Part shown: positions 1 through 64,000 of the stretch, piece after piece
Position numbering within the stretch: position 1 is the first letter of the stretch
How the letters are laid out: every line of letters starts with the position of its first letter
DNA from: a virus
Taxonomy: Duplodnaviria > Caudoviricetes
DNA: 64,000 bases
Strand: one strand, 5' to 3'
IMG/VR virus record: IMGVR_UViG_3300031414_000007
Coordinates: 1-64,000 of that record
The notes under the pieces: generated by a model
What the model was told of the DNA's origin: nothing
Database searches by the model: none
Seen by the model: only the letters and a program-made list of their open reading frames with translations
Program-made: the position numbers and the translations under genes

Positions 1-14
1 GTGTCGTAACAAGA

Positions 15-446
15 TTGACCACACAGGTGGCTTCAAGATTCTCACTCAGCCTCAAGTGTTGCACCTCGAAAACAAACACGTCTGCAATGGAGATTGCGAT
101 CATGGCCCAGAAGCTGTCTGAGCAAATCAACCGCTATTTCAATCTCATGGAGAAAATCCGTGAGCAACTGTTTCGCGTTATGCCTGTATCTGACCGCTAT
201 TTGTGTATTGTCAGTTTCAGCACGAACCATCAGGCGATGATGTGTGATCTCGTTAGCAAAGAAAGCCTCATGCCCGCAAAGCTGCTTGATGGTCTTACCG
301 GACAAGAGCTGGTGACGTATGGCAGTATCAAGCAATCTATCGAAGACTGGGTAGCTGATGGTATGCAAGCTGACTTCCCTCTCAGTCAGAGCGATGACGT
401 ATACGCTGAATACAAGAGCTTAACACGCGAACCTGACATAAACTAA
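15..446 (+). CDS. hypothetical protein
   Basis: 143-aa ORF co-oriented with neighbours; true start uncertain; no motif recognised. Confidence 0.6.
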   Translation: MTTQVASRFSLSLKCCTSKTNTSAMEIAIMAQKLSEQINRYFNLMEKIREQLFRVMPVSDRYLCIVSFSTNHQAMMCDLVSKESLMPAKLLDGLTGQELVTYGSIKQSIEDWVADGMQADFPLSQSDDVYAEYKSLTREPDIN

Positions 447-460
447 ACTCTGCAAATAGC

Positions 461-504
461 TGGACGAAATGCGGGTATATAAGAATAATCTTATGTGATA
501 TAAT
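461..504 (+). promoter_or_regulatory. sigma70-type extended -10 promoter (TGATATAAT), copy 1 of a 44-bp duplicated element
   Basis: TGnTATAAT at 496-504 upstream of topoisomerase B; 37/44 identical to 4543-4586. Confidence 0.7.
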
Positions 505-576
505 AGCGTCAGACAAGTAGTGTCTGAACTTGCTAATATCGAGTAGTCTACGCTACTCACTCAGGAGAATACCAAA

Positions 577-2598
577 ATGGCCAAAGCGCCTAAAGCCGCC
601 AAAGTTAAAAAGCAAACGGGTGACGGTTCTCAAGAAGGCTTCGTAATTGCCGAAGGTCTTGATGGAATCCGAATGAACCCGGGAATGTACTTGGGTCAAC
701 GCGGTGCCGATATGGCTTATCGCGGAGTTAAAGAGCCTGTCGATAACGTTTATGACGAACACATCGCGGGACGTAACAAAGTTCTGGAAGTTGTGATTGA
801 CTACGACAACGACCTGAACGTAGTAGCCGACATGGCGAAAGGTATTCCTACCGACTTCAAGAAACTGAAAGACGGTACGAAAGAAACGATCATGACCGCA
901 GCGTTTAGCCGTGTTCACGCTGGTGGTAAGTTTAACGATCAGGCGTACAAGACTTCTGCTGGTACACACGGTGTTGGTGTTGCGGCACTGAACGCAGTGT
1001 CCAGCCAGTTACGCGTTTGGTCAATGTACAAAGGCAGTTGCTCTTATCAGATGTGGCAGTGCGGTGTCGCCAAGTCAGGCAAAGACCCGAAGAAAGTCAA
1101 GTCTGTTGATAAAGACGTAATGAGCCTGCTGCGCGAAAAGAAAGCGAGCAAGTACGGTACGATTGTTGCGTGGACGCTCGACCAGACTGTTGTGTCTGCT
1201 GACGTTATGCGCGGGAAGAAGCTGCCGAAGGGTTATCGTCACGCTGCACCAGACCCTGCTCAACTCGGTACGTGGCTGCGCAATATGTCGCTGCTTAACC
1301 CAGGCTTCGAAGTACGCCTGACGCTTATCAAGAAAGGTAAGCGCAAAGAGTTCACGTTCCACAATAAGAAAGACCTCGCGCACGTTGTGAAGACGATGGT
1401 AGAAGAACGCGAGCTTGGCTCAGTCGGCAAGCCGTTTATCTTCAAGAACGACAACATCACCGCAGCGCTGACGTGGACAGATCATCCTGACACTGACAAC
1501 TTCCTCAGTTTCGTTAACACTAGCCCGACTGTTGATGGCGGCTGGCATGTAGTAGGCTTCCGTGATGCGTTGTTTGAAGCAATCAAGCCGTACATGAAAG
1601 AAACGAAAGGCAAGAAGAAGCAGAACTTCAAGCAGGAAGATCTGCTTATCGGCCTGACCGGTATGTTCGACTGGCGTATGCACGGTGCTCAGTATACCTC
1701 GCAGGTTAAAGACAAGCTGGCGAGCCGTGTCGAAAAAGAAGTATACGAGATGCTGAAAGAAGCGTTCGTGAAATACTTCAAGGACAATAAGAAAGTCGCA
1801 ACGACGATCATCAAACGCGCCGAAGCGATGAACAAGGGACGCGAAGAACTCAGTGCTGTCGTGAAGTCTATGGCGGACACGAAGAAGAAGTTGAAAGGCA
1901 ACTCGCTTCCTGCTGACCTGATCTCTGCACTCAAATGTAAGCCACATGAGCGTGAGCTTATCGTTGTAGAAGGTGACTCTGCTGGTGGTACTGCGAAACA
2001 CGCACGTAACCCTGACTATCAGGAAGTTATGCTTGCTGGCGGTAAGCCGCTTAATGGCCTGAAAGCAAGTCTGGCTGATGTACTCAAGCACAAAGAAGTG
2101 CAGGGCATGTTAGTGTCTGTGGGCGCTGACCTGAAATCGTTAGACCCGAAAGCAGAAGCGCCGAAGCTGAGTACAAAGAACCTGCGTATCGGCAACCTGC
2201 TGTTCTTGATGGATGCTGACCCTGACGGCTTCCACATCGCAACGTTGTTCTTAGGTGTTATCTATCGTCTGCTGCCTGACCTGATGAAAGAGGGTCGTGT
2301 GTGGATTGTCGATGCACCACTGTATAACGTGATGCACAAGGGCATTCACTATGGCGGCATGACGTTTGAAGAATGCCGAGCGAAAGCACCGTCTGCTGTA
2401 AAAGATAAAGAAATCGTTCGCGCCAAAGGATGGGGTGAAGTAGAGCCAGAAGTTCTCGAAGCGATCTCATTCAATCCGAAGACTCGTCGCTTGATTCGCG
2501 TGAACCCGTTCACTAGCGTCGAGCAAGAGCGTTTCTTCCGCGGTGTGCTGGCAGAAGATGCAGTTCATCGCCGTCGTCTGTTGGGTCTGGAGGATTAA
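577..2598 (+). CDS. gyrB: type IIA DNA topoisomerase subunit B (GyrB/ParE-like)
   Basis: GHKL motifs EGLDGIRMNPGMYLG, EPVDNVYDE, HAGGKF, GTHGVG; Toprim VEGDSAGG and DADPDG; SD CAGGAG. Confidence 0.95.
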   Translation: MAKAPKAAKVKKQTGDGSQEGFVIAEGLDGIRMNPGMYLGQRGADMAYRGVKEPVDNVYDEHIAGRNKVLEVVIDYDNDLNVVADMAKGIPTDFKKLKDGTKETIMTAAFSRVHAGGKFNDQAYKTSAGTHGVGVAALNAVSSQLRVWSMYKGSCSYQMWQCGVAKSGKDPKKVKSVDKDVMSLLREKKASKYGTIVAWTLDQTVVSADVMRGKKLPKGYRHAAPDPAQLGTWLRNMSLLNPGFEVRLTLIKKGKRKEFTFHNKKDLAHVVKTMVEERELGSVGKPFIFKNDNITAALTWTDHPDTDNFLSFVNTSPTVDGGWHVVGFRDALFEAIKPYMKETKGKKKQNFKQEDLLIGLTGMFDWRMHGAQYTSQVKDKLASRVEKEVYEMLKEAFVKYFKDNKKVATTIIKRAEAMNKGREELSAVVKSMADTKKKLKGNSLPADLISALKCKPHERELIVVEGDSAGGTAKHARNPDYQEVMLAGGKPLNGLKASLADVLKHKEVQGMLVSVGADLKSLDPKAEAPKLSTKNLRIGNLLFLMDADPDGFHIATLFLGVIYRLLPDLMKEGRVWIVDAPLYNVMHKGIHYGGMTFEECRAKAPSAVKDKEIVRAKGWGEVEPEVLEAISFNPKTRRLIRVNPFTSVEQERFFRGVLAEDAVHRRRLLGLED

Positions 2599-2599
2599 G

Positions 2600-2857
2600 A
2601 TGGACTTCAATATAGCTAATCTGCCTGATGGAACTCAGATTCGTTTTCTGGACATGCCGTCTATTCAACATACGCCGATGACTGCCAAACAGCAGGCTGA
2701 ATATGACAGACTGATTCCGAAACTGCGTGAACTGTCAAAGGATTGTATTGTGCCTGCGCACACTGTAGTTGACGGCCAGCCGCATGAGCGTGTGCTGGTG
2801 CAGATGAAGCGAACTATTCTCGCTAAGATTAACGCGATTGCCAAAGGGGAACAGTAA
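2600..2857 (+). CDS. hypothetical protein between topoisomerase subunits
   Basis: ATG at 2600 after GGAGG; stop overlaps next ATG (TAATG). Confidence 0.7.
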   Translation: MDFNIANLPDGTQIRFLDMPSIQHTPMTAKQQAEYDRLIPKLRELSKDCIVPAHTVVDGQPHERVLVQMKRTILAKINAIAKGEQ

Positions 2858-4512
2858 TGGCAGTTAAGCCGAAGAAAGTTAAAGTCGAAAAGAAATCGAC
2901 TGCGGTAGCGAAGCCTGCAAAGGTTAAGTTGAAGTCGAAGTCGAAAGCTGTTGCTGTCGATGACCTGCCGAAAAAGAAAAAGAAGAAAGGCGAAGTAGTT
3001 GAGACGAGCACAGGTACTTCACTGTACCCGATGCTGGGTCAAGACGAGTCTCTCATTCGTGACGAGAACCTCGCCGACTACACACGACGCGCTCTCTTCC
3101 AGTACGGCTCATACGTTGTTGAAGACCGTGCTATCGCTGACTATCGTGACGGTCTCAAGCCTGTGCATCGTGCGCTACTCTGGTCGCTGTCTGACTTGGG
3201 CTTACGTCCTGGCGGTGCGTTCAAGAAAGCTGCACGTACCGTAGGTGATGCGTTAGGTAAGTATCACCCACATGGCGATGCTGCTTGTTACGGTGCGATG
3301 GTAACGATTGCAAACACAGTGCCTCCTGCTGTAGCCGGCCAGGGTAACTGGGGCGACCCAGTAGCGCCAGCCGCTGCGATGCGTTACACCGAAGCGAAAA
3401 TGAGTAAGTTCGCGGGTAGCTTCTTGCTTGACCCTGACTATCTCGAAGTAACGCCGATGGTGGATAACTTCTCGAACGATATGAAGCTGCCACTGTATCT
3501 GCCTGCGCTGCTGCCGTACATGCTGTTCAACGGTAGTGTGCCTGCGCCAGCATATGGCGTTAAGTGCGGTAACCCATCGTTCAGCTTTACGTCGGTTGCG
3601 AAAGTCGTGTGTGATATGCTTAACGGCAAAGAGTACACGGCTAAGAAGCTCGCTGAGACACTCAAAGTCAATCATGAGTATGGCTGTCTCGATGTAAGCT
3701 CCGACGAAGATTATCTCGCGCTGATGACGACAGGCAAGGGTAAGGTCACATACGAACCGCAGATGAAGGTCGACGAGAAGACGAAGACCATCACGATTCA
3801 AACGTATGTGCCTGGCGGCATGTCGAACAACGCAGCGATAACCAAGAAGCTGGAGAAGATTGCAGAGTGGTCTGGTGTTGTGTCCGCATCGAATGCCAGT
3901 TCGAAGAAGAACAAGGACGCAGGCCCATGGGGCGCAGCGTTTGCTATCAAGTGTCGCGGTAGCGAAGACCAGTTGTATGAGATTGCGACCAAGGTGCAGC
4001 GTGAAGTAACCTCGTCAATCAACTACGCGTTGGGTGTGACAGTTCGCCGTGCTGACGCATCGAACAAGTTTATGTACCTGTCGTATGTGAACTACTTCAA
4101 AGCGTGGGTTGCATATCGCGTCAAGCTGGAAGTGGCGATGCTCAAGAACAAGATGGCCAAAGCAGAGAAAGCCTTACATCTGCAACAGGTCTACTTGTGG
4201 GCAGTGGACAACATGGACAAGTTGCTCAAAGCGCTGCCTAAAGCGCTGGTGGCAAAAGACCCGGACGAGACGCTTGCGAAGCTGTGTAAGATTCCTCAGG
4301 AAGATGCGAAAATCATCCTCGATCGTCAGGTGCGTAAGCTGGCTAAACTGGAACGCGCAGGCCTGGTGGCCAAGATTAAAGAAATCAAGGCCGAGATTGC
4401 CGAGTATAAAGCCGGTCTGAAAGAGCCGGGTAAATATGCAGCAAACGGTACAGCGGCTAAAGTTAAAGCGTATCTCAAGTCTCCCGACGACAAGATGCCT
4501 GTAAGTCTCTGA
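2857..4512 (+). CDS. gyrA: type IIA DNA topoisomerase subunit A (GyrA/ParC-like), no C-terminal pinwheel
   Basis: DGLKPVHR, GKYHPHGD and AAMRYTE (catalytic Tyr) motifs; Lys-rich N-terminal extension. Confidence 0.95.
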   Translation: MAVKPKKVKVEKKSTAVAKPAKVKLKSKSKAVAVDDLPKKKKKKGEVVETSTGTSLYPMLGQDESLIRDENLADYTRRALFQYGSYVVEDRAIADYRDGLKPVHRALLWSLSDLGLRPGGAFKKAARTVGDALGKYHPHGDAACYGAMVTIANTVPPAVAGQGNWGDPVAPAAAMRYTEAKMSKFAGSFLLDPDYLEVTPMVDNFSNDMKLPLYLPALLPYMLFNGSVPAPAYGVKCGNPSFSFTSVAKVVCDMLNGKEYTAKKLAETLKVNHEYGCLDVSSDEDYLALMTTGKGKVTYEPQMKVDEKTKTITIQTYVPGGMSNNAAITKKLEKIAEWSGVVSASNASSKKNKDAGPWGAAFAIKCRGSEDQLYEIATKVQREVTSSINYALGVTVRRADASNKFMYLSYVNYFKAWVAYRVKLEVAMLKNKMAKAEKALHLQQVYLWAVDNMDKLLKALPKALVAKDPDETLAKLCKIPQEDAKIILDRQVRKLAKLERAGLVAKIKEIKAEIAEYKAGLKEPGKYAANGTAAKVKAYLKSPDDKMPVSL

Positions 4513-4514
4513 TT

Positions 4515-4526
4515 AATCTGTAAATA
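4515..4526 (+). promoter_or_regulatory. recurrent motif AATCTGTAAATA (putative phage promoter class A)
   Basis: exact 12-mer directly after the gyrA stop; recurs at least 6 times. Confidence 0.6.
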
Positions 4527-4542
4527 CAACTCAGCATATTCT

Positions 4543-4586
4543 TGGATGAAACGCGGTTGTATCAGATTAATCTTATATGATATAAT
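4543..4586 (+). promoter_or_regulatory. sigma70-type extended -10 promoter, copy 2 of 44-bp element
   Basis: TGATATAAT at 4578-4586; near-identical to 461-504. Confidence 0.7.
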
Positions 4587-4870
4587 GGTACTGTTGAGTA
4601 GCGCTACTTAGTGGGAAATAGGTGGTGCTACTCGAAGCATAACAGGAGGGTAAGGTAGCGCAGCACAAACCAATTCGGAAACTCAAGGGTAAAATAATCC
4701 GAGCCTAAAAGGCCAACTCTGGCGAGGTATTCTCTGGGAGAGCCCCTCGACCTATACTATAATCGACCCATGAAAATACTAATATGCACAAGCAGCATTT
4801 GGTATTTCGAAGTGTCGCTAGGACTGGCAACAATGGTCCTCAACTCTTAATGAAGTTTGGAAATCCATAG
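4587..4870 (+). ncRNA. candidate structured RNA or long 5' leader
   Basis: about 280 nt with no ORF in the track, in a densely coding genome; follows a promoter; several hairpins (4596-4633, 4703-4713, 4723-4749, 4821-4839). Confidence 0.35.
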
Positions 4871-6145
4871 ATGAAAAATCAGGTAAGCAACCTCAAGGCT
4901 GGGTTAGAGCAAGTTAACACACTGTTGACCACGCTCCGTTCAGGAACTAACTTGAAACGCCAGCACGTTGTTGATTCATTAGGTCAGCCTTCCTCAATTT
5001 TAGCTGATCTGACCAAGGCATTAAAGAGTAATACCTACAAATCGTACCCCGATGTACTGCAACTGCGTGACTCTGTACGCGCAACTTGCACCACCTGCCT
5101 CAGCCTGTCAGAACAAGTGGCCGCTAAACGCATCAAGCCACGCGATCTGATGGAAAAGCTCGGTGAGATTGTGAAGTCGTTTCAAGCTGACGTATCGTTA
5201 GCTAAGTCCTGTTTGGGTTATCTGCCTGAGTCTCGCAAAGTCGTAACGCTCGACGATGTGAAGATGAATGCCGACGGTAGCACCGATTTGGATTCATTCC
5301 AGAAAGTTGCGGAAGAGATCTACGAGCAGGAAACGAACGACAAAGCTGTACGCCGTGAGCAACGCGAAGATGCTGCGACTGCTAAAACAAGTCGTGTGCT
5401 CAAGCGTCTCAAGGACACGTATGGCCACAAGGTCCCGAGAACGTTCAAACACGCTATTCAAATAGTTCAACTTCCTGTGATGGCCCGATTTGGTACACTC
5501 GCCATGAGTCCTGAATCGCTTTCTCGCATGGGTTTCAAAATCGAAACTGCCGGTCTCCACTCAACCCCCAGCTCAGACTTAGGCATCATTTTTGAAAACC
5601 AGCTCCTGCTTTTCTTCCGCATGTCCGACGCGAAGGGAATGGCAGAAGAAGCCGTGAAAGATCACAAGATGCTTGATGGTACTCTCGTAGAACGCAAACG
5701 CCTCCAGAAAGAACGCAACGCAGAACGCCGTGACCTCAAGAAGCTCAATCAGCTTTTGGATCAGGCAAAGTCTCTGAAAGCTCGTCGTGCGCTTCGTGAA
5801 CAAATCGCAGAAGCTCAGGAAACGATTGACGAGATCACTGCGAAGCTCGACGCGATGGACAGCAAAGTGCGTGAGAGTAATTCCAAAGAGCGCGTATATC
5901 GCCAGATGAAGACCTCTAGCGATCATGCGATGTTAGACTATCTTAACCCCATTGTCGATATGCTCAACGAGAAGGGTAGTTCCACGCTCGGTCTGTTCAC
6001 CACCATGCCGTTACGCGGTGTGATGAAGGACAGCGATGTGCATTGTGCTTGGCTTATGGAGAAATCAGCTATCAACCTGTTGCTGCGCCACACTGGCGGT
6101 GACATGAAGTTGCAGAACTGGTTCCTGCCTTGGACTAATGGCTAA
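4871..6145 (+). CDS. hypothetical protein with coiled-coil segment
   Basis: 424-aa ORF; charged heptad-like stretch in the C-terminal half. Confidence 0.85.
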   Translation: MKNQVSNLKAGLEQVNTLLTTLRSGTNLKRQHVVDSLGQPSSILADLTKALKSNTYKSYPDVLQLRDSVRATCTTCLSLSEQVAAKRIKPRDLMEKLGEIVKSFQADVSLAKSCLGYLPESRKVVTLDDVKMNADGSTDLDSFQKVAEEIYEQETNDKAVRREQREDAATAKTSRVLKRLKDTYGHKVPRTFKHAIQIVQLPVMARFGTLAMSPESLSRMGFKIETAGLHSTPSSDLGIIFENQLLLFFRMSDAKGMAEEAVKDHKMLDGTLVERKRLQKERNAERRDLKKLNQLLDQAKSLKARRALREQIAEAQETIDEITAKLDAMDSKVRESNSKERVYRQMKTSSDHAMLDYLNPIVDMLNEKGSSTLGLFTTMPLRGVMKDSDVHCAWLMEKSAINLLLRHTGGDMKLQNWFLPWTNG

Positions 6146-6680
6146 CAACGATAACCGACTGCCGGCGGCAACGAAAGGTGAGTTGTCACAGTGTATCATT
6201 TGCTTGAAGTTTAGCAGATCGATTCACTATCACCATACCGTGCCCCGCTCACTGGGAGGCGAGCTTTCGCTTCAAATCCCAATAGACGGTGACTGCCACA
6301 CAACGCTTCACGCAAAAGCAGAAGCAGTGGTAGCGAAGTTAGCAGGTAACCGTAAGCAACCTATCGGTACGTTCTGGGACGACCCAGATGCGGAACGTAG
6401 GGCACAAACGTGGCTAGACATTCTGGTAGATGCTATGATTAACCCACCGGTTCAGCCTGGACAGAAAGAAGTCCTGCTGCCGATGATTAAGGTTGACATG
6501 GAAACCAGACATGCTCTCGAACTCTTAAAGCGCGACACGCCTGGCATTACTAATATGAGCCAAGTGTTGCGTCTCTGCATTGAGACAACATTAAAATCAA
6601 AGGGGTTAAAAAATGGCGAATCAAAAAGTACGCACTCTGGACATCAAAGCACTCGTAAAAAGCGAACTGACCTGTGGTGA
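6138..6680 (+). CDS. HNH-like Zn/His domain protein with possible C-terminal ribbon-helix-helix
   Basis: CIIC..HYHHTVPRSLGG..DCHTTLH pattern; C-terminal MIKVDMETRHALELLK..NMSQVLRLCIE. Confidence 0.55.
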   Translation: MANNDNRLPAATKGELSQCIICLKFSRSIHYHHTVPRSLGGELSLQIPIDGDCHTTLHAKAEAVVAKLAGNRKQPIGTFWDDPDAERRAQTWLDILVDAMINPPVQPGQKEVLLPMIKVDMETRHALELLKRDTPGITNMSQVLRLCIETTLKSKGLKNGESKSTHSGHQSTRKKRTDLW

Positions 6681-7482
6681 TTGTCGTGGTCTGACGCGCG
6701 ATGCTCTGTTACCGACTGCTGAAAAGCCGTGTGCTACACAAGGTCAGTTGGCTGATTCTAAGATCTGCAAACACTATCGTTCAGACAGTCAATCACTGAC
6801 TGAACTGATGACCGAGCATGGCGATACGCTGGTGGCTCTTTTCAATACGTTCCGTAAATTCTCTGACAAAGACCTGCGCGTTGTTGCTGGCATGTTGCTG
6901 TCTGAGTCTAAAACACGTCGTCATGGCGTGAAGATGGGACAAGCTGTATTTGTGCGTTACCAAGGTCGTGAGACTCGCAACTACCTGAACAACTTCATGG
7001 CAGCGCGTGTGCTCGACGTAGACGACGATTCGATTCGCCTTATTTCCGAGAAAGGTGACATTGTGTTGACGTATGCGAACAACGGCTTTAACGGTCCGTC
7101 CGTATATACGAAGAAGCAATTTGCTAAGTTGCGCACTGAGATGATCAAAGCTGGTAAGCTGATCGACCCTGAGCGCGAGATCAAAACTGCGAAGCGTAAT
7201 CTTCCGCAAGAAGATAACGTTAACTTCTCTGCACCGAGTTCACTCGATGGCTTCACTGTTCCGCTGATGGAAGATGTGACTAAAGGCCGTGGCGGTAAGC
7301 GCAAGGGTCGTAAGACTCAGACGCTGGTGGACATTGTGTCAATGATTGAGAACGGTCATGACATGGGCGCAGAGCAAGACGAGTCTGGTGTAATGAGCCT
7401 CGGCGGTAACTCCTACAAGTCGAAACAGAAGAAGAAGATTCGTGTCGGTAAGAACGGCGCTATCGAACTCGGCGACCTGTAA
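6613..7482 (+). CDS. hypothetical protein, N-terminal Cys cluster
   Basis: 289-aa ORF, CGDC..C..C, basic C-terminus. Confidence 0.8.
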   Translation: MANQKVRTLDIKALVKSELTCGDCRGLTRDALLPTAEKPCATQGQLADSKICKHYRSDSQSLTELMTEHGDTLVALFNTFRKFSDKDLRVVAGMLLSESKTRRHGVKMGQAVFVRYQGRETRNYLNNFMAARVLDVDDDSIRLISEKGDIVLTYANNGFNGPSVYTKKQFAKLRTEMIKAGKLIDPEREIKTAKRNLPQEDNVNFSAPSSLDGFTVPLMEDVTKGRGGKRKGRKTQTLVDIVSMIENGHDMGAEQDESGVMSLGGNSYKSKQKKKIRVGKNGAIELGDL

Positions 7483-7538
7483 TTAAGATCTAGTACCAAG
7501 CAATAACTTCAAACTATACGAACAGGATCTCGGAAAAC

Positions 7539-8678
7539 ATGATCACAGAAGAATTAGGTCTTAATGCTTATCTGGCACAGCGTCTGGGAATTGAGGAAAC
7601 CTCAGAAGCGTTCCAACGAGTATACGCTGCGACAATTCGGTATATCGGCAGCGGGTATAAATCTATTGCGGGTTATCACCGCGACTTGCAGGCAGCAATC
7701 GACTTTAAGCAGTACGAGTTTACTGCACCGGACTTGCGTATTGAGCTATCTTCTATTTGTCGCTTCACGTTGAAGATGCGTTTCTTTGTGTTGGCTGTTT
7801 GTCTGCACAAGAACCCGAAAGAAACAGTTTTGAAGTACGCTGCGTATGGACTGTCTAAGCGCGAAGCCGTGTTAGCATGGAACTTAGTGCTGAAAGACGA
7901 AACGAAGCGTACACAGATTCGTCGTTGTGCGAAAGCGCGAGCGAAGTCCAAAGGTGGTCTGGATATCACTATGGTCAGTAGCAATGAATTGCGCCTTCGT
8001 CTCGATCAGTCGGCCAGCCTGTTCGGTGAGATTCATCGCAGTGCGAAGCGTCTGGTCAGAAAGAAATTGCAGTGGGTGTCAGTAAGCCATAACATTCCTA
8101 TCGCAGACCTTACTTGCGATATTATGTGCAAGGTGTTGCTGTCGTATTATCAGTCTCTGCCAAATCGTTTTAGCGAGGGCCACCAGCTTAACTATCTTCG
8201 TGCGTCACTGACGAACCGCATTAACAACATGAACAACTACTACGGCGCTGAGAAGCGCAAGCGTATGAAGAAAGTTGGCGAAGACAAGTATGAGATCGTA
8301 GTCATGTCTGATAATCAGATGTGGCACAATCCAGAAGACGACTCGTCCAACTCATACGAAGATATGTTGGGTGAGGGTGCTCGCGTACACACCGAGCAGA
8401 TGGAGAATACTCTGACCATCAATCGTCTGCTGGAAGATTCAGAGGGAACGAAACGCCACAAACTGTATCAGACAGTGCTTGGCCGGGATTGCGCTGAGTT
8501 CACTGACTATCTACGTGAGAACGGGATGCTCAAACAGACCATGACGTGCGCCACACAATGGCTCATGGCTAAGCCCACGAAGTTCATACGCAAGACGTTG
8601 GCCAAGTGGCTAGACGTTAGCGTTGACGCTGTGTCGGGTGGTCTGGAAACATTACGTGGTTCATTACAGGTAGCATGA
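7539..8678 (+). CDS. hypothetical protein, possibly a divergent sigma-factor-like regulator
   Basis: 379-aa ORF with SD; central DLTCDIMCKVLLSY..LNYLRASLTNRINN loosely resembles sigma region 2. Confidence 0.35.
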   Translation: MITEELGLNAYLAQRLGIEETSEAFQRVYAATIRYIGSGYKSIAGYHRDLQAAIDFKQYEFTAPDLRIELSSICRFTLKMRFFVLAVCLHKNPKETVLKYAAYGLSKREAVLAWNLVLKDETKRTQIRRCAKARAKSKGGLDITMVSSNELRLRLDQSASLFGEIHRSAKRLVRKKLQWVSVSHNIPIADLTCDIMCKVLLSYYQSLPNRFSEGHQLNYLRASLTNRINNMNNYYGAEKRKRMKKVGEDKYEIVVMSDNQMWHNPEDDSSNSYEDMLGEGARVHTEQMENTLTINRLLEDSEGTKRHKLYQTVLGRDCAEFTDYLRENGMLKQTMTCATQWLMAKPTKFIRKTLAKWLDVSVDAVSGGLETLRGSLQVA

Positions 8679-9067
8679 GAGGTCACCATATAGTTATGCA
8701 AGCAGCAATCATTAACACTGACGTAGAGCGTTGTGCTCTCGCCCTGTTCACTCGCCCGCAGCTGGACGAGGACTATAAGCGTACCGTGTTGTATCTCGTG
8801 TATAAGACTGTAAATCGTAATGGCATGATGCAAGTCAATCGTCTGGTGTTCGAACTGAGCCAGAAGTATGGACTGAACAAAGAGGACGTGAAGTCTGCTA
8901 TCGGCGCGCTCAAAGCTCCGTCGGCATTCAACTCGCTTTCAGTGTTCGTGCCTCGTGCAGATTTGAAGGCTAACCGTGTATGCCGAGTGAACTCGAATGC
9001 AGCCATTGAAAACTGGATTGCAGAAGTAGAGACGACTCGGCCTCATATCACTCGCTTGTTGCAGTAG
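8675..9067 (+). CDS. hypothetical protein
   Basis: ATGA overlap with the upstream gene; 130 aa. Confidence 0.75.
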   Translation: MRGHHIVMQAAIINTDVERCALALFTRPQLDEDYKRTVLYLVYKTVNRNGMMQVNRLVFELSQKYGLNKEDVKSAIGALKAPSAFNSLSVFVPRADLKANRVCRVNSNAAIENWIAEVETTRPHITRLLQ

Positions 9068-9075
9068 GGGCGTAA

Positions 9076-10584
9076 ATGGAAATGTTTTCGCTTGGCCTGG
9101 AAGTTCGGGCCATTCGAACAGTAACGAACCCAAAGATTAAAGAAGCATACCGGACGGCCATGATGGGTCGTCTGGGTCCTTCTCACTTTAGTTCGGAAGT
9201 CACTCGCAAGGCATTCCGCCGCATAACTAAGCTGGTGGAAGTCAAGAGCGAAATAATTGAATGGGACGACTTGCTGGAAGACCCTAACCTGAGTGAGGAA
9301 TTCAGGGATAGTCTGCGTGAAGCAGAAGAAACTCCAGCAAAGACCATGAAAGGCTTTGATAAGATCTACGACAGTCTGGAGAAGTATCGCCAGCGTCGTG
9401 ACATTATGAACCTGGGTAAGATGATTGCCAAAGACTTCGGGGAAGCTGACCCGGAGGAGTTCGACGAGCATGAGTATATGCAGGGTCTGGCTGATAAGCT
9501 CGGGCAAGCGCAGCGTGGCACACGAACGACTGAGAAGGTTTGGACGTTTGGTGGCAAGAAGTCGAACGCAACAAAGTTAGCGAAGCAAGTAATCACTAAC
9601 CCGAAAGAAGTGATGTACAAGACTGGCTTCTCAAGCTACGACAAGAAGAACGGCGGCTGGCCGACGACTGGCGTAGTGCTGTTGGCCGGTTCGACGTCCG
9701 GCGGTAAGTCTGTGCTGTCAATGAACATCGCAGATCGCATGGCGAAGATGAACGGCATACACTGTTTGAAGGTCACTCTCGAAATGACCGCCGAGCAGGA
9801 AATGAAGCGTATGCTGTCCATGATCAGTGGCATCGACTTCTGGAAGATCAAGCAGGGCAAGCTGTCGAAGCGTGAGCAGAAAGAACTGCTGAAAGCTGCG
9901 AAGAAGTACGACAAGATCATGAGCAAGTCGAAGGGACGTAACTCGTTCACTTCACCTGAGCGTGGCATGTCGATTGATGACGTTCTGTATATGTCGATTC
10001 CGTATGGCGTACACGTAACGTTCATCGACTACGTTGGTCTGCTTGAAGGTATCGACAACGACAACCAGTGGCGCGAACTGTCTACCGTTGTTCGTAAAGC
10101 GAAAGTACACGCGTCGGCTACCGGCCAGCTTGTTGTTATTCTCTGTCAGTTGGATGACCAGTCTGGTCGTATTCGTTATTCCGGTGGTATGCGTGAACAC
10201 GCCGACGTGGTATGGGCATGGAACTACTCTGACCCTGAGATCCGTGAAGGCAAAATCATTCCTGTTCAGGTAATGAAAGCGCGTGATGGTGAACTGTTCG
10301 AGATGCCTCTGAAAGACGTGTTTGAGAAAATGCGTGTTGAAGATGCTGACGAGGGCACAGAGGTACCGAAGTCGAAAGCCATGTCTGCTGACGATATGGA
10401 AGGTGGAGATTCCAAGAAGAAATTCGGAAAAGGTAATTTCAAGAAGAAAGGCGATAAGATTGAGATTAAGAAGTCTCGTCGTGGTGCTGCTGCGTTCCTT
10501 AATTCAGGTAACGATAGCGATGACGATGATGACGACGACCTGCCGAAGAAAAAGAAAAAGCGCAAGTCCTATGACGTAGCTTAG
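9076..10584 (+). CDS. dnaB: DnaB-like replicative helicase
   Basis: Walker A LLAGSTSGGKS, VTLEM, FIDY, LCQL, REHADVV, KARDG; acidic/basic tail. Confidence 0.9.
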   Translation: MEMFSLGLEVRAIRTVTNPKIKEAYRTAMMGRLGPSHFSSEVTRKAFRRITKLVEVKSEIIEWDDLLEDPNLSEEFRDSLREAEETPAKTMKGFDKIYDSLEKYRQRRDIMNLGKMIAKDFGEADPEEFDEHEYMQGLADKLGQAQRGTRTTEKVWTFGGKKSNATKLAKQVITNPKEVMYKTGFSSYDKKNGGWPTTGVVLLAGSTSGGKSVLSMNIADRMAKMNGIHCLKVTLEMTAEQEMKRMLSMISGIDFWKIKQGKLSKREQKELLKAAKKYDKIMSKSKGRNSFTSPERGMSIDDVLYMSIPYGVHVTFIDYVGLLEGIDNDNQWRELSTVVRKAKVHASATGQLVVILCQLDDQSGRIRYSGGMREHADVVWAWNYSDPEIREGKIIPVQVMKARDGELFEMPLKDVFEKMRVEDADEGTEVPKSKAMSADDMEGGDSKKKFGKGNFKKKGDKIEIKKSRRGAAAFLNSGNDSDDDDDDDLPKKKKKRKSYDVA

Positions 10585-10592
10585 GAGTCTTC

Positions 10593-10835
10593 ATGGACAA
10601 TATCGAATGGCTCGTCTTTGATGATGAAGCCCGTAATAACATAGACAAGGATTATGTCTATTACGTCCGCACCAAGGAGGGTGCGGAGTACAGTGGTATG
10701 TACCCGAACGGTAATGGCTTCCACTGTCAGAACCCAGGTGAAGGTCGTAGGACTGATATGAGTGATGTTACTCACTATTCGGTTCAGATGACCTTTGACG
10801 ATCATGCCGACCAGTTCGTATTCAAACGTGGGTAA
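10593..10835 (+). CDS. hypothetical protein
   Basis: SD AGGAG before ATG; 80 aa. Confidence 0.7.
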   Translation: MDNIEWLVFDDEARNNIDKDYVYYVRTKEGAEYSGMYPNGNGFHCQNPGEGRRTDMSDVTHYSVQMTFDDHADQFVFKRG

Positions 10836-11631
10836 GCAGTTCGAAGGCCCATACGGACTTGTTGAGTCTGATTCCCTTGTCCCGCGTTGGACGTACCCTG
10901 TTAAGCATGGACAGGTACGTCGTGTAGAAGCGTGGGAACTAGATAAGTTATCAAACACCACAACGCAAGTGCGTATGGTGAATGATATCCATGCGATTCA
11001 CAGCACGCCAGTAGAGGACTACGATGATGACGCACTCGACCTCGACGAAGAAGCCGCAGCGCTCTCAAAAACTGAGTCCCGACTTCTTATCAAGCCTCGA
11101 CTCAATGAAGTCAGAGCCCGTAAGAACAAAAACCACGTTGGTCCAGAAAACGTCTTCACCGTCGAAAGTGAAGTAATTGACGGTACGTTGGATAGCGTCG
11201 ATGAACACGCTAAGACCTTCCGTGACTATTTGCTGCATCAGGTATTCAGCCCGATACTTGGGTTTGATATTGCGGCCGGTGAAGTGGAAGCGATCTCGAA
11301 AGACTGTCTCAAAACAGACCTAGAGATTGATAGCGAGCTTGTGCCTTATATCGAGCGCGTAGGGCTTGCTAACATCATCGGTGTGATGCTCTCAAAGTCT
11401 CAATCGGTACCAGAGTCGGTGCGCAGTGATGTACTGAAAGACTGGCTGATCAAATCGTTTGACGATGTACGCGCAGAGCATAAGGCGAAGACGGGCACCA
11501 ACACGTTACGCGCCCAGATACGTCGATTGATGCACGGCAACGATGACCTTGTTGCTAAAGGCGTTGGTATAGGAACAACGCGCGGTTACACTGAACACAG
11601 GAAGAAGCAGAACGAGAATGGCCAAGCCTAA
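10795..11631 (+). CDS. hypothetical protein (positional candidate for small terminase)
   Basis: 278-aa ORF overlapping the terL start; function inferred from position only. Confidence 0.7.
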   Translation: MTIMPTSSYSNVGKQFEGPYGLVESDSLVPRWTYPVKHGQVRRVEAWELDKLSNTTTQVRMVNDIHAIHSTPVEDYDDDALDLDEEAAALSKTESRLLIKPRLNEVRARKNKNHVGPENVFTVESEVIDGTLDSVDEHAKTFRDYLLHQVFSPILGFDIAAGEVEAISKDCLKTDLEIDSELVPYIERVGLANIIGVMLSKSQSVPESVRSDVLKDWLIKSFDDVRAEHKAKTGTNTLRAQIRRLMHGNDDLVAKGVGIGTTRGYTEHRKKQNENGQA

Positions 11632-14449
11632 AAAGGGCCCAGCTTTTACCATACGTCCAAAACGAATAGCTGCGTTTGATGCGCTGCTTGGTGATGACGT
11701 AAACGTGAAAGCCTCCTCTGACGATGAAGATTTTCTGTCGGAGAATAGTTCGAGTGCGATTAGCTTTCTCGAAAAGGGCGAGGTCAACATTGTCGATCTC
11801 GTTGAAGGCGCTTTAGAACAACGCACACTTGTGCCGCGTGACTTGAAGTTTGATGACAGTGCAATGCCCAAGGCGAAACACTTCCTTGAGTGGTGTACGA
11901 GTCCAGAGTTCTTGAAAGCAGACCCGTATCTCGAACAGGCCCTTATTGGCCTTCGTCTATTTGGCGAAATTTGTGTGCGCTGTAGTCCTAACTTGCAGTG
12001 GATGTACACAGAGAATCATGAGCCACAAGAAACTACAGCCGCGATTGAGAAGCACCTGCACCTGTTACACAATGGTGTGTGCCCTCATTGCGGCGCTCGT
12101 CGTTCTGAGATGATTCGTAACGGTGAGATGAACTTCTATAACGAACTGGCGGTTAACGCCGGACAGCGTTGTGTGATAGCGTCAACTCCTGTTCTTACTT
12201 CTCGTGGCATCATGCCCATCGGTCACATGATGATTGGACACGACAGTCCTGGGTTCCACAAGCCGCAGCGTAACTTCAATGCGCACAACGGCCGTGAGAT
12301 CAAGAACGTCAGCCAAGTCTATGTGTCTGATGAAGCACCCACCAAAGTCGTCACGCTTGCAAACGGCATGTGGATTGAAGCAACTCATGAGCACCCCGTG
12401 CGCACTGAGCAGGGCTTTAAGAAAGTGTCTAAGCTGCGTGGTGGTGAGCGTATTGAGATTAAACTCGGTACGAACTCGTGGGGCAAGATTCAACGTCCTG
12501 TCAGTATCTATGATGCTGGACTGTCTACACGCGAAGAAGCGTTGCGTTATATCTCCGAACGCAGTGTGCCTCTTGGTGAGAAGATGCAGTACGTTACCGA
12601 AGACGTTGACGCACTTCAAATGGTGTGGTCGATTCTTATCAATGCTGGACACATGCCGCAGATCGTTCACGGTACGCGTATGTGGAGCTTGGTGTATGAC
12701 TTGACCGAGAAGCCTGAGTGTCGCTCTGTTCACGTCGAAGTAATGTCAGTTGACGACGGTACTCCGCAGGTAACGTATGACTTGCAGATGGAAGGTCTGC
12801 CTCAATTCGTAGCCAGCGGTATGCTGCATCATAACAGCGGTAAGTCCGTTGTAGTAGCAATGATCTCGACCTATCTGACGCACAGGCTGCTTATGTCGCA
12901 GTCGCCTACAGGCATTCTGAGCATCGACAACACAACCGTACTGCACGGCACGTTCGTCGCACTGACACAGAAGCAGGCGGCAGATACACTCTGGACTCCA
13001 TACTTCAACTACATTATGGGTAGTCCTTGGTTCCAAGCATACCACGATGTGATTCGCAAACACGAACGCCGTTATGGTATAGAGGTGATGAAGATTCGTG
13101 ACACGTTCGTTCTGTACGGTCATCGTAACTTTGTTATCTACCCTGCTGGACCAGATGGTCGTATTCTTCGTGGTCGAACCCGTGTGCTGGCGGTAATCGA
13201 CGAAGTGGCGTACTTCGACAACGACGCCCAATCGAAGAAGATCAAAGTAAGTGCTGGTGCGGTGTATGGTGCACTTGACCGTTCACTTGCAACCGTTCGC
13301 GCTAAAGAAAAACGCCAGGTCGAAGCTGGTTATGATGAAGCGTTCACAGGTTACTTCTGCAACATCAGTAGCCCTGTACACGCCCGTGATAAAATCAACG
13401 AACTGCTTCGTATGTCAGTTGGTTCGAAGACGCTGCTTGGGATTCACGCTCCTACATGGAAGATGAACCCAGACATGCCGCGTAACTCCGAGTTCCTGCT
13501 AGAAGCGTTTCGTCGTGACCCTGTAGGTGCAGCCCGAGATTATGGAGCTGAGGCACCGTTGTCTGCAAACCCTTTCATCACGCAGCCTACGTTTATCGCA
13601 GATGCTATCCGTGCGAAAGGTCGTTCGATGTGTACGTATACCCACCACATCATTCGACACAAAGATGGCGAACGCCAGCGTTATGGCAGTCTCGTCAAAG
13701 CAGCAACGACAACCAAAGCGTCGATACTTGCAATTGACGCAGGCTTCTCAAACAACAGCTTCGCACTCGTCACAGGGTCACGCGATGATGCAGGGATTAT
13801 CAGTGTCGATTGTCTTGTGGAGATCGTACCGAAGCCAGGCATACCGCTCAACTATACCCTCATATTTGACGAACTCCTAATTCCGTTGTGCAAAGCGCGT
13901 AACGTTCGCGTAATGCTCGCCGACCAGTGGCAGTCACTCAAGCTGCTGCAAGATGCGAAACTGAAAGTGGATTCAATTGAGGAGTCCGACCAGTATAGCC
14001 TGAAGTATCAGGATATGTGGACTGTCAAGACGATGTTCGAGTCAAACCCGAGTCGTATCAGTCTGCCTCGCATGGTTCACGCAGAGACGATTGCTGACAC
14101 ATTGAAATACGACGGCGACGAATATCCTCAGTGCTTCGAGAACAAACCAACAGAGCACTTGATCATGCAGTTGCAGACGGTACAAGATACCGGACGCAGC
14201 GTAATCAAGAACACAGGCGCAACAGATGACCTGTGGCGAGCAATGGCACTCATGGTATATGGCTTTGAGTGTGGTGAGTATGACGAGTATCTGACGAAAG
14301 CCGCAGAGGTGACTGTTAACCGTGACCCGAATCGCTTGGGCCGCGTAGCACATCGTCTTAACTCAGGCACTGCCGGAAGCTCACGTCCTGCGCTGACAGG
14401 TGGTCGAGTTCTTGGTTCTGCTCGTACCCGAATGATTGGCCGTAAATAA
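11618..14449 (+). CDS. terL: terminase large subunit, intein-containing
   Basis: Walker A AGQR|SGKS split by an intein; Walker B LAVIDE; nuclease ILAIDAG and DDLWRA. Confidence 0.9.
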   Translation: MAKPKKGPAFTIRPKRIAAFDALLGDDVNVKASSDDEDFLSENSSSAISFLEKGEVNIVDLVEGALEQRTLVPRDLKFDDSAMPKAKHFLEWCTSPEFLKADPYLEQALIGLRLFGEICVRCSPNLQWMYTENHEPQETTAAIEKHLHLLHNGVCPHCGARRSEMIRNGEMNFYNELAVNAGQRCVIASTPVLTSRGIMPIGHMMIGHDSPGFHKPQRNFNAHNGREIKNVSQVYVSDEAPTKVVTLANGMWIEATHEHPVRTEQGFKKVSKLRGGERIEIKLGTNSWGKIQRPVSIYDAGLSTREEALRYISERSVPLGEKMQYVTEDVDALQMVWSILINAGHMPQIVHGTRMWSLVYDLTEKPECRSVHVEVMSVDDGTPQVTYDLQMEGLPQFVASGMLHHNSGKSVVVAMISTYLTHRLLMSQSPTGILSIDNTTVLHGTFVALTQKQAADTLWTPYFNYIMGSPWFQAYHDVIRKHERRYGIEVMKIRDTFVLYGHRNFVIYPAGPDGRILRGRTRVLAVIDEVAYFDNDAQSKKIKVSAGAVYGALDRSLATVRAKEKRQVEAGYDEAFTGYFCNISSPVHARDKINELLRMSVGSKTLLGIHAPTWKMNPDMPRNSEFLLEAFRRDPVGAARDYGAEAPLSANPFITQPTFIADAIRAKGRSMCTYTHHIIRHKDGERQRYGSLVKAATTTKASILAIDAGFSNNSFALVTGSRDDAGIISVDCLVEIVPKPGIPLNYTLIFDELLIPLCKARNVRVMLADQWQSLKLLQDAKLKVDSIEESDQYSLKYQDMWTVKTMFESNPSRISLPRMVHAETIADTLKYDGDEYPQCFENKPTEHLIMQLQTVQDTGRSVIKNTGATDDLWRAMALMVYGFECGEYDEYLTKAAEVTVNRDPNRLGRVAHRLNSGTAGSSRPALTGGRVLGSARTRMIGRK
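12170..12835 (+). mobile_element. intein (222 aa) in terminase Walker A, homing endonuclease largely lost
   Basis: begins CVIASTPVLT, has EATHEHPV block B and ends TYDLQM..MLHHN followed by Ser. Confidence 0.92.
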
Positions 14450-14451
14450 GC

Positions 14452-14457
14452 TAATTT
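14452..14457 (+). promoter_or_regulatory. TAATTT motif (putative late promoter class B)
   Basis: intergenic, about 35 nt before the Zn-finger/portal operon. Confidence 0.4.
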
Positions 14458-14489
14458 AGTAGAGTACAGTAATCACAAGGAACAAGATC

Positions 14490-14705
14490 ATGAGCAAGCA
14501 CTATAACCCGTTGCTAAACAATAACTCTGTAAAGTCAGAGTCTGGAGCAAACTCTGTGGAGAGCACAAGCGGCGCATTTGTTGTTGCGTCTGCTAACGTC
14601 TGTCCTAAGTGTAGCTCTACTACAGTGCCGACTAAACTGCTTTCCGGTGAGGACGTAATGTTCTGCACCGGTTGCCGCGTAAGTCTCGCAATCCCTTTAG
14701 AGTGA
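14490..14705 (+). CDS. small zinc-ribbon protein
   Basis: CPKC..CTGC; SD AAGGA. Confidence 0.8.
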   Translation: MSKHYNPLLNNNSVKSESGANSVESTSGAFVVASANVCPKCSSTTVPTKLLSGEDVMFCTGCRVSLAIPLE

Positions 14706-14712
14706 GGTAACG

Positions 14713-16653
14713 ATGGGTATTCAGGTTGGTCGTCGTCAATTGGGCGGCGCACCCTCGGAGCCTGCAAAGAAGAAACAAAATTCTCTCGGCGCAGCCTCCT
14801 TACCGCGCGAGATAGGCAAAGCGATCCGCAGTGAGAGTTCACGTCGTCATACAGACTTCGTATCTCAATCTGCGGGTGGCGCAGGAATGGCTGCTGGTAA
14901 CATGCAGATTGGTTCTGTACCTCTGGATATCGACTTAGAGCCGATGATGGAAGGTATGGACTATGATGCTGACGACCGACAGCTATTCAATGTCTACCGC
15001 GATATGTACCACTTCGACCCAATCTGCGGTTCCTACGTAGACTTGTTCTCAACGCTGCCATTCTCCGACGTGAGTTTCAGTGGCGCGAAGGACAGTGTGC
15101 TTGAGCCGTACTACGAAGTGAACGAGCGTCTGTCACTGACCACCAGCATGCCGAATATCACAACTGATATTCAGGTTACTGGCGCGTTTGTTGGCAGTAT
15201 GATCTACAACAAAGACCGTAAGAAGTTCATCGACCTGATGACGCACCGTTACGACAACATCGACGTAACGCCTCTGCCGTTTATCAGCCAAGACCCGATG
15301 TTCGAGCTGCGCATTCCTCAGTACGTGAAGTCTGCTTTCGCTAAAGAAGGTAAACGTATTGACGCGCTGAAAAAAGAACTCGGCTCTGGTTTCGTTGATA
15401 AGTTGATGAACGACGTGACGATGGAACTCGACCCTATCGGCACAATCTATATTCCGCGTAAGACGTTCAGCTTTGGTGAAGGTATCTCGGTGTTACGCCG
15501 TGTGCTGCCAATCTGGCTGATCGAAAAGAACCTGTATCGTGGAACGCTGATTGAGTCTGGTCGTCGTCAACGCGGTATCTTACATGCCCAGCTGGGTGAT
15601 GGTGATCAGTGGGAACCGTCGCAAGAAGAAATGGACTTTATGACCGACCTTCTTCTGTCTGCGGATAGTGACCCGATTGGATCTATCATCACAACTCGTC
15701 TGGGCGTGAACATCAGTGAGTTCCGTCAGGGCGGTGACTTCTGGAAGATTACGGATATCTGGGACCAGACCGCGCAATTCAAAATGCGCGCGATGGGTAT
15801 CAGTGAAGCGTTCCTCAGCGGTGAAGCGAACTATGACTCTGGTGCTGCTGGCTTGACTATCTTCGTTGAAGCGATGCGAGCGTTCCGTGATCATCTGACG
15901 CGTAAAGTCTACTACGAGAAAGTCTTCCCACTTATCAGTATGATGAACGGCTTGGCTGTTCAGCGTAACGGTAAGATCATCAAGAAGAACAATCTCATGG
16001 AAGGCGGCCTGACCGAAGTAATGTACAAACTGAATGACGGCAGCAAGCTGTTTATTCCGAACGTGCATTGGTCTAAGCAACTGCGTCCTGACGTTGACCA
16101 AGCGATGATGGAAAACTTACGTGCGATGACTGAGCTGGGTGTTCCGGTTCCGTTACGTGCTATCGCTGCTGCTGGCGGGTATAACTTCGACCAGATTCTT
16201 ATGGATCAGGATGAAGACCTCGCAATGCGTCGTAAGCTGATGGCCTATCGCAAACGTCAGTCTGAAATCGACGCTGAGTTTGCTCCGCCTGAGCCTGGTG
16301 CTGGTGGGGATGGTGACAGCTTTAGTTCTGTCAGTAGCATGTCTGCTGATCGTGACTTACAACGTCGCCGTCGTCACATCGCGGGCATTGGTCTGTCGTC
16401 TGCTGTTCTTGGTGGTGAGCAACGCAAGCTGCTTAACCGCGACTTCGGTGAGCGTTCTGAAATCTTCGAAATCGGTAAGACTGGTAAGAAGAAGCACGTC
16501 TTCCGTCAGTCGGTGGCAAACAGCAAAGCGAATGATGCTATCTGGAAAGCCTCAAAGAACTATGAAGCCAACAAAACGATGCCTCTTGATAACGGCAAGG
16601 TATCATTCCAGCCGACTCCTCAGGAGCTTCGTGCAATGTCGAGACTTCGTTAA
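14713..16653 (+). CDS. probable portal protein
   Basis: 646 aa, downstream of terL, helical composition; assignment from size and position. Confidence 0.6.
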   Translation: MGIQVGRRQLGGAPSEPAKKKQNSLGAASLPREIGKAIRSESSRRHTDFVSQSAGGAGMAAGNMQIGSVPLDIDLEPMMEGMDYDADDRQLFNVYRDMYHFDPICGSYVDLFSTLPFSDVSFSGAKDSVLEPYYEVNERLSLTTSMPNITTDIQVTGAFVGSMIYNKDRKKFIDLMTHRYDNIDVTPLPFISQDPMFELRIPQYVKSAFAKEGKRIDALKKELGSGFVDKLMNDVTMELDPIGTIYIPRKTFSFGEGISVLRRVLPIWLIEKNLYRGTLIESGRRQRGILHAQLGDGDQWEPSQEEMDFMTDLLLSADSDPIGSIITTRLGVNISEFRQGGDFWKITDIWDQTAQFKMRAMGISEAFLSGEANYDSGAAGLTIFVEAMRAFRDHLTRKVYYEKVFPLISMMNGLAVQRNGKIIKKNNLMEGGLTEVMYKLNDGSKLFIPNVHWSKQLRPDVDQAMMENLRAMTELGVPVPLRAIAAAGGYNFDQILMDQDEDLAMRRKLMAYRKRQSEIDAEFAPPEPGAGGDGDSFSSVSSMSADRDLQRRRRHIAGIGLSSAVLGGEQRKLLNRDFGERSEIFEIGKTGKKKHVFRQSVANSKANDAIWKASKNYEANKTMPLDNGKVSFQPTPQELRAMSRLR

Positions 16654-16988
16654 TGTACAACGTGTCAACGTGTTCTATTGACGGCGAAGAAAAGGTGGTG
16701 GTGTATCGCCACCCTATCTTTACCGATTACGGGATAGGCTTGAAGATTGATCGCAGTGGCGAAATGACTTCCGTTCAGTGTAACATTGTTACTGGCTCCA
16801 TCGACGGACAGTCTAAGCTGGAGGTCATCACGGACCACACGGCACCTCTCGAAGTACAGGTGTGGTGTTTTACGTGTATGCTGACTCTGCGGGAATCTGT
16901 AAATATGCAGAGCCTATCATTAGATGCCCTATTCCCAAACAACGGGGGCATCGTATACTACAACCAAAATCAGGAGAGTACATCGTGA
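16653..16988 (+). CDS. hypothetical protein
   Basis: TAATG coupling to the portal gene. Confidence 0.65.
   Translation: MYNVSTCSIDGEEKVVVYRHPIFTDYGIGLKIDRSGEMTSVQCNIVTGSIDGQSKLEVITDHTAPLEVQVWCFTCMLTLRESVNMQSLSLDALFPNNGGIVYYNQNQESTS
16894..16905 (+). promoter_or_regulatory. AATCTGTAAATA motif (class A)
   Basis: exact copy about 90 nt upstream of GTG 16985. Confidence 0.55.
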
Positions 16989-17371
16989 GTGGATTATTCC
17001 CGCATCGCGTTATCAGTGAGAAAGAAGGTTTCGTATTCATCGTTCAGCCTGCTGACGATAACGATCCTGATGCCGTGGACGCGGCAAAAGAGGTTGAAGA
17101 AGTTCTGAAAGAAGCGTGGCCTACTGCGCCGTCAGAACTGACTGTCGCTGACGTGACAGACCCCGAAGAAGCCGAACTGATCTACGCTGACGTTGCGCAA
17201 CTGCTGGAAGAAGCAGAGCGTGAAGAAGCGAAGCAGATCGTAATCACCAGCATCGTTATCGTTGGCAATCTGGCCATCGTAAACTGTATGCTGACCGGCG
17301 AAGATATGGAAGAAGACGACGAAGACGAAGACGATGATTCCATTGAAGCCGACGAAGAAGAGTTCGATTAA
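16985..17371 (+). CDS. acidic hypothetical protein
   Basis: GTG start after AGGAG; D/E-rich tail. Confidence 0.75.
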   Translation: MSGLFPHRVISEKEGFVFIVQPADDNDPDAVDAAKEVEEVLKEAWPTAPSELTVADVTDPEEAELIYADVAQLLEEAEREEAKQIVITSIVIVGNLAIVNCMLTGEDMEEDDEDEDDDSIEADEEEFD

Positions 17372-17380
17372 CGTCTGCCG

Positions 17381-17400
17381 TGAGGACCTTCGGGTCCTCA
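17381..17400 (+). promoter_or_regulatory. perfect cUUCGg hairpin covering the SD and start of the next ORF
   Basis: TGAGGACC-TTCG-GGTCCTCA; no U-tract. Confidence 0.55.
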
Positions 17401-17534
17401 TGAATCTCGCAGATACCAACGTTGCTTATGCAGCGAAGTTCCTTACCAACAAGACAGACGACGAAGCACGTAGTTTGCTTGCTGCGCTCAAAAATGAGGA
17501 AGTAGAATCACTGTACGACTTCTTGGTGACGTAA
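17400..17534 (+). CDS. small hypothetical protein (44 aa)
   Basis: ATG 17400 in frame with the track ORF; stop overlaps next ATG. Confidence 0.55.
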   Translation: MNLADTNVAYAAKFLTNKTDDEARSLLAALKNEEVESLYDFLVT

Positions 17535-18031
17535 TGGAAACAACATCATTGGACGAAAGTCCTAATAACGCAAGGCATCGCATCTTTTACAAGCAGCCGA
17601 AACGAGTACCTCCCTTCGATACAGCTTTCGTTCGTTCTTCCAACAAAGAAGGTCTGAAAGTTCTCCTATCGGCTGCTCCTGAACATTGTCAGATTATTTT
17701 GTTTACGGACGGTCCCGGCGCTGCTTACGCCATGAAACGCCTCTTTAAGCGCAACTTCAAACTCTGTTCGCAAGCTCTCCAACTTGACCTAAGAACTCTC
17801 ACGTTCACAGGTCAGGTCGTTTTTCAGTTCGTTCGTGGTGGTGCAGTCGTCGATCCACTTTCTCGCTACTTCTGTGCTGGCGAAAGCTATTTGCATGAGC
17901 TGGCTCAGACAACGAAGATTGCTCAGGTTGATACAGATACGATTGATTTATTCTGTTGCGGCCTAGGGTTTCATCGTGCGTTACTTGAGCGTGGTCGAGG
18001 CCGTTCTCTCGTATTCGCGGAGGAAGAATGA
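17534..18031 (+). CDS. hypothetical protein
   Basis: 165-aa ORF translationally coupled on both sides. Confidence 0.7.
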   Translation: METTSLDESPNNARHRIFYKQPKRVPPFDTAFVRSSNKEGLKVLLSAAPEHCQIILFTDGPGAAYAMKRLFKRNFKLCSQALQLDLRTLTFTGQVVFQFVRGGAVVDPLSRYFCAGESYLHELAQTTKIAQVDTDTIDLFCCGLGFHRALLERGRGRSLVFAEEE

Positions 18032-19056
18032 GTAGATCGTTTGCCAGTATCGGAAGGAATTCCGCGCCTGGCTCAGTGCCGAAGATGAAGATCAAGTACG
18101 GCAAGCTGCCGATGCTTCACATTGTTGATGCGTCGAACTGGATGTGCCGTGCTTACTTCGCTACGCAGAAAAGTCCTACGTATGCAAAAGATGGTACGCC
18201 TACGTATGGTCTGCGTCAGTTTATGTACATGGCGAAAGACCTGATTGACATTGCGGCTAAAGATCCTAATGGCTCCTACATAGCTTTCTGCTTTGACCCA
18301 AGCAGTAGCGAAACGTGGCGCTATCGTGCTCTCCAGCAATGGGCCTCAGAGCATAAGAAGAAATACATTCGACAGGTGTTCAAGAAGTCTAGCGACTACA
18401 AGGGTAACCGCGACCGTTCTTTGACCCAAGAGCTTGGTCCGCAGATGGCTCTTGCTCGTGAGATACTGAGCATGGCTGGCTACTACGTTGGGCTGAAACG
18501 TCCATACGAATGCGATGACCTTGTCGGTACGTTGAGCGACCGCTTTAAGCATGACTATCTTATCAAGCTGTACTCGCGCGATAAAGACTACGTGCAACTT
18601 GTTGACCACAAGAACGTGGAGCTTATCATGCAGGCGCAGTCGAATGCTCCAGAGCGTCGATTCGATCTCAAAACGGCACAGGGCTTCTTTGGTGTTCCGC
18701 CGGACCGAGTTGTTGATATGCTCGCGCTTTCTGGAGATAGCGTCGATAACGTTCCTGGGATTCCTGGACTTGGCGAGAAGACTTCTGCCGAGCTTATTCG
18801 CAAGTGGGGCGGTGCGTTAGGCATACGCGACGCGCTGCTTAGTGGTAAGCTGAAATCAAACGCAGGTTGGGCGAAAGCACTGACCATGCAGATTCCAGCA
18901 ATGGATATTGAATTGCAAATGGAGCTTGTAACTATCGACCGCAACGTTCCGACGTTACCTCGTAAACTCGAAGCGTTCGCACCAGGCAGACCTGATATAA
19001 AAGCGTTGAAAGCTACTAAGAAACGCTTGGCTCTGCCTCAACTATTACACGTCTAG
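18028..19056 (+). CDS. 5'-3' exonuclease / flap endonuclease (Pol I N-terminal, T5 D15-like)
   Basis: IVDASNWMCRAYFA, YECDDLVGTL, SRDKDYVQL, LSGDSVDNVPGIPGLGEKT (H3TH). Confidence 0.92.
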   Translation: MSRSFASIGRNSAPGSVPKMKIKYGKLPMLHIVDASNWMCRAYFATQKSPTYAKDGTPTYGLRQFMYMAKDLIDIAAKDPNGSYIAFCFDPSSSETWRYRALQQWASEHKKKYIRQVFKKSSDYKGNRDRSLTQELGPQMALAREILSMAGYYVGLKRPYECDDLVGTLSDRFKHDYLIKLYSRDKDYVQLVDHKNVELIMQAQSNAPERRFDLKTAQGFFGVPPDRVVDMLALSGDSVDNVPGIPGLGEKTSAELIRKWGGALGIRDALLSGKLKSNAGWAKALTMQIPAMDIELQMELVTIDRNVPTLPRKLEAFAPGRPDIKALKATKKRLALPQLLHV

Positions 19057-19067
19057 TAGAGGACAGC

Positions 19068-19610
19068 ATGACGGAAAAGATTACGCAGTTGGAGAAATGG
19101 TTTGACGCGGCGAAAGTCGCGTTTAAGATGGGCACACGCAATCCTGCCGGTGACATTGCTCTCGTACTCAGCATTCACAAGCGTCTGGCAAAGAAGCTGA
19201 ACGATGCCAAAGACGATGCAGAGCGCATCAGTGCGGAACGTGAACTCAACGAGTTTCTTGATGACTTGGCTCAACCGTGTGTTATGTACGAGCTGATTCG
19301 CAAGCGCTTCAACACCGACCTGTACCCCAACATTAAGATTGGTGAAGACGTTAAGATCTATATCGCGCTTATGGCAGAAACACCAGGTAGCGCAGTAATG
19401 GCAATGACGTACCTGTATCTCGCTCGCTGCTATACGCTGCAAGATATGGTAGCGAACTTCCTCCCGAATGGCTATCCTGCCTCTGACGCTCTCGGTCTTA
19501 CGTGGAGCATTCAGAAAGGAAACAGTTCTAGCTTCACTGGAAATCTGGTGGATGATATTGAAACTGTAAATAGCCTGTACAATAAGATGTATAGCTCGGG
19601 AGAGAAGTAA
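19068..19610 (+). CDS. hypothetical protein
   Basis: SD GAGGA; 180 aa. Confidence 0.8.
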   Translation: MTEKITQLEKWFDAAKVAFKMGTRNPAGDIALVLSIHKRLAKKLNDAKDDAERISAERELNEFLDDLAQPCVMYELIRKRFNTDLYPNIKIGEDVKIYIALMAETPGSAVMAMTYLYLARCYTLQDMVANFLPNGYPASDALGLTWSIQKGNSSSFTGNLVDDIETVNSLYNKMYSSGEK

Positions 19611-20203
19611 TGGATTTATCTGCAATCGGTTACGCCCCGAAGCAGTTTCGAGTAATCCCCGTTGAGAAGGGCAATCTCGTTACTGACTTCATTGAAGGTA
19701 AGTTTCGCGTTATTGGCGTTGAATGTAACGCTCGTGGTGCTTACGGTAGTCCTATCCAAAAGAGTATTGCACGTCGCTTCCCCGAAGTTGTGCGCCACGT
19801 CGATTCAATCGACTATGAGCACGAACTGACAATCGGTAAGACGCACATGGTACGTGTTAGCACTCGTCATCGTCGCAATCTGTTTGTGGCTAACATGCAC
19901 ATTGCGCGTGGCTTCGGTCTAGGCCTCAACGGTTCTGCTGAGGGTTTTCACAAGCCCATCAATCGTTTCAGTGAGAAGTTCCTGACGCGAGCTTTTGAGG
20001 ACCTGCTGGAGCAGTGTGCAAAAGAAAACATTGCACCAGACAGGCAGATTGCAATCCAACGTTTCTACGGCGGATTAGGCGGGGTTTCGTGGGAAGAAGT
20101 ATGTGCAGTTCTGGACGCTATCTGCGAGAAGCACCAGTTCAATATGTATGCCTATCTACCACGCAACTACAACACTAACTTTGTGCGGGGCGTCGCTCAA
20201 TAA
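19610..20203 (+). CDS. macrodomain protein (Poa1p/DarG-like fold)
   Basis: KGNLV..IGVECNARGAYGSPIQKSIARRFP; IAIQRFYGGLGGVSWEEV matches macro pattern G-x-G-IA and IGxGLGGLxW. Confidence 0.7.
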   Translation: MDLSAIGYAPKQFRVIPVEKGNLVTDFIEGKFRVIGVECNARGAYGSPIQKSIARRFPEVVRHVDSIDYEHELTIGKTHMVRVSTRHRRNLFVANMHIARGFGLGLNGSAEGFHKPINRFSEKFLTRAFEDLLEQCAKENIAPDRQIAIQRFYGGLGGVSWEEVCAVLDAICEKHQFNMYAYLPRNYNTNFVRGVAQ

Positions 20204-20215
20204 CTCTGGGGTGTA

Positions 20216-20560
20216 TTGATGAATACAATACGCGGATTTGATTGGCTCTTTTACGGAGATGGAACCGATAGTGGCCAACACTCAATTTTAAGCGTCGTTG
20301 TTGAACAAGCAACGAAATCAGTGCAGGTGGAAGTGAAGCCAGGAATGGCGGTGCCTGTAATTCAAGCGATTCAGGAAAATGAAGTCCTGTACGCTCAAAC
20401 GGACTCTGGCCTGTATCGCATTCGCTATACTTGTTCGTTCCGTTCACTGGATGCTAACGCATTCCCGAAAGACAAAACAACCTTCCGCTTGAAGCTGATT
20501 GCTTGCGATTTTCTGGCGGACGTAACAACGCACGATAAGCTGTCGGAGTACGTGCCATGA
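20216..20560 (+). CDS. hypothetical protein
   Basis: 114-aa ORF in operon. Confidence 0.7.
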   Translation: MMNTIRGFDWLFYGDGTDSGQHSILSVVVEQATKSVQVEVKPGMAVPVIQAIQENEVLYAQTDSGLYRIRYTCSFRSLDANAFPKDKTTFRLKLIACDFLADVTTHDKLSEYVP

Positions 20561-21309
20561 TCACTGTACAGAAAATTGAAGCCCGTTTAAAAAGACTGGA
20601 CTATACTCGGCCCTCACCTTCGCGTGAGATGCTTGAGGGACTTATGCAAGACGGGCGCACTCGCATTCTCAAGAAGTCTGAGACTGACTTGTGTGCCGAC
20701 TCAGATCGCTACTTTGAGTTTTGTCTTTCACAGGTCGGCTCTTTCTGTACTGCCGCATACAATGCTGTGGAGATCGGTCTGTCTCTCAACATTCAACCAA
20801 TCTATATTGCGGCTGCTATCAATCTGCATGGCGGCGACTGGCAGTATCGCTTTCTTGAATTGAAGCGTTTCGGCCTGTTAGACCGTGGCGATAACACTGT
20901 GTGGCGTTCTGCTGATTCGTGGTTTGGGTTGGGTGAAGCACGTCGCCGTTTGGTACACGCTGGTGCCTCGTCTGAAATCTCTACCGGTCAGTCTATTCTG
21001 CGTATGGCCGTGCGTAAGGGTGATATGGAAAAGATTCGTAAGATTGCAGAAACGAATCCGCATCGCATGATGTCCATTCTCAACATCCGCAAAGAGCCTA
21101 TGTACAATGACCCTCGCACTCTTGCCGCAAAGAAAGCGCGTGAGAAAGCGAAATCGGATGCTGCGGCTGCGGGTAAGAAGCTGGTGGAGAAAGGTGCGTT
21201 CAACGATTTGGGTGGCGTGTTCAATAAAACGATCACAAAAGCAGACCCGGCACGTCCTCGCACCGCTGATGAGTACACAACTGCTGGTGGCAGAAAGTAC
21301 ACCATGTAG
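20557..21309 (+). CDS. hypothetical protein
   Basis: 250 aa, ATGA overlap. Confidence 0.8.
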   Translation: MITVQKIEARLKRLDYTRPSPSREMLEGLMQDGRTRILKKSETDLCADSDRYFEFCLSQVGSFCTAAYNAVEIGLSLNIQPIYIAAAINLHGGDWQYRFLELKRFGLLDRGDNTVWRSADSWFGLGEARRRLVHAGASSEISTGQSILRMAVRKGDMEKIRKIAETNPHRMMSILNIRKEPMYNDPRTLAAKKAREKAKSDAAAAGKKLVEKGAFNDLGGVFNKTITKADPARPRTADEYTTAGGRKYTM

Positions 21310-21331
21310 GCTACGATCCAAGGAGAAGATT

Positions 21332-21709
21332 TTGAAAATCGAATACATAGTTACGCAGATTGAAAAGCTCGTACACAATGAGTACGATACCGTCAATAAA
21401 TATAGCGGTATGACGGCTAGCGAAATCGCCAAGACAGAAGGCAAACTTATCTTCATTATGAACAATACATTTGTTCACGATAAGCTCTTGTGTCTGCCTG
21501 ATGACCATCGTGGAGCTTTTCGTCCTGTAGAGAATATGGAAACATTGCGCACGGGTCTTCTCGGACATGTGCATAACATGCCTATCTACAGTGACTGGAT
21601 GCACGAGCCGCATTCGAGAACCGGCGTCAACCGGGAGCCTCGGGTAGCTGTTGTTGATCTGGAAACCAACGCAATTTTTCGAATTGAAGCAGAGAAATTT
21701 GTTTGCTGA
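21332..21709 (+). CDS. hypothetical protein
   Basis: TTG start after AAGGAG, in frame with the track ORF 21107-21709. Confidence 0.7.
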   Translation: MKIEYIVTQIEKLVHNEYDTVNKYSGMTASEIAKTEGKLIFIMNNTFVHDKLLCLPDDHRGAFRPVENMETLRTGLLGHVHNMPIYSDWMHEPHSRTGVNREPRVAVVDLETNAIFRIEAEKFVC

Positions 21710-21723
21710 TTTTCTGCGAACGG

Positions 21724-21729
21724 TAATTT
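21724..21729 (+). promoter_or_regulatory. TAATTT motif (class B)
   Basis: intergenic, about 35 nt upstream of the cmoA-like gene. Confidence 0.4.
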
Positions 21730-21762
21730 CGACAGGTCAAAACAAATAACGGAAACATAATC

Positions 21763-22533
21763 ATGAGCAACGTTGATACAACAATGCCTGAAGGTAAGTG
21801 GGAGTTCAATGAGCCGGTTGCTGCTGTGTTTGATAACATGCTGCAAAACTCAATCCCGTCTTATGATCGTATGCGTGACCTGACGTATCGTTTAGGTCGT
21901 CAGTTCGTAACTCCCGGTACTGCTATCGTTGACTTGGGTGCAAGCCTCGGTCGTGCGATTGAGCCGTTCTGCAAAGAGTTCGGTCCGTACAACTATCATC
22001 ACTGCCCGCACTCCGATGACGCAGATAGCGAAACAGGCAATCACTACAGCCTGTATGAGATCGCTCCTGCCATGCGCGAACGCCTGATGACCAACGACGT
22101 ACTGGTTGCTGCTGGTGCCAAGTTGGAACGTGACTCTCTAACTGACGTTGATACGTTCCGCTTTGATGGGCAAGTCGAATGCTCATTGATTCTGTCTGTG
22201 CTTACTCTCCAGTTTACGCCGATTGAACATCGTCAGCACATTCTGGAAAAAGTGTACGACAGCCTGGAGAAAGGCGGCGCGTTCATCCTCGTTGAGAAAG
22301 TACTCGGTGACGATAACTTCCTCGACCGTCTGCTGGTAAGCACGTACTATCAGATGAAAGGCGATAACGGTTACTCTCAGGAAAGCATTGCGACGAAACG
22401 TAAGTCACTTGAAGGCGTACTCGTTCCTGTGAAAGCCGCATGGAACGAAGAACTGCTGCGTAAAGCTGGCTTCGACCGCGTAGAGTGCTTCTACCGTGAC
22501 CTGAACTTCGCAGGTTGGATTGCAATCAAGTAA
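21763..22533 (+). CDS. cmoA: carboxy-S-adenosyl-L-methionine synthase (CmoA-like)
   Basis: WEFNEPVAAVFDNMLQNSIPSY, DLGASLG, LTLQF, GGAFILVEK, NGYSQESIATKRKSLE, KAGF..NF; collinear with CmoA motifs. Confidence 0.9.
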   Translation: MSNVDTTMPEGKWEFNEPVAAVFDNMLQNSIPSYDRMRDLTYRLGRQFVTPGTAIVDLGASLGRAIEPFCKEFGPYNYHHCPHSDDADSETGNHYSLYEIAPAMRERLMTNDVLVAAGAKLERDSLTDVDTFRFDGQVECSLILSVLTLQFTPIEHRQHILEKVYDSLEKGGAFILVEKVLGDDNFLDRLLVSTYYQMKGDNGYSQESIATKRKSLEGVLVPVKAAWNEELLRKAGFDRVECFYRDLNFAGWIAIK

Positions 22534-22537
22534 CCGT

Positions 22538-22566
22538 GTGGGTGGCTTCGGCTGCCCACTGCTTTT
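22538..22566 (+). terminator. intrinsic terminator or attenuating hairpin
   Basis: GTGGGTGGC-TTCG-GCTGCCCAC followed by TGCTTTT. Confidence 0.6.
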
Positions 22567-22578
22567 GAGGGAACAACC

Positions 22579-23445
22579 ATGGCTAATGTACGCCAAGAAC
22601 GCTGCGCACGAATGATACGCGAGTCACTAATCGCAGAAATAAAAAAGGCTCGCTCTAAACGTCCTTACGTCTTCCTCAGTGGTGGCGTAGATTCAAACTG
22701 TATTCTTTTTGCTGCACTGGCTGCTGGTTGCAAGCCAATCACACTGAGCTTCCACATGGAAGGCGTTAACAGTCGTGACTTCCGTGCTGCACAAGCTATC
22801 GCTCAGGAGTTTAATCTTGAGCTGATCGAAGTCGTTCTTCCTAACAGCTATGAGAAGTTGAAGAAAGATGTGCTGCTCATGGCAGAGCGTTATGCCTGCA
22901 TTCAGAAGAACGAATTTGAATGTTCATGGCCGATGCTCTACAGCTTCTTCCACGTCCGCAACCACGCGGCAGAGAATGGCATCAAGAATCCTGTGACGTT
23001 TACAGGACAGGGCGCTGACCTGATGTATCTCAGTAGCAAGAAGGCGAGCATTCACTATAAAGATCGTCCGGACGAATGGCGCAAAGAAGGACGCGCTAAT
23101 CCACATCGTACTCAGGGTCGTATCTTACCTGTGATGGCGCGTGATGCTGGTGTGCGCAACATCAAGCCGTGGGATAGCGAAGAAATCCTGCAGGCGTTTC
23201 TCGGCACAAGCTGGGAAGACGTTAACAAGCCTCGTCAGAAAGAGCCATCCCGTATGGCTTTCGAAGAAGACTTCAAACGTATTCGCGTGTACAACCATCA
23301 GAACTTCCAACTCGGTGACACAGGCATCGCAGAGCATTTTGAAAAGCTGCTGGACGACCCTGAGATGAATCCTGATCTTAAATACAAAAGCGTCGTCGGT
23401 GTTTACGGTGAGCTTGCCCGTAAGTATCAGGGAATCGAATCATGA
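22579..23445 (+). CDS. asparagine-synthetase-like ATP-dependent amide ligase (synthetase domain only)
   Basis: PP-loop FLSGGVDS, DFRAAQAIA, FTGQGADL; no N-terminal Ntn glutaminase domain. Confidence 0.8.
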   Translation: MANVRQERCARMIRESLIAEIKKARSKRPYVFLSGGVDSNCILFAALAAGCKPITLSFHMEGVNSRDFRAAQAIAQEFNLELIEVVLPNSYEKLKKDVLLMAERYACIQKNEFECSWPMLYSFFHVRNHAAENGIKNPVTFTGQGADLMYLSSKKASIHYKDRPDEWRKEGRANPHRTQGRILPVMARDAGVRNIKPWDSEEILQAFLGTSWEDVNKPRQKEPSRMAFEEDFKRIRVYNHQNFQLGDTGIAEHFEKLLDDPEMNPDLKYKSVVGVYGELARKYQGIES

Positions 23446-24053
23446 TTCATATCATTGATGGTGGTGTTGGTTGTGATTACGTTTCTGAAAAGCTGCGTGA
23501 CGCTGGAATCAACTGTCGTACTCATGCGCCAAACAACCCACGCATTCGCGCTGCATACGCACCTTATGCCTCGCTGTCCATGGGCTTTAGCGTAGAAGAA
23601 ATTGAGAAGCATATCGGTAACGTGCTTGGCACATATCGTGGCCTATTTCTGATTAGCAGTTACATAGGCTCGCTGGTGGCACGTAGCATGATTGACCAAT
23701 GCGGCCAAAGCCATAACATCATTTACTGCGATGACTTCAAGTGCGGTTCTCTGCCTGTCGTTGCTTCTTCTATTTCTGTAAACACCTATAAGAAGCAACG
23801 GCAACTCGGACGTATTGCTGGACGCCTCAAACACTTTGACCTTGACCACGAATTTATTATTGCAGATAAGGCAGTGCGATTTGCGGCAGGCTCAGAGTTT
23901 GATGAACACGAAGCGCGTAGCGAACTGAACAACCATGCGAAGTTCCTGTCGAGTCCGTCCATGATTGTTGCAGCACACAAACTCGGTGTGCGTAGCAGCA
24001 TGTATCATAACTATGCAGGGCTGGTGAAAGAGTTCATTGAGAATCGCCAGTAG
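23442..24053 (+). CDS. Asp/Glu racemase-fold-like protein, catalytic Cys motifs not evident
   Basis: N-terminus IHIIDGGVGCDYVSEKL..APYASLS..EEI resembles MurI IGxFDSGVGG..APYGxKSxEEI. Confidence 0.45.
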   Translation: MIHIIDGGVGCDYVSEKLRDAGINCRTHAPNNPRIRAAYAPYASLSMGFSVEEIEKHIGNVLGTYRGLFLISSYIGSLVARSMIDQCGQSHNIIYCDDFKCGSLPVVASSISVNTYKKQRQLGRIAGRLKHFDLDHEFIIADKAVRFAAGSEFDEHEARSELNNHAKFLSSPSMIVAAHKLGVRSSMYHNYAGLVKEFIENRQ

Positions 24054-24071
24054 CAGTAACGAGAGGGCACG

Positions 24072-24335
24072 ATGATTAATCGCTTTCAGTTAAAACGAGT
24101 TCCAGTGATTGAAGCCTGTCAGTGGAACGGAGAGAACGTTGAGGAGATGAATCAGTTTCTCAACGGAGGTGGTTACGTTGTAGGTCGTTATGTCCAGATT
24201 GGTGTGACGGACAAACAGGGTAACCCAACTCTGGCTAACGTAGCAGTAGGCAACTACGCAGTGAAAGACGAAGACGGCAAGTACGGCGCAATCACCGCAT
24301 CAGAGTTGATGGACCTTTACGTACTGGCGGATTGA
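24072..24335 (+). CDS. hypothetical protein
   Basis: SD GAGAGGG; IEACQWNGEN pattern typical of small phage proteins. Confidence 0.75.
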   Translation: MINRFQLKRVPVIEACQWNGENVEEMNQFLNGGGYVVGRYVQIGVTDKQGNPTLANVAVGNYAVKDEDGKYGAITASELMDLYVLAD

Positions 24336-24342
24336 GGAACAC

Positions 24343-24798
24343 ATGAATCTTTTCTCTATTTTAAAACAGCAAGTGAAGAAAGCGCTGTCTACCGAAGCGA
24401 ACCACGAACCAGAAATTCGCGCTTTGTTTGACTGGCGTTACTCAGTTGAAATCAAAGGTCAGATGTATATCGTCGGCAAGACAGGAGCAAACACCTGCTT
24501 CTATATCGAGCCGGGAACGTCTGAGCCTATCGCCTGCTATCCCGATGCGTTGCTGGAGAAGATCGACCAGTGGGGTTCAGGCAAGTATGTGTCGTATGCG
24601 ATCTACTTCAAACGCTTCGAAAGCCCTGTTGCTGAGAACATCAAAAGTCTCGAAAAGGCAATGACAGGCAAACCGAAGACCTTTAAGAAAGGTTACTTCA
24701 TCTGTGGCGTTACGCCGAAAGGCAAGCGCGTCAAGCTCTATCGTCTGCAACAGGGATTGAGCGGAATGCAGTGGGTAGCAGTGGAACCTAAAAAGTAA
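24343..24798 (+). CDS. hypothetical protein
   Basis: SD GAGGA; 151 aa. Confidence 0.8.
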   Translation: MNLFSILKQQVKKALSTEANHEPEIRALFDWRYSVEIKGQMYIVGKTGANTCFYIEPGTSEPIACYPDALLEKIDQWGSGKYVSYAIYFKRFESPVAENIKSLEKAMTGKPKTFKKGYFICGVTPKGKRVKLYRLQQGLSGMQWVAVEPKK

Positions 24799-24826
24799 TC
24801 ACGGGCTGTCCGTGTGAGGAGCAAGT

Positions 24827-25120
24827 ATGATTAGTGACATTACAGTCGGCCATATCTATAAGTCACCTAGTGACAGACCATTTATTGTTGACTGCATTGC
24901 TGCGCACGGACAGGATTGCTCTCTACCTATGGTCGTCTATCGTAATCTTGAAAAGACGTTAGACAAACCGGCAGGTACCGTATGGGTAATCCCTGAGTCG
25001 TTGTTCACAATGCAGTTCTCTGAGTATGAATGTGGAGAACATCATGAACACAACGAACTTGTATCAGCATCTGGCGTCAAGGGGGTTCGATCCTTCTTTT
25101 TATCATTGCTGGGTGAGTGA
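24827..25120 (+). CDS. DUF1653-like protein
   Basis: GHIYK..F.V..IAAH....MVVYRNL....WV.PES.F pattern. Confidence 0.6.
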   Translation: MISDITVGHIYKSPSDRPFIVDCIAAHGQDCSLPMVVYRNLEKTLDKPAGTVWVIPESLFTMQFSEYECGEHHEHNELVSASGVKGVRSFFLSLLGE

Positions 25121-25560
25121 AACACAAATGACCGTACCTCTGTTTGCGTTTGACAGAGCGATGCGTGGTCTACAGGTCTACACACCAGATGCACCAAAGC
25201 ACGACGCTAACCCGAAAGCGTGTCGTTACTTTACGCGAGCATTCGGCGGCAAGCAGTTGGTGTGGGGATCGGAAATTAAACCTGAACGGGTCGACCGTAT
25301 TCTTAACTGAGTCTGTGTTCAAGGCATGTGCATTGCATCGTCTTGGACTTAACGCTTGGTCCGTTCTTGGTTCTGATGTTAGTGACCATCTTTATCGTCA
25401 GTTGCGTCTTCTTGGTCTTCGGTTCGTCTGTCTCGGCGATAACGATCCGGCAGGGCAGAAGTTTAGTCAGACGTTTGGGCTAGGCGCTGTTAGTCGTGAC
25501 CTTGATGAACTTACTGACGAGGAACTTCTCGACCTAACTCTACCATTCGTAAGGAAGTAA
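25044..25560 (+). pseudogene. Toprim/primase-like gene split by a +1 frameshift near 25273-25275
   Basis: frame 1 ends LVWGSE; the next frame continues LNLNGSTVFLTESVFKA..LGDNDPAG (Toprim E and DxD). Confidence 0.7.
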
Positions 25561-25561
25561 A

Positions 25562-25996
25562 ATGGAAAACAAACACAAGATCATCATTCGCATCCTAGGT
25601 GATGTGGGTAGCGGTAAGTCTGCTGCATACTGTCGTATTGCTGCGATGCTGAAAGACAGCGGTGCGACTGTTGTTCATGCTGACGAGAAAGCGTGGAACA
25701 TGTTGCAAAACGCAGGCGAAGCCGACCGCGCTAAGGAAGACCTATATACCTTCGCGCCTCAGGTTACTCTGGAGGAAGCCTGCATTCGCTCAGACTCGTC
25801 AATGTCGAAAAATCAGATCATGCAGTATTTCGCATACGCACATCTGCCTGCCCATCTGCAACGTGTCAGTAAGCCGTTCGCGCTGCTGGCGCAAGAGATG
25901 GATCTGTATCTGCCCGACGGCGCTGAGAAGTCTGCTGGTCTGCGTAAACTTCTCGAAGCGAAAGACTGTGCCGTCCGTGCGTTAGTTGCAAAATGA
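25562..25996 (+). CDS. P-loop-like N-terminus fused to a helical-hairpin domain
   Basis: ILGDVGSGKS; C-terminal FAYAHLPAHLQ..AEKSAGLRKLLEAKDCAVRA. Confidence 0.7.
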   Translation: MENKHKIIIRILGDVGSGKSAAYCRIAAMLKDSGATVVHADEKAWNMLQNAGEADRAKEDLYTFAPQVTLEEACIRSDSSMSKNQIMQYFAYAHLPAHLQRVSKPFALLAQEMDLYLPDGAEKSAGLRKLLEAKDCAVRALVAK

Positions 25997-26121
25997 TCGT
26001 ACTGTGCTTTCGCTGTCTCAAAACATACGACATTCTGAAAGCACCTTTGACCAAGACCAAACGGCTGCGCGTCAAAGAGCCTGAGTGTCCTCATTGTGGG
26101 TGTAGGGTTTACTTCTCATAG
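25993..26121 (+). CDS. 42-aa zinc-ribbon protein (not in ORF track)
   Basis: ATGA overlap; MIVLCFRCLK..ECPHCGCRVYFS. Confidence 0.7.
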   Translation: MIVLCFRCLKTYDILKAPLTKTKRLRVKEPECPHCGCRVYFS

Positions 26122-26131
26122 GGAGGCGATC

Positions 26132-26158
26132 ATGAACGATTGGTTCTACGACTGGTAA
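26132..26158 (+). CDS. 8-aa micro-ORF MNDWFYDW
   Basis: GGAGG at 26122-26126, 5 nt upstream of ATG; directly followed by a terminator. Confidence 0.4.
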   Translation: MNDWFYDW

Positions 26159-26164
26159 TAACTC

Positions 26165-26191
26165 AAAGGGTGGCCTAATGGCTGCCCTTTT
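26165..26191 (+). terminator. intrinsic terminator
   Basis: AAAGGGTGGCC-TAAT-GGCTGCCCTTTT. Confidence 0.8.
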
Positions 26192-26313
26192 CTGATCTTA
26201 GACAAGTAAAATAAGTCATTAGGGATAGCGAATAACCATGCGTAAGGCATATAAAACCATGTGTAGGCAGCGTAGAAACACCACCTTTTTCTTGAGCAGT
26301 GGGAAGCGCTTAA

Positions 26314-26325
26314 AATCTGTAAATA
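26314..26325 (+). promoter_or_regulatory. AATCTGTAAATA motif (class A)
   Basis: exact copy about 50 nt upstream of 26365. Confidence 0.6.
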
Positions 26326-26364
26326 TAGCTCAGATACCAATAACTGCTTCTGAGAAGAATAAAA

Positions 26365-26769
26365 ATGAGACCTGAGACTATTGCTCGTACATATAAAGTC
26401 CCAAGCCAAACTTTGGAGTCCGTTCATAACATCTGTGAACGGCAGGGCGTGAAGCTGTCTGACGTTGTTCGTCGATATATTCAATTCGTCGTTCGCACTC
26501 GCGGCGAGTCTTTGCGTTCAGCGCCTCGTCCTGAGTCGGCTCAGCTTAACGTGCGTATGCCTTTTGACTTGGCGCATTCGTTTAGTCATGTGTGCAAACA
26601 ATCTGGTTCAGGCACCAGCACTACTATGACCAGTTTCCTGAAGGAGATCGTTCAACTCAATCGTATTCCTGATGAACTGTTGCAGGAGACCGAAGAAGAT
26701 GTGCGTGAGTATATCCGCAAAGAACGTGCTCGCCTTGATTTACTGGAAGCTCAATTCGGAAAACAATAA
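26365..26769 (+). CDS. tandem ribbon-helix-helix DNA-binding protein
   Basis: two RHH-like units: RTYKVP..LSDVVRRYI and QLNVRMP..TMTSFLKEIV. Confidence 0.55.
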   Translation: MRPETIARTYKVPSQTLESVHNICERQGVKLSDVVRRYIQFVVRTRGESLRSAPRPESAQLNVRMPFDLAHSFSHVCKQSGSGTSTTMTSFLKEIVQLNRIPDELLQETEEDVREYIRKERARLDLLEAQFGKQ

Positions 26770-27611
26770 TGACAGTAATAAGTCCAATCCGCTATCAGGG
26801 CAATAAGCGAAGTCTTATCCCTCTCATTCTGGAGCACACACCTTCTGTGCAAGATTGTCCACGTATGGTCGATGTGTTTGGAGGCAGCGCTACTGTGTGC
26901 GCTAACATGCCTCAGAAATTTCGTGTCTACAACGAACTGAGTCCGCAGGTATTTGAAATCGTCAAGATGCTTGTCGAACAAGACCCGAAGAAAACATTGG
27001 GTCAAGTCAAGCGTCTGGTAAAACATTGGTGCCTGACAAACAGCAACGAAGAAAACTACGATGCGTTCCGTGAAGTTGTCCAGAAGAAGCGCACGGCTAT
27101 TCTGCATTACGTGGCGCACCGACATGCACACTCGAACATGCTGCGCTTTAATCAGCAGGGTATCTACAACGTGGGCTTTGGTGATCGCGGTCTGATTGGA
27201 AAGTTCGACGAACTGGAAGACGAACTCACTACGTTCCACAGTCACATGCAGGGTGTCCACCTGACGAACATGAAGTATGGTAAGTTGTTGAGCCGTCTTG
27301 GTAGTCAACTGAACTGCAACACGTTCTGCTATTTCGACCCGCCGTATCTTGCCTCAGGTGCTATGCAGTATGGAAAGTGGACAGAAGCGAACGAGCGCAA
27401 CCTGCTGGCAACGCTTGAGCAATTGAATCGTTTAGGCGTGCCGTGGATGTTGAGCAACGTTACTGAACATCGACACTTCTCAAACGACTTGTTGAAGCGT
27501 TGGCTAAAGAAACATGCAACGACTGTGCTCTATCCAAACAAAAGCTATGCGATGAACAACGGCCAGAGCGGCTCGCACGGTACCGTTGAAATTCTGGCAA
27601 TGAACTACTGA
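26769..27611 (+). CDS. Dam-family (D12 class) N6-adenine DNA methyltransferase
   Basis: SPIRYQGNK, DVFGGSATV, YFDPPY, WMLSN. Confidence 0.88.
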   Translation: MTVISPIRYQGNKRSLIPLILEHTPSVQDCPRMVDVFGGSATVCANMPQKFRVYNELSPQVFEIVKMLVEQDPKKTLGQVKRLVKHWCLTNSNEENYDAFREVVQKKRTAILHYVAHRHAHSNMLRFNQQGIYNVGFGDRGLIGKFDELEDELTTFHSHMQGVHLTNMKYGKLLSRLGSQLNCNTFCYFDPPYLASGAMQYGKWTEANERNLLATLEQLNRLGVPWMLSNVTEHRHFSNDLLKRWLKKHATTVLYPNKSYAMNNGQSGSHGTVEILAMNY

Positions 27612-27618
27612 GGTAATC

Positions 27619-27927
27619 ATGGAACCACCAGTCGGTACAAACATGAAGTTGTGGAGTATTCTCGGCTCAATCGTTCGTGAGCTTGAGAAGATTAACGCCA
27701 CTGCTTGGTACTTGTCGAAAGATCCGAAAGATACCTGCGGCGTTATTTGCTGCGCTATCCCTGATTACACGGACGCCACTCTAATCAAAGAGATTGAGAT
27801 GCGTGTCGGTCAGATTGAAGAACGCAAACGCTACATCGCTGGTCTGCAAAATGGTGAAGCTGGCCATACCTTTGCCTGCGAGCAACGTGCCGACGAACTC
27901 TACCAGAAGTATTGCGGCAAGCGTTAA
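27619..27927 (+). CDS. hypothetical protein
   Basis: SD GAGGT. Confidence 0.7.
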   Translation: MEPPVGTNMKLWSILGSIVRELEKINATAWYLSKDPKDTCGVICCAIPDYTDATLIKEIEMRVGQIEERKRYIAGLQNGEAGHTFACEQRADELYQKYCGKR

Positions 27928-27937
27928 TCTGTAAAAC
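27926..27937 (+). promoter_or_regulatory. AATCTGTAAAAC motif (class A variant)
   Basis: about 55 nt upstream of 27981. Confidence 0.55.
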
Positions 27938-27980
27938 AATAACATAACAATCTTTTGACTACACACAGCAAGGATATAAA

Positions 27981-28562
27981 ATGAAAGAGTTCCTGTCTAA
28001 GTATTTCGATCTGGAAGAGTACGACCGTTGGCCGCTCGCTCTGCTTTTCGTGGGCGCTGTGTTTGCAATCGCAAGTGACTTCCTGTTTGCCTACGATGCA
28101 GTCTGGCCGATGTTCGTCGTCTTCGCGCTGTATACCGTAGCGGTCATTCTCGATGTACGCAATATCATGGAGTCAGGCAACACCGCTCCGTCGTGGGGCT
28201 GGCTGTTGTTCATTCCTGTTTATCTGTGGAAGCGCGACACTCTTACGCAAAAGAAGAATCGCAACATCTTCTATGCGTGGATGATTCTGTGCATTCTCTC
28301 ATTCGGCAGTAGTTATCTCGCAGGCAACCGTGACAACCACCAGCTGGTGGAACAGGATGTGTGTCGTGTGCTCGATACGATTGACTCACTGCAATCCAAC
28401 AACATCACCTGCGTCCGTGCGTACAACATGGAAGAGCAGTATGACGGGTACTGGAAAGGCAGTGCCCATCTGTCCAATAACCGCGACGTTAATGTAAGCG
28501 CTGATTACAACAAAGATAAAGACAGCGTGTACGTTCAAATTCATAGCCTGTTAGGAGAGTAA
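27981..28562 (+). CDS. membrane protein with C-terminal soluble domain
   Basis: 3-4 hydrophobic segments in the N-terminal half; SD AAGGA. Confidence 0.8.
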   Translation: MKEFLSKYFDLEEYDRWPLALLFVGAVFAIASDFLFAYDAVWPMFVVFALYTVAVILDVRNIMESGNTAPSWGWLLFIPVYLWKRDTLTQKKNRNIFYAWMILCILSFGSSYLAGNRDNHQLVEQDVCRVLDTIDSLQSNNITCVRAYNMEEQYDGYWKGSAHLSNNRDVNVSADYNKDKDSVYVQIHSLLGE

Positions 28563-28563
28563 C

Positions 28564-29262
28564 GTGGAACAAGAACAAAATCCCCTCGATATGCCTGTTC
28601 ATATCGTTAACGGTTTTCAATTCCGAGAAGAATCTGCAAAGCTGATGGCTTATGCGCTGGACATGAAACGTCTCGGTGCTAACATCGACGCGAACTTCTG
28701 GGACACGCGCATTCTCGACGACGACCAGAATATTGACATGATTCAACGCCTGTCTACTACTGGTCCTGTGATTAATCGCCGTAGTTTCGACCTGTTCGAA
28801 TCTGCTGACCGCTGCCGCCGAAATGCCGCCGTTGTGTTCGAAGCGCTTATCTACGGCTTTGACCTGATGATGCAGGAATTCCGTGAAGCGTTCCTCGAGG
28901 AGTCCGGCGTATCGCCGTGGATTGATCGCCACGATACCAACATGTTCAGTCGTGAACTGTTACAATATCTGACTCGTCCTGCAGAAGAATCAGACTTACT
29001 CGATGTGCCCACGTATCGTCGTCAGGCGGCTGTCCTGTGTGACGTTGAACCTGTGCTGCTTACGCTGCGTGTGCATAACGAAATTCAGTACGTCTGGAAC
29101 GGTGAGTGGCGAGCGCTGACGAATGCGCCAATCGAAACACGTCGCCGTCAATGTGTTAACTGGTACTACAACCACGCGTTCACAATTCATCGTCTGCGCC
29201 ACATGCTGTCACGCTATCTGTACCACAAATTCCCTGAGCAGTTCGGAGGCAAAAGTGCGTAA
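28564..29262 (+). CDS. hypothetical protein
   Basis: GTG start after AGGAG; 232 aa. Confidence 0.75.
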   Translation: MEQEQNPLDMPVHIVNGFQFREESAKLMAYALDMKRLGANIDANFWDTRILDDDQNIDMIQRLSTTGPVINRRSFDLFESADRCRRNAAVVFEALIYGFDLMMQEFREAFLEESGVSPWIDRHDTNMFSRELLQYLTRPAEESDLLDVPTYRRQAAVLCDVEPVLLTLRVHNEIQYVWNGEWRALTNAPIETRRRQCVNWYYNHAFTIHRLRHMLSRYLYHKFPEQFGGKSA

Positions 29263-29593
29263 CATCATCGCTGTACTGAAAATGCGTTTCATCGAACAAC
29301 TGCGTGACGGCTACGAAGACGGCCCGATTTTCGATATTGTTTACTTTGACGGCGAAGCGCGAGAAGCACCGCACTTTGTGCGCACTCGTATTGCCGATAC
29401 GCTGTTCCCAAACAGTGTCGAAGATTCCGCTGTTGGTGGTTACGACTATTTGGTGCTGAGTGTGCGTGACCACGACAACGATGTTGAACTCAAGCCGGGT
29501 GACTTTGTTGTGTTCCGTGAAAACAGCAGCTTCACAACTCTTCGTGGTTTTGATACAGCAGAGGTGATTGATGGAAAACTCCGTCTTAGTTGA
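29255..29593 (+). CDS. hypothetical protein
   Basis: GTG after GGAGG, in frame with the track ORF. Confidence 0.7.
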   Translation: MRNIIAVLKMRFIEQLRDGYEDGPIFDIVYFDGEAREAPHFVRTRIADTLFPNSVEDSAVGGYDYLVLSVRDHDNDVELKPGDFVVFRENSSFTTLRGFDTAEVIDGKLRLS

Positions 29594-30047
29594 TCTGCGT
29601 GGGCGTCTGGTAAAGGCGCTCGGCTTGACTGTGGTGAGCAGCGGCCAGTCTGCCTGTTACGTTGACCCTGAAGGTAACCCTATGGGTCTGGTGCGTGAAT
29701 GGCGTCCTGAGTCGGCAGAGAATATTCTGCTGGTGATTGAACGTTACGGCTTGTGTGTTGAACGCACTGTTGACCCTAAACATAAACCACGTCCGGGCGA
29801 AGAAGATAAGATTGTGTGGCAGTACAACGTGTGGTCGCGCAATCCAATCTACCGAACGTTGTCCGTGGATAACTTTGCTCGCAGTCGTGGTGCGCGCATT
29901 GTCGGACCCGACTTGAAGACGGCCGTGTTTACGTGGGCAGTGCTTCGAGCCGAGCGTGTCGAAGAACTGCGTGAGTCTAAAGTGGACGCGAAGCTCTATA
30001 ACTTCAATGTGCTCCAGGAGAAGGTGTATGTATCACCAGCTCAGTGA
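29568..30047 (+). CDS. hypothetical protein
   Basis: SD GAGGTG; 159 aa. Confidence 0.75.
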   Translation: MMENSVLVDLRGRLVKALGLTVVSSGQSACYVDPEGNPMGLVREWRPESAENILLVIERYGLCVERTVDPKHKPRPGEEDKIVWQYNVWSRNPIYRTLSVDNFARSRGARIVGPDLKTAVFTWAVLRAERVEELRESKVDAKLYNFNVLQEKVYVSPAQ

Positions 30048-30438
30048 TAATCCAAGTTCCGATGAACTACGCCAGTATTATGAGCAGGTCCACAAAGAAG
30101 CCGAAGAAATCATGCAGCAGGTGTGGGCGCTTCGTGGTTGGACTGTTCGCTGGGAATGGCATAACGGTATTTGTGATGATTGCCAGTTCCTGTTTGACGC
30201 ATCAGGCAAGTGTCTTGGTGAGAAACATGCGGCTATCCCACAAGATGCAGGCATGGCAGGCAAGATTGACTCACTCAAGCTGTCTGTCTCTCATACCAAG
30301 AAATCTGTAAAGATCAGTAACAAGAGCGCTGATAAGCCAGTTGAGGGAAAAGGTCGTAATCTAAGGCTCGCCTACCTCAACTGGTTGCTCAACATTGAAA
30401 AGCAGAAAGCTGAGGAGAAAACGTGCGCTGTCCCTTAA
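30028..30438 (+). CDS. hypothetical protein
   Basis: ATG after AGGAG/AAGGT. Confidence 0.7.
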   Translation: MYHQLSDNPSSDELRQYYEQVHKEAEEIMQQVWALRGWTVRWEWHNGICDDCQFLFDASGKCLGEKHAAIPQDAGMAGKIDSLKLSVSHTKKSVKISNKSADKPVEGKGRNLRLAYLNWLLNIEKQKAEEKTCAVP

Positions 30439-30944
30439 ACGAATTACCGATGAATCTCGATCAGGCTGAACACATTATGGCTAGTGTGTTTACGCTCGCC
30501 GGTTCATCGAAGTCCAAACGTCGTGCCACTGCCGCTATGCTCGTTCACTTTCATCACGGCTTCCCGACTGTCATCAGTAGCGGTGTGAACGGTACGCAGC
30601 CAGGTGAAAGCAACGTTATGGAGAACGATGACCTAACGCTCTCGCTCGACACTGTTATTCATGCGGAGGTGAACTGCCTCAATCGCATGGAAGAATACAG
30701 CATGTGGGCTGACGAGAAGGACATTCTGTTCTGTACCGATTCGCCGTGTCCTAACTGCTTGGCTGATCTCGAAGCCGAAGGCGTTAAGACTGTCGTATAT
30801 GCGCGTGAGTATCGTCTGACTGAACATCTCGACGCATCGAAGATCAAGATGTTCTGCCTCGACATGAAGTCGGTAGAACTCCGTATGCTTCGTGGCATCG
30901 AGCGCATGAAAGAAGTAATCGCAACAACACCAGTGTCTAACTAA
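30423..30944 (+). CDS. dCMP deaminase family protein
   Basis: SGVNG, IHAEVNCL, SPCPNC zinc motifs. Confidence 0.88.
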   Translation: MRCPLNELPMNLDQAEHIMASVFTLAGSSKSKRRATAAMLVHFHHGFPTVISSGVNGTQPGESNVMENDDLTLSLDTVIHAEVNCLNRMEEYSMWADEKDILFCTDSPCPNCLADLEAEGVKTVVYAREYRLTEHLDASKIKMFCLDMKSVELRMLRGIERMKEVIATTPVSN

Positions 30945-30969
30945 GACCAATAACTGAGAGGCTCTCAAC

Positions 30970-31686
30970 ATGGAAAACAAATTCGAATCAGGTTTTAAAT
31001 GCCACCCGCTAACTAAAGAGCAACAGGACCAAGCGTTCCGCGAGTTCGATAGACAGCAACAAAAGTCGCTGGAGCGTCTGGTGCAGATGATTGAATCTGA
31101 TCCCGTGTTGAGGGCCCAGCACGAAGAGGCGCGTCGTCATGAACATCAGCAGAAGTTCGGTGACATGGATTTTTCCAAACTCGAAGAACGTGTAGCTGGT
31201 ACGTTTGAACATTCATCTGGTGTAGTTCGTGGTGTAGTTCAACGCTATCCACGCATGTCCGACAATCTGCCTCGTGACGGCCGCATTAAAGTTGACGTAA
31301 TACCAGGGAAACGTATGCTGCAAACTGATATTCATCTAGGTGATGTGAAGACAGAAGACCTGTCGCTTGCTATGGCTGCCGTTGCATTCGGTCTTAGTGG
31401 TGAGCAGCTTGGCGTTATCCCTGCTCCTGGTGGCGGTCAGTTCGTTGAGCCAGAAACGCAGTTGAGTTACATCGACGAAGCTCCATTTATTCCAAATCAT
31501 CTGCCTCAGCACTACCTGCAATCTGATACAGGTCCAGTGCCTGCGTGTGGTCGTGCTTTGCGTATAGTTCCGAAAGATTCATGGTCTGCCGAGCGCCGTG
31601 ACCGTGCTGCGACGTCTGCACCTGCTCGTAAGAAACTCCGTGCCCGTACACGCGCCCAGAAGAAAGCGCGCCGTAAACAACGCTGA
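30970..31686 (+). CDS. hypothetical protein, Arg/Lys-rich C-terminus
   Basis: 238 aa; SD GAGAGG. Confidence 0.8.
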   Translation: MENKFESGFKCHPLTKEQQDQAFREFDRQQQKSLERLVQMIESDPVLRAQHEEARRHEHQQKFGDMDFSKLEERVAGTFEHSSGVVRGVVQRYPRMSDNLPRDGRIKVDVIPGKRMLQTDIHLGDVKTEDLSLAMAAVAFGLSGEQLGVIPAPGGGQFVEPETQLSYIDEAPFIPNHLPQHYLQSDTGPVPACGRALRIVPKDSWSAERRDRAATSAPARKKLRARTRAQKKARRKQR

Positions 31687-31696
31687 GGTAACAGCA

Positions 31697-32188
31697 ATGA
31701 GTAATGAGATTAAACAAGCCTCGATGGAGAGCTACAACGCGCTTGGCCTGCCGAGTGATTTTATGAATCTCGTATCAGACGAAGATGCCGCAGACTTTGT
31801 GGCTAAACTGTCTGACGAGAAACGCCGTAAGCTGACTGTCGGTCTGGCTTTGCTTCATCTGCAAATTCCCGATGCGATTCGTTATGAGTTGTTGACGAAC
31901 CACATCGACGAAACTGAGCGTCTGGTTCACAATGCGTTCCAGGACCTGAGCGCTTCGCTGGTAAACAAGCTGTCGCATGAAGGTAGCGCTGAAACTAAAT
32001 CAACACTCGGTAGTGTTCGTCTGGCAATGCTGATGAACATTCTGGGCTTTGATGATGCTACTCTTAGTGGCGTCTTGAACGACCCTATCCTGACACGCCG
32101 CGCGAGCCTTGTTGCTGTGACTGGCTTGAATGAGATGGGTCAGAAAATCCAACAACTGTACGACGAGAAAAACAATGAGCCAACCTAA
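31697..32188 (+). CDS. hypothetical protein
   Basis: ATG after GAGGT. Confidence 0.75.
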   Translation: MSNEIKQASMESYNALGLPSDFMNLVSDEDAADFVAKLSDEKRRKLTVGLALLHLQIPDAIRYELLTNHIDETERLVHNAFQDLSASLVNKLSHEGSAETKSTLGSVRLAMLMNILGFDDATLSGVLNDPILTRRASLVAVTGLNEMGQKIQQLYDEKNNEPT

Positions 32189-32318
32189 CGTAGCAACTCA
32201 ATCAGAAGAAATGGATCTGGACGCAATCCCTGGTCTGGACCCAGATGCAGTAGCACCGAACGGTGTTGATGCAGCAGCATCTGATGAAGGTTGTGAAGGC
32301 GGCGCCTGCAAAATCTAA
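32175..32318 (+). CDS. 47-aa acidic peptide ending in an NrdA-like tail (DEGCEGGACKI)
   Basis: overlaps the upstream stop and is followed by a terminator; C-terminus nearly matches E. coli NrdA DDGCESGACKI as recalled. Confidence 0.7.
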   Translation: MSQPNVATQSEEMDLDAIPGLDPDAVAPNGVDAAASDEGCEGGACKI

Positions 32319-32321
32319 TTC

Positions 32322-32344
32322 ATGGGGCCTAGTGCCCCATTTTT
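32322..32344 (+). terminator. intrinsic terminator
   Basis: ATGGGGC-CTAGT-GCCCCAT-TTTT. Confidence 0.8.
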
Positions 32345-32362
32345 CGTTTGAGGATAAAAACG

Positions 32363-32890
32363 ATGCAAACAGCCTATCGCTGCAAACACTGCAAGTATGT
32401 CCACATCGGCAAAGTGTCCAGCTGTGATTGTCAGGGCAGTAAGAAATTCGAATACACGTTGGTGCAAATCATCGACGTGCCTGAGAACGAAGACCAAGTG
32501 CCTCCGTTCAAAGATCTCAAACACTCTCGCGCTCAACGCTACGTGAACGTTAAAGACGGCACGTACGGTAATGGCATCTATGAACTACGTGAGAAGCGCG
32601 AAGGCCAACGTTACTGGTGGACGCATCTCGGTACTATGCAGAGCGGGTTCGATAGCACTGATATGTCTTACCAGTTCTGCGAAGATAATTGTAAGGCGAA
32701 CGTTCTGCTGGCAGCGGCTGGCCCTGTTATGCTCGAAGCACTGTACATGACCTATCAGTATTTCCACCGCAAGCGTCTGGTGCAGGGATCTACGCCTCAG
32801 ACAGATATGCGCATCTCGATCATCGCTGATGCTATTCGTCAAGGCACTGACTTGTCTGTGTTCGACACCCTTCAAATACCTAAGGAATGA
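32363..32890 (+). CDS. hypothetical protein with N-terminal Cys cluster
   Basis: CKHC..CDC; SD GAGGA. Confidence 0.75.
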   Translation: MQTAYRCKHCKYVHIGKVSSCDCQGSKKFEYTLVQIIDVPENEDQVPPFKDLKHSRAQRYVNVKDGTYGNGIYELREKREGQRYWWTHLGTMQSGFDSTDMSYQFCEDNCKANVLLAAAGPVMLEALYMTYQYFHRKRLVQGSTPQTDMRISIIADAIRQGTDLSVFDTLQIPKE

Positions 32891-33528
32891 CCATGTTGAT
32901 TGATATGTTGAAAGCAATTCCTGCGATCATACTCTGCTACATAGTGTGGCGCTATTTTCTAAACAAACGTGACCACGATCGTCATCTGGTCAAAGCGCAA
33001 GAGCACTACAATTGCGGGCGTCTTGACAGCGGTAATGTCTGGATTCATTTGAAGTCCGGCCGGCCTTACACCGTGCTTTGTCTTACCAACACGGGTACGT
33101 CTAAGGCGGGCTGGGAAATCAACGTCATCTACACGAATGACTTCAAGCAGATCTATAGCAGACCGTTCAGTGAGTTCTGTCACAAGTTCACGCACGTTAG
33201 TCGCGGCAAAAATGAAGAACACTTCACTACAACGCTCATGGGTTTGCAAATGAAAGCCAACACTCGCATCCTTATCCCTCGTGAAGGTGAGATTTGGTTT
33301 GAGGGTACGGTTCATGCAACACCACCAGAACTGGTGAAGCAGGGTCATGCACCTCAAGTCGTGTCTCAACGTCGTGCGCACATTGATATGGTGCTGGCTC
33401 TAGGTGAGGCGCATCCAGTCGTCGTATTTACTGTAAATGAAAAGCAGACAGCAATGTTGCTTTCGCAATTCATTTTCATCTATCGCAAAGAGGTGTCCTT
33501 CGATGGAACAACCAGCTCTTGTGTTTAA
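32887..33528 (+). CDS. membrane-anchored protein with DUF1653-like domain
   Basis: N-terminal hydrophobic helix; WIHLKSGRPYTVL..VIY..YSRPFSEF. Confidence 0.6.
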   Translation: MTMLIDMLKAIPAIILCYIVWRYFLNKRDHDRHLVKAQEHYNCGRLDSGNVWIHLKSGRPYTVLCLTNTGTSKAGWEINVIYTNDFKQIYSRPFSEFCHKFTHVSRGKNEEHFTTTLMGLQMKANTRILIPREGEIWFEGTVHATPPELVKQGHAPQVVSQRRAHIDMVLALGEAHPVVVFTVNEKQTAMLLSQFIFIYRKEVSFDGTTSSCV

Positions 33529-33850
33529 ATACGTGATGTTCGTCCGTACGCGCACCAAAGAGCGTGACGACGGCGTTTACTTGCCTGTGATATTCCCGAC
33601 GCATATCATGCACTCTGATATGTCAGACGAAATGCGCGGCTACGGTATGTCCAACGGTTTTCGAGAGAATCGCTATCACCAGCGTATCGATCCAATCTCG
33701 GCAGGCTTTATCAATCTGCGAACACTTCAATGCTTCGGTGAGTCTGAATCTCTGGAGCTGAAATCTCGCCCAGAAGACAGCACCATCATCGCAGAGTACA
33801 TGAAGACTCAAGGTAAAGGTGCAGAAGCTCCACCAGAGGATGACGCATGA
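33503..33850 (+). CDS. hypothetical protein
   Basis: ATG after GAGGTG. Confidence 0.7.
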   Translation: MEQPALVFKYVMFVRTRTKERDDGVYLPVIFPTHIMHSDMSDEMRGYGMSNGFRENRYHQRIDPISAGFINLRTLQCFGESESLELKSRPEDSTIIAEYMKTQGKGAEAPPEDDA

Positions 33851-34338
33851 TGGACCTCCAGCAGAAGTCGAGAGACATTAGGCGCAGCAAGCGTCGAGCT
33901 GTGATCAGCAAACAGCATGAGTTCCGTAATGCCTGCAATGAAATGCAGCCGCGTATTGAGCAGGACCTGATTGATATTCTTGCGGAGTTTGCTCAGGCCG
34001 GCTCCGATAAAGATATGCTGATATTTAGACGCCCTGCCTACCGCATAGGCAAGCACAAGTTCCAGCTACAAGTTACTGTCAGACTCTTTGACACGCGCAA
34101 CACGCAGTTCAACGTCGAGCTTGTATCTAAAGGCTTTACGACTCTGCTGGAGAAAAACGTTCGTCGCCGCATTTGGTTCCTGCCAGACACCGTTCTCGTC
34201 GAGCACAACATCTATCTCAGGGATATGATGTATCGTGCGCAACAGGCGGTGTTCACAGGTAAAGAGTGGGAATTAGAGTATGATCCAAACATAAGTATAG
34301 ACGATTCCGTATTCACTCACATCTATCTCGTGGAGTAG
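33847..34338 (+). CDS. hypothetical protein
   Basis: ATGA overlap, SD GAGGA. Confidence 0.75.
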   Translation: MMDLQQKSRDIRRSKRRAVISKQHEFRNACNEMQPRIEQDLIDILAEFAQAGSDKDMLIFRRPAYRIGKHKFQLQVTVRLFDTRNTQFNVELVSKGFTTLLEKNVRRRIWFLPDTVLVEHNIYLRDMMYRAQQAVFTGKEWELEYDPNISIDDSVFTHIYLVE

Positions 34339-34340
34339 TA

Positions 34341-34682
34341 ATGGACATTCTGAGATCAATCTGGGCAAGCCCTTTCTGGGACAGTCCTGCGTCTGCATTT
34401 GTGCCTACGACGCTTATCATTGCATTCTTTATCTATACTGAATGGCGTGAGCGTCGTACTCTGCGTCTGTCTCGTAAGGCATTCGCAGACGGCTGGGATC
34501 CGAAGAAGAATACACTCTTCCGTCACAAGTGGTTTCCATTCATGACGTGTCGTGTGGACTTTTATTCGAATAGCCCGAATGATAAGTTCACGCCGTCAGT
34601 GTTTGTGCAAAGGAATGGTGGGCGTTATGTAGAGATGCCTGCCTATGTGTTACGTTACCGCTATAATGAGATTAAACAATGA
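34341..34682 (+). CDS. hypothetical membrane-anchored protein
   Basis: single hydrophobic helix; SD GGAG. Confidence 0.7.
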   Translation: MDILRSIWASPFWDSPASAFVPTTLIIAFFIYTEWRERRTLRLSRKAFADGWDPKKNTLFRHKWFPFMTCRVDFYSNSPNDKFTPSVFVQRNGGRYVEMPAYVLRYRYNEIKQ

Positions 34683-35020
34683 CACCAGCAATCCGCTTTA
34701 ACGAGCAGACCTGTGAACTGCTGAAAAAGATCTTCGGCAACAACAAGCCCTTCTTTGTTGTGCGCCGCGACACAATCATCGAAAACGATAAGCAGTTCGG
34801 TGAGCGTGTGTATCTGGCCAATGGCACGCATGTCATTACCGTGCCTAACGTACAGGGCCTCGATCTCGGAGATAAGCTCTATCTCGCAGAAGACAATGAG
34901 GTGTACGAGTGGCATCCTCATTTCGACCGCCCCAAATACGAAGCAAGCAACAATCAAAAGGAAGCTCTCGCTTTTGGTCTTCATCCTATCGTCCATCATA
35001 AAGACAGCCGGAACTCTTAA
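34679..35020 (+). CDS. hypothetical protein
   Basis: coupled overlaps on both sides. Confidence 0.7.
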   Translation: MTPAIRFNEQTCELLKKIFGNNKPFFVVRRDTIIENDKQFGERVYLANGTHVITVPNVQGLDLGDKLYLAEDNEVYEWHPHFDRPKYEASNNQKEALAFGLHPIVHHKDSRNS

Positions 35021-36123
35021 TGAACAATCAACCTCTCGATCTGCGCGATCCCAATCAGTACGAACTGTATTCTCTGCATTGCGTGGATGAACAGTACATC
35101 AATCTCGGCAATGCAATTCTGATGCACGGTACTGACGAAACAGATCCCGGTCGTACCGAAGACACGTGGCGCACTCTGATCGGTATTGGCTTTCAATTGA
35201 CCAACACGCTGATCGCTTTCCCTGCGTTGCTATCTGCGCGTAAGAACTGGTTCGCAGCCGTTGATGAAATGTGCTGGATGGCTCGCGGTGAAACAAATAT
35301 CGGCAGTCTCAATTCCAAAATCTGGAACGAGTGGGCGGACGAAGATGGCGAGTGCGGTCCTATCTACGGTCTGATGTGGCGCATGTGGCCTGATATCAAA
35401 ACCTTCCCGACTATTGAGTCGATGAAGGAGCGTCAGATTAGCGATGCTGAAATCGAGCGTATCTCCAAAGAGATCAATCGCATGAAGGCCGCTGGTTACA
35501 CTGAAACGGAAATGGCTGACGGCCGTGTGTGCTACGAAGGTACAATCGATCAGTTTGCTGATGCTCTGCGTCAGGTAATGAATCGCAGTCGCTCACGTCG
35601 CATCCGTGTTCAGGCATACAATCCAGCGTATCTCAACATGCAGGGTCTGCCGCCGTGCCACACTGAGTTTGAGTTCAATGTGACTAAGCCTACGCTGTAT
35701 GAAACGGCTCAGATGGAAGCACGTCAGATGGCGCCTGCCGAAGACTCGCTGCACATCACGGTGACCATGCGTTCCAACGACACGCTTCTGGGCAGACCGT
35801 TCAACATCATCGGCTACAGCGCCATGCACCAAATGATCGCGAAGTGGGCAGGCATGAACGTCGGCAGCTTTACGCTGAATACTACCAACACGCATCTGTA
35901 CACTCACCACTTCGAAGCGTTCAAAAAGCAAAGTGAGCAGTGGGCAGTTCTCGCAGACAACATGAAACGCACTGGCGAACCTGTTGTCTATCCTATGCTG
36001 GAAATCAGCGACGACATTCTTGGCCTGACGCCGGAAGAGTTGCTTGATAACGCCAATGCTGAATGGTTCCAGCTTCTCGATTATGCACCAGCACAGGCAG
36101 TCAAAGGACGGGTCACCAAGTGA
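35020..36123 (+). CDS. thyA: thymidylate synthase
   Basis: IWNEWADEDG..GPIYG, SRRI, LPPCH (catalytic Cys), RSND..LG.PFN (dUMP-type Asn). Confidence 0.93.
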   Translation: MNNQPLDLRDPNQYELYSLHCVDEQYINLGNAILMHGTDETDPGRTEDTWRTLIGIGFQLTNTLIAFPALLSARKNWFAAVDEMCWMARGETNIGSLNSKIWNEWADEDGECGPIYGLMWRMWPDIKTFPTIESMKERQISDAEIERISKEINRMKAAGYTETEMADGRVCYEGTIDQFADALRQVMNRSRSRRIRVQAYNPAYLNMQGLPPCHTEFEFNVTKPTLYETAQMEARQMAPAEDSLHITVTMRSNDTLLGRPFNIIGYSAMHQMIAKWAGMNVGSFTLNTTNTHLYTHHFEAFKKQSEQWAVLADNMKRTGEPVVYPMLEISDDILGLTPEELLDNANAEWFQLLDYAPAQAVKGRVTK

Positions 36124-36773
36124 ACAACAACATTCTTCTGATCAAGCACGTTTCTTCTTACCTGTATGTCGGCTATTGCGAAAATGCAAGTGACATTCCT
36201 CGTCGCGGTATTGAGCTGCTGGACATTGTTGTGCCGAGCCCTGTAAGTGGTGACTCAGACAACATTCTCGATATGAAAGCGCGTTGCATCTATCATTTGC
36301 CACACAACTGTTTCCTGCTGCAACATGTAGATGGTGAGTTCGAGGGCAACGAATACCCGGCGTGGACGAAAAAGCATTGTCGGGATAACATGGAAATCTT
36401 CCAGCGTTCGTCTCATGGCCGTGAGCAGGCAGCGATTGAACTCATGCTGAATGAACTGCGTGATGCGGAAGTTGAGCATCCGGAATGGCCAGAAGAAGCA
36501 ATTCATGCAGGCTCCATTCTCGTAGAAGAAGCGGGTGAGTTACTGCGTGATTGTGTGTCGTTCGATGAAACTGGTGACGACAAGCTGATCGTTAATATGC
36601 AGATCGAAGCAGTGCAGACAGGTGCAATGGCGTTGCGCTTCCTGAAGAACCTGGCCACGTCGCAGAAGCGTACTATCCCGCATAATGCTCTGCGTACTAT
36701 CTTAAACTCAACGATGACGCCAGAAGAACAACTGGCGGAGATGCGTCGTCTTATCGATCACGGAGTACGCTAA
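36120..36773 (+). CDS. protein with C-terminal MazG-like all-alpha NTP pyrophosphohydrolase motif
   Basis: GTG start overlapping the thyA stop; ILVEEAGELL..IEAVQTGAMALRFL. Confidence 0.45.
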   Translation: MNNNILLIKHVSSYLYVGYCENASDIPRRGIELLDIVVPSPVSGDSDNILDMKARCIYHLPHNCFLLQHVDGEFEGNEYPAWTKKHCRDNMEIFQRSSHGREQAAIELMLNELRDAEVEHPEWPEEAIHAGSILVEEAGELLRDCVSFDETGDDKLIVNMQIEAVQTGAMALRFLKNLATSQKRTIPHNALRTILNSTMTPEEQLAEMRRLIDHGVR

Positions 36774-37705
36774 TGCGTTTACTAAAGTATATCCCAAGTG
36801 CAGGCATCTCACACACGCCACCAGCCGGCGGTGAATATGTGCGTGATATGGTAATCGACTTTGGTGATCATCCGAAGCCTGACGTAGGTCATCATGACGA
36901 ACTCTGTTTGTTTGATTTGCGTCTGACTGATGTAGATGTGTATCACGAACAGGACAGCGTTCACATTTGTCTGCCGGACATGAGCCACATCTACGCCAAC
37001 TTCGATATGGCTATCTGCCAAACGCGCGAGTATCAGTTCTGGATGGGCGACAACGCACCTGCACCCTCCGCGGACGCTATTGTTCACGCGCACATCGTTA
37101 AAGGGCATCTGCCTAATCTGCACAAAGACTTCGACACATTCGTCGAATGGCTGTTTGATCGTATGCGTGAGATTCCTCGTCTTAACATCGATCACATGGT
37201 GCTGAAAGGCAAAGGTCAAATGTACGATGCGAACACTAAAAACTCGTATGACCTTTGGGGCATGTTCCGCTACTGGTTAATGCTGGGGCGTAACCTGACT
37301 ATCGGGTACTCGCTCGACAATCAGATAACGTTCAACGATACACACATCTCGGAGAAAGGTGTGCGCTGGTGGCTGATCGAGCACAACAAACAACTGATGG
37401 AAGTCGCGCGTGAGAACGATCTGCTGGCTGCATTCATCACGTTTGGCTCCGATAGCCCTGGCTCTGAGGACGAGTATGCGTATACGTTCGTTGGCAAAGA
37501 CGGCAACTTCATGCGCAGCCACGTAGACGTTAGCGAGTTCATGCACCTCGCTGTTCACGGCCACTTCCCTGAACTGGTCTGCGATTCGAGCGGCAAGAAC
37601 TTCAACGTGACGTTTAACTTCGCGCAGTATTTCCCGGAAGAATACCACGCGTACCAAAACTATCGCGGCGGTGATTATCATCGCGCTCTGTCTCGCTTCG
37701 TCTGA
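36773..37705 (+). CDS. hypothetical protein
   Basis: 310 aa, TAATG coupling. Confidence 0.8.
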   Translation: MRLLKYIPSAGISHTPPAGGEYVRDMVIDFGDHPKPDVGHHDELCLFDLRLTDVDVYHEQDSVHICLPDMSHIYANFDMAICQTREYQFWMGDNAPAPSADAIVHAHIVKGHLPNLHKDFDTFVEWLFDRMREIPRLNIDHMVLKGKGQMYDANTKNSYDLWGMFRYWLMLGRNLTIGYSLDNQITFNDTHISEKGVRWWLIEHNKQLMEVARENDLLAAFITFGSDSPGSEDEYAYTFVGKDGNFMRSHVDVSEFMHLAVHGHFPELVCDSSGKNFNVTFNFAQYFPEEYHAYQNYRGGDYHRALSRFV

Positions 37706-37726
37706 CGGGCTTCGGCCTCCTGTCAG

Positions 37727-37732
37727 TAATTT
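37727..37732 (+). promoter_or_regulatory. TAATTT motif (class B), after a UUCG hairpin at 37702-37726
   Basis: intergenic, about 25 nt upstream of 37756. Confidence 0.4.
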
Positions 37733-37755
37733 GATTGTCTAACAGGAGAGCCGAC

Positions 37756-38091
37756 ATGAACTACGATCCAAAGAAAGATTTCCACCCGTTTCAATATCTG
37801 GGCGCACCTAAAGTCCCGCACACAGGCTTCTTAGGCAATACAGTGAACTTGGTTGAGAACGACGTAAACATCGGCAGCGATGAATGCACGTTCGAGTTCA
37901 CTGTAGCTCAGATGAACGCGATGGACAGAGGTACTGTTACGTTCAGGGCGAAAGACTCTGGCGGTGGTATCGACATTAAGAAATGCTCAGTCTCAGGTTT
38001 GAAAATGGTAATTAAGCTGGACAGAAGGGTGATCGAGTTCGGCAAAGTTCAAGTCGAATGGCAGACCACTCCTCGCCACTACTATTACTGA
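37756..38091 (+). CDS. hypothetical beta-rich protein
   Basis: ATG after AGGAG. Confidence 0.75.
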   Translation: MNYDPKKDFHPFQYLGAPKVPHTGFLGNTVNLVENDVNIGSDECTFEFTVAQMNAMDRGTVTFRAKDSGGGIDIKKCSVSGLKMVIKLDRRVIEFGKVQVEWQTTPRHYYY

Positions 38092-38100
38092 ATCTGTAAA
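38091..38100 (+). promoter_or_regulatory. AATCTGTAAA motif (class A)
   Basis: 44 nt upstream of the ParB-N/MTase operon. Confidence 0.55.
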
Positions 38101-38134
38101 GACAGAGAAAGAGCAACCGATAAGAGATACGACA

Positions 38135-38845
38135 ATGGCAAAAACTGCTATCAAAACAAAGGACGGAAAGAAGAAAAAGAATGATGGGCTAAAGTTTGAG
38201 TTGAATAAACTCAGCTCCGTCAATCAATTAAAAGGCGCAGCGTATAACCCGCGTTTCATTTCAGACAGTCGCCTGAAAGCACTCGAAGGTTCTTTGGGTA
38301 GCTTCGGCGACTTGTCTGGTATCGTGTTCAACAACAACATCAAATCTGGTGTGTTGATCTCAGGCCACCAGCGCTTGAAGTCAATCGAAGGCTGGAAGAC
38401 TCGTATCGAGGTCCAGAAGTCTGTTGATAAGCACGGCACTATCGGCCTGGGTTATATTCACGCAACGCATCCGAAGAAGTCTGATAAGGTGATCAGCATT
38501 CCTCTGCGTATCGTGAACTGGACCGATAAGAAAGCAGAGTACGCTGCAAACATCGCGGCGAACGCCCACGGCGGTGAGTTCGATAACAAGAAACTCGCCA
38601 AGCTGGTTGAGCAACTCGACCTCAACACAATCAAGCCGCAGTTGCTTGGCCTTGACCCGTTAGAGATTCGCGGTCTGCAAGCCAAGCTGAAAGTTCAGGC
38701 TGTTGTTCAGGACGAGAAACGTGCGGGCAAGACAACTGGCCAGATGAACGGCAGTACCGGTAAGTTCAATGAGTACAACCCTGATGATGTGGGTGAAGCT
38801 CTGAACTGCACCTGCCCGCGTTGTGGATTCAAGTTCGAGGGATAA
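38135..38845 (+). CDS. ParB/Srx-like N-terminal domain protein with C-terminal Zn ribbon
   Basis: AAYNPRFIS..SLGSFG..IVFN..LISGHQRLK; CTCPRCGFKF. Confidence 0.8.
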   Translation: MAKTAIKTKDGKKKKNDGLKFELNKLSSVNQLKGAAYNPRFISDSRLKALEGSLGSFGDLSGIVFNNNIKSGVLISGHQRLKSIEGWKTRIEVQKSVDKHGTIGLGYIHATHPKKSDKVISIPLRIVNWTDKKAEYAANIAANAHGGEFDNKKLAKLVEQLDLNTIKPQLLGLDPLEIRGLQAKLKVQAVVQDEKRAGKTTGQMNGSTGKFNEYNPDDVGEALNCTCPRCGFKFEG

Positions 38846-38846
38846 T

Positions 38847-40976
38847 ATGATCATCAAGCCGCCTACGATGAAGGAAATCAACAAGCTGGATAAACCCTGG
38901 CGTGGTATGAGTTTCTTCGCAGGTTGCGGTGGGTCTTCGACCGGTCACAAGATGGCCGGTATCGACATTGTGTTGAGCAACGAGTTTGTTGACTCAGCAC
39001 GAGAGTCCTACGAAGCGAACCATCCGACAACTAAAGTGCTGCCTCATGACATTCGCCGCTTAGACCCAGGCAAGCTGTTGCGCTTCGCTGGTCTAAACAA
39101 AGGCGAACTGGATTTACTTGACGGTAGTCCTCCTTGCTTTACCGAAGACACGATCATTCATACAGCAGACGGCATGAAGTTCATTTCGGACATGAACGTC
39201 GGCGATAGAGCAATGACCAGTGTCGGGCAGTATCATCCCGTGTACGACACGATGGTGCGACCTTACGTCGGCACGATGCACAAAATCGAAACACTGATCA
39301 GTAGCAACAAAGCAACGCCTGAGCACCCGTTCTTTATCAGACGTCCACTTGCTGCGGGCGGTTACTCTGAACCATTCTGGTGTGATGCTAAAGACGTGCA
39401 GGAAGGCGATCTGCTCGGTACACCTCGTGTTACGCCTGACCAGACTGCTGATGTGTACCACAATCAGATGAATCAATTGCCGAAGATGATTCGTCAGTGG
39501 GTAAGCATTCCTGAGTTCTGGTGGATGGTAGGTCACTGGTGTGATCGTGGTTCAATCGAAACTATCGGTGGCATTGAAGCAGTTAGCTTCGAATCGCATA
39601 CCAGTATTGAAAACGCGATGATTGAGCAGGCGTTTGACGCGCTTAAACTCAGTAGCCTGAATCGCATCGAAACAATGACAGCGCAACGTAAAACGTTCCG
39701 TACTGTGATTGATGTTGAGCTGGTGCAGTTTCTGCGTCGCTTTATCAGTCACGGCAACAACACGTTCTCTCGTCGTCTGCCTGCCATGTTGTTCCACATC
39801 AACGCGGAACTGAAACAGCAATTCATTCTGGGCTGTGCTGGCATGGATTATGTGACTGCTATGGGCACAGGCATTGCTATCACTTCTGCAAGCAAGCGCT
39901 TCCTGCTTGAACTGAATTACCTGTGCTGCTCTGCATTCAATCGTCCTCTGTTCGACGGACTGACTTGGGGCGACCTGTATTTCGGTAGTTCGTTAACGCC
40001 CCGCGAACGAAACAGTGCGCGTGAGCACATTGGCTACCTGTTCCTGCAGGACGAGCACAACTTCTTCCACGAGTTTAGCAAAGAAGACCCGCATCTCTGG
40101 ACAGAAGTGATTGAGAACCTCGCGTATCAAGCAACCTGTGACGTCTATAACTTCTCTGTTGAAGTGGACGAAACGTATGTGGCGAACGGTGTTGTTGTTC
40201 ACAACTGCAAAGGCTTCTCTACTGCTGGCGTGAAAGAAGAAGGCTGGGGCAAAGAAGTTAAGTACAGCGATAACAAGTATCAGCAGGTTGATGACCTGTT
40301 CGATCAGTACTGCCGTATGCTGAAAGGCATGATGCCGAAAGTGTTCACTGCGGAAAACGTTAGTGGTCTTGTTAAGGGTGCCTCGAAAGGCTACTTCCTT
40401 GAGATCATGCGAACGTTTGACGAGATTGGTTATTACGTTCGAGCGCCGCTGCTTAATGCTGCGTGGCTTGGTGTGCCTCAGTCCCGTGAACGTATCATCT
40501 TTATGGGTGTACGCAAAGACGTAGCACACGCTCTCGGTTATAAGAGCAATCAGGCTGCTGTGCCTGACGTAGTGCCCTGCGATACGATGGCCTTCCTTGC
40601 AGACGCACTGCCTCACATTCAGCGATATAAGTCCACGAAGAAGGATATCATCACGTATCTTCCTGCGATGAACGGACCGATGCCGACAATCACTGCGGCT
40701 GATGCTATCGCGTATGAGACAGCCCGTTTCTCGTCTGCTGGGTTCGTTGAAGACAACAAAGGTCATCGTCGTAAGTTGACCATCGACGAACTAAAAGTTG
40801 TTTCTGGCCTGCCGTCAGACTATAAGCTGAAAGGTAAGTTTGAAGAACAGTGGGAGCGACTCGGTCGTATCTGTGTTCCGGCAATGACACAGGCTGCGTC
40901 GAAAGCTCTTATCGAACACGTCCTGCTGCCTTATGCTAAGAAGCGTAAGAAGAAGCCTGGCGAAATCTTTAAGTAA
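38847..40976 (+). CDS. DNA cytosine-C5 methyltransferase-family enzyme, intein-containing; predicted carboxymethyltransferase
   Basis: motif I FFAGCGG, IV GSPP|C, VI ENV, VIII QSRER; motif X reads LGRICVP instead of GN(S/A)V. Confidence 0.88.
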   Translation: MIIKPPTMKEINKLDKPWRGMSFFAGCGGSSTGHKMAGIDIVLSNEFVDSARESYEANHPTTKVLPHDIRRLDPGKLLRFAGLNKGELDLLDGSPPCFTEDTIIHTADGMKFISDMNVGDRAMTSVGQYHPVYDTMVRPYVGTMHKIETLISSNKATPEHPFFIRRPLAAGGYSEPFWCDAKDVQEGDLLGTPRVTPDQTADVYHNQMNQLPKMIRQWVSIPEFWWMVGHWCDRGSIETIGGIEAVSFESHTSIENAMIEQAFDALKLSSLNRIETMTAQRKTFRTVIDVELVQFLRRFISHGNNTFSRRLPAMLFHINAELKQQFILGCAGMDYVTAMGTGIAITSASKRFLLELNYLCCSAFNRPLFDGLTWGDLYFGSSLTPRERNSAREHIGYLFLQDEHNFFHEFSKEDPHLWTEVIENLAYQATCDVYNFSVEVDETYVANGVVVHNCKGFSTAGVKEEGWGKEVKYSDNKYQQVDDLFDQYCRMLKGMMPKVFTAENVSGLVKGASKGYFLEIMRTFDEIGYYVRAPLLNAAWLGVPQSRERIIFMGVRKDVAHALGYKSNQAAVPDVVPCDTMAFLADALPHIQRYKSTKKDIITYLPAMNGPMPTITAADAIAYETARFSSAGFVEDNKGHRRKLTIDELKVVSGLPSDYKLKGKFEEQWERLGRICVPAMTQAASKALIEHVLLPYAKKRKKKPGEIFK
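39135..40205 (+). mobile_element. intein (357 aa) with degenerate LAGLIDADG-type region
   Basis: begins CFTEDT, has ATPEHPF block B and ends VYNFSVEVDETYVANGVVVHN followed by Cys. Confidence 0.93.
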
Positions 40977-40984
40977 GGGCGTCT

Positions 40985-41089
40985 ATGTTCTACGTAGTAT
41001 TGGGTTTTGGTATCGTGATTGGGATCATCCTCACGCTATTCTGTCTGTGGTTTTTCTTCCTGAAGGACTTCGCGGTATTCAAGTCGTGA
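40985..41089 (+). CDS. 34-aa single-TM peptide (not in ORF track)
   Basis: MFYVVLGFGIVIGIILTLFCLWFFFLKDFAVFKS fills the intergenic gap. Confidence 0.6.
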   Translation: MFYVVLGFGIVIGIILTLFCLWFFFLKDFAVFKS

Positions 41090-41122
41090 TCAATTAGGAC
41101 AAGGACGTCCGGGAGAATTGAA

Positions 41123-41689
41123 ATGTCTTATTGTTTAGTTCGTGCAATGATGGTTGCTCATGTACAGGATGGACAACTTGTTTGTTCTAAATACAAGATC
41201 AAACTCAGTGCGAGTAACTCCACGCAACTGCATAACTTCATGCACCGCATCTTCTTTGAGTACAACGGCCGTATTCTGCTAGAAGATGAACAGGACCGCG
41301 ACGTGCTGCCTACACTTAACTACCGCAAGCAAGCCAAAGTGCTTGAAGGTAATGGCAGCGTGTTCAGTCGCATCACCCAACTCGGCCAAAAGCACGGCAT
41401 CACCTGTCATCTGGTGAACACGTTCAAGTCGAACCTTGACGAAATTGCTTACGTGTTCTATCTGGTGCAGCCTACTGGCGTTGCATGTCAGGTACTCGAT
41501 ACTGACAAAGAAGAACTCTGGGGCAAGACGCTGCTAGTGGGCGCTGACTCTGACGTTGACTATGTAGGGCGCAACGTTGTGCCAATCTTCTGCGATGAAA
41601 ACTACAACGTTGACGACGCAGTGCTGGGCAACAACCTGTTCACCCTGCACGACGATACCACCAAACTGATGGTGATGGTCGGCAAGTAA
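41123..41689 (+). CDS. hypothetical protein
   Basis: SD GGGAG; 188 aa. Confidence 0.75.
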   Translation: MSYCLVRAMMVAHVQDGQLVCSKYKIKLSASNSTQLHNFMHRIFFEYNGRILLEDEQDRDVLPTLNYRKQAKVLEGNGSVFSRITQLGQKHGITCHLVNTFKSNLDEIAYVFYLVQPTGVACQVLDTDKEELWGKTLLVGADSDVDYVGRNVVPIFCDENYNVDDAVLGNNLFTLHDDTTKLMVMVGK

Positions 41690-41690
41690 A

Positions 41691-41873
41691 ATGATACGCT
41701 ACCCGATAATATTCCTCGCTACATGGATTCTGGTAGCGTACTCATTATCGACACTGGATGTTTCATCTGAGTGGTGTGAAAGAATAGGCATGGTATCTGC
41801 CGCTATCATCACTCACATCGAAATCAAATGGCAGCGCTTCATCAAGAAGCATTGTCAATATCCCGCCGAGTAA
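41691..41873 (+). CDS. small membrane protein
   Basis: two hydrophobic segments. Confidence 0.55.
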   Translation: MIRYPIIFLATWILVAYSLSTLDVSSEWCERIGMVSAAIITHIEIKWQRFIKKHCQYPAE

Positions 41874-41932
41874 TCGGCATATCGGTGTGCGGCACAGACG
41901 TGACTGCACCCTCTACCTAAAAGGTATGTACT

Positions 41933-42148
41933 ATGTCCAAGAAACACACTTCGTATACCAGCGCGTTCGCAATCGGTGAAATGGCTGTTCTGTCTCTCGA
42001 TAACTTTGCAGACTGCGAACTGCCTTACGGTGTAGTTGAAGGCGTTCTGTTCTACGGGCCTCAAGTGCGCTATCGCTTGTCGCTGTTTGTGAATGATGGT
42101 CCTGCTTCTTCACCTAAAGCATATCGCCATTCAACATTCCTGTTATGA
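41933..42148 (+). CDS. hypothetical protein (SH3-like beta pattern)
   Basis: SD AAGGT; may be one gene with the next ORF. Confidence 0.6.
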   Translation: MSKKHTSYTSAFAIGEMAVLSLDNFADCELPYGVVEGVLFYGPQVRYRLSLFVNDGPASSPKAYRHSTFLL

Positions 42149-42390
42149 TCACTGGTGTGCGCTACGAAGAAGGCAAAGTGCTGTATGACGTGAGCATTCA
42201 GCGCAAGCACTACGAAGATGGTTCCATTCGTATCGACACTTCGACAACGTATGGCCGTTTGGTGGGTGACTCGCTGCATAGCGTTGACTCAATCTTTCTG
42301 AAACCTGTTGGTGGTTGGCGTAACCCTATTACCTCGGGCCGCTTGGACAGCAACGCAGAAAACAAAAGCAATGTACCTCGTTCTGAATAA
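42145..42390 (+). CDS. hypothetical protein
   Basis: ATGA overlap; ITGVRYEEGKVLYDV. Confidence 0.6.
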   Translation: MITGVRYEEGKVLYDVSIQRKHYEDGSIRIDTSTTYGRLVGDSLHSVDSIFLKPVGGWRNPITSGRLDSNAENKSNVPRSE

Positions 42391-42397
42391 CTAACTG

Positions 42398-42429
42398 ATG
42401 GGTAGCTACGGCTGCCCATTTTTGTTTTT
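42398..42429 (+). terminator. intrinsic terminator
   Basis: ATGGGTAGC-TACG-GCTGCCCAT followed by a T-tract. Confidence 0.8.
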
Positions 42430-42434
42430 ATGTG

Positions 42435-42440
42435 TAATTT
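42435..42440 (+). promoter_or_regulatory. TAATTT motif (class B)
   Basis: between a terminator and ATG 42475. Confidence 0.4.
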
Positions 42441-42474
42441 TATTGGACATTCCTTCGTTCGAGGTACGACGTCC

Positions 42475-43470
42475 ATGCAATTCGCAATAGCAAATACATT
42501 AGGGCTGCCAGCAGACGTTCTGGCTTCGGCAAAAGCACGGCTGCTGTTATTCGATGCGTCTGTAGACCCAAGGCTCGCAGTAAGAGATTGGACTCAGTAC
42601 GCCGTTCAATGCAGAGGAGTAATAGCAAGTCTTGTTGGCAGTGTGTATACCACAGGACAAGTTCAAGGTGTGCGTGACGGAAAACATTATCCTGCGACTG
42701 GAGGTGTTCTTACACAATCAGCACAAACAACACCTCTGGCCGCAACTAACTATACAACTCTGGTAGATTTTGATACAAGCAATTCCAGTCTTGGCATCAA
42801 GTACGGAAGTCGAATAAGACTGCCGTCCAGTAAAGCCACACCATTCACCTGGGATAGTGATGGTTACGGACTTCCTCAAGATCTGATGCTCATTTCTTCT
42901 AAAACAGGTGAGTTGAAGGCTGAGGTGAGTGCAAGCGTCAGTTGTTATTTCACCAGAACGTTCAAGCCCGATCCGAATCGCACCATAACTCGAACGAACA
43001 CTATAAATAGCTATTCTGTTCTTCGTGGTATCAAGCTAAATAAGACTGCGGTCAACTTGAATTTTCGTATAGCCCCCGCAGTGTGGGCACAGTCTAAAGT
43101 CGCAGATCTGCCTGCAGGGATCTTTCTTGCCAATAGAGCAATTCAGGGAGTCTACTACGAAACTGAGTATTACAAAACAAGCTATGCACCTGTAGATAAA
43201 TTTCAGAATGGTGATGCTGGATATATTCCTCTAGGGACCGTTAGAGAGATTCCAGTTTATCTGGACTCAACAGAAGAGGATGAAACCGTGGTGCCGACTT
43301 GGGCAGCGCTGCAAGTTGACTCAATTAGAGGTGAATCCCTTCTGACATTCACTGTAGGCGAAGATGGAGATTTTATTCCTACGTCCTCGTGTGTCCCAGG
43401 TAAATATCTGACGCTGGTGGAAAATCCAAATAAGATGTTGCGCGTCAGTCAACATCTACAGAACCTATGA
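42475..43470 (+). CDS. monocistronic hypothetical protein, probable virion protein
   Basis: ATG after GAGGT; S/T/G/V-rich; flanked by terminators. Confidence 0.7.
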   Translation: MQFAIANTLGLPADVLASAKARLLLFDASVDPRLAVRDWTQYAVQCRGVIASLVGSVYTTGQVQGVRDGKHYPATGGVLTQSAQTTPLAATNYTTLVDFDTSNSSLGIKYGSRIRLPSSKATPFTWDSDGYGLPQDLMLISSKTGELKAEVSASVSCYFTRTFKPDPNRTITRTNTINSYSVLRGIKLNKTAVNLNFRIAPAVWAQSKVADLPAGIFLANRAIQGVYYETEYYKTSYAPVDKFQNGDAGYIPLGTVREIPVYLDSTEEDETVVPTWAALQVDSIRGESLLTFTVGEDGDFIPTSSCVPGKYLTLVENPNKMLRVSQHLQNL

Positions 43471-43476
43471 AAATAA

Positions 43477-43500
43477 GGGTGGCTTCGGCCGCCCATTTTT
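43477..43500 (+). terminator. intrinsic terminator
   Basis: GGGTGGC-TTCG-GCCGCCC-ATTTTT. Confidence 0.85.
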
Positions 43501-43508
43501 GTATCTAT

Positions 43509-43520
43509 AATCTGTAAATA
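43509..43520 (+). promoter_or_regulatory. AATCTGTAAATA motif (class A)
   Basis: exact copy between a terminator and ATG 43538. Confidence 0.6.
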
Positions 43521-43537
43521 TCAGACAGGAGGATAGC

Positions 43538-43885
43538 ATGAAAGATGATATGTACGAAATTCGGAATTTCATCAAGGGCCGCCTCGATGAAGAAACGAAG
43601 GATATCGTTATGAGTGATGAAATGGTACTTAGCCGTACTCGTGACATTGCTGGTGGCGTTATCCGAGCTATCACGCGCAATATGCGTAGTGATGGATTTA
43701 GTATCGTGTGCGACAGCACTATCAACACACAAGCGCTGATTGACAACAATGTTCTGGCAGTTGACATTGTGATCAGTGACTCGCGTTTGGCCAATCAAAT
43801 ACTTAGAGGGAACGACAATGCTAAAACGTCTATTAGCTTTGTTCTGGCGGAAGAAGAAAACACCACCGGTCAAAAAGAGCTTTGA
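43538..43885 (+). CDS. hypothetical protein
   Basis: SD AGGAGG. Confidence 0.8.
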   Translation: MKDDMYEIRNFIKGRLDEETKDIVMSDEMVLSRTRDIAGGVIRAITRNMRSDGFSIVCDSTINTQALIDNNVLAVDIVISDSRLANQILRGNDNAKTSISFVLAEEENTTGQKEL

Positions 43886-44303
43886 AGAAAAGCTGGATGA
43901 CCTAAGTGACCAGATTCGTCGAGATGACGAACATCTGCGCCGCGTATTGCACACTGGTCATCAGCCTGTGCGTAAGAAAGAGCGCGTCACGGTTACCGTA
44001 GAGCCGCCGAAGAAACGCTATCAGACTAAGCCGACGCCTATGCCTGAACGCAAGAACTTCAACGGTCAACCTCGTCGCGGTATGACAGTGAATCATGCTT
44101 CTTCTAGTCGCGCTCAGACAGACGATTTAATGCTGGCTGTGATGATGCAGCAGACCTACGTTGCACCCACACCAAGTCGTTCGCACGATGATAACTGTCG
44201 CGTAGATCATACGCCGAGCTATCGACATAGCGACCCTGACCCAAGCCCCTCATACGAGGGCGGTTCTGATTCTGGTTACAGCGGAGGTGGTTCCTGTGAT
44301 TAA
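43818..44303 (+). CDS. hypothetical protein, low-complexity S/G/D tail
   Basis: ATG after GAGGG; ends SYEGGSDSGYSGGGSCD. Confidence 0.7.
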   Translation: MLKRLLALFWRKKKTPPVKKSFEEKLDDLSDQIRRDDEHLRRVLHTGHQPVRKKERVTVTVEPPKKRYQTKPTPMPERKNFNGQPRRGMTVNHASSSRAQTDDLMLAVMMQQTYVAPTPSRSHDDNCRVDHTPSYRHSDPDPSPSYEGGSDSGYSGGGSCD

Positions 44304-44637
44304 ACGTCTAATGAACTGGATAGGCTTGATGCTTATCTCTGAATCAAACAAGCGTAAACTCCGTCAGCACGAAGCAATGATGCGCGCCTGTACTGACGTT
44401 TACGATTGGTGCGGTGCTGACTTGCCTCAGACGGCCGAAGCTGTCGAGTACGTTCGCACACGCGCATTAGGCTATGAGAACCGATTGAACGTCCACAACG
44501 GTAAAATCATGACGCCATACGAAGCGCACACAGGCATTAGCAACTGGCGTGATGCGATGCGCAGTAAGTATCTGCATAGCGAAGTGGACTTTGACGGCAA
44601 GGCGTTCGCAGCACCAAAGGCAGATTCTGTAAACTAA
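44296..44637 (+). CDS. hypothetical protein
   Basis: GTG after GGAGG. Confidence 0.7.
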   Translation: MIKRLMNWIGLMLISESNKRKLRQHEAMMRACTDVYDWCGADLPQTAEAVEYVRTRALGYENRLNVHNGKIMTPYEAHTGISNWRDAMRSKYLHSEVDFDGKAFAAPKADSVN

Positions 44638-44666
44638 GAACACGAACAACATATACCGAGAAAAAT

Positions 44667-45131
44667 ATGGAACGTAACTCAAACGAAAAGATTGTGGTGC
44701 TGGATGTAGATATGTACCGCACTCTCGTACAATACGCAGAGTGCGGTGAACGCGACTGCGGGCCTAACTTCTTTGGAAAATCCGTGAAAGAACTCGAAAA
44801 ACATGCACGGCACTTTAATCCACATCTACGCGCACCGTTTGAGCAGATGTTGACTAACGAGCGTTTGGGTAAAGCCGAACGTCGTCGGCTGGTGAAGAAA
44901 GCACGTCGCCTTAGTTCCCAGCGCGAGCCTGTACGCTTCCTCGTTGACCACCAGCACAAGGTAATCTATCCGATTATCATCACTGGTGTGTCGTCTGACA
45001 ATCAACTGCGTTTGAAGTATCACGCACTGTCTGACGGCTGGGATTCGGCTGCTATGGTTGATCGCATCTTCGAAACACCAGAAGAGTTGCCTCAGTCCTA
45101 TCGTATGCTCAAGGAAGGGGAGAACGTCTGA
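44667..45131 (+). CDS. hypothetical protein
   Basis: 154 aa; preceded by the TTCTGTAAAC motif variant at about 44625. Confidence 0.75.
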   Translation: MERNSNEKIVVLDVDMYRTLVQYAECGERDCGPNFFGKSVKELEKHARHFNPHLRAPFEQMLTNERLGKAERRRLVKKARRLSSQREPVRFLVDHQHKVIYPIIITGVSSDNQLRLKYHALSDGWDSAAMVDRIFETPEELPQSYRMLKEGENV

Positions 45132-45532
45132 TGAAAGCACTGTCTATTCGTCAACCTTGGGCTTGGCTGATTACCAAAGGTCACAAGAAGATTGAGAACC
45201 GTACGTGGGACACAAAGAAACGCGGACGCTTTCTCATTCATGCAAGTTCGAAACGTCCTAGTGACGACGACATGCGTGTGGCCAAAGAGATCTGCGACGG
45301 CCTGAACATCAAGCTGCCTGAGAAGCATGAGTTCGAGCTGGGAGCTATCGTGGGCTATGCTACTCTGTGCGGTACGACAACGCAATCTGACGACCCGTTC
45401 TTCTTCGGGCCTGTTGGTCTGCAACTGAAAGACTGTCGTGCTACCGAGCCTGTTCGTTGCAAAGGCGCTCTCAGTTTCTTTAACACACCGTACTGTGTCG
45501 TAGGCGGTAATGTGATCTTGTCTCCACGATGA
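45131..45532 (+). CDS. ASCH domain protein
   Basis: MKALSIRQPWAWLI..GHKKIENRTW..RGRFLIHAS. Confidence 0.88.
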   Translation: MKALSIRQPWAWLITKGHKKIENRTWDTKKRGRFLIHASSKRPSDDDMRVAKEICDGLNIKLPEKHEFELGAIVGYATLCGTTTQSDDPFFFGPVGLQLKDCRATEPVRCKGALSFFNTPYCVVGGNVILSPR

Positions 45533-45744
45533 GGCCCATACTGGTTGTTCATGGAGGCAAAGTTCTGCCCGCTCAACTGGTAAATGAAGATCGTAAAGAC
45601 GTGTACTTTGTTCGGCACATGACGATCAGAGGACAAAACGTGTACGTCGCAGGATTGGCACCAGTTGCTACTGTTGTGTTTCTCTATGGATACTCGCCTA
45701 CTGTTGATGACTATGAAGTTGTAAAACAGATGCGAGGCAAGTAA
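45529..45744 (+). CDS. hypothetical protein
   Basis: ATGA overlap. Confidence 0.6.
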   Translation: MRPILVVHGGKVLPAQLVNEDRKDVYFVRHMTIRGQNVYVAGLAPVATVVFLYGYSPTVDDYEVVKQMRGK

Positions 45745-45747
45745 ATC

Positions 45748-45773
45748 AAGGGTGGCCTGACGGCTGCCCTTTT
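45748..45773 (+). terminator. intrinsic terminator
   Basis: AAGGGTGGCC-TGAC-GGCTGCCCTTTT. Confidence 0.8.
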
Positions 45774-45790
45774 CGCGTTTAAGGAGCGTT

Positions 45791-46195
45791 ATGTTACCGT
45801 TTGCACCTAAGACCCGCGTAGTCAGTATGCGTAACGGCAATAAGGACTATGATGTTCGTATTGACCGGGAAACGAAGTGGGGCAACAAGTTCTATATGAC
45901 CAAAGAGACTGTGGCCGAACGTGACCGTGTGTGCGATGGACATGAGATAGATCTGTGGTTAAAAATCTACAGTGGTGAGATACGCATAGGTCATTTGCTT
46001 GAACTCTATGGTAAACGTCTTGGCTGTTGGTGTAGTCCCAAACGCTGTCACGGAGATGCGTTAGCTAGAGCGGCTGAGTGGGCGTACAATGCAAACTGTA
46101 AATGGGAGCGTATAAAAGCCACTTACAGGAAGCGCCGACGTGCAGCAAACAAAGCCAATAGCAAGAAAGGTAGGAAGAAAGTTTCTCGGAAGTAG
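45791..46195 (+). CDS. DUF4326-like protein
   Basis: RIDRETKWGN.F, GKRLGCWCSPKRCHGD. Confidence 0.8.
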   Translation: MLPFAPKTRVVSMRNGNKDYDVRIDRETKWGNKFYMTKETVAERDRVCDGHEIDLWLKIYSGEIRIGHLLELYGKRLGCWCSPKRCHGDALARAAEWAYNANCKWERIKATYRKRRRAANKANSKKGRKKVSRK

Positions 46196-46694
46196 CCCGT
46201 CGATGAAGGCTATGAATTGGGAAGTGTATATCAGTGCATTCAGCGGCAGAGCTTACGGCCAGTTCGCTGTTGCATGGGGCGCTTCTCACATGGTGATTCA
46301 TACACTCGATGTTACCGAGTGTGTGCGCAATAACTGCGACCAGTTATACATCGACAAACTGGACAAGATCATTGAGTGTCTAAATGCGTTCAATGGTCTG
46401 CTTGGTACGACCAACATAGGTCATTGTCGTGAGTGGCTGAATCCTATTGAGACAGGCGCTACAGGCAGTGTGGCGTTCTGCCACTACGTCACTGACAAAG
46501 AAGCCAACATCTATTTCGAGCTGGCATCCTGTACTGAGAAGGTTCGCTTCTATCCCGCACCAGCAGGCAGGCACAAACTGCGTAACCTGAAAACCAGCCT
46601 TGTTCGTTTAGAGCAGGAGCTGATCAAACACAGGCAGGCAATGCTTGATACCATGAGTGTGGTCAACGAAACACGCGCTATGCTAAATCTGTAA
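46140..46694 (+). CDS. hypothetical protein (start may be 46203)
   Basis: long ORF in operon orientation. Confidence 0.7.
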   Translation: MQQTKPIARKVGRKFLGSSPSMKAMNWEVYISAFSGRAYGQFAVAWGASHMVIHTLDVTECVRNNCDQLYIDKLDKIIECLNAFNGLLGTTNIGHCREWLNPIETGATGSVAFCHYVTDKEANIYFELASCTEKVRFYPAPAGRHKLRNLKTSLVRLEQELIKHRQAMLDTMSVVNETRAMLNL

Positions 46695-46697
46695 ATA
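46686..46697 (+). promoter_or_regulatory. AATCTGTAAATA motif (class A)
   Basis: exact copy overlapping a stop codon, 50 nt upstream of 46736. Confidence 0.6.
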
Positions 46698-46735
46698 TAG
46701 CGTATACCACATATACCTAGAATAAGGAACTTGGC

Positions 46736-47068
46736 ATGGCCATGACTCAAACGCAGTACGCTCTTTCTAAGGTGGCAGAAGAAGCTACCGAGATCGCAAA
46801 AGAGTGCCACAAGATCATGCACTTCGGGTTTAACTCATTTGACCCGAATGACCCAAAGCGCGTTAAGAACATTGACCGCCTGATTGCTGAACTGCATGAT
46901 CTCGAAGGCGCCCTCCTGTTTCTGCGTGATAACTCAGGCGGTGAGTTCGAGTTTATCCCCGATACCTGCACTGCGTTGGCTAAGTACGATAAGATTGCAC
47001 GGCACATGGGCTACGCGATTGAGTCTGGTAATGTTGAACCTTTCGATTTAGAAGACGAGGATGAATAA
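46736..47068 (+). CDS. MazG-like NTP pyrophosphohydrolase
   Basis: KVAEEATE..LIAELHDL (EEX2E...EX2D pattern). Confidence 0.6.
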   Translation: MAMTQTQYALSKVAEEATEIAKECHKIMHFGFNSFDPNDPKRVKNIDRLIAELHDLEGALLFLRDNSGGEFEFIPDTCTALAKYDKIARHMGYAIESGNVEPFDLEDEDE

Positions 47069-47583
47069 TGAGTTACTCTTTCGTTGTTGAGTGGAACATC
47101 CGCTTAAAGGCCGATACGCCTAAAGAAGTTATGAGCATGTTGAAAGCGTGGCACAAGCATCCGCACCGCTTCGACGCGTTTTTGAATCTCGGTGTTGACG
47201 TTAGTGCTGCGTTGGGTTGTGGTCTGGATTCAATCGCAGGTATTTACTACGAGAGTAACTTCATTCACGGCTCCGGCGTCGTGCCGTATATCCGCACCTG
47301 CGCCAACTTCACGCGACGTAGCTCAGGCACGGATCGTCTGGTAGGTTTCATCAACTGGTTGGAGCCGTATATCGATCATCGTGATGAAGTCATCGGCATC
47401 GTTCGTGGCGAAGATGATCTCTACTGCTATGACGATACGCGTGGTTATGGCTTCGGTCTTATTCCTGAGCCGCCTCCAAGCAAAACGTTCTACGAAATTC
47501 GTATCATCAACAACTGCGCACAAATCGAATATAAGCGTGGTGATCTTCATAACCTTTATCCGTGGGTATCTTATGCTTACTAA
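47068..47583 (+). CDS. hypothetical protein
   Basis: TAATG coupling, SD GAGGA. Confidence 0.75.
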   Translation: MSYSFVVEWNIRLKADTPKEVMSMLKAWHKHPHRFDAFLNLGVDVSAALGCGLDSIAGIYYESNFIHGSGVVPYIRTCANFTRRSSGTDRLVGFINWLEPYIDHRDEVIGIVRGEDDLYCYDDTRGYGFGLIPEPPPSKTFYEIRIINNCAQIEYKRGDLHNLYPWVSYAY

Positions 47584-48247
47584 CATTGCTCGTCTCGTTG
47601 CTACACAGGCACACTCTGGTCAGGTACGCAAGTACAATAACGAACCGTACATCAATCACCCACTGCGTGTTGCACAGTGGCTGTCTCAGTTTAACGTTGG
47701 TGAGCTGATCGAAGCAGGCGCAATCTGTCACGATGTTCTCGAAGATACCGACGTCGGCTATAGCGCTTTGGAACTCACTGTCGGTACACCTGTTGCTGAC
47801 CTCGTTCGGGAAGTTACTAACGGCGTCTATCCGGCAGGCACTTCTCGCGTTCAGAAGTACTGGGGTAATATCTCCAAGCTACTGACCTCCAGTCATCAGG
47901 CGCAAACGCTCAAGTGCGGTGACGTGTATGACAACTGCAAAGACGTGTACGATCTGGACCCGTCGTATGCAGCGCGTTACATCGCCGAGAAGTTCTTCCT
48001 CGTGCGTCTGTTCACTCGCGCTCAGTCTGACGTGCGCAACGCAACGTTGAACCTACTGTCGTCTGTATACAACGGCATGTCTGACGGGCACCGCATCTAC
48101 TGTCTGGATTACATGCAGCAACTCGAACGTGAGTGTCCGGAAGAACTGTTGATTCACTTCCACAACGCGCTGGTAGAAGCCAACGAACACAATGGCTGTA
48201 CTCTGCGTATCGGAGATGCGTATGGAACTGAAACTGCCGCCGTTTAA
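47573..48247 (+). CDS. HD-domain hydrolase, RelA/SpoT-hydrolase (Mesh1/SAH)-like
   Basis: AHSGQVRKY..PYINHPLRVA, ICHDVLEDT, VADLVREVT, KCGDVYDN. Confidence 0.85.
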   Translation: MLTNIARLVATQAHSGQVRKYNNEPYINHPLRVAQWLSQFNVGELIEAGAICHDVLEDTDVGYSALELTVGTPVADLVREVTNGVYPAGTSRVQKYWGNISKLLTSSHQAQTLKCGDVYDNCKDVYDLDPSYAARYIAEKFFLVRLFTRAQSDVRNATLNLLSSVYNGMSDGHRIYCLDYMQQLERECPEELLIHFHNALVEANEHNGCTLRIGDAYGTETAAV

Positions 48248-48596
48248 AACTCGCAGCGTACTGGTAGAGAACATGGAAGTTCGAAACAAACACGCCACAG
48301 CCGTTGTTGCCGTCAGTGAAACAAGCTGGTGGGGTTATCGCAAACGTAACCTGCGCGTTGCAATGAAGTGCGACAAGATCACTCGTAAGGAGATCGAGTG
48401 GTCAGCGCTGGTCAAATGGGATGATGGCTATATTGTTGCTCCCATCTGCGAAGACAGCGACGTCCTTACAGCCGCAAACAACACACTCCGCGATATGCGC
48501 AACATGAACTTGCAGCGTTACGAGCAACTGCTTGCGCATCGCCTGACCATTCACATGAGGAAACATCATGGCCGCACATGCAGTTTATCTGTTTGA
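48222..48596 (+). CDS. hypothetical protein
   Basis: ATG after GGAG. Confidence 0.7.
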   Translation: MELKLPPFKTRSVLVENMEVRNKHATAVVAVSETSWWGYRKRNLRVAMKCDKITRKEIEWSALVKWDDGYIVAPICEDSDVLTAANNTLRDMRNMNLQRYEQLLAHRLTIHMRKHHGRTCSLSV

Positions 48597-48951
48597 GAAC
48601 GTGGAAGATGAAGTTGCTTTCACCGAACGCCGCTTTCATAAAAGCATTCTTTTCATGAAGGGCATCAATAAAAACTTGCCTATGGTGGAAGAAAGCAAAG
48701 AAGTAACGTTCGCCGTATACGAAGTGGGTGACACCAAAACGTATGCTGCAACTGTCGGTCAGCCTCTTCCTGAAAATCTGCGTCTGGCACTGAACCTCGA
48801 ACCGGTTCGTGTGTGGCGTCTGATTCGCCGTAAAGACGATGTGTTCTTTGTCGGTGAAAACTCAGAAGCTATCGTTGCAGATAGCGTGGTGCCTATGGAG
48901 ATTCGTGTTGAAGGAGCACAGGATGCAGAACGTTGCTGGTCACGCGCTTGA
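48568..48951 (+). CDS. hypothetical protein
   Basis: SD GAGGA. Confidence 0.7.
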   Translation: MAAHAVYLFENVEDEVAFTERRFHKSILFMKGINKNLPMVEESKEVTFAVYEVGDTKTYAATVGQPLPENLRLALNLEPVRVWRLIRRKDDVFFVGENSEAIVADSVVPMEIRVEGAQDAERCWSRA

Positions 48952-49579
48952 ACTAACAGCGAAGGACGTTGAGGCTTATTGGCGGGGACGTGCGTATATT
49001 GAAGCGGCTCGTATTGCGCACAACCATCAGGAAGACCCGACTGCGTACACTCTGACCTTTCAGCTCATTGAGCCGTATCTTCCTCAAGGCTGGGAAGTCA
49101 TCAACCCAATACGTGAGCAGCACGAAGGTGAATTGCCTGATGCCGTGTTTGAGCCTGGTGAAACCCTTGAGCCGCGATTCGTCGTCATGCTTGCGTTGAT
49201 GATCGATAGCGATAAAACTCAGGTGGGCGGCAAAACAATTAAATCTATGGCGCATCTGTCTTCTGTTGCGCGTGACAAACGAATCGTGTTGGTGCTTAAC
49301 GGTCACGACACAGCACTTGCGCGGCATCTTGCGCTTGAAGCTGGGTACGAAGTGAGTGAAGCAGGTCTGATTGATATGGCCAAAGCTATTGGCGATAAAG
49401 CTATGCGCCGTGCTGAACACACTGGCTTCTTTGAACTTGATACTCCACGCGAGCGCAAAGAGCGTGACCCGAATCTCGACGCTGTACGACACAAGCATAA
49501 TCGTGTGGGTCGTCATTCAGGCAATCAACGATTTAATGCCAAGTCGCAGCGTCAGAATTTCAAAGGCCGCGGCCGATGA
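48923..49579 (+). CDS. hypothetical protein, basic C-terminus
   Basis: ATG after AAGGAG. Confidence 0.75.
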   Translation: MQNVAGHALELTAKDVEAYWRGRAYIEAARIAHNHQEDPTAYTLTFQLIEPYLPQGWEVINPIREQHEGELPDAVFEPGETLEPRFVVMLALMIDSDKTQVGGKTIKSMAHLSSVARDKRIVLVLNGHDTALARHLALEAGYEVSEAGLIDMAKAIGDKAMRRAEHTGFFELDTPRERKERDPNLDAVRHKHNRVGRHSGNQRFNAKSQRQNFKGRGR

Positions 49580-49917
49580 AAAACGAAACATATGCGATTG
49601 AGTATGTGGACAACGTACCACTGCGCGTCCATGTCTTTCGGCCAGAGGCAAGCCCTGAGCAGAGTGATTATCAGGCTCTGGTAAGCATTGACGCGTTCGA
49701 TAAGCGTATGTGCCTTGCCTGCAAGAAAGACCCAGCAGTTCGTCGCTTCTGGCTTCAACGTAAGCACGAATGGGAACATCTCGTGGAGTCTGATCGACGC
49801 ATGATGCGTTTGAGAATGTCTCCTACATTCATCAATCTTCCAAAGCAGATACACGAAGACCTCTGGACGTTCTACCGTGAAGTCGGCTGGGACTATAAAA
49901 GCAAACGATTCATTTGA
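49576..49917 (+). CDS. hypothetical protein
   Basis: ATGA overlap. Confidence 0.7.
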   Translation: MKNETYAIEYVDNVPLRVHVFRPEASPEQSDYQALVSIDAFDKRMCLACKKDPAVRRFWLQRKHEWEHLVESDRRMMRLRMSPTFINLPKQIHEDLWTFYREVGWDYKSKRFI

Positions 49918-50073
49918 CCAAAAATCCACTATCTCTGCCGCTGTCTGCTGTTTGCATTCTTGCGGTATCGACGCGCACGGGAGTCTTTCTCGATGTGCTT
50001 AATAATGAAAAGACACCAGCAGGCCAATGTATCAGTCGTGTTGTAGATGCTGTCCTTGCTGAGGGGAGTTCTT

Positions 50074-50421
50074 ATGGACTTGAAAGACTGGTTGATCACA
50101 ACGGAGACAATCGTCCACAAGATGGTTGTTGACCCCGTTGAAGGTACGGCTGCTGGGCTAGTCGAAACTGTTTACTACGGACCGAAACGTCTTGGTCGTC
50201 GTCGCATTCAGGGCATTAGTCGTTCGTGCATCTGCCACGATATTTATCGTCGTCAGGCAGTTTGGATGGACGTCAACGGCATGGACGAACTACTGCCAAA
50301 GCACAACACGGCCAAGTCATTGTGTCGTAGACTACGCACAGAAATCAATAAACTCGTAGCAGAGGGTAAAGTAAATGGTGAGTCCATTAGCAAAAATCAA
50401 CATCGGCAGCCCATTGCCTGA
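50074..50421 (+). CDS. hypothetical protein
   Basis: ATG after GAGGGGAG. Confidence 0.7.
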   Translation: MDLKDWLITTETIVHKMVVDPVEGTAAGLVETVYYGPKRLGRRRIQGISRSCICHDIYRRQAVWMDVNGMDELLPKHNTAKSLCRRLRTEINKLVAEGKVNGESISKNQHRQPIA

Positions 50422-51100
50422 TAGCGGCGATCTGATCTACAAACAGATTCTTGATGGTAGTATTGAGATTCTGGACAGCACACTCGATCTGCATCGGCAG
50501 AGCAATGTGGTGCTGCGTAACACCAAAGAGCTGGGTATTGATATACTCAATGGAGTCTGGACTTATACTCCTAAGTACACGTATGAAAACAGACACCCTC
50601 TGGCGTATACGTTCGGTCAAATGATGGCTGATCCAAACAGCACGTATCAGGACCTGGCGAAGGAGCTTACAACCAAAGCGGAGCAAGATATGTTCTACGC
50701 GCCGCTGCGCAAGCTCCGTGCGTTCATAATCAACCATGATACAGTTACGGGTAAAACTGATTTGCGTATGCCGGACGCGTGGATCGTAAACATCGACGCT
50801 GCGCTGACAATGCGTGACTTCATGGGCGTAGTTGAAGGCTACGTTCAATCTAAGCAGCGTCAGGAAGTTGCGGATGTTGTCTTTGAGAAGTATTACGCCA
50901 CAGGCGAAAGCACAAAGAACTCCAAGGCACGTCTGTTGTTCAGTGGTGGTACGGTAGTTATGGTCGACCCGGATCGCCATACAGCTGGGACCGCCAATAT
51001 GTTCGATATGACGCCAATCTTCAAGTTCGTGTCGCGTCCGTGGAATCACGGCCTGACGCAGAATCATCTCCGTACCTATCGCAAGTTAGTAAATCTGTAA
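50375..51100 (+). CDS. hypothetical protein
   Basis: 241 aa, SD GAGGG. Confidence 0.75.
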   Translation: MVSPLAKINIGSPLPDSGDLIYKQILDGSIEILDSTLDLHRQSNVVLRNTKELGIDILNGVWTYTPKYTYENRHPLAYTFGQMMADPNSTYQDLAKELTTKAEQDMFYAPLRKLRAFIINHDTVTGKTDLRMPDAWIVNIDAALTMRDFMGVVEGYVQSKQRQEVADVVFEKYYATGESTKNSKARLLFSGGTVVMVDPDRHTAGTANMFDMTPIFKFVSRPWNHGLTQNHLRTYRKLVNL

Positions 51101-51103
51101 ATA
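51092..51103 (+). promoter_or_regulatory. AATCTGTAAATA motif (class A)
   Basis: exact copy overlapping a stop codon, upstream of 51166. Confidence 0.6.
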
Positions 51104-51165
51104 CTAACTGCTAAAGTTACTCTATCTTATTCAGACTATCTTTCAACTAACATAAGGAAACAAGC

Positions 51166-51873
51166 ATGGCTTCTAAAGAACGTGCGGGCGTTGTGGACAA
51201 TTCTGCTAAGTCCGCTAAATCTGGCGGCAGCGCGGGTAGACGTGTTACTGCTCCGATCTACAACGGCACCCAAACTTCTGCGCATGTCGCATCCGCTGCA
51301 TCTACCTCTGTGCTGCCTGTCTCTGGCGTGTCTCTCGCTGCGCAAATCTACAGCCGCGCGGACAGCCTGCGTTACGCCACTTCTGAGTTATCTGAAACGT
51401 TGCAGCGCCTGGGCCTGTACGAACCGGCTCCTTCGAAAGGCGAAGATCTGGCGAGCGCTGCCCACGATAACGTGCTGCGTGTTATCAACGAAGAACTCAA
51501 CGGCGCGATGCGTTTCGCTAACAACGTTCTGTTCTCGTCCGTTCACGGCGACGACGAAGAAGAAATCGGCGAAGATTGTGACACTGAAAAAGAAACCCAG
51601 GGCGCTATTCATAAAACGCAGTTCGGCCGCAGTATTTACGGTGACGCACAGGCAGCCATCTCGCGTCTGCTGAGTATTCAGAGCCTGGCCAATCGTGTCA
51701 ATCTGTCTCTGGTTGGCGTTGAAGGTCCTGCTGACTGCCGTGCTGCTCAGGTGAACGATAGCGTTCACGGCTGCCTGTGCAATCTGGCCGATCACATCGA
51801 CGACACCGTCACTACTCTGCATCGCGTTAATGCAGACCTGATGACCAACCTGTTGGGAGTTAACGGGCAATGA
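51166..51873 (+). CDS. hypothetical helical protein with low-complexity N-terminus
   Basis: SD AAGGA; codon choices suggest strong bias. Confidence 0.85.
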   Translation: MASKERAGVVDNSAKSAKSGGSAGRRVTAPIYNGTQTSAHVASAASTSVLPVSGVSLAAQIYSRADSLRYATSELSETLQRLGLYEPAPSKGEDLASAAHDNVLRVINEELNGAMRFANNVLFSSVHGDDEEEIGEDCDTEKETQGAIHKTQFGRSIYGDAQAAISRLLSIQSLANRVNLSLVGVEGPADCRAAQVNDSVHGCLCNLADHIDDTVTTLHRVNADLMTNLLGVNGQ

Positions 51874-52865
51874 TCGACTTCAAATCTGTTAAGTTTGACG
51901 AAGACCGTAAGCCGTACATCGTTGAACGCGGCGCTAAGGGTAAGTTCCAGCGTCGTTATCTGACTGACGCAGAACAGCAGGAGCACAAAGAGTGGGACGC
52001 CAAGCGTGTTAGCAAACTGAACGCAGCCGCTGTTCGTCCGGCTCGTGGCCAGACTGAATCTTTCCAGCACGTCGATACTGTCGGTACTGATCGTGCCTCA
52101 GCACGTAACTCTACTCTGCGTACTGGCTACGGTTTAGCTGACGGTCCTACCGGTCCTGTTGGTCCGGGACCATGTCCTGTCGGCGCTGACCCTCTGATTC
52201 CGTATTCTCTGGAAAGCGGCTCAGAGCAGGACGTCCCGGTCGGCCAGCGCGTAGCTCGTCGTTCTGTTAACCTGATGGACAGCCTTGCGCATCTGACGCT
52301 GGCTTTGTATGAGTTCGGCGCTATCGACAATGCGTGTGTTGCTGATGTTCGTTCGCGCGTCATGGACCTTGCAGAAGGTCTTCATGAAGACGAAGACTGT
52401 ATGCGCATTCAGGCAGAAGACGAGCTGGTGGAGCCTTACTACTACGTTAAGTCTATGGCTGCGCTGCTGCACGGTTCGTATACTCAGTCGCGTACTCAGG
52501 CTCCGTTGAAAGTTGTTGGCTACCACGCCGCACCGGTTATTACTCTGACACAGTACCTGATGGGTCTTGTCTTCCCCGAAGGCGATATGGCACGTCGTGC
52601 TCAGACCGGTAACCTGCTGCGTCGCGGTGACGAATCCGTGCGTGATCTGGCGCTGGACATTATGACCGTGTACAACAACATTCAGGCTGACATTAGCGAA
52701 GCTGGTATTCGTCTGCTGGGTGAGATGCCGGAAGAAATCGGCGGGTTGAATGTAGGTCTGGGTGAGCTGGCGTCTCTGGACGTCGTTCGCGCCGTTGACG
52801 AAATGCTGGAGTATCTGGTGATTCGTATCGACGGCCTGACGCAGATGCTGCGCGACCAACTGTAA
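51870..52865 (+). CDS. hypothetical helical protein
   Basis: ATGA overlap; 331 aa. Confidence 0.85.
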   Translation: MIDFKSVKFDEDRKPYIVERGAKGKFQRRYLTDAEQQEHKEWDAKRVSKLNAAAVRPARGQTESFQHVDTVGTDRASARNSTLRTGYGLADGPTGPVGPGPCPVGADPLIPYSLESGSEQDVPVGQRVARRSVNLMDSLAHLTLALYEFGAIDNACVADVRSRVMDLAEGLHEDEDCMRIQAEDELVEPYYYVKSMAALLHGSYTQSRTQAPLKVVGYHAAPVITLTQYLMGLVFPEGDMARRAQTGNLLRRGDESVRDLALDIMTVYNNIQADISEAGIRLLGEMPEEIGGLNVGLGELASLDVVRAVDEMLEYLVIRIDGLTQMLRDQL

Positions 52866-52880
52866 TCTGCTGTAGAAAGC

Positions 52881-52918
52881 AAAAAGGGCGGCCCTCGTGA
52901 TTGAGAGTCGCCCTTTTT
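52881..52918. terminator. bidirectional terminator at the convergence point
   Basis: AAAAAGGGCG...CGCCCTTTTT between convergent operons. Confidence 0.88.
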
Positions 52919-52920
52919 CG

Positions 52921-53385
52921 TTATAGCGCTAAACCTATGCCGATAGCTGCTGCAATGCGTGTCAACCACAATTGAAAATCCGCAGACTTCTGATCTTCAA
53001 TACGTGCCTTACGCTCTGCTGCCAAATCATCGGATAGTCCATTCGCTCTCACCTCTTCGGCTTGAGCCAAACGCAATAGCTTGTTGCGTTCATCAATGGT
53101 CAGATTGAGCACATCGAGTAACTTGTTTCGTTCCTCGGTGCGGTCTTTCCCTGCCTGATACAGATTAATCAAATCAACCATTCCCTTGTTATCAAGCACT
53201 GCAACCTTCTTGTCTTCTACCACTTTGATAGTGACAGTAGGCTTGGCAGGAACGGCTTCCTTTTCCCACTCAACTTTGTTGATCTGCTGAATATCTTGCA
53301 TGGTTGTTTTCTTGGTTGCATCAATCCCAGATAACGAACTGCAACCAGTCACTAGCAAGCACAGGAGTAACGTGATTATTTTCAT
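52921..53385 (-). CDS. spanin-like lipoprotein with C-terminal hydrophobic helix
   Basis: lipobox LVTG|C followed by SS; coiled coil; ends LWLTRIAAAIGIGLAL. Confidence 0.6.
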   Translation of the reverse strand: MKIITLLLCLLVTGCSSLSGIDATKKTTMQDIQQINKVEWEKEAVPAKPTVTIKVVEDKKVAVLDNKGMVDLINLYQAGKDRTEERNKLLDVLNLTIDERNKLLRLAQAEEVRANGLSDDLAAERKARIEDQKSADFQLWLTRIAAAIGIGLAL

Positions 53386-53693
53386 AGCTTATTGTACCTG
53401 TCCACCAGCTCGTCCATGCTGTCATCTTTACTTGGAGGCTTAACGTCAGTCTCAGGCTTCCGCGTATTCAGATCTTTCACCGCATCGTTAACAGTCTTGC
53501 TGTCTTGAACTTGGTTCTCGATTGCTGCCTCACGCGTATTGTCAGCGGCTTTCTGCTCACCTGTAGTAGTCGATGGGCTTGCCTTTGGGCGACGGAACAA
53601 CAGCGCCGTTACGACGAGCACAACAACAGATGCGAAAACCTTCCAGTATTTCATAAACACTTCAATAGCCTTAGACATAATCACGCTCTCCAC
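53382..53693 (-). CDS. i-spanin-like single-TM protein
   Basis: N-terminal TM VFASVVVLVVTALLF followed by a polar domain; overlaps the lipoprotein gene. Confidence 0.5.
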   Translation of the reverse strand: MESVIMSKAIEVFMKYWKVFASVVVLVVTALLFRRPKASPSTTTGEQKAADNTREAAIENQVQDSKTVNDAVKDLNTRKPETDVKPPSKDDSMDELVDRYNKL

Positions 53694-53998
53694 TATTCTT
53701 TATCTGTCTCCTGCTTCTCTGCTTTAGTCGTCTGCATGTTGACAAGGTTCTCAACAGTAAACGCAAGGGAGAAGTAGGTAAGATGGTCGGTCTGACCATT
53801 CATCAGCAAGCCAATGAACATACCGGTAGACACGAACACTGCGGCGACGGAGGAGATTGGATTCAGCGTCCAGTACTCCTTCCAGTTTAAGCCTTCTCGC
53901 TTAGTCTTGACCACGTAGTTCATCAAGACACCGCCGACGTATGAAAGAAAGAAGGCTACGATTTGGATTGTCGGCATTTGTGATATTACATCACCCAT
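53693..53998 (-). CDS. holin-like membrane protein
   Basis: ATG 53998 after GGGAG; 2-3 TM segments and a charged C-terminus. Confidence 0.5.
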   Translation of the reverse strand: MGDVISQMPTIQIVAFFLSYVGGVLMNYVVKTKREGLNWKEYWTLNPISSVAAVFVSTGMFIGLLMNGQTDHLTYFSLAFTVENLVNMQTTKAEKQETDKE

Positions 53999-54020
53999 GT
54001 TGCAATACTCCCTATTTGAC

Positions 54021-54050
54021 AAAAGAAAGGGAGAGCCGAAGCCCTCCCTA
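54021..54050 (-). terminator. intrinsic terminator (minus strand)
   Basis: TAGGGAGGGC-TTCG-GCTCTCCC-TTTCTTTT on the reverse complement. Confidence 0.8.
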
Positions 54051-54054
54051 TAGA

Positions 54055-54294
54055 TCAAAGATGGTCAGAGGTAATCTGACCATCTTGATACAGTTCGCGC
54101 TTACGCGCTTTCCACGTTGAAGAAAGTTCAGAGAAGAACTCTCTCGCACGATCATCGTCAAGCTCAAACGGTTGCTGTACGCCATACTTAGCGCACAGGC
54201 CATTGAACGTTGCATTGTACTCGGTCTGCAAAAGCGATTTGTCCGCGCTCTCGCTGATATACTGCTTGGCCGACATTGCTACTGTTAGTTGCAT
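54055..54294 (-). CDS. small helical protein, possibly virion-associated
   Basis: SD GAGGA; own class-B motif; KYGVQQPFELDDDRAREFF..W. Confidence 0.7.
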   Translation of the reverse strand: MQLTVAMSAKQYISESADKSLLQTEYNATFNGLCAKYGVQQPFELDDDRAREFFSELSSTWKARKRELYQDGQITSDHL

Positions 54295-54323
54295 GATACC
54301 ATCCTCTTATTATCTACTCGCAT

Positions 54324-54329
54324 AAATTA
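54324..54329 (-). promoter_or_regulatory. TAATTT motif (class B)
   Basis: AAATTA on the + strand, about 30 nt upstream of 54294. Confidence 0.4.
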
Positions 54330-54929
54330 TCATGCGAATTTCAAAACGAGGTCGTTCACGATAACAGCCTTGGACTGGTCAGTAGGCGTGGTGTTGTTTG
54401 CATACACTTTACCCCCAACCAGGCGTAAGTCTGCATTCGACACCTCGCTGCCAACACTACACACAGCAAGAAATGCAGCGCCTGCATCGTTGTTGCCTGT
54501 CTGCAAGTTGATCGTGTTTGAGTACGCACCGACAACAATACACCAAGTAGGCGTAGCGTCTTTCAGGAAATAACTCGAACGGTTATCGCTGTACGAGACA
54601 GCAAGGCGCATGTTCATCGCAGACGCAAGCAGCACAGGCACGTTATTGGCAAGCAGTGATATAGCAGCCTTGTTGCCTGTAACACCACCAACATAGTCAG
54701 CAACGCGGGCATTCAACAGAGGCCCGATGCGCGTGTACACTGCGCTGTTGCCTGCCAACTGAGTGGCCTCTGCAAGCATTGCTTGCACTTCTGCTTTAGT
54801 AGGCATCGTGCCAGTATAAAACAGAATTGAGTTGGTAGTTGTGGTGAACGAGGTAGGTACCGAAGTTCCAACAAGACCGTTGTATGCACTGCGCATCATC
54901 GCATTCGCTGTAGCAGGAAGCATTCTCAT
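54330..54929 (-). CDS. virion structural paralog, short type
   Basis: LFYTGTMPT..ATPTW..VGSEVSNADLRLVGG..DLVLKF family motifs. Confidence 0.75.
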   Translation of the reverse strand: MRMLPATANAMMRSAYNGLVGTSVPTSFTTTTNSILFYTGTMPTKAEVQAMLAEATQLAGNSAVYTRIGPLLNARVADYVGGVTGNKAAISLLANNVPVLLASAMNMRLAVSYSDNRSSYFLKDATPTWCIVVGAYSNTINLQTGNNDAGAAFLAVCSVGSEVSNADLRLVGGKVYANNTTPTDQSKAVIVNDLVLKFA

Positions 54930-55840
54930 TACGCACCCTCCACAAAGTTGTCAGCTATACGAATGGTAAGATCAGAAACAGCCATCATGCCATACTCGCC
55001 AATAGAAGTCGTACCCAGTGTAATATCGGTACCTACATCCAGCACCATGCCGAAGTAGTCCTCAGTTGTAGAGCCTAGGTAGGCTTGAGTTGTACTCGGC
55101 ACACTTCCCGTCAGTGGTACAAGCACAACGTGCGTCAGAGCAGCAACAACAAAGTCACTGCCTTTCTCGACATACGGAGTGAATGACAACTGGTTCGTAG
55201 TAGACGTACCGTTCATGCTCAAGCGTAACTTACGCGCCAGAATATTCAGACCATCATTCATGCCTGTAGTGACAGTGATACGCGTCCAGGCCAGAGTTGT
55301 CGGGTCTTGATACTCAAGGCGAATGTTACCAGCATTGATTACGTTCGCATTTGGAATAAAGAACGAACGGAAGCGTAGAGTACGGCCGTAGTCGTATTCC
55401 ACTGTGTCGTTCGCATCCCACGCAGGAGCAATACCAACAGTTACGTCAGAACAAGCAGCAACGTTGGCCAGCACCTGCTGCGGTGTCTTACTCCATCCTG
55501 CGCTTGGAGTATAGCGAGAGTATTCTGGGAACACCGCATACGTCTGGATAGGCTGTTTGGTAGTCGGGTCAATTGTAACACGACCCTGACCGTAGCCGCC
55601 AATCGGCATAAGACTGCGTGCCTTGCTGTACTGACGGCATAAGATACCGTTAGCATCGGCGACCTGAGTCTGGTACTTGATCTCCACGGCAGCACGAGAC
55701 GAAGCGACAAGGTCAACCAACGTCTTAGGAACGTTGTTGCTACTACCGTTTCGAAAGAACGCTGCCCAGCCACTTGCGTTTGTAGAAGTGCCTACAGTTT
55801 GCAGTAGCTGGTAGAGCGCTTGTTTTTCAGAGACTAACAT
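54929..55840 (-). CDS. virion structural paralog, long type
   Basis: EYDYGR..W..ARKLRL..HVVLVP family motifs. Confidence 0.75.
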   Translation of the reverse strand: MLVSEKQALYQLLQTVGTSTNASGWAAFFRNGSSNNVPKTLVDLVASSRAAVEIKYQTQVADANGILCRQYSKARSLMPIGGYGQGRVTIDPTTKQPIQTYAVFPEYSRYTPSAGWSKTPQQVLANVAACSDVTVGIAPAWDANDTVEYDYGRTLRFRSFFIPNANVINAGNIRLEYQDPTTLAWTRITVTTGMNDGLNILARKLRLSMNGTSTTNQLSFTPYVEKGSDFVVAALTHVVLVPLTGSVPSTTQAYLGSTTEDYFGMVLDVGTDITLGTTSIGEYGMMAVSDLTIRIADNFVEGA

Positions 55841-55849
55841 AATGCCTCC

Positions 55850-56383
55850 TTAGAGTTTGATACGCATATCAGCAACACGCAGAGGCTGACCAGCAACAAC
55901 AGCACCGCCCAGGATTTTCATATCAGCAGTAGAGTTCTCGTCACCAACAGTACCGACGATGCAGTTATACAGGTTAGTGCCTGTAGTAAAGCCTGACCAC
56001 GTATCAATGGTCGTACCAGCAGAACACTGACGCAGCATGAACCACGTAGGCGTACCAGAAGCAGCGATGTTGAAAACGTTAGGCTGGCTGCTCAGTGGCA
56101 GATTCAGTACGTTGTTATCGTAGTCCATGGTAGGAGTGAACGTACCAAGAGATACGTTGCCTAAGAAGTTTGCTGTGGTTGCGAATGCAGAAATGGCAGC
56201 GGCCGACCACGTAGTTTGAGTGCTCGCAGTCGTCAACAGAGCCTGTAGTTGTTCATCAGTTGGCGGAGTACCTGAGAACAAAGCAAGGTGAGTCAAGTTG
56301 CCGCCAACAGATGCACCCGGCAGCATACGAGTGCAGATAGCAATCTGAGACTGTAGTGTGTTGTAGGCTTTAGAAACGCGCAT
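55850..56383 (-). CDS. virion structural paralog, short type
   Basis: LFSGTPPT..GTPTWF..GTVGDENSTADMKILGG..DMRIKL. Confidence 0.75.
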   Translation of the reverse strand: MRVSKAYNTLQSQIAICTRMLPGASVGGNLTHLALFSGTPPTDEQLQALLTTASTQTTWSAAAISAFATTANFLGNVSLGTFTPTMDYDNNVLNLPLSSQPNVFNIAASGTPTWFMLRQCSAGTTIDTWSGFTTGTNLYNCIVGTVGDENSTADMKILGGAVVAGQPLRVADMRIKL

Positions 56384-56384
56384 G

Positions 56385-57449
56385 TTAGTATACCTCAGTT
56401 GCGACAGGTTTATAAGTTACAGTGAACGAGCTAATAGCCTGTTCCTGCGCAGGGTAAACAGTGGCGTCGTTAATAACGAGGTCGTAGTTCGCTGCCTGTT
56501 TCAGATCGTCAGTGATAGATACGCCATAGTGCGCAAAGTAACGACCAAATGATATAGCCGCCAGATTGACGGAGAAGGATGGTGTTGTCCACACAGCTCC
56601 GTAGGCGAAAGGTACCATGACGGCGTGCTGAATCTTGCCCAAAACACGCGGCGAAGTACCAGAAGCATAATCACCGTAGAAGTGCAGAGCGAATACACCG
56701 ACGCCGTTAGGGAATGGGTTTGCCGCAGCTTTCGATACGATGCGGAAGCGACGGGCCTGAACAGTAGCTGGAAGCTGGAAGAACTTCTCTGAGTTCAGGG
56801 CAGTAGCAGGCAGATTAACAGACAGGTTAGTGACGTCTACCCACGAACTGCCTTGCTGCATCTGTAAGAACAATGCAGTGGCTGCGCTGTTGATAAACAG
56901 GTTATTCGAGCTGTCTGTTTGCGTAAATCCAGCGAGAGAGTTGATAACCACTTCGGCGCCAAAGTCATACTCAGCAAACGTCCAGGAACCATCAGCATTG
57001 GCCTGCTTCACTGCCGGAATAGAAGCGGTCTTAGCCAGTGCAGCACAAGAGGTCAGCGTTGCGTTTTGAGTAGACGCACAGCGATGGGCCATGATAGTGG
57101 CAAAGATAACATCCAGCTGGGAACCGAACTGAGACAGGTTACCTACTAGATCTTGGTAGACCGTGCTGTATGTGGCGAACGTCACTTTTGGCAGTACGCG
57201 CTTGCCGCGATAGCCCTGAACTGTAGTCCACGCAGGAGCAGGAGATACCTGATAGTTGGAGACAGTTGTTGGAAGGGCCTGATGTTGGGAGTTACCCAGT
57301 TGAGTCTGCAAGAACGCACGGCTGCTTACCATGTTGTTCAGAACGGTTTGCAGATCGTAGTTCAACGTGGCGGGAAGATTCCCTTCCATAAATGCGCCGA
57401 ACACTACTAGAGGAGTGTTCTGATAAATCGGTAGAATTTTCATATTCAT
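56385..57449 (-). CDS. virion structural paralog, long type
   Basis: EYDFGAEV..WVDV..LPATVQARRFR..HAVMVP..TDDLK. Confidence 0.75.
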   Translation of the reverse strand: MNMKILPIYQNTPLVVFGAFMEGNLPATLNYDLQTVLNNMVSSRAFLQTQLGNSQHQALPTTVSNYQVSPAPAWTTVQGYRGKRVLPKVTFATYSTVYQDLVGNLSQFGSQLDVIFATIMAHRCASTQNATLTSCAALAKTASIPAVKQANADGSWTFAEYDFGAEVVINSLAGFTQTDSSNNLFINSAATALFLQMQQGSSWVDVTNLSVNLPATALNSEKFFQLPATVQARRFRIVSKAAANPFPNGVGVFALHFYGDYASGTSPRVLGKIQHAVMVPFAYGAVWTTPSFSVNLAAISFGRYFAHYGVSITDDLKQAANYDLVINDATVYPAQEQAISSFTVTYKPVATEVY

Positions 57450-57471
57450 GCCCTTGGTTTAAAGACAGTTC

Positions 57472-57477
57472 AAATTA
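57472..57477 (-). promoter_or_regulatory. TAATTT motif (class B), after the hairpin at 57481-57503
   Basis: AAATTA on the + strand, about 25 nt upstream of 57449. Confidence 0.4.
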
Positions 57478-57509
57478 ATGACGTGGCAGCCGAAGCCACC
57501 ACGTAAGTA

Positions 57510-58034
57510 TTACAGTTGAATGGTAAGATCAAGGAAGCGATAAGCCTGACCCGTCTTAATCGTACCACCAATGAACTGTAGTTCCGCATCAGACCCTTGA
57601 TCGCCGACAGTGCCTATCCAGAAAGGACCAGCTATCGCAGTATTGTATGCAAAGCCAGCCCACGAGGCCACAGTGTTCGAAGTAATGCTACGCGCAACAT
57701 AGAACGTAGGCGTGCCGTCAGCCTCTCCGGTCAATGTCGAAGATAAACCCCCAAACGGCAAAGTCACGGTACGAGCAACCGCATTAACTATGGGCGTCAT
57801 TGGAGGGCAGGCCATATCTCCGAGATAGTTTGTCTGGAGCAGACCGAGATTTGATACAACGCTTGCCCAGTTGAGCACACTACCTACACCACCATGAGGC
57901 ATCAAGTCCAGCGCTTTGCTGATCTTAGGTGCAGTGCCTTTGAATAACGCTATGTGCAAAAGCCCGTTGGAGATCTGAACCGCAGGAAACGCAGCATTCA
58001 TCTGAGCAAGCGAAAGACCTTTATTGCTAATCAT
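57510..58034 (-). CDS. virion structural paralog, short type
   Basis: LFKGTAP..GTPTFY..GTVGDQGSDAELQFIGG..DLTIQL. Confidence 0.75.
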   Translation of the reverse strand: MISNKGLSLAQMNAAFPAVQISNGLLHIALFKGTAPKISKALDLMPHGGVGSVLNWASVVSNLGLLQTNYLGDMACPPMTPIVNAVARTVTLPFGGLSSTLTGEADGTPTFYVARSITSNTVASWAGFAYNTAIAGPFWIGTVGDQGSDAELQFIGGTIKTGQAYRFLDLTIQL

Positions 58035-59107
58035 ACGCCCCTCCCAACGAGTGCATCTTGCTTAATACGGAACGTCGGCACAGGTGCTTCACCGAACGTT
58101 ATGCTGTAGCTTGTGTCCGGCATAACGATATCCGTACTGGCACCTAACTTGAGATCGTCAGTGACAGTAAGGTGTGTCATTCCAAAGTAACGACCGGCAA
58201 CAGTCGCAGCAACCGCAGGAAGATTGAAGTTCCACGGCGTACTGTTTGCGTAGCTCGCATTCGCCATCAGGTTCAGTATAGACATATGCTTGTACTTACC
58301 TAATGTGCGTGGCTTCGTTCCTGTATAGTTGCCGTAGAACTGCAAGCTAAACGGATAGTGCCCTGTAGTAGACCATGGCCATGCTACTGTTTTGTTGATC
58401 AGACGCCACTTCTGCGCTTTAATTGTCGCAGGTAGGCTGTAGGCAACAGGCGAGTAGTTGCTGTTGGTACGAACGTTTGCGTAAATATCTACAGCATCAG
58501 TCCAGACATCTCCGATAAGAGCTTGCAGCACAGTGCCTTGAGTACCGAGAGGCATAAGTGAAGCAACACCGGCACCTATGTTCACACCAACAAGTCCTTT
58601 AAGTTCCATCTCAGCGCCGAAGTCATACTCGGCCATCAGCCAGTTACCTGCCTCGGTAAGACTGTATTGAGGACTCAGATAGTTGCCTGTGTTTACTGAG
58701 AACTGCGTCTGCGTCGTGCCCATCTTGTGCGCGAGAATGGTAACAGCCACGCTCTCATTGTACGCATTGACGGTAGTGGCGAAACGCGCATCAAGCGCAG
58801 GCAGTCGTACCTTAGGCACGATTCGCATCAACGCATTAATAGCGGCACCGTAGCCCAAAGAGCCGCTAAACTCTACCCACGCAGGATAGAAGTTCGTGCT
58901 GAGAAACGTCGATGCAGTTACTGGGTTGAACTGCCAACGAAACGGCGCAGTGCTTGCAGGCTGCTTTTGAAACAAGCGAATGGCAATAGCATCGTTGAAG
59001 GTGCTATGAATACCACGCTCACCATTTGCAGGCACATCGGTGTCATACAACAGACCCAGCGAGAACACCGAAGCAATGTTCGCCGCTTGGTACGGGAAAA
59101 GTTCCAT
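58031..59107 (-). CDS. virion structural paralog, long type
   Basis: EYDFGAEM..WTDA..LPATIKAQKWR..PRTLGKYKH..TDDLK. Confidence 0.75.
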   Translation of the reverse strand: MELFPYQAANIASVFSLGLLYDTDVPANGERGIHSTFNDAIAIRLFQKQPASTAPFRWQFNPVTASTFLSTNFYPAWVEFSGSLGYGAAINALMRIVPKVRLPALDARFATTVNAYNESVAVTILAHKMGTTQTQFSVNTGNYLSPQYSLTEAGNWLMAEYDFGAEMELKGLVGVNIGAGVASLMPLGTQGTVLQALIGDVWTDAVDIYANVRTNSNYSPVAYSLPATIKAQKWRLINKTVAWPWSTTGHYPFSLQFYGNYTGTKPRTLGKYKHMSILNLMANASYANSTPWNFNLPAVAATVAGRYFGMTHLTVTDDLKLGASTDIVMPDTSYSITFGEAPVPTFRIKQDALVGRGV

Positions 59108-59116
59108 AGCGCGTCC

Positions 59117-59698
59117 TTAGCTGAATGTGATGTTGTTAAGAATGATAGTGCCATTCAGATTGAACGTACCATCGTTATTGTCCGTGAGAGACGCACCCAT
59201 AGCAATCAGATCCTGAGCTGTGAACTCAACAACCGTAGCAACTCCAACAGTTGCAGGAGCGAGTGTAGTGGTGGTCTGACTAATGAACAGATACATGCGA
59301 TTGAAAGGCTTCGCATAGGAGAAGCGACCAAGCAGACTATTCAGGTCAAACATGCGCTTACCATTGCCTGCGTTGACAACACGCAAAGTACCTGTCGAGG
59401 CATAAGCAGTGTCCATCACGCATCCTGGAACGTTAGCTGCCAGATAAGTACGCAGAGAGTTCAGGCTAAACAGAGCTTGCGCTTGGTTAGTCCAGGTGTT
59501 ATCAGGCACCGCATCTCCTGAGGAGAACACAATCGCGGCAGCAGGCTCAGCAGAGACATGCGTACCACCAGCTTGCATCGCATTTGCCGCATTGTATGCA
59601 GTGACTGAGCTAGGCAGCCACGGAGCTTCAACAACAGCAGCCGCAGATGAACCCAAAACATCGCCACGCATATTGAGCATCGCTTTAGAGATATACAT
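59117..59698 (-). CDS. virion structural paralog, short type (divergent)
   Basis: IVFSSGDAVP; A/T/G-rich; position in array. Confidence 0.65.
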   Translation of the reverse strand: MYISKAMLNMRGDVLGSSAAAVVEAPWLPSSVTAYNAANAMQAGGTHVSAEPAAAIVFSSGDAVPDNTWTNQAQALFSLNSLRTYLAANVPGCVMDTAYASTGTLRVVNAGNGKRMFDLNSLLGRFSYAKPFNRMYLFISQTTTTLAPATVGVATVVEFTAQDLIAMGASLTDNNDGTFNLNGTIILNNITFS

Positions 59699-60600
59699 CA
59701 GCTACTCCTTTGAGTGAAGCGAAGTTTGGGGCAGTACATCATGTTCTTCTGATTAGGATAAACCTGATCAGTCAACTTGAATGGACCCTGCGTACCGACA
59801 GCACCGGCAGTAAACATGATGTTGTCAGAGTAATCAGTATCGCCATGCGTGAACGTATTACAGTGTGCAAGAGCCGCCCACGAAGGAGAGGTCACGGCGC
59901 TGGCTGGTGGCGTGTCTACAGAACTAAGCAGAATACGCATAGCAGTAACAGAGGTCGCAGTAGAACTTTTATAGCGGTAGCGCTTAGACGCAACAGGTGC
60001 AGATAAAGCCAGACACGTAGAGTCACCAGCAATAGCAGCCGCGTTGCCCAACGATACTTCCTGCCCCTGATCATCAACAGCAACAAGGGAGAAGATAGAG
60101 TTAGGAGTTGTGTTGTACTTAACGTGCGTCACAGTCACCGGAGTGTCGAACTCAAAGTCAATATCAACTCCACCCATACGAGCAGCAGGAACGGTGCCGC
60201 TACCTGATCCCATAATCAACGTGACGTCGCGATCAGTAATGCCTGAACGAGTGATACGGTGAGGCATAAGCTGAGATACCACAGTAGCAGCAGTACCAAC
60301 GGTCCCATAGTACGATACCCCTTTGGGGATGTACTGAGATTGGAGAGCAAGTGCAATCACGTTGCCATTCTCAATTCCAGTAATAGGGTTTCGCACAAAG
60401 CCGATTGCCTGATTGTACATATCGGCAAGTGACTTATTGTTGAAGGCTGCATCAAAGCCTTCTTTTGACGTAGGCAGCTTACCACTAAACGCAAACAGAT
60501 TCCAGCCCGCCCCTGCATTAGGGTCATTGAGCATGGTTGCGTTATTCGCGTTTGTGCCAACGACTGACTGCGCCATGATGCGTGTGTTAATGATCTTCAT
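59698..60600 (-). CDS. virion structural paralog, long type
   Basis: LFAFSGKLPT..DFEFDTPV..ASKRYRY..WAALAH. Confidence 0.7.
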   Translation of the reverse strand: MKIINTRIMAQSVVGTNANNATMLNDPNAGAGWNLFAFSGKLPTSKEGFDAAFNNKSLADMYNQAIGFVRNPITGIENGNVIALALQSQYIPKGVSYYGTVGTAATVVSQLMPHRITRSGITDRDVTLIMGSGSGTVPAARMGGVDIDFEFDTPVTVTHVKYNTTPNSIFSLVAVDDQGQEVSLGNAAAIAGDSTCLALSAPVASKRYRYKSSTATSVTAMRILLSSVDTPPASAVTSPSWAALAHCNTFTHGDTDYSDNIMFTAGAVGTQGPFKLTDQVYPNQKNMMYCPKLRFTQRSS

Positions 60601-61055
60601 TAGCTCACCACCGGTGCAACAGATTTATTATTCGCTTTCGTGTCAGACAGATCGAGCGTAGGAACAGACACACGGAACACAATGTTGTCGTACAGAGGTT
60701 CAATCGTCTGATCTGTTACGAACGCACCACTGACAAGAGGGGCATCCACACGAGGTGCTGCTGGGTTCGACACGAAAGTACGTGGCGTAAACTTCGACTG
60801 TACCTGAGTAGCAGCAGGACCGTTGAGAACAATCTGGTCTGCGTCAGATACGCGCTGGTTAAGAATCTGCGTCCACGTATAGATAGGCAGGTAAGCAGAC
60901 AGAGAAGACGTAACACGTTCCTGAGAGAATGCGGAAACTTTCTCGTTGGTCGTCGGCTTCACAGGCTGAGATGCAGTGCTTATCTCAAGCTGAGACATAA
61001 CGAACACGTAGTCAGCAAAGAGATCTGGGTCATACGCAATAACTGGTACGAACAT
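60600..61055 (-). CDS. hypothetical virion-associated protein
   Basis: ATG 61055 after GGAG; in array. Confidence 0.65.
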   Translation of the reverse strand: MFVPVIAYDPDLFADYVFVMSQLEISTASQPVKPTTNEKVSAFSQERVTSSLSAYLPIYTWTQILNQRVSDADQIVLNGPAATQVQSKFTPRTFVSNPAAPRVDAPLVSGAFVTDQTIEPLYDNIVFRVSVPTLDLSDTKANNKSVAPVVS

Positions 61056-62140
61056 TAGTAGACTCCTTGACGAATGCTGTAGTGATCGATGATGGCCGTG
61101 CATGAGGCCGACGCACCAGAACCGTAACCACCAGTAACAGTGAACGCAGCGCTGTTGGACATTTTCATCACGTACACAAAGGTATCAACCTGAGTGCCGT
61201 CAATGTAGATAGTGTGCGTACCAGTAACTGCATCATACACGTACTTGAAGCGGACAGGCACGGTAGTTTTTAACGCAGCATACGGAGCCATGTCACGCAC
61301 GACTTTCGTTGTACCGCTATCGCCAACGTTGTTTCGCACTACAAAGGCTTTCTCTGTGGTGCGGTCAAACGCTAAGATGCTGCGGTTGGTCAGAGTCGCA
61401 TAGTAACGCAAAGGCTGCCATTCAGCAAAGTCCGTGTCCGACGTTTGAGCATAGTCACACTCAATGGTGAATGACTTGCTTACGTCAACGATGTTGCTGT
61501 TATTGTATTGCAGCACACCGGTGGTGCCCATGTTGATGCCATTAGCCACAGGCTTAACGTCACCAGACATGCCATATTGGTTGCCGATGTAATCAAAGAA
61601 CGAACCAGTATTGAACGCGTTGGCATCGAACGCAGTTACTTCATTTCCCGGCAGCCACGTAGCGAGCGAGTTCTCAACCCACATGTTAGCAAGAGGAATG
61701 TTAAACGACAGGATAGAAATCTGCGTCTTATATCCGTTCGGGTCGTACTTAACGTTCAGGTCAGGATAGAGCAGAGTCACATCCGTTCCTACGGTCAAGC
61801 ACACAGGCAGAATGCCACCGAGAATTAGATGCGTAGGTACACCCTCAGCCGTAGCAGTAAGAGCACAGTCAGACACTGTAATCTTCTTACGGTCGATTGT
61901 GCGGACGCAGTTTGTGCCTTTAGCGATCACAGTGCAGATGCCAGTAGAAGCAGCAAGCGCCGCGTCAAACATATAACCTGCACCAGTCTGAGGCTGGAAG
62001 TTCAGGCACTTGTTTAAGTCTGCTTCGACGTAACCTGCATTCAGCTTAACCAAGTAGCAAGACTTATCGTCCGCAGTTGATTGAGCAAACAGACGCGCTA
62101 ACTGAGGCACAGCAGAAGTACCAAAGAGCTTGTAATCCAT
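61055..62140 (-). CDS. virion structural paralog with C-terminal LamG/ConA-like lectin domain
   Basis: ATG 62140 after GAGG; SFTIECD..YVYDAVTGTHTIYIDG..IIDHYSI pattern. Confidence 0.6.
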   Translation of the reverse strand: MDYKLFGTSAVPQLARLFAQSTADDKSCYLVKLNAGYVEADLNKCLNFQPQTGAGYMFDAALAASTGICTVIAKGTNCVRTIDRKKITVSDCALTATAEGVPTHLILGGILPVCLTVGTDVTLLYPDLNVKYDPNGYKTQISILSFNIPLANMWVENSLATWLPGNEVTAFDANAFNTGSFFDYIGNQYGMSGDVKPVANGINMGTTGVLQYNNSNIVDVSKSFTIECDYAQTSDTDFAEWQPLRYYATLTNRSILAFDRTTEKAFVVRNNVGDSGTTKVVRDMAPYAALKTTVPVRFKYVYDAVTGTHTIYIDGTQVDTFVYVMKMSNSAAFTVTGGYGSGASASCTAIIDHYSIRQGVY

Positions 62141-62141
62141 G

Positions 62142-63098
62142 TTATACCTCGGTAGACAGACGAAGCTGGGCAACCGCAGCGAACTCACCTGGGCCGAGAG
62201 ATGTGGTCATCAACTCGATAGGCTTGCCGCTACCTATAGCACCAACTTCACAGGCAAAGTAAGTAGGAATGTAGTTACCGTTAGCAAGAGCACCGTAGTT
62301 AGTGTCCTGAATAAGAACCATAGCCCACTTAATTGATTTGTATGCAGCGTTACGGCCAACATCAGAAGCAGTAACAGGCAGCACACGACGAGTACCAGAG
62401 GTCTGAATGAAACGGTAGCGCTTAGACTGCGGAATAGCGGTAGCAATCACGTTACCTTCTTGGTTCGCAGCAATTGACCACGAAACAGCAGTGCCTAAGA
62501 TACCCAGCTCGTCGATAGGTGCAATCGTACCAGCACATGCAGAGCTAACGTCACCAACGTCAGACAACACGCCGTCAATAGTAATAGCGAAGTCATACGT
62601 CAGGTCAGTAGATGACAGATGGATTCCCGGCATAAGTGCATCATGCGGAACACCTGCGTAATCCCATGGACGATAGCCAGCAGGACCGATACCCCACAGT
62701 GCTTTGTTGCCTGCGTCGTTACTCGTAAGGTATGCAGTGTTAATCTGCACAGCAGACGCACCGTTATACCCGACAGGACGCGCCTTTGATGGGTAGTGAA
62801 TGGTTGCACCGTTCTTGATCTCGTATACATGACCAGAACGCGCTTTCCAACCTTCCTGTTGATCTAAGAGAGGCAACAGACCTTCAGTTGTAGGACGGAG
62901 CACAAGACGCGTAGCAGCAACTGCGTTATCGAACAGGTTGCGCATGTCATACAGGTGCTGCGAGAAGTTACCCTGAGCGGCCAAGTCAGTATCGAAGAAG
63001 AACACGTTAACGGTCTGCCCGTTAGACAGGTTCGACGCCCAACCTGAACCCAAGTTGAGCACACTGAACGGCAGTAAGTTGTGTCCTAAGATGCGCAT
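62142..63098 (-). CDS. virion structural paralog, long type
   Basis: VFFFDT..TYDFAITI..SKRYRF..KWAMVL..VGAIGSGKPIEL. Confidence 0.7.
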   Translation of the reverse strand: MRILGHNLLPFSVLNLGSGWASNLSNGQTVNVFFFDTDLAAQGNFSQHLYDMRNLFDNAVAATRLVLRPTTEGLLPLLDQQEGWKARSGHVYEIKNGATIHYPSKARPVGYNGASAVQINTAYLTSNDAGNKALWGIGPAGYRPWDYAGVPHDALMPGIHLSSTDLTYDFAITIDGVLSDVGDVSSACAGTIAPIDELGILGTAVSWSIAANQEGNVIATAIPQSKRYRFIQTSGTRRVLPVTASDVGRNAAYKSIKWAMVLIQDTNYGALANGNYIPTYFACEVGAIGSGKPIELMTTSLGPGEFAAVAQLRLSTEV

Positions 63099-63595
63099 TA
63101 GAACTCCTTAGAGTCTTTAATAACGGTGGCGAGGAACTTACCGTTACGCAGGTTAGATGACGACAGAATCAAGTCGGCGCCTGAACCCGCACCACCGATA
63201 GTCAGAATCAGGAAGCCACCATAAGGCGTGCTTGCAATATCTTTGTTGAAGACAATCACGTTGTACGTGTTCAACAAGTCGGCGATAGAGCCAGCAAATG
63301 TGCCTTGCAGTGTAGCGCTCAGACGGAACTTATATTTGTTATCAGAGCCATGAATCCAGCGCACAGGGTTAACGGTAACAGAAGTCAGATCAAGCACCGC
63401 AGTTGCACCGATAGCTGTCTGCACTGTAGTGCCATCGGCAACAACAATGTTTGCAGGGTCTGGTACTTTAGCGAGGCAGATTGTCTTCTGCATATTTGAC
63501 AGGCCGTACTTCAACGGAGGATCAGTAGCTGGACGTTTGCCTGCATCTGGAATCACAATACCGTTGGCGACCAAAGGGAACGAAACTATTTCCAT
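63098..63595 (-). CDS. virion structural paralog, short type
   Basis: LTIGGAGSGADLILSS C-terminal family motif; SD GGAG. Confidence 0.7.
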   Translation of the reverse strand: MEIVSFPLVANGIVIPDAGKRPATDPPLKYGLSNMQKTICLAKVPDPANIVVADGTTVQTAIGATAVLDLTSVTVNPVRWIHGSDNKYKFRLSATLQGTFAGSIADLLNTYNVIVFNKDIASTPYGGFLILTIGGAGSGADLILSSSNLRNGKFLATVIKDSKEF

Positions 63596-63620
63596 TTTGT
63601 ATCTCCAGTTAACTCGCTAT

Positions 63621-63626
63621 AAATTA
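63621..63626 (-). promoter_or_regulatory. TAATTT motif (class B)
   Basis: heads the paralog operon, about 26 nt upstream of 63595. Confidence 0.4.
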
Positions 63627-63663
63627 CTGACAAGTCGAATCGCATAGGAAGTCAAAACTTGTC

Positions 63664-63999
63664 TTACATCAAAAACCGTCGCTTTATCACCACAGCGTCG
63701 TAGGCATTCAATGTTGCAGCAGGCACTTCATTGGGATTTATGTCTGAGGCCGCATTGAAATCAACACCCGCTTTGGATAGAACAACGTACACTGGAGCGT
63801 CACGCTCGAATGCTATCGGCATCGCTCCCCACTTTAGTGCATAGGCAGGAGTATCGTCATGGGTGCCTTGTCCGAAGTATGCCCCGTCAGGCTCTGAGGC
63901 AGAACTGCCGAGAGAACCCGCTGAATACGACGTGGTGTAAGACCAGCCCCCACCGGAGAAGTAGTACGAGCCATAAGTTGATGAACTGAATGGTTGAAA
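63664..63999 (-). CDS. 3' end of a gene truncated by the window edge
   Basis: open frame FQPFSSSTYG...VIKRRFLM* from the window end to TAA at 63664-63666. Confidence 0.65.
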   Translation of the reverse strand, partial: FQPFSSSTYGSYYFSGGGWSYTTSYSAGSLGSSASEPDGAYFGQGTHDDTPAYALKWGAMPIAFERDAPVYVVLSKAGVDFNAASDINPNEVPAATLNAYDAVVIKRRFLM

Positions 64000-64000
64000 C

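Follow-up and report, generated by a model that had tools for sequence, protein, structure and literature searches.

The stretch of phage DNA analysed here (the window; 64,000 nt, positions 1 to 64,000 of IMG/VR record IMGVR_UViG_3300031414_000007) is part of the genome of an Erwinia/Dickeya jumbo phage of the Alexandravirus type. It carries three consecutive genes, coding for a homologue of CmoA, an amide ligase homologue of the CmoY family and an orphan protein with a predicted racemase fold (ORF3), and, at a second locus, a ParB-like gene followed by an intein-containing cytosine-C5 methyltransferase gene of the CmoX type (Table 1). The first three open reading frames lie on the + strand exactly where the first-pass annotation had placed them. 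Their description as an operon stands as far as the consecutive order of the genes is concerned, but it is weakened by a terminator-like hairpin with a UUCG loop between the first two of them (9 pairs, 6/9 G-C, in a consensus scan), while the shared gene direction says little, because all genes in this part of the genome are on the + strand.

Table 1. Features of the two loci, with positions in the 64,000-nt window.
Feature	Position	Strand	Basis
cmoA homologue, predicted carboxy-SAM synthase, 256 aa	21763..22533	+	TIGR00740, 4GEK, phrog_4752
Terminator-like hairpin, UUCG loop, T-rich tail, between cmoA and ligase gene	22538..22559	+	consensus scan
CmoY-family ATP-dependent amide ligase (predicted), 288 aa, PP-loop only	22579..23445	+	Asn_synthase, SpCmoY homology
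ORF3, orphan, 203 aa, Asp/Glu-racemase fold (predicted), Ser/Ser replacing Cys dyad	23442..24053	+	AF2, Foldseek, VIA-align
ParB-like (putatively ParBc-type) protein, gene immediately 5' of CmoX	38135..38845	+	phrog_620, phrog_498
CmoX precursor, predicted DNA cytosine-C5 carboxymethyltransferase with intein	38847..40976	+	DNA_methylase, 8YF3, Intein_splicing/Hint
CmoX N-extein	38847-39134		
CmoX intein	39135-40205		
CmoX C-extein	40206-40973		

The first gene had been proposed to encode a full CmoA homologue that keeps the arginine implicated in carboxy-SAM (Cx-SAM) binding, and both points are borne out. Its product matches the TIGR00740 model along its whole length (E 1.9e-40 in an NCBIfam profile search), phrog_4752 (E 9e-80), E. 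coli CmoA (PDB 4GEK, E 1.4e-29), and the biochemically validated SpCmoA of Synechococcus phage S-B43 (30% identity, E 8e-27). Its TIGR00740 score of 139.1 bits lies below the equivalog cut-off of the model (193.3), but SpCmoA itself reaches only 115.6 bits, which indicates that the model holds phage CmoAs to too high a cut-off; the CmoA of Pseudomonas jumbo phage PaBG scores 130.5 bits. Arg213, in the stretch 'ATKRKSLEG', aligns gap-free to residue 213 of the 4GEK chain, that is, native Arg199, the chain numbering being shifted by a 14-residue tag; in E. coli CmoA this Arg contacts the carboxylate of Cx-SAM. The active SpCmoA has a Glu at the BLAST-aligned position, and an Arg199 equivalent may not necessarily be universal among CmoAs. 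The phage protein thus has the CmoA fold, the Arg199 equivalent and the predicted product in common with the E. coli CmoA/CmoB pathway for tRNA cmo5U34, but compared with E. coli CmoA it carries some 25 additional residues, inserted around positions 67-110. The pathways also differ in their acceptor enzymes: the phage record has no CmoB, and a homologue of DNA C5-methyltransferases is predicted to act in its place. A CmoB-like gene, already noted as missing from the window, was found nowhere in the whole 210-kb record.

The second gene was likewise read correctly as a synthetase domain devoid of glutaminase. The Pfam model Asn_synthase (4e-9) covers residues 25-235 of the 288-aa product, leaving 24 residues ahead of the domain and hence no room for a glutaminase domain, and a weaker match is found to QueC (1.9e-5); the motifs VFLSGGVDS (residues 31-39) and FTGQGAD are both present. 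SpCmoY, a proven glycine ligase of 271 aa, is similarly described as a short, domain-only enzyme without an amidase domain (PMC12783734). The two proteins are 35% identical over 240 aa (E 7e-39), and the residues that are invariant between them and in all other ligase types include SxGxD, K110, E114, C115, D147, R168, N216, P218, Q220 and K221; the C-terminal blocks NKPxQK...AF and HxNxQLG of SpCmoY are also kept. The sequence network of the same study uses a threshold of 1e-56, at which the pair, with its E of 7e-39, would form no direct edge, so that homology is no guide to the amine. Judged by its sequence, the ligase belongs to a lineage separate from SpCmoY. As the cassette holds no amine-biosynthesis gene, glycine or some other common alpha-amino acid is the likeliest amine for it to join.

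At 38.8 kb, the methyltransferase that the first-pass annotation had invoked is indeed present, and it has an arginine in motif X. Its motif X 'ERLGRICVP' aligns with 'ERVGRMVPP' of SpCmoX, and the Arg of the GR pair corresponds to SpCmoX Arg350, which replaces the canonical motif X Asn and binds the carboxymethyl group; candidate CmoX proteins were defined by an equivalent of this residue together with an SPPC motif (PMC12783734). The precursor, which is the sole C5-methyltransferase of the 210-kb record, matches the Pfam models DNA_methylase (PF00145, 6e-38) and Intein_splicing/Hint. Its N-extein is 55% identical to residues 22-98 of SpCmoX and its C-extein is 30% identical to SpCmoX; a PDB search with the latter returned SpCmoX first (8YF3, E 1.4e-32), followed by M.HaeIII (3.2e-11). 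The intein, 357 aa in length, is inserted between the Pro and the catalytic Cys of SPPC (motif IV), with the boundaries GSPP/CFTEDT...VVVHN/CKGFSTAG, and the catalytic Cys is thus its +1 residue. Since motif IV is broken exactly at this Cys, and since the two loci lie 15 kb apart, the whole module could be regarded as decayed, with a CmoX killed by the insertion in its catalytic loop, and CmoA and the ligase as relics. We consider this very improbable, as the intein retains Cys1, the TxxH block (TPEH), the terminal His-Asn and the +1 Cys, the signature residues are kept in all three enzymes, and the 709-aa frame recurs, open throughout and with 54-99% identity, in about 50 phage records from Erwinia, Dickeya and Yersinia, a pattern that fits a splicing-competent intein under selection.

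The ParB-like protein encoded directly upstream matches phrog_620 (E 3.2e-32) and phrog_498 (E 5.9e-19), and has no Pfam match at E<=1. It is 30-38% identical to the CmoX-adjacent products of two metagenome contigs (L015 and L017), which do match ParB_N (PF02195). ParBc genes accompany CmoX in 1660 contigs (PMC12783734).

These genes are best compared with a system already described. Yang et al. (Nat Commun 2025; PMC12783734) established that CmoA, CmoX and CmoY make 5-carboxymethylcytosine (5cxmC), then 5-glycyl-cxmC, and, for the homologues from Synechococcus phage S-B43, detected 5cxmdC (m/z 286.1) and 5gcxmdC (m/z 343.1) in both recombinant and native DNA; on expression in E. coli, Cx-SAM came from the bacterium's own CmoA. 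This is the cyanophage route through CmoA, CmoX and an amide ligase that had been half remembered in the first-pass annotation. In our judgement, the window probably holds a split copy of this system, and its chemistry may be outlined from homology, signature residues and the co-occurrence of the genes as follows. CmoA would turn SAM and host prephenate into carboxy-SAM; excision of the intein would restore the SPPC-KGFS catalytic loop of a ParB-associated CmoX, and the spliced enzyme would use Cx-SAM to form 5-carboxymethylcytosine at presumed target sequences in the phage DNA; the glutaminase-less PP-loop ligase would then adenylate the 5cxmC carboxyl group and join an amine to it; and the resulting amide-decorated cytosine would shield the DNA from host nucleases. 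The core of this pathway, from Cx-SAM to cytosine carboxymethylation and amidation, had been put forward from the letters of the DNA, and each of its steps is backed by S-B43 homology. Its reading was right, but its novelty is gone with the publication of the S-B43 gene set in December 2025: the product cannot be called new to this set of enzymes, as CmoA, CmoX and a glutaminase-less ligase already give 5-glycylcarboxymethylcytosine (PMC12783734).

The two systems share the same three enzyme families and, probably, a ParBc-type neighbour, but they differ in architecture and setting. The three genes of S-B43 overlap, whereas those of the window are split between two loci; the CmoX of the window contains an intein, and a racemase-fold gene is added after its ligase; and the phage is a jumbo myovirus type of about 260 kb whose host is an enterobacterial plant pathogen. 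Compact operons with homologues of all four genes (ParB, CmoX, CmoA and ligase) are found elsewhere and lend further support to the core pathway: in the unrelated contigs L015 and L017, a ParB, a CmoX with SPPC and GR, a CmoA and a ligase lie within 4-5 kb, and these proteins are 35-47% identical to the four of the window. Another example is PaBG (Baikalvirus), which belongs to the same jumbo-phage lineage and has a ligase 42.5% identical to that of the window and a CmoX 47% identical to the C-extein of the window. In this phage, in contrast to the window, ParB, CmoX, CmoA, a gene of 150 aa and the ligase form one contiguous block, and CmoX is intein-free; the PaBG genome paper gives no DNA-modification data. 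Among phage records bearing the ligase, all 47 from Erwinia, 2 from Dickeya and 1 from Yersinia also have CmoX.

Would a role in RNA metabolism or host takeover account equally well for these genes? CmoA might boost cmo5U34 in host tRNAs through the host CmoB, or drain SAM against defences, while the ligase would act on another carboxylate (peptide or metabolite). Both RefSeq and PHROG name cmoA a 'tRNA methyltransferase', and SAM depletion was raised as a possible side effect in the S-B43 study (PMC12783734), although such an effect on the SAM pool is compatible with a role in DNA modification. Related ligases also occur in one Salmonella and one Staphylococcus phage in which a CmoX search (E<=1e-20) was empty, and the ligase family may not be limited to 5cxmC DNA. 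We nevertheless hold this explanation to be very improbable: the 210-kb record lacks not only CmoB but also tRNA genes (0 found), the only C5-methyltransferase of the phage has the Cx-SAM arginine and is most like SpCmoX, and single operons elsewhere unite homologues of CmoA, CmoX and the ligase. The DNA hypermodification pathway thus appears the better reading, even when the points that count against it are added up, namely the distance between cmoA/ligase and ParB/CmoX, a CmoA below the equivalog cut-off, a ligase with only 35% identity to SpCmoY, a CmoX dependent on predicted splicing, a putative terminator between cmoA and the ligase gene, and the existence of phages with the ligase and no CmoX.

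As a consequence for annotation, the closest RefSeq record can be corrected; it gives cmoA as a tRNA methyltransferase and lists hypothetical proteins for the ligase, ORF3 and CmoX. Alexandravirus-type phages of fire-blight and soft-rot bacteria, which are in development as biocontrol agents, are predicted to carry amide-hypermodified cytosines, and these bases, if present, would have to be reckoned with in restriction mapping and nanopore basecalling, and would bear on how well the phages resist host defences.

The third gene, ORF3, is more enigmatic. Its ATG overlaps the ligase stop codon by 4 nt (ATGA), and its product has no Pfam, PHROG or NCBIfam match; Pfam searches, PF01177 included, were empty at E<=10 for 16/16 members of its family, a PDB profile search at E<=10 returned no racemase, and a word search of 5.8 billion proteins gave nothing informative. 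An exhaustive HMM search of 1.8 billion proteins retrieved 5 representatives, all in one phage clade. The MurI-like N-terminus noticed at first reading is nevertheless recovered, as hhalign pairs IHIIDGGVGCDYV of ORF3 with VLVFDSGVGGLSV of E. coli MurI (18 N-terminal residues aligned, probability 2.7%), with an hhhhD-G-x-G motif common to both. The racemase-fold call is borne out by structure prediction: a first AF2 run with 12 close homologues (pLDDT 44) was discarded, and the final model, for which four relatives of 26-51% identity were added, reached a pLDDT of 92.3 and a pTM of 0.88. With this model, the top 49 Foldseek matches in the PDB are all glutamate, aspartate or allantoin racemases (E 4e-5, TM about 0.6), and VIA-align superposes it on glutamate racemases with Z 13.7-14.6 over about 181 residues (rmsd 3.5 A at Z 14.6). 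A small alpha/beta hydrolase, suggested by an ESM Atlas feature search (0.90-0.94), was rejected, as racemases alone head the lists of both structural aligners and the family conserves no catalytic His.

As a whole, ORF3 is thus folded, according to the model, like MurI and the Asp/Glu/hydantoin racemase superfamily (3HFR, 1ZUW, 2JFN), with two pseudo-symmetric alpha/beta domains. It differs from these proteins by the lack of the last 40 or so residues, of a PF01177 match and of any invariant Cys. In the 16-member family, Cys is invariant at no position, while S73 and S171 are invariant; ORF3 reads 'LISSYIGS' where racemases have 'VACNTAS', and distant members read 'LGSS' in place of 'LGCTH'. 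Racemases of this superfamily have their catalytic Cys dyad (or Thr/Cys) one residue after a strand in each domain. In the model, Ser73 and Ser171 would sit at the two post-strand positions of this pair, a mapping drawn from topology and local motifs rather than from residue-level structural superposition. The sequence-only alignment with E. coli MurI extends no further than the first 80 residues or so, and later segments have negative scores, so that the placement of S171 relies on topology and the 'LGSS' motif. Residues invariant down to 26% identity are D6, S73, D142, S171 and Y191, where strands of the model end C-terminally, and R66, just before strand 3.

ORF3 might be a working part of the pathway, whose task would be to bind, supply or tailor the arm contributed by the amino acid, for instance by acting on the residue once it is amide-linked, so that the phage would make a base other than 5gcxmC. 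The start/stop overlap with the ligase gene, the position of ORF3 at the 3' edge of a variable cassette wherever it is present, and its invariant D6, R66, S73, D142, S171 and Y191, which in the model resemble a conserved ligand cleft, are in line with this idea, as is the presence of enzymes of amino-acid stereochemistry (alanine racemase, DgcN-like) in the cassettes of sister phages. There is also a precedent in the Asp/Glu-racemase family, in which OpaE acts on amide-linked residues in larger scaffolds (PMC12661438). The same enzyme provides a counter-argument, as its Cys-to-Ser mutants keep 4.8% or <=0.3% of activity, that is, a loss of 95% to >99.7% (PMC12661438), and ORF3 has no Cys dyad. 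Genomic distribution argues in the same direction: SNUABM_7-like phages and Yoloswag keep cmoA, a ligase and CmoX and have no ORF3, which is also absent from S-B43, L015 and L017, and undetectable in PaBG. Moreover, ORF3 is 75-85% identical across relatives while the adjacent ligase falls to 25%, and it belongs to a block 94% DNA-identical to SNUABM_32, downstream of the point of exchange. A role in the pathway is thus possible but rather doubtful, and the earlier, narrower proposal that ORF3 holds the amine for the ligase is not supported, given its absence from sister phages and compact modules that have the pathway genes, and its conservation next to ligases of exchanged type. A complex prediction for the ligase and ORF3 scored 0.01, a result that says nothing either way about binding. 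Sister phages with the same pathway do without ORF3, and the likeliest view of it is that of an optional accessory that either binds a ligand or catalyses a reaction other than racemisation. PaBG gp305, a protein of 203 aa encoded after the PaBG ligase gene, was considered as a remote ORF3 homologue and set aside, as the similarity is not significant.

The variable cassette itself is delimited by comparison with sister phages, in which DNA homology breaks off with the stop codon of cmoA and is found again from ORF3 onwards. At this locus pEa_SNUABM_30 is 97% identical to the window. Other ligase types are found in relatives between these points, with DgcN-like, alanine-racemase or oxygenase genes, and three arrangements can be told apart: the ligase alone (type A), the ligase with a DgcN-like gene, with or without an alanine racemase and a protein of 420 aa of no known function (type B), and the ligase with a small gene and a 2OG oxygenase (type C). 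AD1 and SNUABM_32 have a ligase of type B, and Y3 one of type C. It is tempting to see there a plug-in slot for whole 'amine cassettes', through which related Erwinia jumbo phages would make different 5cxmC amides, with ORF3 as a new reader or tailoring enzyme of the amino-acid arm on DNA; as a whole, we judge this proposal unlikely. Related phages that differ at the swap slot form a ready-made panel in which the amines attached by uncharacterised CmoY lineages could be sought, a question left open in PMC12783734. The 5' edge of the slot is marked by the putative terminator hairpin that follows cmoA.

In Synechococcus phage S-B43, CmoA produces carboxy-SAM (Cx-SAM), CmoX makes 5-carboxymethylcytosine (5cxmC) in DNA, and CmoY joins glycine to this base with ATP, native S-B43 DNA containing 5-glycyl-cxmC (Yang et al., Nat Commun, Dec 2025, PMC12783734). 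On contigs bearing CmoX, the same study counted 4,257 genes for CmoA and 2,251 for the ligase, some ligase clusters having unknown amines. Judged by homology, the genes of the window are another instance of this CmoA-CmoX-CmoY system. The route predicted by the first-pass annotation, from Cx-SAM through carboxymethylcytosine to an amide, relies on the same enzyme families and was right in outline, and the three ORFs lie exactly where it had placed them; since the S-B43 system is already published, its view that this enzyme combination was undescribed has to be abandoned.

Features of the window, by position
Feature	Position	Length	Remarks
Macro-domain-like gene	19610-20203		phrog_335, E 1e-27
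Gene 1, cmoA homologue	21763-22533	256 aa	
Terminator-like hairpin	22538-22559		
Gene 2, CmoY-family ligase	22579-23445	288 aa	
Gene 3, ORF3	23442-24053	203 aa	4-nt overlap with ligase stop codon
D12-class N6-adenine DNA methyltransferase	26769-27611		Pfam E 1e-24
Thymidylate-synthase homologue	35020-36123	367 aa	Pfam E 1.2e-54
ParB-like gene	38135-38845		directly upstream of CmoX; phrog_620, E 3e-32
CmoX homologue	38847-40976		sole C5-methyltransferase of the 210.5-kb record
Intein within CmoX gene	39135-40205	357 aa	Cys1, TPEH block, terminal His-Asn

Gene 1 is a CmoA homologue by sequence, matching both the CmoA equivalog model TIGR00740 (E 1.9e-40) and E. coli CmoA (PDB 4GEK, E 1.4e-29). 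Its TIGR00740 score of 139 bits is below the NCBIfam cut-off of 193 bits, but SpCmoA of S-B43, biochemically shown to make Cx-SAM, reaches just 115.6 bits. In a gap-free alignment, Arg213 of gene 1 (ATKRKSLEG) corresponds to 4GEK chain residue 213, the native Arg199. This Arg (KRK/KRS) is common to gene 1 and E. coli CmoA, whereas in a BLAST alignment to gene 1 the experimentally active SpCmoA (5339-6034 of its source DNA, L004) has a Glu (KEK) at the position; the use of Arg199 as a criterion, as in the first-pass annotation, may thus fail for some active CmoAs, to the extent that this alignment is correct.

Gene 2 is assigned to the CmoY ligase family from its similarity to the asparagine-synthase-like gene of S-B43 (SpCmoY; 35% identity, E 7e-39), its PP-loop (VFLSGGVDS), and about two dozen invariant residues common to SpCmoY and every ligase type seen in this clade of phages. 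Its Asn_synthase domain spans residues 25-235 (Pfam), leaving no space for a glutaminase domain, and SpCmoY (271 aa) has likewise been described as an ATP-binding domain alone (PMC12783734).

The CmoX homologue is interrupted by an intein (GSPP|CFTEDT...VVVHN|CKGFSTAG) whose insertion point immediately precedes the motif IV catalytic Cys; this methyltransferase nucleophile is therefore also the intein +1 residue. Among solved structures, the C-extein is far closer to SpCmoX (8YF3, E 1.4e-32) than to M.HaeIII (3e-11), and the N-extein shows 55% identity over SpCmoX residues 22-98. The Arg of motif X (ERLGRICVP) aligns to SpCmoX Arg350, which touches the carboxymethyl group of Cx-SAM (PMC12783734); the protein therefore carries both features, SPPC and the motif X Arg, by which 5,615 candidate CmoX sequences were gathered (PMC12783734). 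About 50 records of phages of Erwinia, Dickeya and Yersinia retain the intein-bearing form, while CmoX of S-B43 and of the Pseudomonas jumbo phage PaBG has no intein. The adjacent ParB-like gene resembles the ParBc association reported by the same authors (PMC12783734). The thymidylate-synthase homologue 3 kb upstream of the ParB/CmoX pair extends about 100 residues beyond the 266-position profile and may be either an ordinary ThyA or an enzyme of the pyrimidine hydroxymethylase type.

Joint action of the cmoA/ligase and ParB/CmoX loci is independently supported by gene order: PaBG, which belongs distantly to the same jumbo lineage, groups ParB-CmoX-CmoA-x-ligase in one block, and on two metagenome contigs (L015 and L017) genes for ParB, CmoX (with SPPC and GR), CmoA and the ligase all fall within a few kb, their products being 35-47% identical to the four window proteins. 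A tRNA role for the pathway is a weak alternative, as neither a CmoB, which the first-pass annotation had not recognised in the window either, nor a tRNA gene was found in the 210.5-kb record (~79% complete).

The window derives from a jumbo phage of Alexandravirus type. Its 2.3-kb three-gene stretch shares 96.7% DNA identity with Erwinia phage pEa_SNUABM_30, and 76-80% with further jumbo phages of Erwinia and Dickeya. The gap separating cmoA from the ligase gene holds a G+C-rich hairpin capped by a UUCG tetraloop, with TGCTTTTGAG after it. Since this hairpin is terminator-like, cmoA, the ligase gene and ORF3 may not be transcribed simply as a single unit. The macro-domain-like gene is found three genes ahead of cmoA in each of the relatives, where its annotation is O-acetyl-ADP-ribose deacetylase or Appr-1-p processing protein. 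The D12-class methyltransferase gene, kept in all relatives, is a further DNA modification gene close to the cmoA locus, independent of the pathway above.

What remains of interest is the slot at which ligases are swapped and the racemase-fold orphan ORF3 with its Ser/Ser pair. ORF3 overlaps the ligase gene translationally and always borders the cassette on its 3' side, as a pathway component might be, but it holds 75-85% identity in phages whose ligase falls to 25%. DNA homology to the related phages AD1 and SNUABM_32 breaks off exactly at the stop codon of cmoA (22533) and restarts at 23448 (83-94% identity), six bases into ORF3, so that ORF3 goes along with the downstream backbone rather than the ligase. 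Moreover, SNUABM_7-like phages and Yoloswag keep cmoA, ligase and CmoX and have no ORF3, and the gene is absent from S-B43, L015 and L017 and undetectable in PaBG. Membership of ORF3 in the pathway is accordingly unlikely, and its proposed role as a partner holding the amine for the ligase finds no support in these phages.

The racemase-fold call itself was correct. ORF3 has no match in Pfam, PHROG or NCBIfam, and its family counts 5 representatives among 1.8 billion proteins, all of this phage clade. For its AlphaFold2 model (16-sequence alignment; pLDDT 92.3, pTM 0.88), the top 49 Foldseek matches in the PDB are racemases acting on glutamate, aspartate or allantoin (best E 4e-5, TM ~0.6), AlphaFold DB clusters give the same assignment, and VIA-align confirms the predicted fold (Z 14.6, rmsd 3.5 Å, 181/203 residues). 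The catalytic signature of the racemase family is nevertheless absent: the 16-sequence alignment contains no invariant Cys. From topology and local motifs, invariant Ser73 after strand 3 (LISSYIGS versus MurI VACNTAS) and Ser171 after strand 7 (LGSS in distant members versus MurI LGCTH) would occupy the catalytic Cys positions. In OpaE, of the same family, C90S retains 4.8% activity, against at most 0.3% for C199S and for the double mutant (PMC12661438), so it is very improbable that ORF3 works as a classical two-thiol racemase. In the model, the ends of strands carry conserved residues (D6, S73, D142, S171, Y191), which together with conserved R66 suggest a functional cleft.

The ligase gene forms a sharply bounded swapped cassette (22534-23447) in comparison with six related DNAs (L001, L002, L003, L006, L013 and L014), and SNUABM_5 has cmoA and ligase, but not ORF3, in common with the window; such mosaicism implies recombination among co-circulating jumbo phages. 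The ligase we call type A stands alone in the window phage, SNUABM_2/35/36/39 and SNUABM_5. Type B is accompanied in AD1 by a DgcN-like DUF1611 protein (NF041892, E 6e-84), in SNUABM_32 additionally by an unknown 420-aa protein and a homologue of alanine racemase, and type C, in Y3 and Yoloswag, by a small gene and a 2OG-Fe(II) oxygenase. These companions, and an aminotransferase, are candidates to make or tailor the attached amine. This variety agrees with the alternative amines expected by Yang et al. (PMC12783734), and suggests that sister phages may attach different amides. The window cassette has no amine-making gene, and the simplest guess for its amine is an abundant metabolite such as glycine. 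Genes travelling with other ligases lie at L001:3016-4071, L002:3011-6236, L003:4377-5233 and L016:5842-6939 of other DNAs, and on one metagenome contig a class-V aminotransferase follows the ligase.

What the first reader, a model, noticed from the sequence alone, without database searches (positions are those of the whole stretch)
38847..40976. C5-MTase with motif X Asn->Arg: sequence signature of a natural DNA carboxymethyltransferase
Seen: motif X reads EQWERLGRICVP (Arg codon 40866-40868), where canonical C5-MTases have QxxxQxGN(S/A)V. Motifs I, IV, VI and VIII are canonical. Known: replacing this SAM-pocket Asn with a basic residue (engineered M.MpeI N374K, recalled) switches cofactor use to Cx-SAM. 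Inference: this enzyme is the writer that uses the product of the cmoA gene 16 kb upstream. The pathway is split over two loci, so neighbourhood-based mining would miss it.
Basis: partly seen in the sequence, partly recalled or inferred. Interest (0 to 1): 0.88.

Follow-up and report, generated by a model that had tools for sequence, protein, structure and literature searches.

The report
Intein-split phage DNA carboxymethyltransferase (CmoX)
This jumbo-phage gene encodes a cytosine-C5 DNA transferase, interrupted by a self-splicing intein, that carries the arginine shown in 2025 to make such enzymes use carboxy-SAM, so it is a further member of the published CmoA/CmoX/CmoY system and not a new discovery.

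Summary
ORF 38847-40976 is a C5-cytosine methyltransferase fold with canonical motifs I, IV, VI and VIII. Codon 40866-40868 is an Arg where M.HhaI has Asn304.

In that work the phage enzyme CmoX writes 5-carboxymethylcytosine with Cx-SAM made by a phage CmoA, and the Asn-synthetase-like ligase CmoY then amidates it.

- The best solved-structure match is SpCmoX (8YF3, E 2.9e-55), and Arg674 aligns with its Cx-SAM-binding Arg350.
- A CmoA homologue (21763-22533) and a CmoY homologue (22579-23445) lie 16 kb upstream.
- A ParB-like gene sits one base upstream of the transferase.
- The genome record has no other C5-methyltransferase and no CmoB.

Three features are particular to this copy:
- A 357-aa intein sits directly before the catalytic Cys and is conserved through the whole Erwinia/Dickeya/Yersinia jumbo-phage clade.
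- CmoA and CmoX are 16 kb apart. In 66 other Arg-type viral loci they lie within 2.6 kb.
- The ligase is divergent, so its amine is unknown.

This scan has already met CmoA/CmoX cassettes in at least 10 other genomes, and this intein site in other phages. Verdict: new member of a known kind.

The parts
38847..40976 (+). CmoX precursor ORF (709 aa, P0001): a C5-cytosine transferase interrupted by an intein
   Evidence: PF00145 E 6e-38. phrog_36001 matches full length. Best PDB hit is 8YF3 SpCmoX, E 2.9e-55.
38847..39134 (+). N-extein (aa 1-96): motif I FAGCGG, the cofactor-binding residues F24/E46/F47/D68, and motif IV up to GSPP
   Evidence: Gap-free alignment to SpCmoX residues 22-99. F25, E47, F48 and D69 of SpCmoX are all matched.
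39135..40205 (+). Class-1 intein, 357 aa. It has Cys1, block B TPEH, block F/G ...VVVHN, and +1 Cys454, which is the catalytic Cys of motif IV. The middle LAGLIDADG-like region looks decayed.
   Evidence: Intein_splicing, Hint_2 and TIGR01443 hits. The splice blocks are invariant in 7 orthologues, while the middle region is only 28-56% identical.
40206..40973 (+). C-extein (aa 454-709): CKGFS, ENV, QSRER, a short target-recognition region, and motifs IX/X
40866..40868 (+). Arg674 codon (CGT). It is equivalent to SpCmoX Arg350, M.HhaI Asn304 and M.MpeI Asn374.
   Evidence: The structural role of Arg350 comes from PMC12783734.
38135..38845 (+). ParB-like protein (236 aa, GHQRLKS motif, C-terminal CxxC..C). 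Its stop lies one base before the CmoX start.
   Evidence: phrog_620 E 3e-32. 44% identical to the PaBG ParB-like nuclease. It is always directly upstream in relatives. Pfam PF02195 itself did not hit.
21763..22533 (+). CmoA homologue (carboxy-SAM synthase), 256 aa, with small insertions
   Evidence: TIGR00740 at 139 bits, which is the best family but below the 193-bit equivalog cut-off. PDB hits are E. coli CmoA 4GEK/4IWN, E 1e-29. The KR aligned with E. coli Arg199 is kept. 42% identical to PaBG CmoA and 30% to SpCmoA.
22579..23445 (+). CmoY-like ATP-dependent amide ligase: Asn-synthetase synthetase domain only, with PP-loop SGGVDS and no glutaminase domain
   Evidence: PF00733/PF06508. 34% identical to SpCmoY and 44% to the PaBG 'asparagine synthase'.
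24343..24798 (+). Conserved 151-aa protein of unknown function that travels with the module. Its orthologue sits between CmoA and the ligase in PaBG.
   Evidence: 34% identical, E 4e-23, to PaBG hyp_6762. 87-93% identical within the clade. No family or fold match.
23442..24053 (+). 203-aa ORF whose start overlaps the ligase stop. Membership in the pathway is uncertain.
   Evidence: Found only in this phage clade. There is only an alpha/beta-hydrolase lead from language-model features. The fold prediction failed.

Best explanation
The gene encodes the precursor of a CmoX-type DNA cytosine C5-carboxymethyltransferase.

**Proposed mechanism.**
1. The 357-aa intein must first excise itself. Its +1 residue, Cys454, is the catalytic nucleophile, and splicing creates motif IV (GSPPCKGFS). 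The result is a 352-aa enzyme.
2. The enzyme then works like any C5-methyltransferase. Cys attacks cytosine C6, with help from the ENV Glu and the QxRxR Arg.
3. Arg317 of the spliced protein (Arg674 of the precursor) replaces the cofactor-pocket Asn. It binds the carboxylate of carboxy-SAM, so a carboxymethyl group is transferred instead of a methyl group, giving 5-carboxymethylcytosine in phage DNA.
4. The cofactor is made from SAM and prephenate by the phage CmoA, encoded 16 kb upstream. Host CmoA may contribute.
5. The adjacent glutaminase-less Asn-synthetase-like ligase (CmoY-like) then probably adenylates the carboxyl group and couples an amine to it. The amine cannot be named from sequence.
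6. The likely benefit is protection of phage DNA from host nucleases.

**Shown here:** homology, residue correspondence, gene content, and conservation.

**Inferred:** splicing, cofactor use, the product, the target sequence, and the amide step.
For: **Closest structure and residue match.**
- The best solved-structure hit by far is SpCmoX 8YF3 (E 2.9e-55). M.HaeIII scores 2.8e-16 and M.HhaI about 1e-9.
- Arg674 aligns with SpCmoX Arg350. Arg350 contacts the Cx-SAM carboxymethyl group in the crystal structure, wild-type SpCmoX accepts only Cx-SAM, and the R350N mutant is inactive (PMC12783734).
- A profile alignment places the same column on HhaI Asn304.
- The SpCmoX cofactor ligands F25, E47, F48 and D69 are all conserved.

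**Gene content.**
- CmoA and CmoY homologues are in the same genome.
- The record contains only one C5-methyltransferase and no CmoB.

**Linkage in other phages.**
- The same five proteins (ParB, transferase, CmoA, the 150-aa protein, ligase) form one contiguous cassette in phage PaBG.
- S-B43 and TurkishDelight have equivalent cassettes.
- In the 80 best viral-contig relatives, all 66 Arg-type loci outside the jumbo clade have a CmoA-like ORF within 2.6 kb (median: overlapping). The 3 Asn-type loci have none, although those contigs are short fragments.

**Phylogeny.** The protein sits deep inside an Arg-type clade.

**Intein and extein conservation.**
- All intein splicing residues are invariant across 7 orthologues.
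- Across those orthologues the exteins stay 76-96% identical to the window's, while the inteins diverge to 36-86%.
Against: - There is no biochemical or mass-spectrometric data for this phage or any close relative. I found no paper reporting modified DNA in the Erwinia, Dickeya or PaBG jumbo phages.
- Only one CmoX has ever been characterised, and identity to it is modest: 55% in the N-extein and about 30% in the C-extein by tblastn.
- In SpCmoX the Arg is necessary but has not been shown to be sufficient.
- The CmoA homologue scores below NCBIfam's equivalog cut-off (139 vs 193 bits).
- Splicing competence is inferred from motifs only.
- Other scan notes report CmoA-linked transferases that lack the Arg. 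The signature is therefore not the only route to Cx-SAM use, and its predictive value is not fully established.
Confidence: 0.85

Rival explanations
1. It is an ordinary SAM-dependent 5-methylcytosine methyltransferase with an odd motif X. The phage CmoA serves tRNA cmo5U modification or merely depletes SAM.
For: - The fold and all catalytic motifs are those of a canonical C5-methyltransferase.
- The two genes are 16 kb apart, so linkage in this genome is weak on its own.
- RefSeq annotates the CmoA orthologues as 'tRNA methyltransferase'.
Against: - The Asn that canonical enzymes need is replaced.
- The characterised Arg-type enzyme does not accept SAM.
- There is no CmoB in the record to use Cx-SAM on tRNA.
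- The Arg-type transferase and CmoA are adjacent in 66 of 66 other viral loci and in PaBG, S-B43 and TurkishDelight.
Confidence: 0.05
2. The gene is a dead relic. The intein no longer splices, so no active transferase is made. CmoA and the ligase act on something else or are also relics.
For: - The homing-endonuclease part of the intein has no family hit, and its LAGLIDADG-like motifs lack conserved acidic residues.
- A 357-aa insert in motif IV would abolish activity if it were not removed.
Against: - Cys1, TxxH, the terminal HN and the +1 Cys are invariant in 7 orthologues.
- The exteins of those orthologues stay 76-96% identical to the window's, with every catalytic motif intact, while their inteins drift to 36% identity. 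This pattern is expected if splicing and enzyme function are both under selection.
- The frame is open over 709 codons in all 50 phage records that cover at least 80% of the protein.
Confidence: 0.04
3. The enzyme uses Cx-SAM, but 5cxmC is the final product. Alternatively, the ligase-like protein acts on another substrate, so there is no amide hypermodification here.
For: - The ligase is only 34% identical to SpCmoY.
- Many Arg-type loci in the sample have no ligase nearby: only 14 of 80 have one.
Against: - The ligase gene directly follows CmoA here.
- It lies in the same cassette as CmoA and the transferase in PaBG, S-B43 and TurkishDelight.
Confidence: 0.15

Closest known systems
SpCmoX of Synechococcus phage S-B43 (PDB 8YF3; Yang et al., Nat Commun 2025, PMC12783734), with SpCmoA and SpCmoY
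   Same: - C5-methyltransferase fold with the SPPC catalytic motif.
- Arg at the Asn304(HhaI) position, and the same adenine and ribose ligands.
- CmoA and an Asn-synthetase-like ligase are encoded by the same phage.
- A ParB-like neighbour, as noted for many CmoX contigs.
   Different: - This copy carries a 357-aa intein before the catalytic Cys.
- It lies 16 kb from CmoA instead of in one operon.
- Its target-recognition region is shorter and unrelated, so the GC specificity of SpCmoX cannot be assumed.
- The ligase is divergent (34% identical), so glycine cannot be assumed.
- The host is an enterobacterial plant pathogen, not a cyanobacterium.
ParB / cytosine methylase / CmoA / 150-aa protein / asparagine synthase cassette of Pseudomonas jumbo phage PaBG (KF147891, genes 176-180)
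   Same: All five proteins have orthologues in the window, 34-48% identical by tblastn. Both are the same broad jumbo-phage lineage.
   Different: - PaBG has them contiguous, and its transferase has no intein.
- A database protein whose extein is 97.6% identical to PaBG's does carry an intein at the same site.
- The PaBG cassette is uncharacterised experimentally.
Engineered M.MpeI N374K (carboxymethyltransferase made from a CpG methyltransferase)
   Same: A basic residue replaces the same cofactor-pocket Asn and enables Cx-SAM use. This is cited in PMC12783734.
   Different: - It has Lys where this protein has Arg.
- It is man-made, whereas this protein is natural.
- It has CpG specificity.
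- It is only a distant sequence relative: 4DKJ scores E 8e-5.
Canonical SAM-dependent C5-cytosine methyltransferases (M.HhaI, M.HaeIII)
   Same: The fold, motifs I, IV, VI and VIII, and the covalent Cys-C6 mechanism.
   Different: Motif X has GN(S/A)V in these enzymes and GRICV here.
Inteins at the motif IV Pro|Cys junction of C5-cytosine methyltransferases
   Same: - The insertion site is identical: SPP|C...HN|C.
- It is seen in dozens of database proteins, both Arg-type and Asn-type.
- Earlier notes of this scan record it too.
   Different: - The inteins are only about 25-30% identical to this one outside its own clade.
- Here the host protein is a CmoX-type enzyme. The CmoX paper does not mention inteins.

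Membership tests
CmoX (DNA cytosine C5-carboxymethyltransferase, Yang et al. 2025) | C5-cytosine methyltransferase fold | tested here: met
   PF00145 E 6e-38 and TIGR00675 at 119 bits. 8YF3 is the best PDB hit.
CmoX (DNA cytosine C5-carboxymethyltransferase, Yang et al. 2025) | 'SPPC' catalytic motif (S95-P96-P97-C98 of SpCmoX) | tested here: met
   GSPP followed by Cys. The Cys is the intein's Cys1 in the precursor and Cys454 after splicing.
CmoX (DNA cytosine C5-carboxymethyltransferase, Yang et al. 2025) | Arg equivalent to SpCmoX Arg350, the ligand of the Cx-SAM carboxylate | tested here: met
   Arg674 aligns with Arg350 and with HhaI Asn304.
CmoX (DNA cytosine C5-carboxymethyltransferase, Yang et al. 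2025) | Active-site Glu (ENV) and Arg (QxRxR) that contact the cytosine | tested here: met
   TAENVSG and PQSRERIIF are conserved.
CmoX (DNA cytosine C5-carboxymethyltransferase, Yang et al. 2025) | A Cx-SAM synthase (CmoA) available in the same phage | tested here: met
   The CmoA homologue lies at 21763-22533.
CmoX (DNA cytosine C5-carboxymethyltransferase, Yang et al. 2025) | Transfers carboxymethyl from Cx-SAM to DNA cytosine C5, so that 5cxmC is present in the DNA | not testable with these tools
   This needs an enzyme assay or LC-MS. The public runs that hold this DNA are kept as assembled contigs only.
Canonical SAM-dependent C5-MTase (Dcm/M.HhaI type) | Motif X Asn (HhaI Asn304) in the cofactor pocket | tested here: not met
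   The position is occupied by Arg.
CmoA (carboxy-SAM synthase, TIGR00740) | Scores over the equivalog cut-off, and keeps the Arg199 (E. coli) that binds the Cx-SAM carboxylate | tested here: inconclusive
   The score is 139 bits against a 193-bit cut-off, with small insertions. TIGR00740 is the best family, and E. coli CmoA is the best PDB hit, with the Arg199 column conserved. The role of Arg199 is recalled from the CmoA structure literature.
CmoY (5cxmC amide ligase, Asn-synthetase-like) | Asn-synthetase synthetase domain with a PP-loop, homologous to SpCmoY, encoded with CmoA and CmoX | tested here: met
   PF00733 hit and SGGVDS motif. 34% identical to SpCmoY over the full length.
CmoY (5cxmC amide ligase, Asn-synthetase-like) | Glycine-binding pocket residues of the SpCmoY cluster | not testable with these tools
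   The residues are given only in figure images of the paper's supplement.
Class 1 intein | Cys1, block B TxxH, terminal His-Asn, and a +1 Cys/Ser/Thr | tested here: met
   CFTEDT..., TPEH, VVVHN|C. TIGR01443 and PF14890 hits.
Class 1 intein | Active LAGLIDADG homing endonuclease domain | tested here: inconclusive
   There is no Pfam hit in the middle 200 aa. The two LAGLIDADG-like motifs lack acidic residues conserved across orthologues.

The most novel reading that the evidence does not exclude
The Erwinia/Dickeya/Yersinia jumbo-phage clade carries a new hypermodified cytosine: an amide of 5-carboxymethylcytosine with an amine other than glycine.
- It would be made by the divergent, glutaminase-less ligase.
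- The conserved 151-aa protein, and possibly the 203-aa protein, may help. Neither has a known fold.
- The timing of the modification would be gated by splicing of the intein that sits on the transferase's catalytic cysteine.
Probability: 0.3. Interest if true: 0.55.

Novelty: new member of a known kind. Interest (0 to 1): 0.3.

Why it matters
**Extends the published system to new, testable phages.** This finding extends the CmoA/CmoX/CmoY DNA-hypermodification system to a large clade of cultured jumbo phages. Their hosts are plant pathogens: Erwinia amylovora, Dickeya solani and Yersinia. I found no report of DNA modification in these phages, and they are being developed for biocontrol. Modified DNA would affect restriction mapping, sequencing chemistry and host range. 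The prediction is cheap to test because close relatives are in culture.

**Two details the CmoX paper does not mention.**
- Many CmoX-type enzymes carry an intein on the catalytic cysteine.
- The genes need not be neighbours.

**Limits.** Conceptually nothing new is added to the published mechanism.

Tried and rejected
**Accessory proteins.**
- AlphaFold2 models used clade alignments. The 203-aa ORF gave mean pLDDT 45 and is unusable. The 151-aa ORF gave mean pLDDT 62.
- Fold searches with the 151-aa model gave only TM below 0.45 in the ESM Atlas and Z at most 6.7 against PDB representatives. That is within the noise range the tool describes, so I assigned no fold.
- The other first-reader note calls the 203-aa ORF 'racemase-fold'. 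I could neither support nor exclude this. Language-model features point weakly to alpha/beta hydrolases (score 0.90-0.94, a lead only).
- BLASTP found no similarity between the 203-aa ORF and the 203-aa ORF that follows the ligase in PaBG.

**ParB-like protein.** Pfam gave no hit even at E up to 5. The assignment rests on PHROG 620 and on similarity to PaBG.

**The ligase's amine.** I tried to name it from the paper's glycine-pocket residues, but these appear only in figure images.

**Direct evidence of modification.**
- All 22 public runs listed are stored as contigs, mostly phyllosphere, plant and soil metagenomes. No read-level signal could be examined, so I did not use read laying.
- Literature searches for restriction resistance or modified DNA in AD1, Y3, PaBG and relatives found nothing relevant.

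**Not attempted.**
- I did not run a complex prediction for ParB with CmoX, because I do not claim that they bind.
- I did not fold the spliced transferase.
Full report
**What is in the sequence.**
The ORF at 38847-40976 (+) is open for 709 codons. Its ATG lies one base after the stop of the preceding gene, behind a GAGGG box. Pfam assigns two C5-cytosine methyltransferase segments, separated by Hint/intein matches.

The insert is a 357-aa intein at aa 97-453, nt 39135-40205. It begins with Cys directly after GSPP and ends VVHN, followed by CKGFS. Removing it gives a 352-aa protein with motif I FAGCGG, motif IV GSPPCKGFS, motif VI ENV, motif VIII QSRER, and motif X EQWERLGRICVP.

**Where the Arg sits.**
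- A search of all PDB sequences puts one entry far ahead: 8YF3, at E 2.9e-55. M.HaeIII scores 2.8e-16 and M.HhaI about 1e-9.
- 8YF3 is SpCmoX, the DNA cytosine C5-carboxymethyltransferase of Synechococcus phage S-B43 crystallised with carboxy-SAM (PMC12783734).
- In the printed alignment the window's LGR lines up with VGR of SpCmoX, and counting residues gives Arg350.
- According to the paper, Arg350 replaces HhaI Asn304 and contacts the carboxymethyl group. Wild-type SpCmoX accepts only Cx-SAM, and R350N is dead.
- A profile of the family aligned to M.HhaI places the same column on the Asn of FGN, and on the GN of HaeIII.
- The SpCmoX residues that hold the adenine and ribose (F25, E47, F48, D69) are matched one for one in a gap-free stretch.

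As far as a sequence alignment to a liganded crystal structure can tell, that test comes out in favour of the claim.

**The rest of the pathway in this window.**
- *CmoA.* The gene at 21763-22533 is a CmoA homologue. TIGR00740 is its best family, at 139 bits, below the 193-bit equivalog cut-off. E. coli CmoA structures are its best PDB hits at E 1e-29, and the KR aligned with E. coli Arg199 is kept.
- *CmoY-like ligase.* The next gene, 22579-23445, is an asparagine-synthetase synthetase domain with the PP-loop SGGVDS and no glutaminase domain. It is 34% identical to the characterised glycine ligase SpCmoY.
- *ParB-like protein.* The gene directly upstream of the transferase, 38135-38845, is ParB-like by PHROG and by 44% identity to the PaBG ParB-like protein. 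The paper reports the same association for 1,660 contigs.
- *Genome-wide check.* The 210-kb record, estimated 79% complete, contains no second C5-methyltransferase and no CmoB. The transferase is therefore the only recognisable consumer of Cx-SAM.

**Comparative evidence for linkage.**
The window belongs to a jumbo-phage genome 97% identical in this gene to Erwinia phage pEa_SNUABM_30. It is related to Dickeya phage AD1, Alexandra, Y3, Yoloswag and Yersinia phage fHe-Yen9-02.

- In all of these, CmoA lies near genome position 12-13 kb and the transferase near 26-35 kb, so the separation is old.
- In the more distant jumbo phage PaBG the same proteins are contiguous: ParB, transferase (335 aa, no intein), CmoA, a 150-aa protein, then the ligase. 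Each has an orthologue in the window, including the 151-aa ORF at 24343-24798.
- S-B43 has CmoA-CmoY-CmoX. Streptomyces phage TurkishDelight has ParB-ParB-transferase-amidotransferase/ligase-CmoA.

I then took the 80 best relatives of the C-extein in IMG/VR.
- 77 are Arg-type.
- All 66 Arg-type loci outside the jumbo clade have a CmoA-like ORF within 2.6 kb, typically overlapping the transferase stop.
- The 3 Asn-type loci have none, also when the whole contig is searched, although those contigs are short fragments.
- The 11 jumbo-clade loci are the only Arg-type ones without CmoA within 10 kb.

On a tree of 104 family members the window's protein sits deep inside Arg-type sequences. The five Asn-type sequences form one small nested group.

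**The intein.**
- The same insertion is present in every member of the clade that I aligned, at 349-359 aa. Cys1, TPEH, the DETY(V/I)A...VVHN tail and the +1 Cys are all invariant.
- The exteins of those orthologues are 76-96% identical to the window's. The inteins are 36-86% identical, and their middle regions 28-56%.
- No endonuclease family matches the middle region, and its LAGLIDADG-like motifs lack conserved acids. The endonuclease is probably decayed while splicing is maintained.
- The SPP|C site is occupied by inteins in dozens of other database transferases, both Arg-type and Asn-type.
- One protein with an extein 97.6% identical to PaBG's intein-less enzyme carries a 375-aa intein there. 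Gain or loss at this site is therefore recent in at least one lineage.
- Earlier notes of this scan reached the same view of the site.

**What it most likely does.**
After splicing, the enzyme transfers the carboxymethyl group of Cx-SAM to C5 of cytosines in phage DNA. CmoA supplies the cofactor, and the ligase then amidates the new carboxyl group. I put this at 0.85.

The target sequence is unknown, because the region between motifs VIII and IX is shorter than in SpCmoX and unrelated to it. The amine is also unknown. The ligase is divergent, and the paper's pocket residues are available only as images.

**What failed.**
Folds of the two accessory ORFs gave no assignable structure. Public runs are contigs only. 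I found no literature on modified DNA in these phages.

**Novelty.**
The mechanism and the signature were published in December 2025, and the authors mined 5,615 candidates with the SPPC + Arg350 rule. This scan has already followed up CmoA-linked transferases in at least ten other genomes, including PaBG. What is specific here is the combination of the intein on the catalytic cysteine, the 16-kb separation from CmoA, a divergent ligase with two unexplained companions, and a cultured phage clade in which it can be tested. It is a new member of a known kind.

Noticed in passing
window 26769-27611 (+): A D12-class N6-adenine DNA methyltransferase (Dam-like; PF02086, E 1e-24) lies between the two halves of the cytosine pathway. 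The phage probably also methylates adenine.
   Followed up: no
window 35020-36123 (+): A thymidylate-synthase homologue of 367 aa, about 100 aa longer than ThyA. It has two insertions (about aa 125-175 and 227-245), the PPCH catalytic Cys, and the dUMP-type Asn in PFNI. Whether it is a plain ThyA or a dUMP hydroxymethylase was not resolved.
   Followed up: partly
window 18028-19056 (+): A 5'-3' exonuclease (FEN/Pol I N-terminal type; PF02739 + PF01367).
   Followed up: no
window 24343-24798 (+); L004:6762-7214 (PaBG): A 151-aa basic protein with no family or fold match. It is more conserved in the clade (87-93%) than CmoA (about 85%). In PaBG its orthologue sits between CmoA and the ligase, so it may be an unrecognised component of the pathway.
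   Followed up: partly
P0041 vs L004:4894-5901 (PaBG): A database protein whose extein is 97.6% identical to PaBG's intein-less transferase carries a 375-aa intein at the same SPP|C site. This is presence/absence polymorphism between near-identical hosts.
   Followed up: partly
P0060, P0061: Asn-type (GNSVP) relatives also carry inteins at the SPP|C junction, so the intein site is not specific to the carboxymethyl-type enzymes.
   Followed up: no
L008:3725-4777 (Parabacteroides phage PD491P1): A related transferase has Met (VGMSVPP) at the Arg/Asn position, a third state of the cofactor-pocket residue. I did not check it for CmoA linkage.
   Followed up: no
P0086, P0116, P0120: Arg-type QQWERLGRAVP transferases occur on megabase bacterial contigs (Phycisphaerae, Brucella), presumably in prophages. 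I did not check whether CmoA accompanies them.
   Followed up: no
window 38000-42000: Near-identical DNA is held by phyllosphere, plant and soil metagenome assemblies from several studies. This is consistent with a phage of plant-associated Enterobacterales.
   Followed up: no
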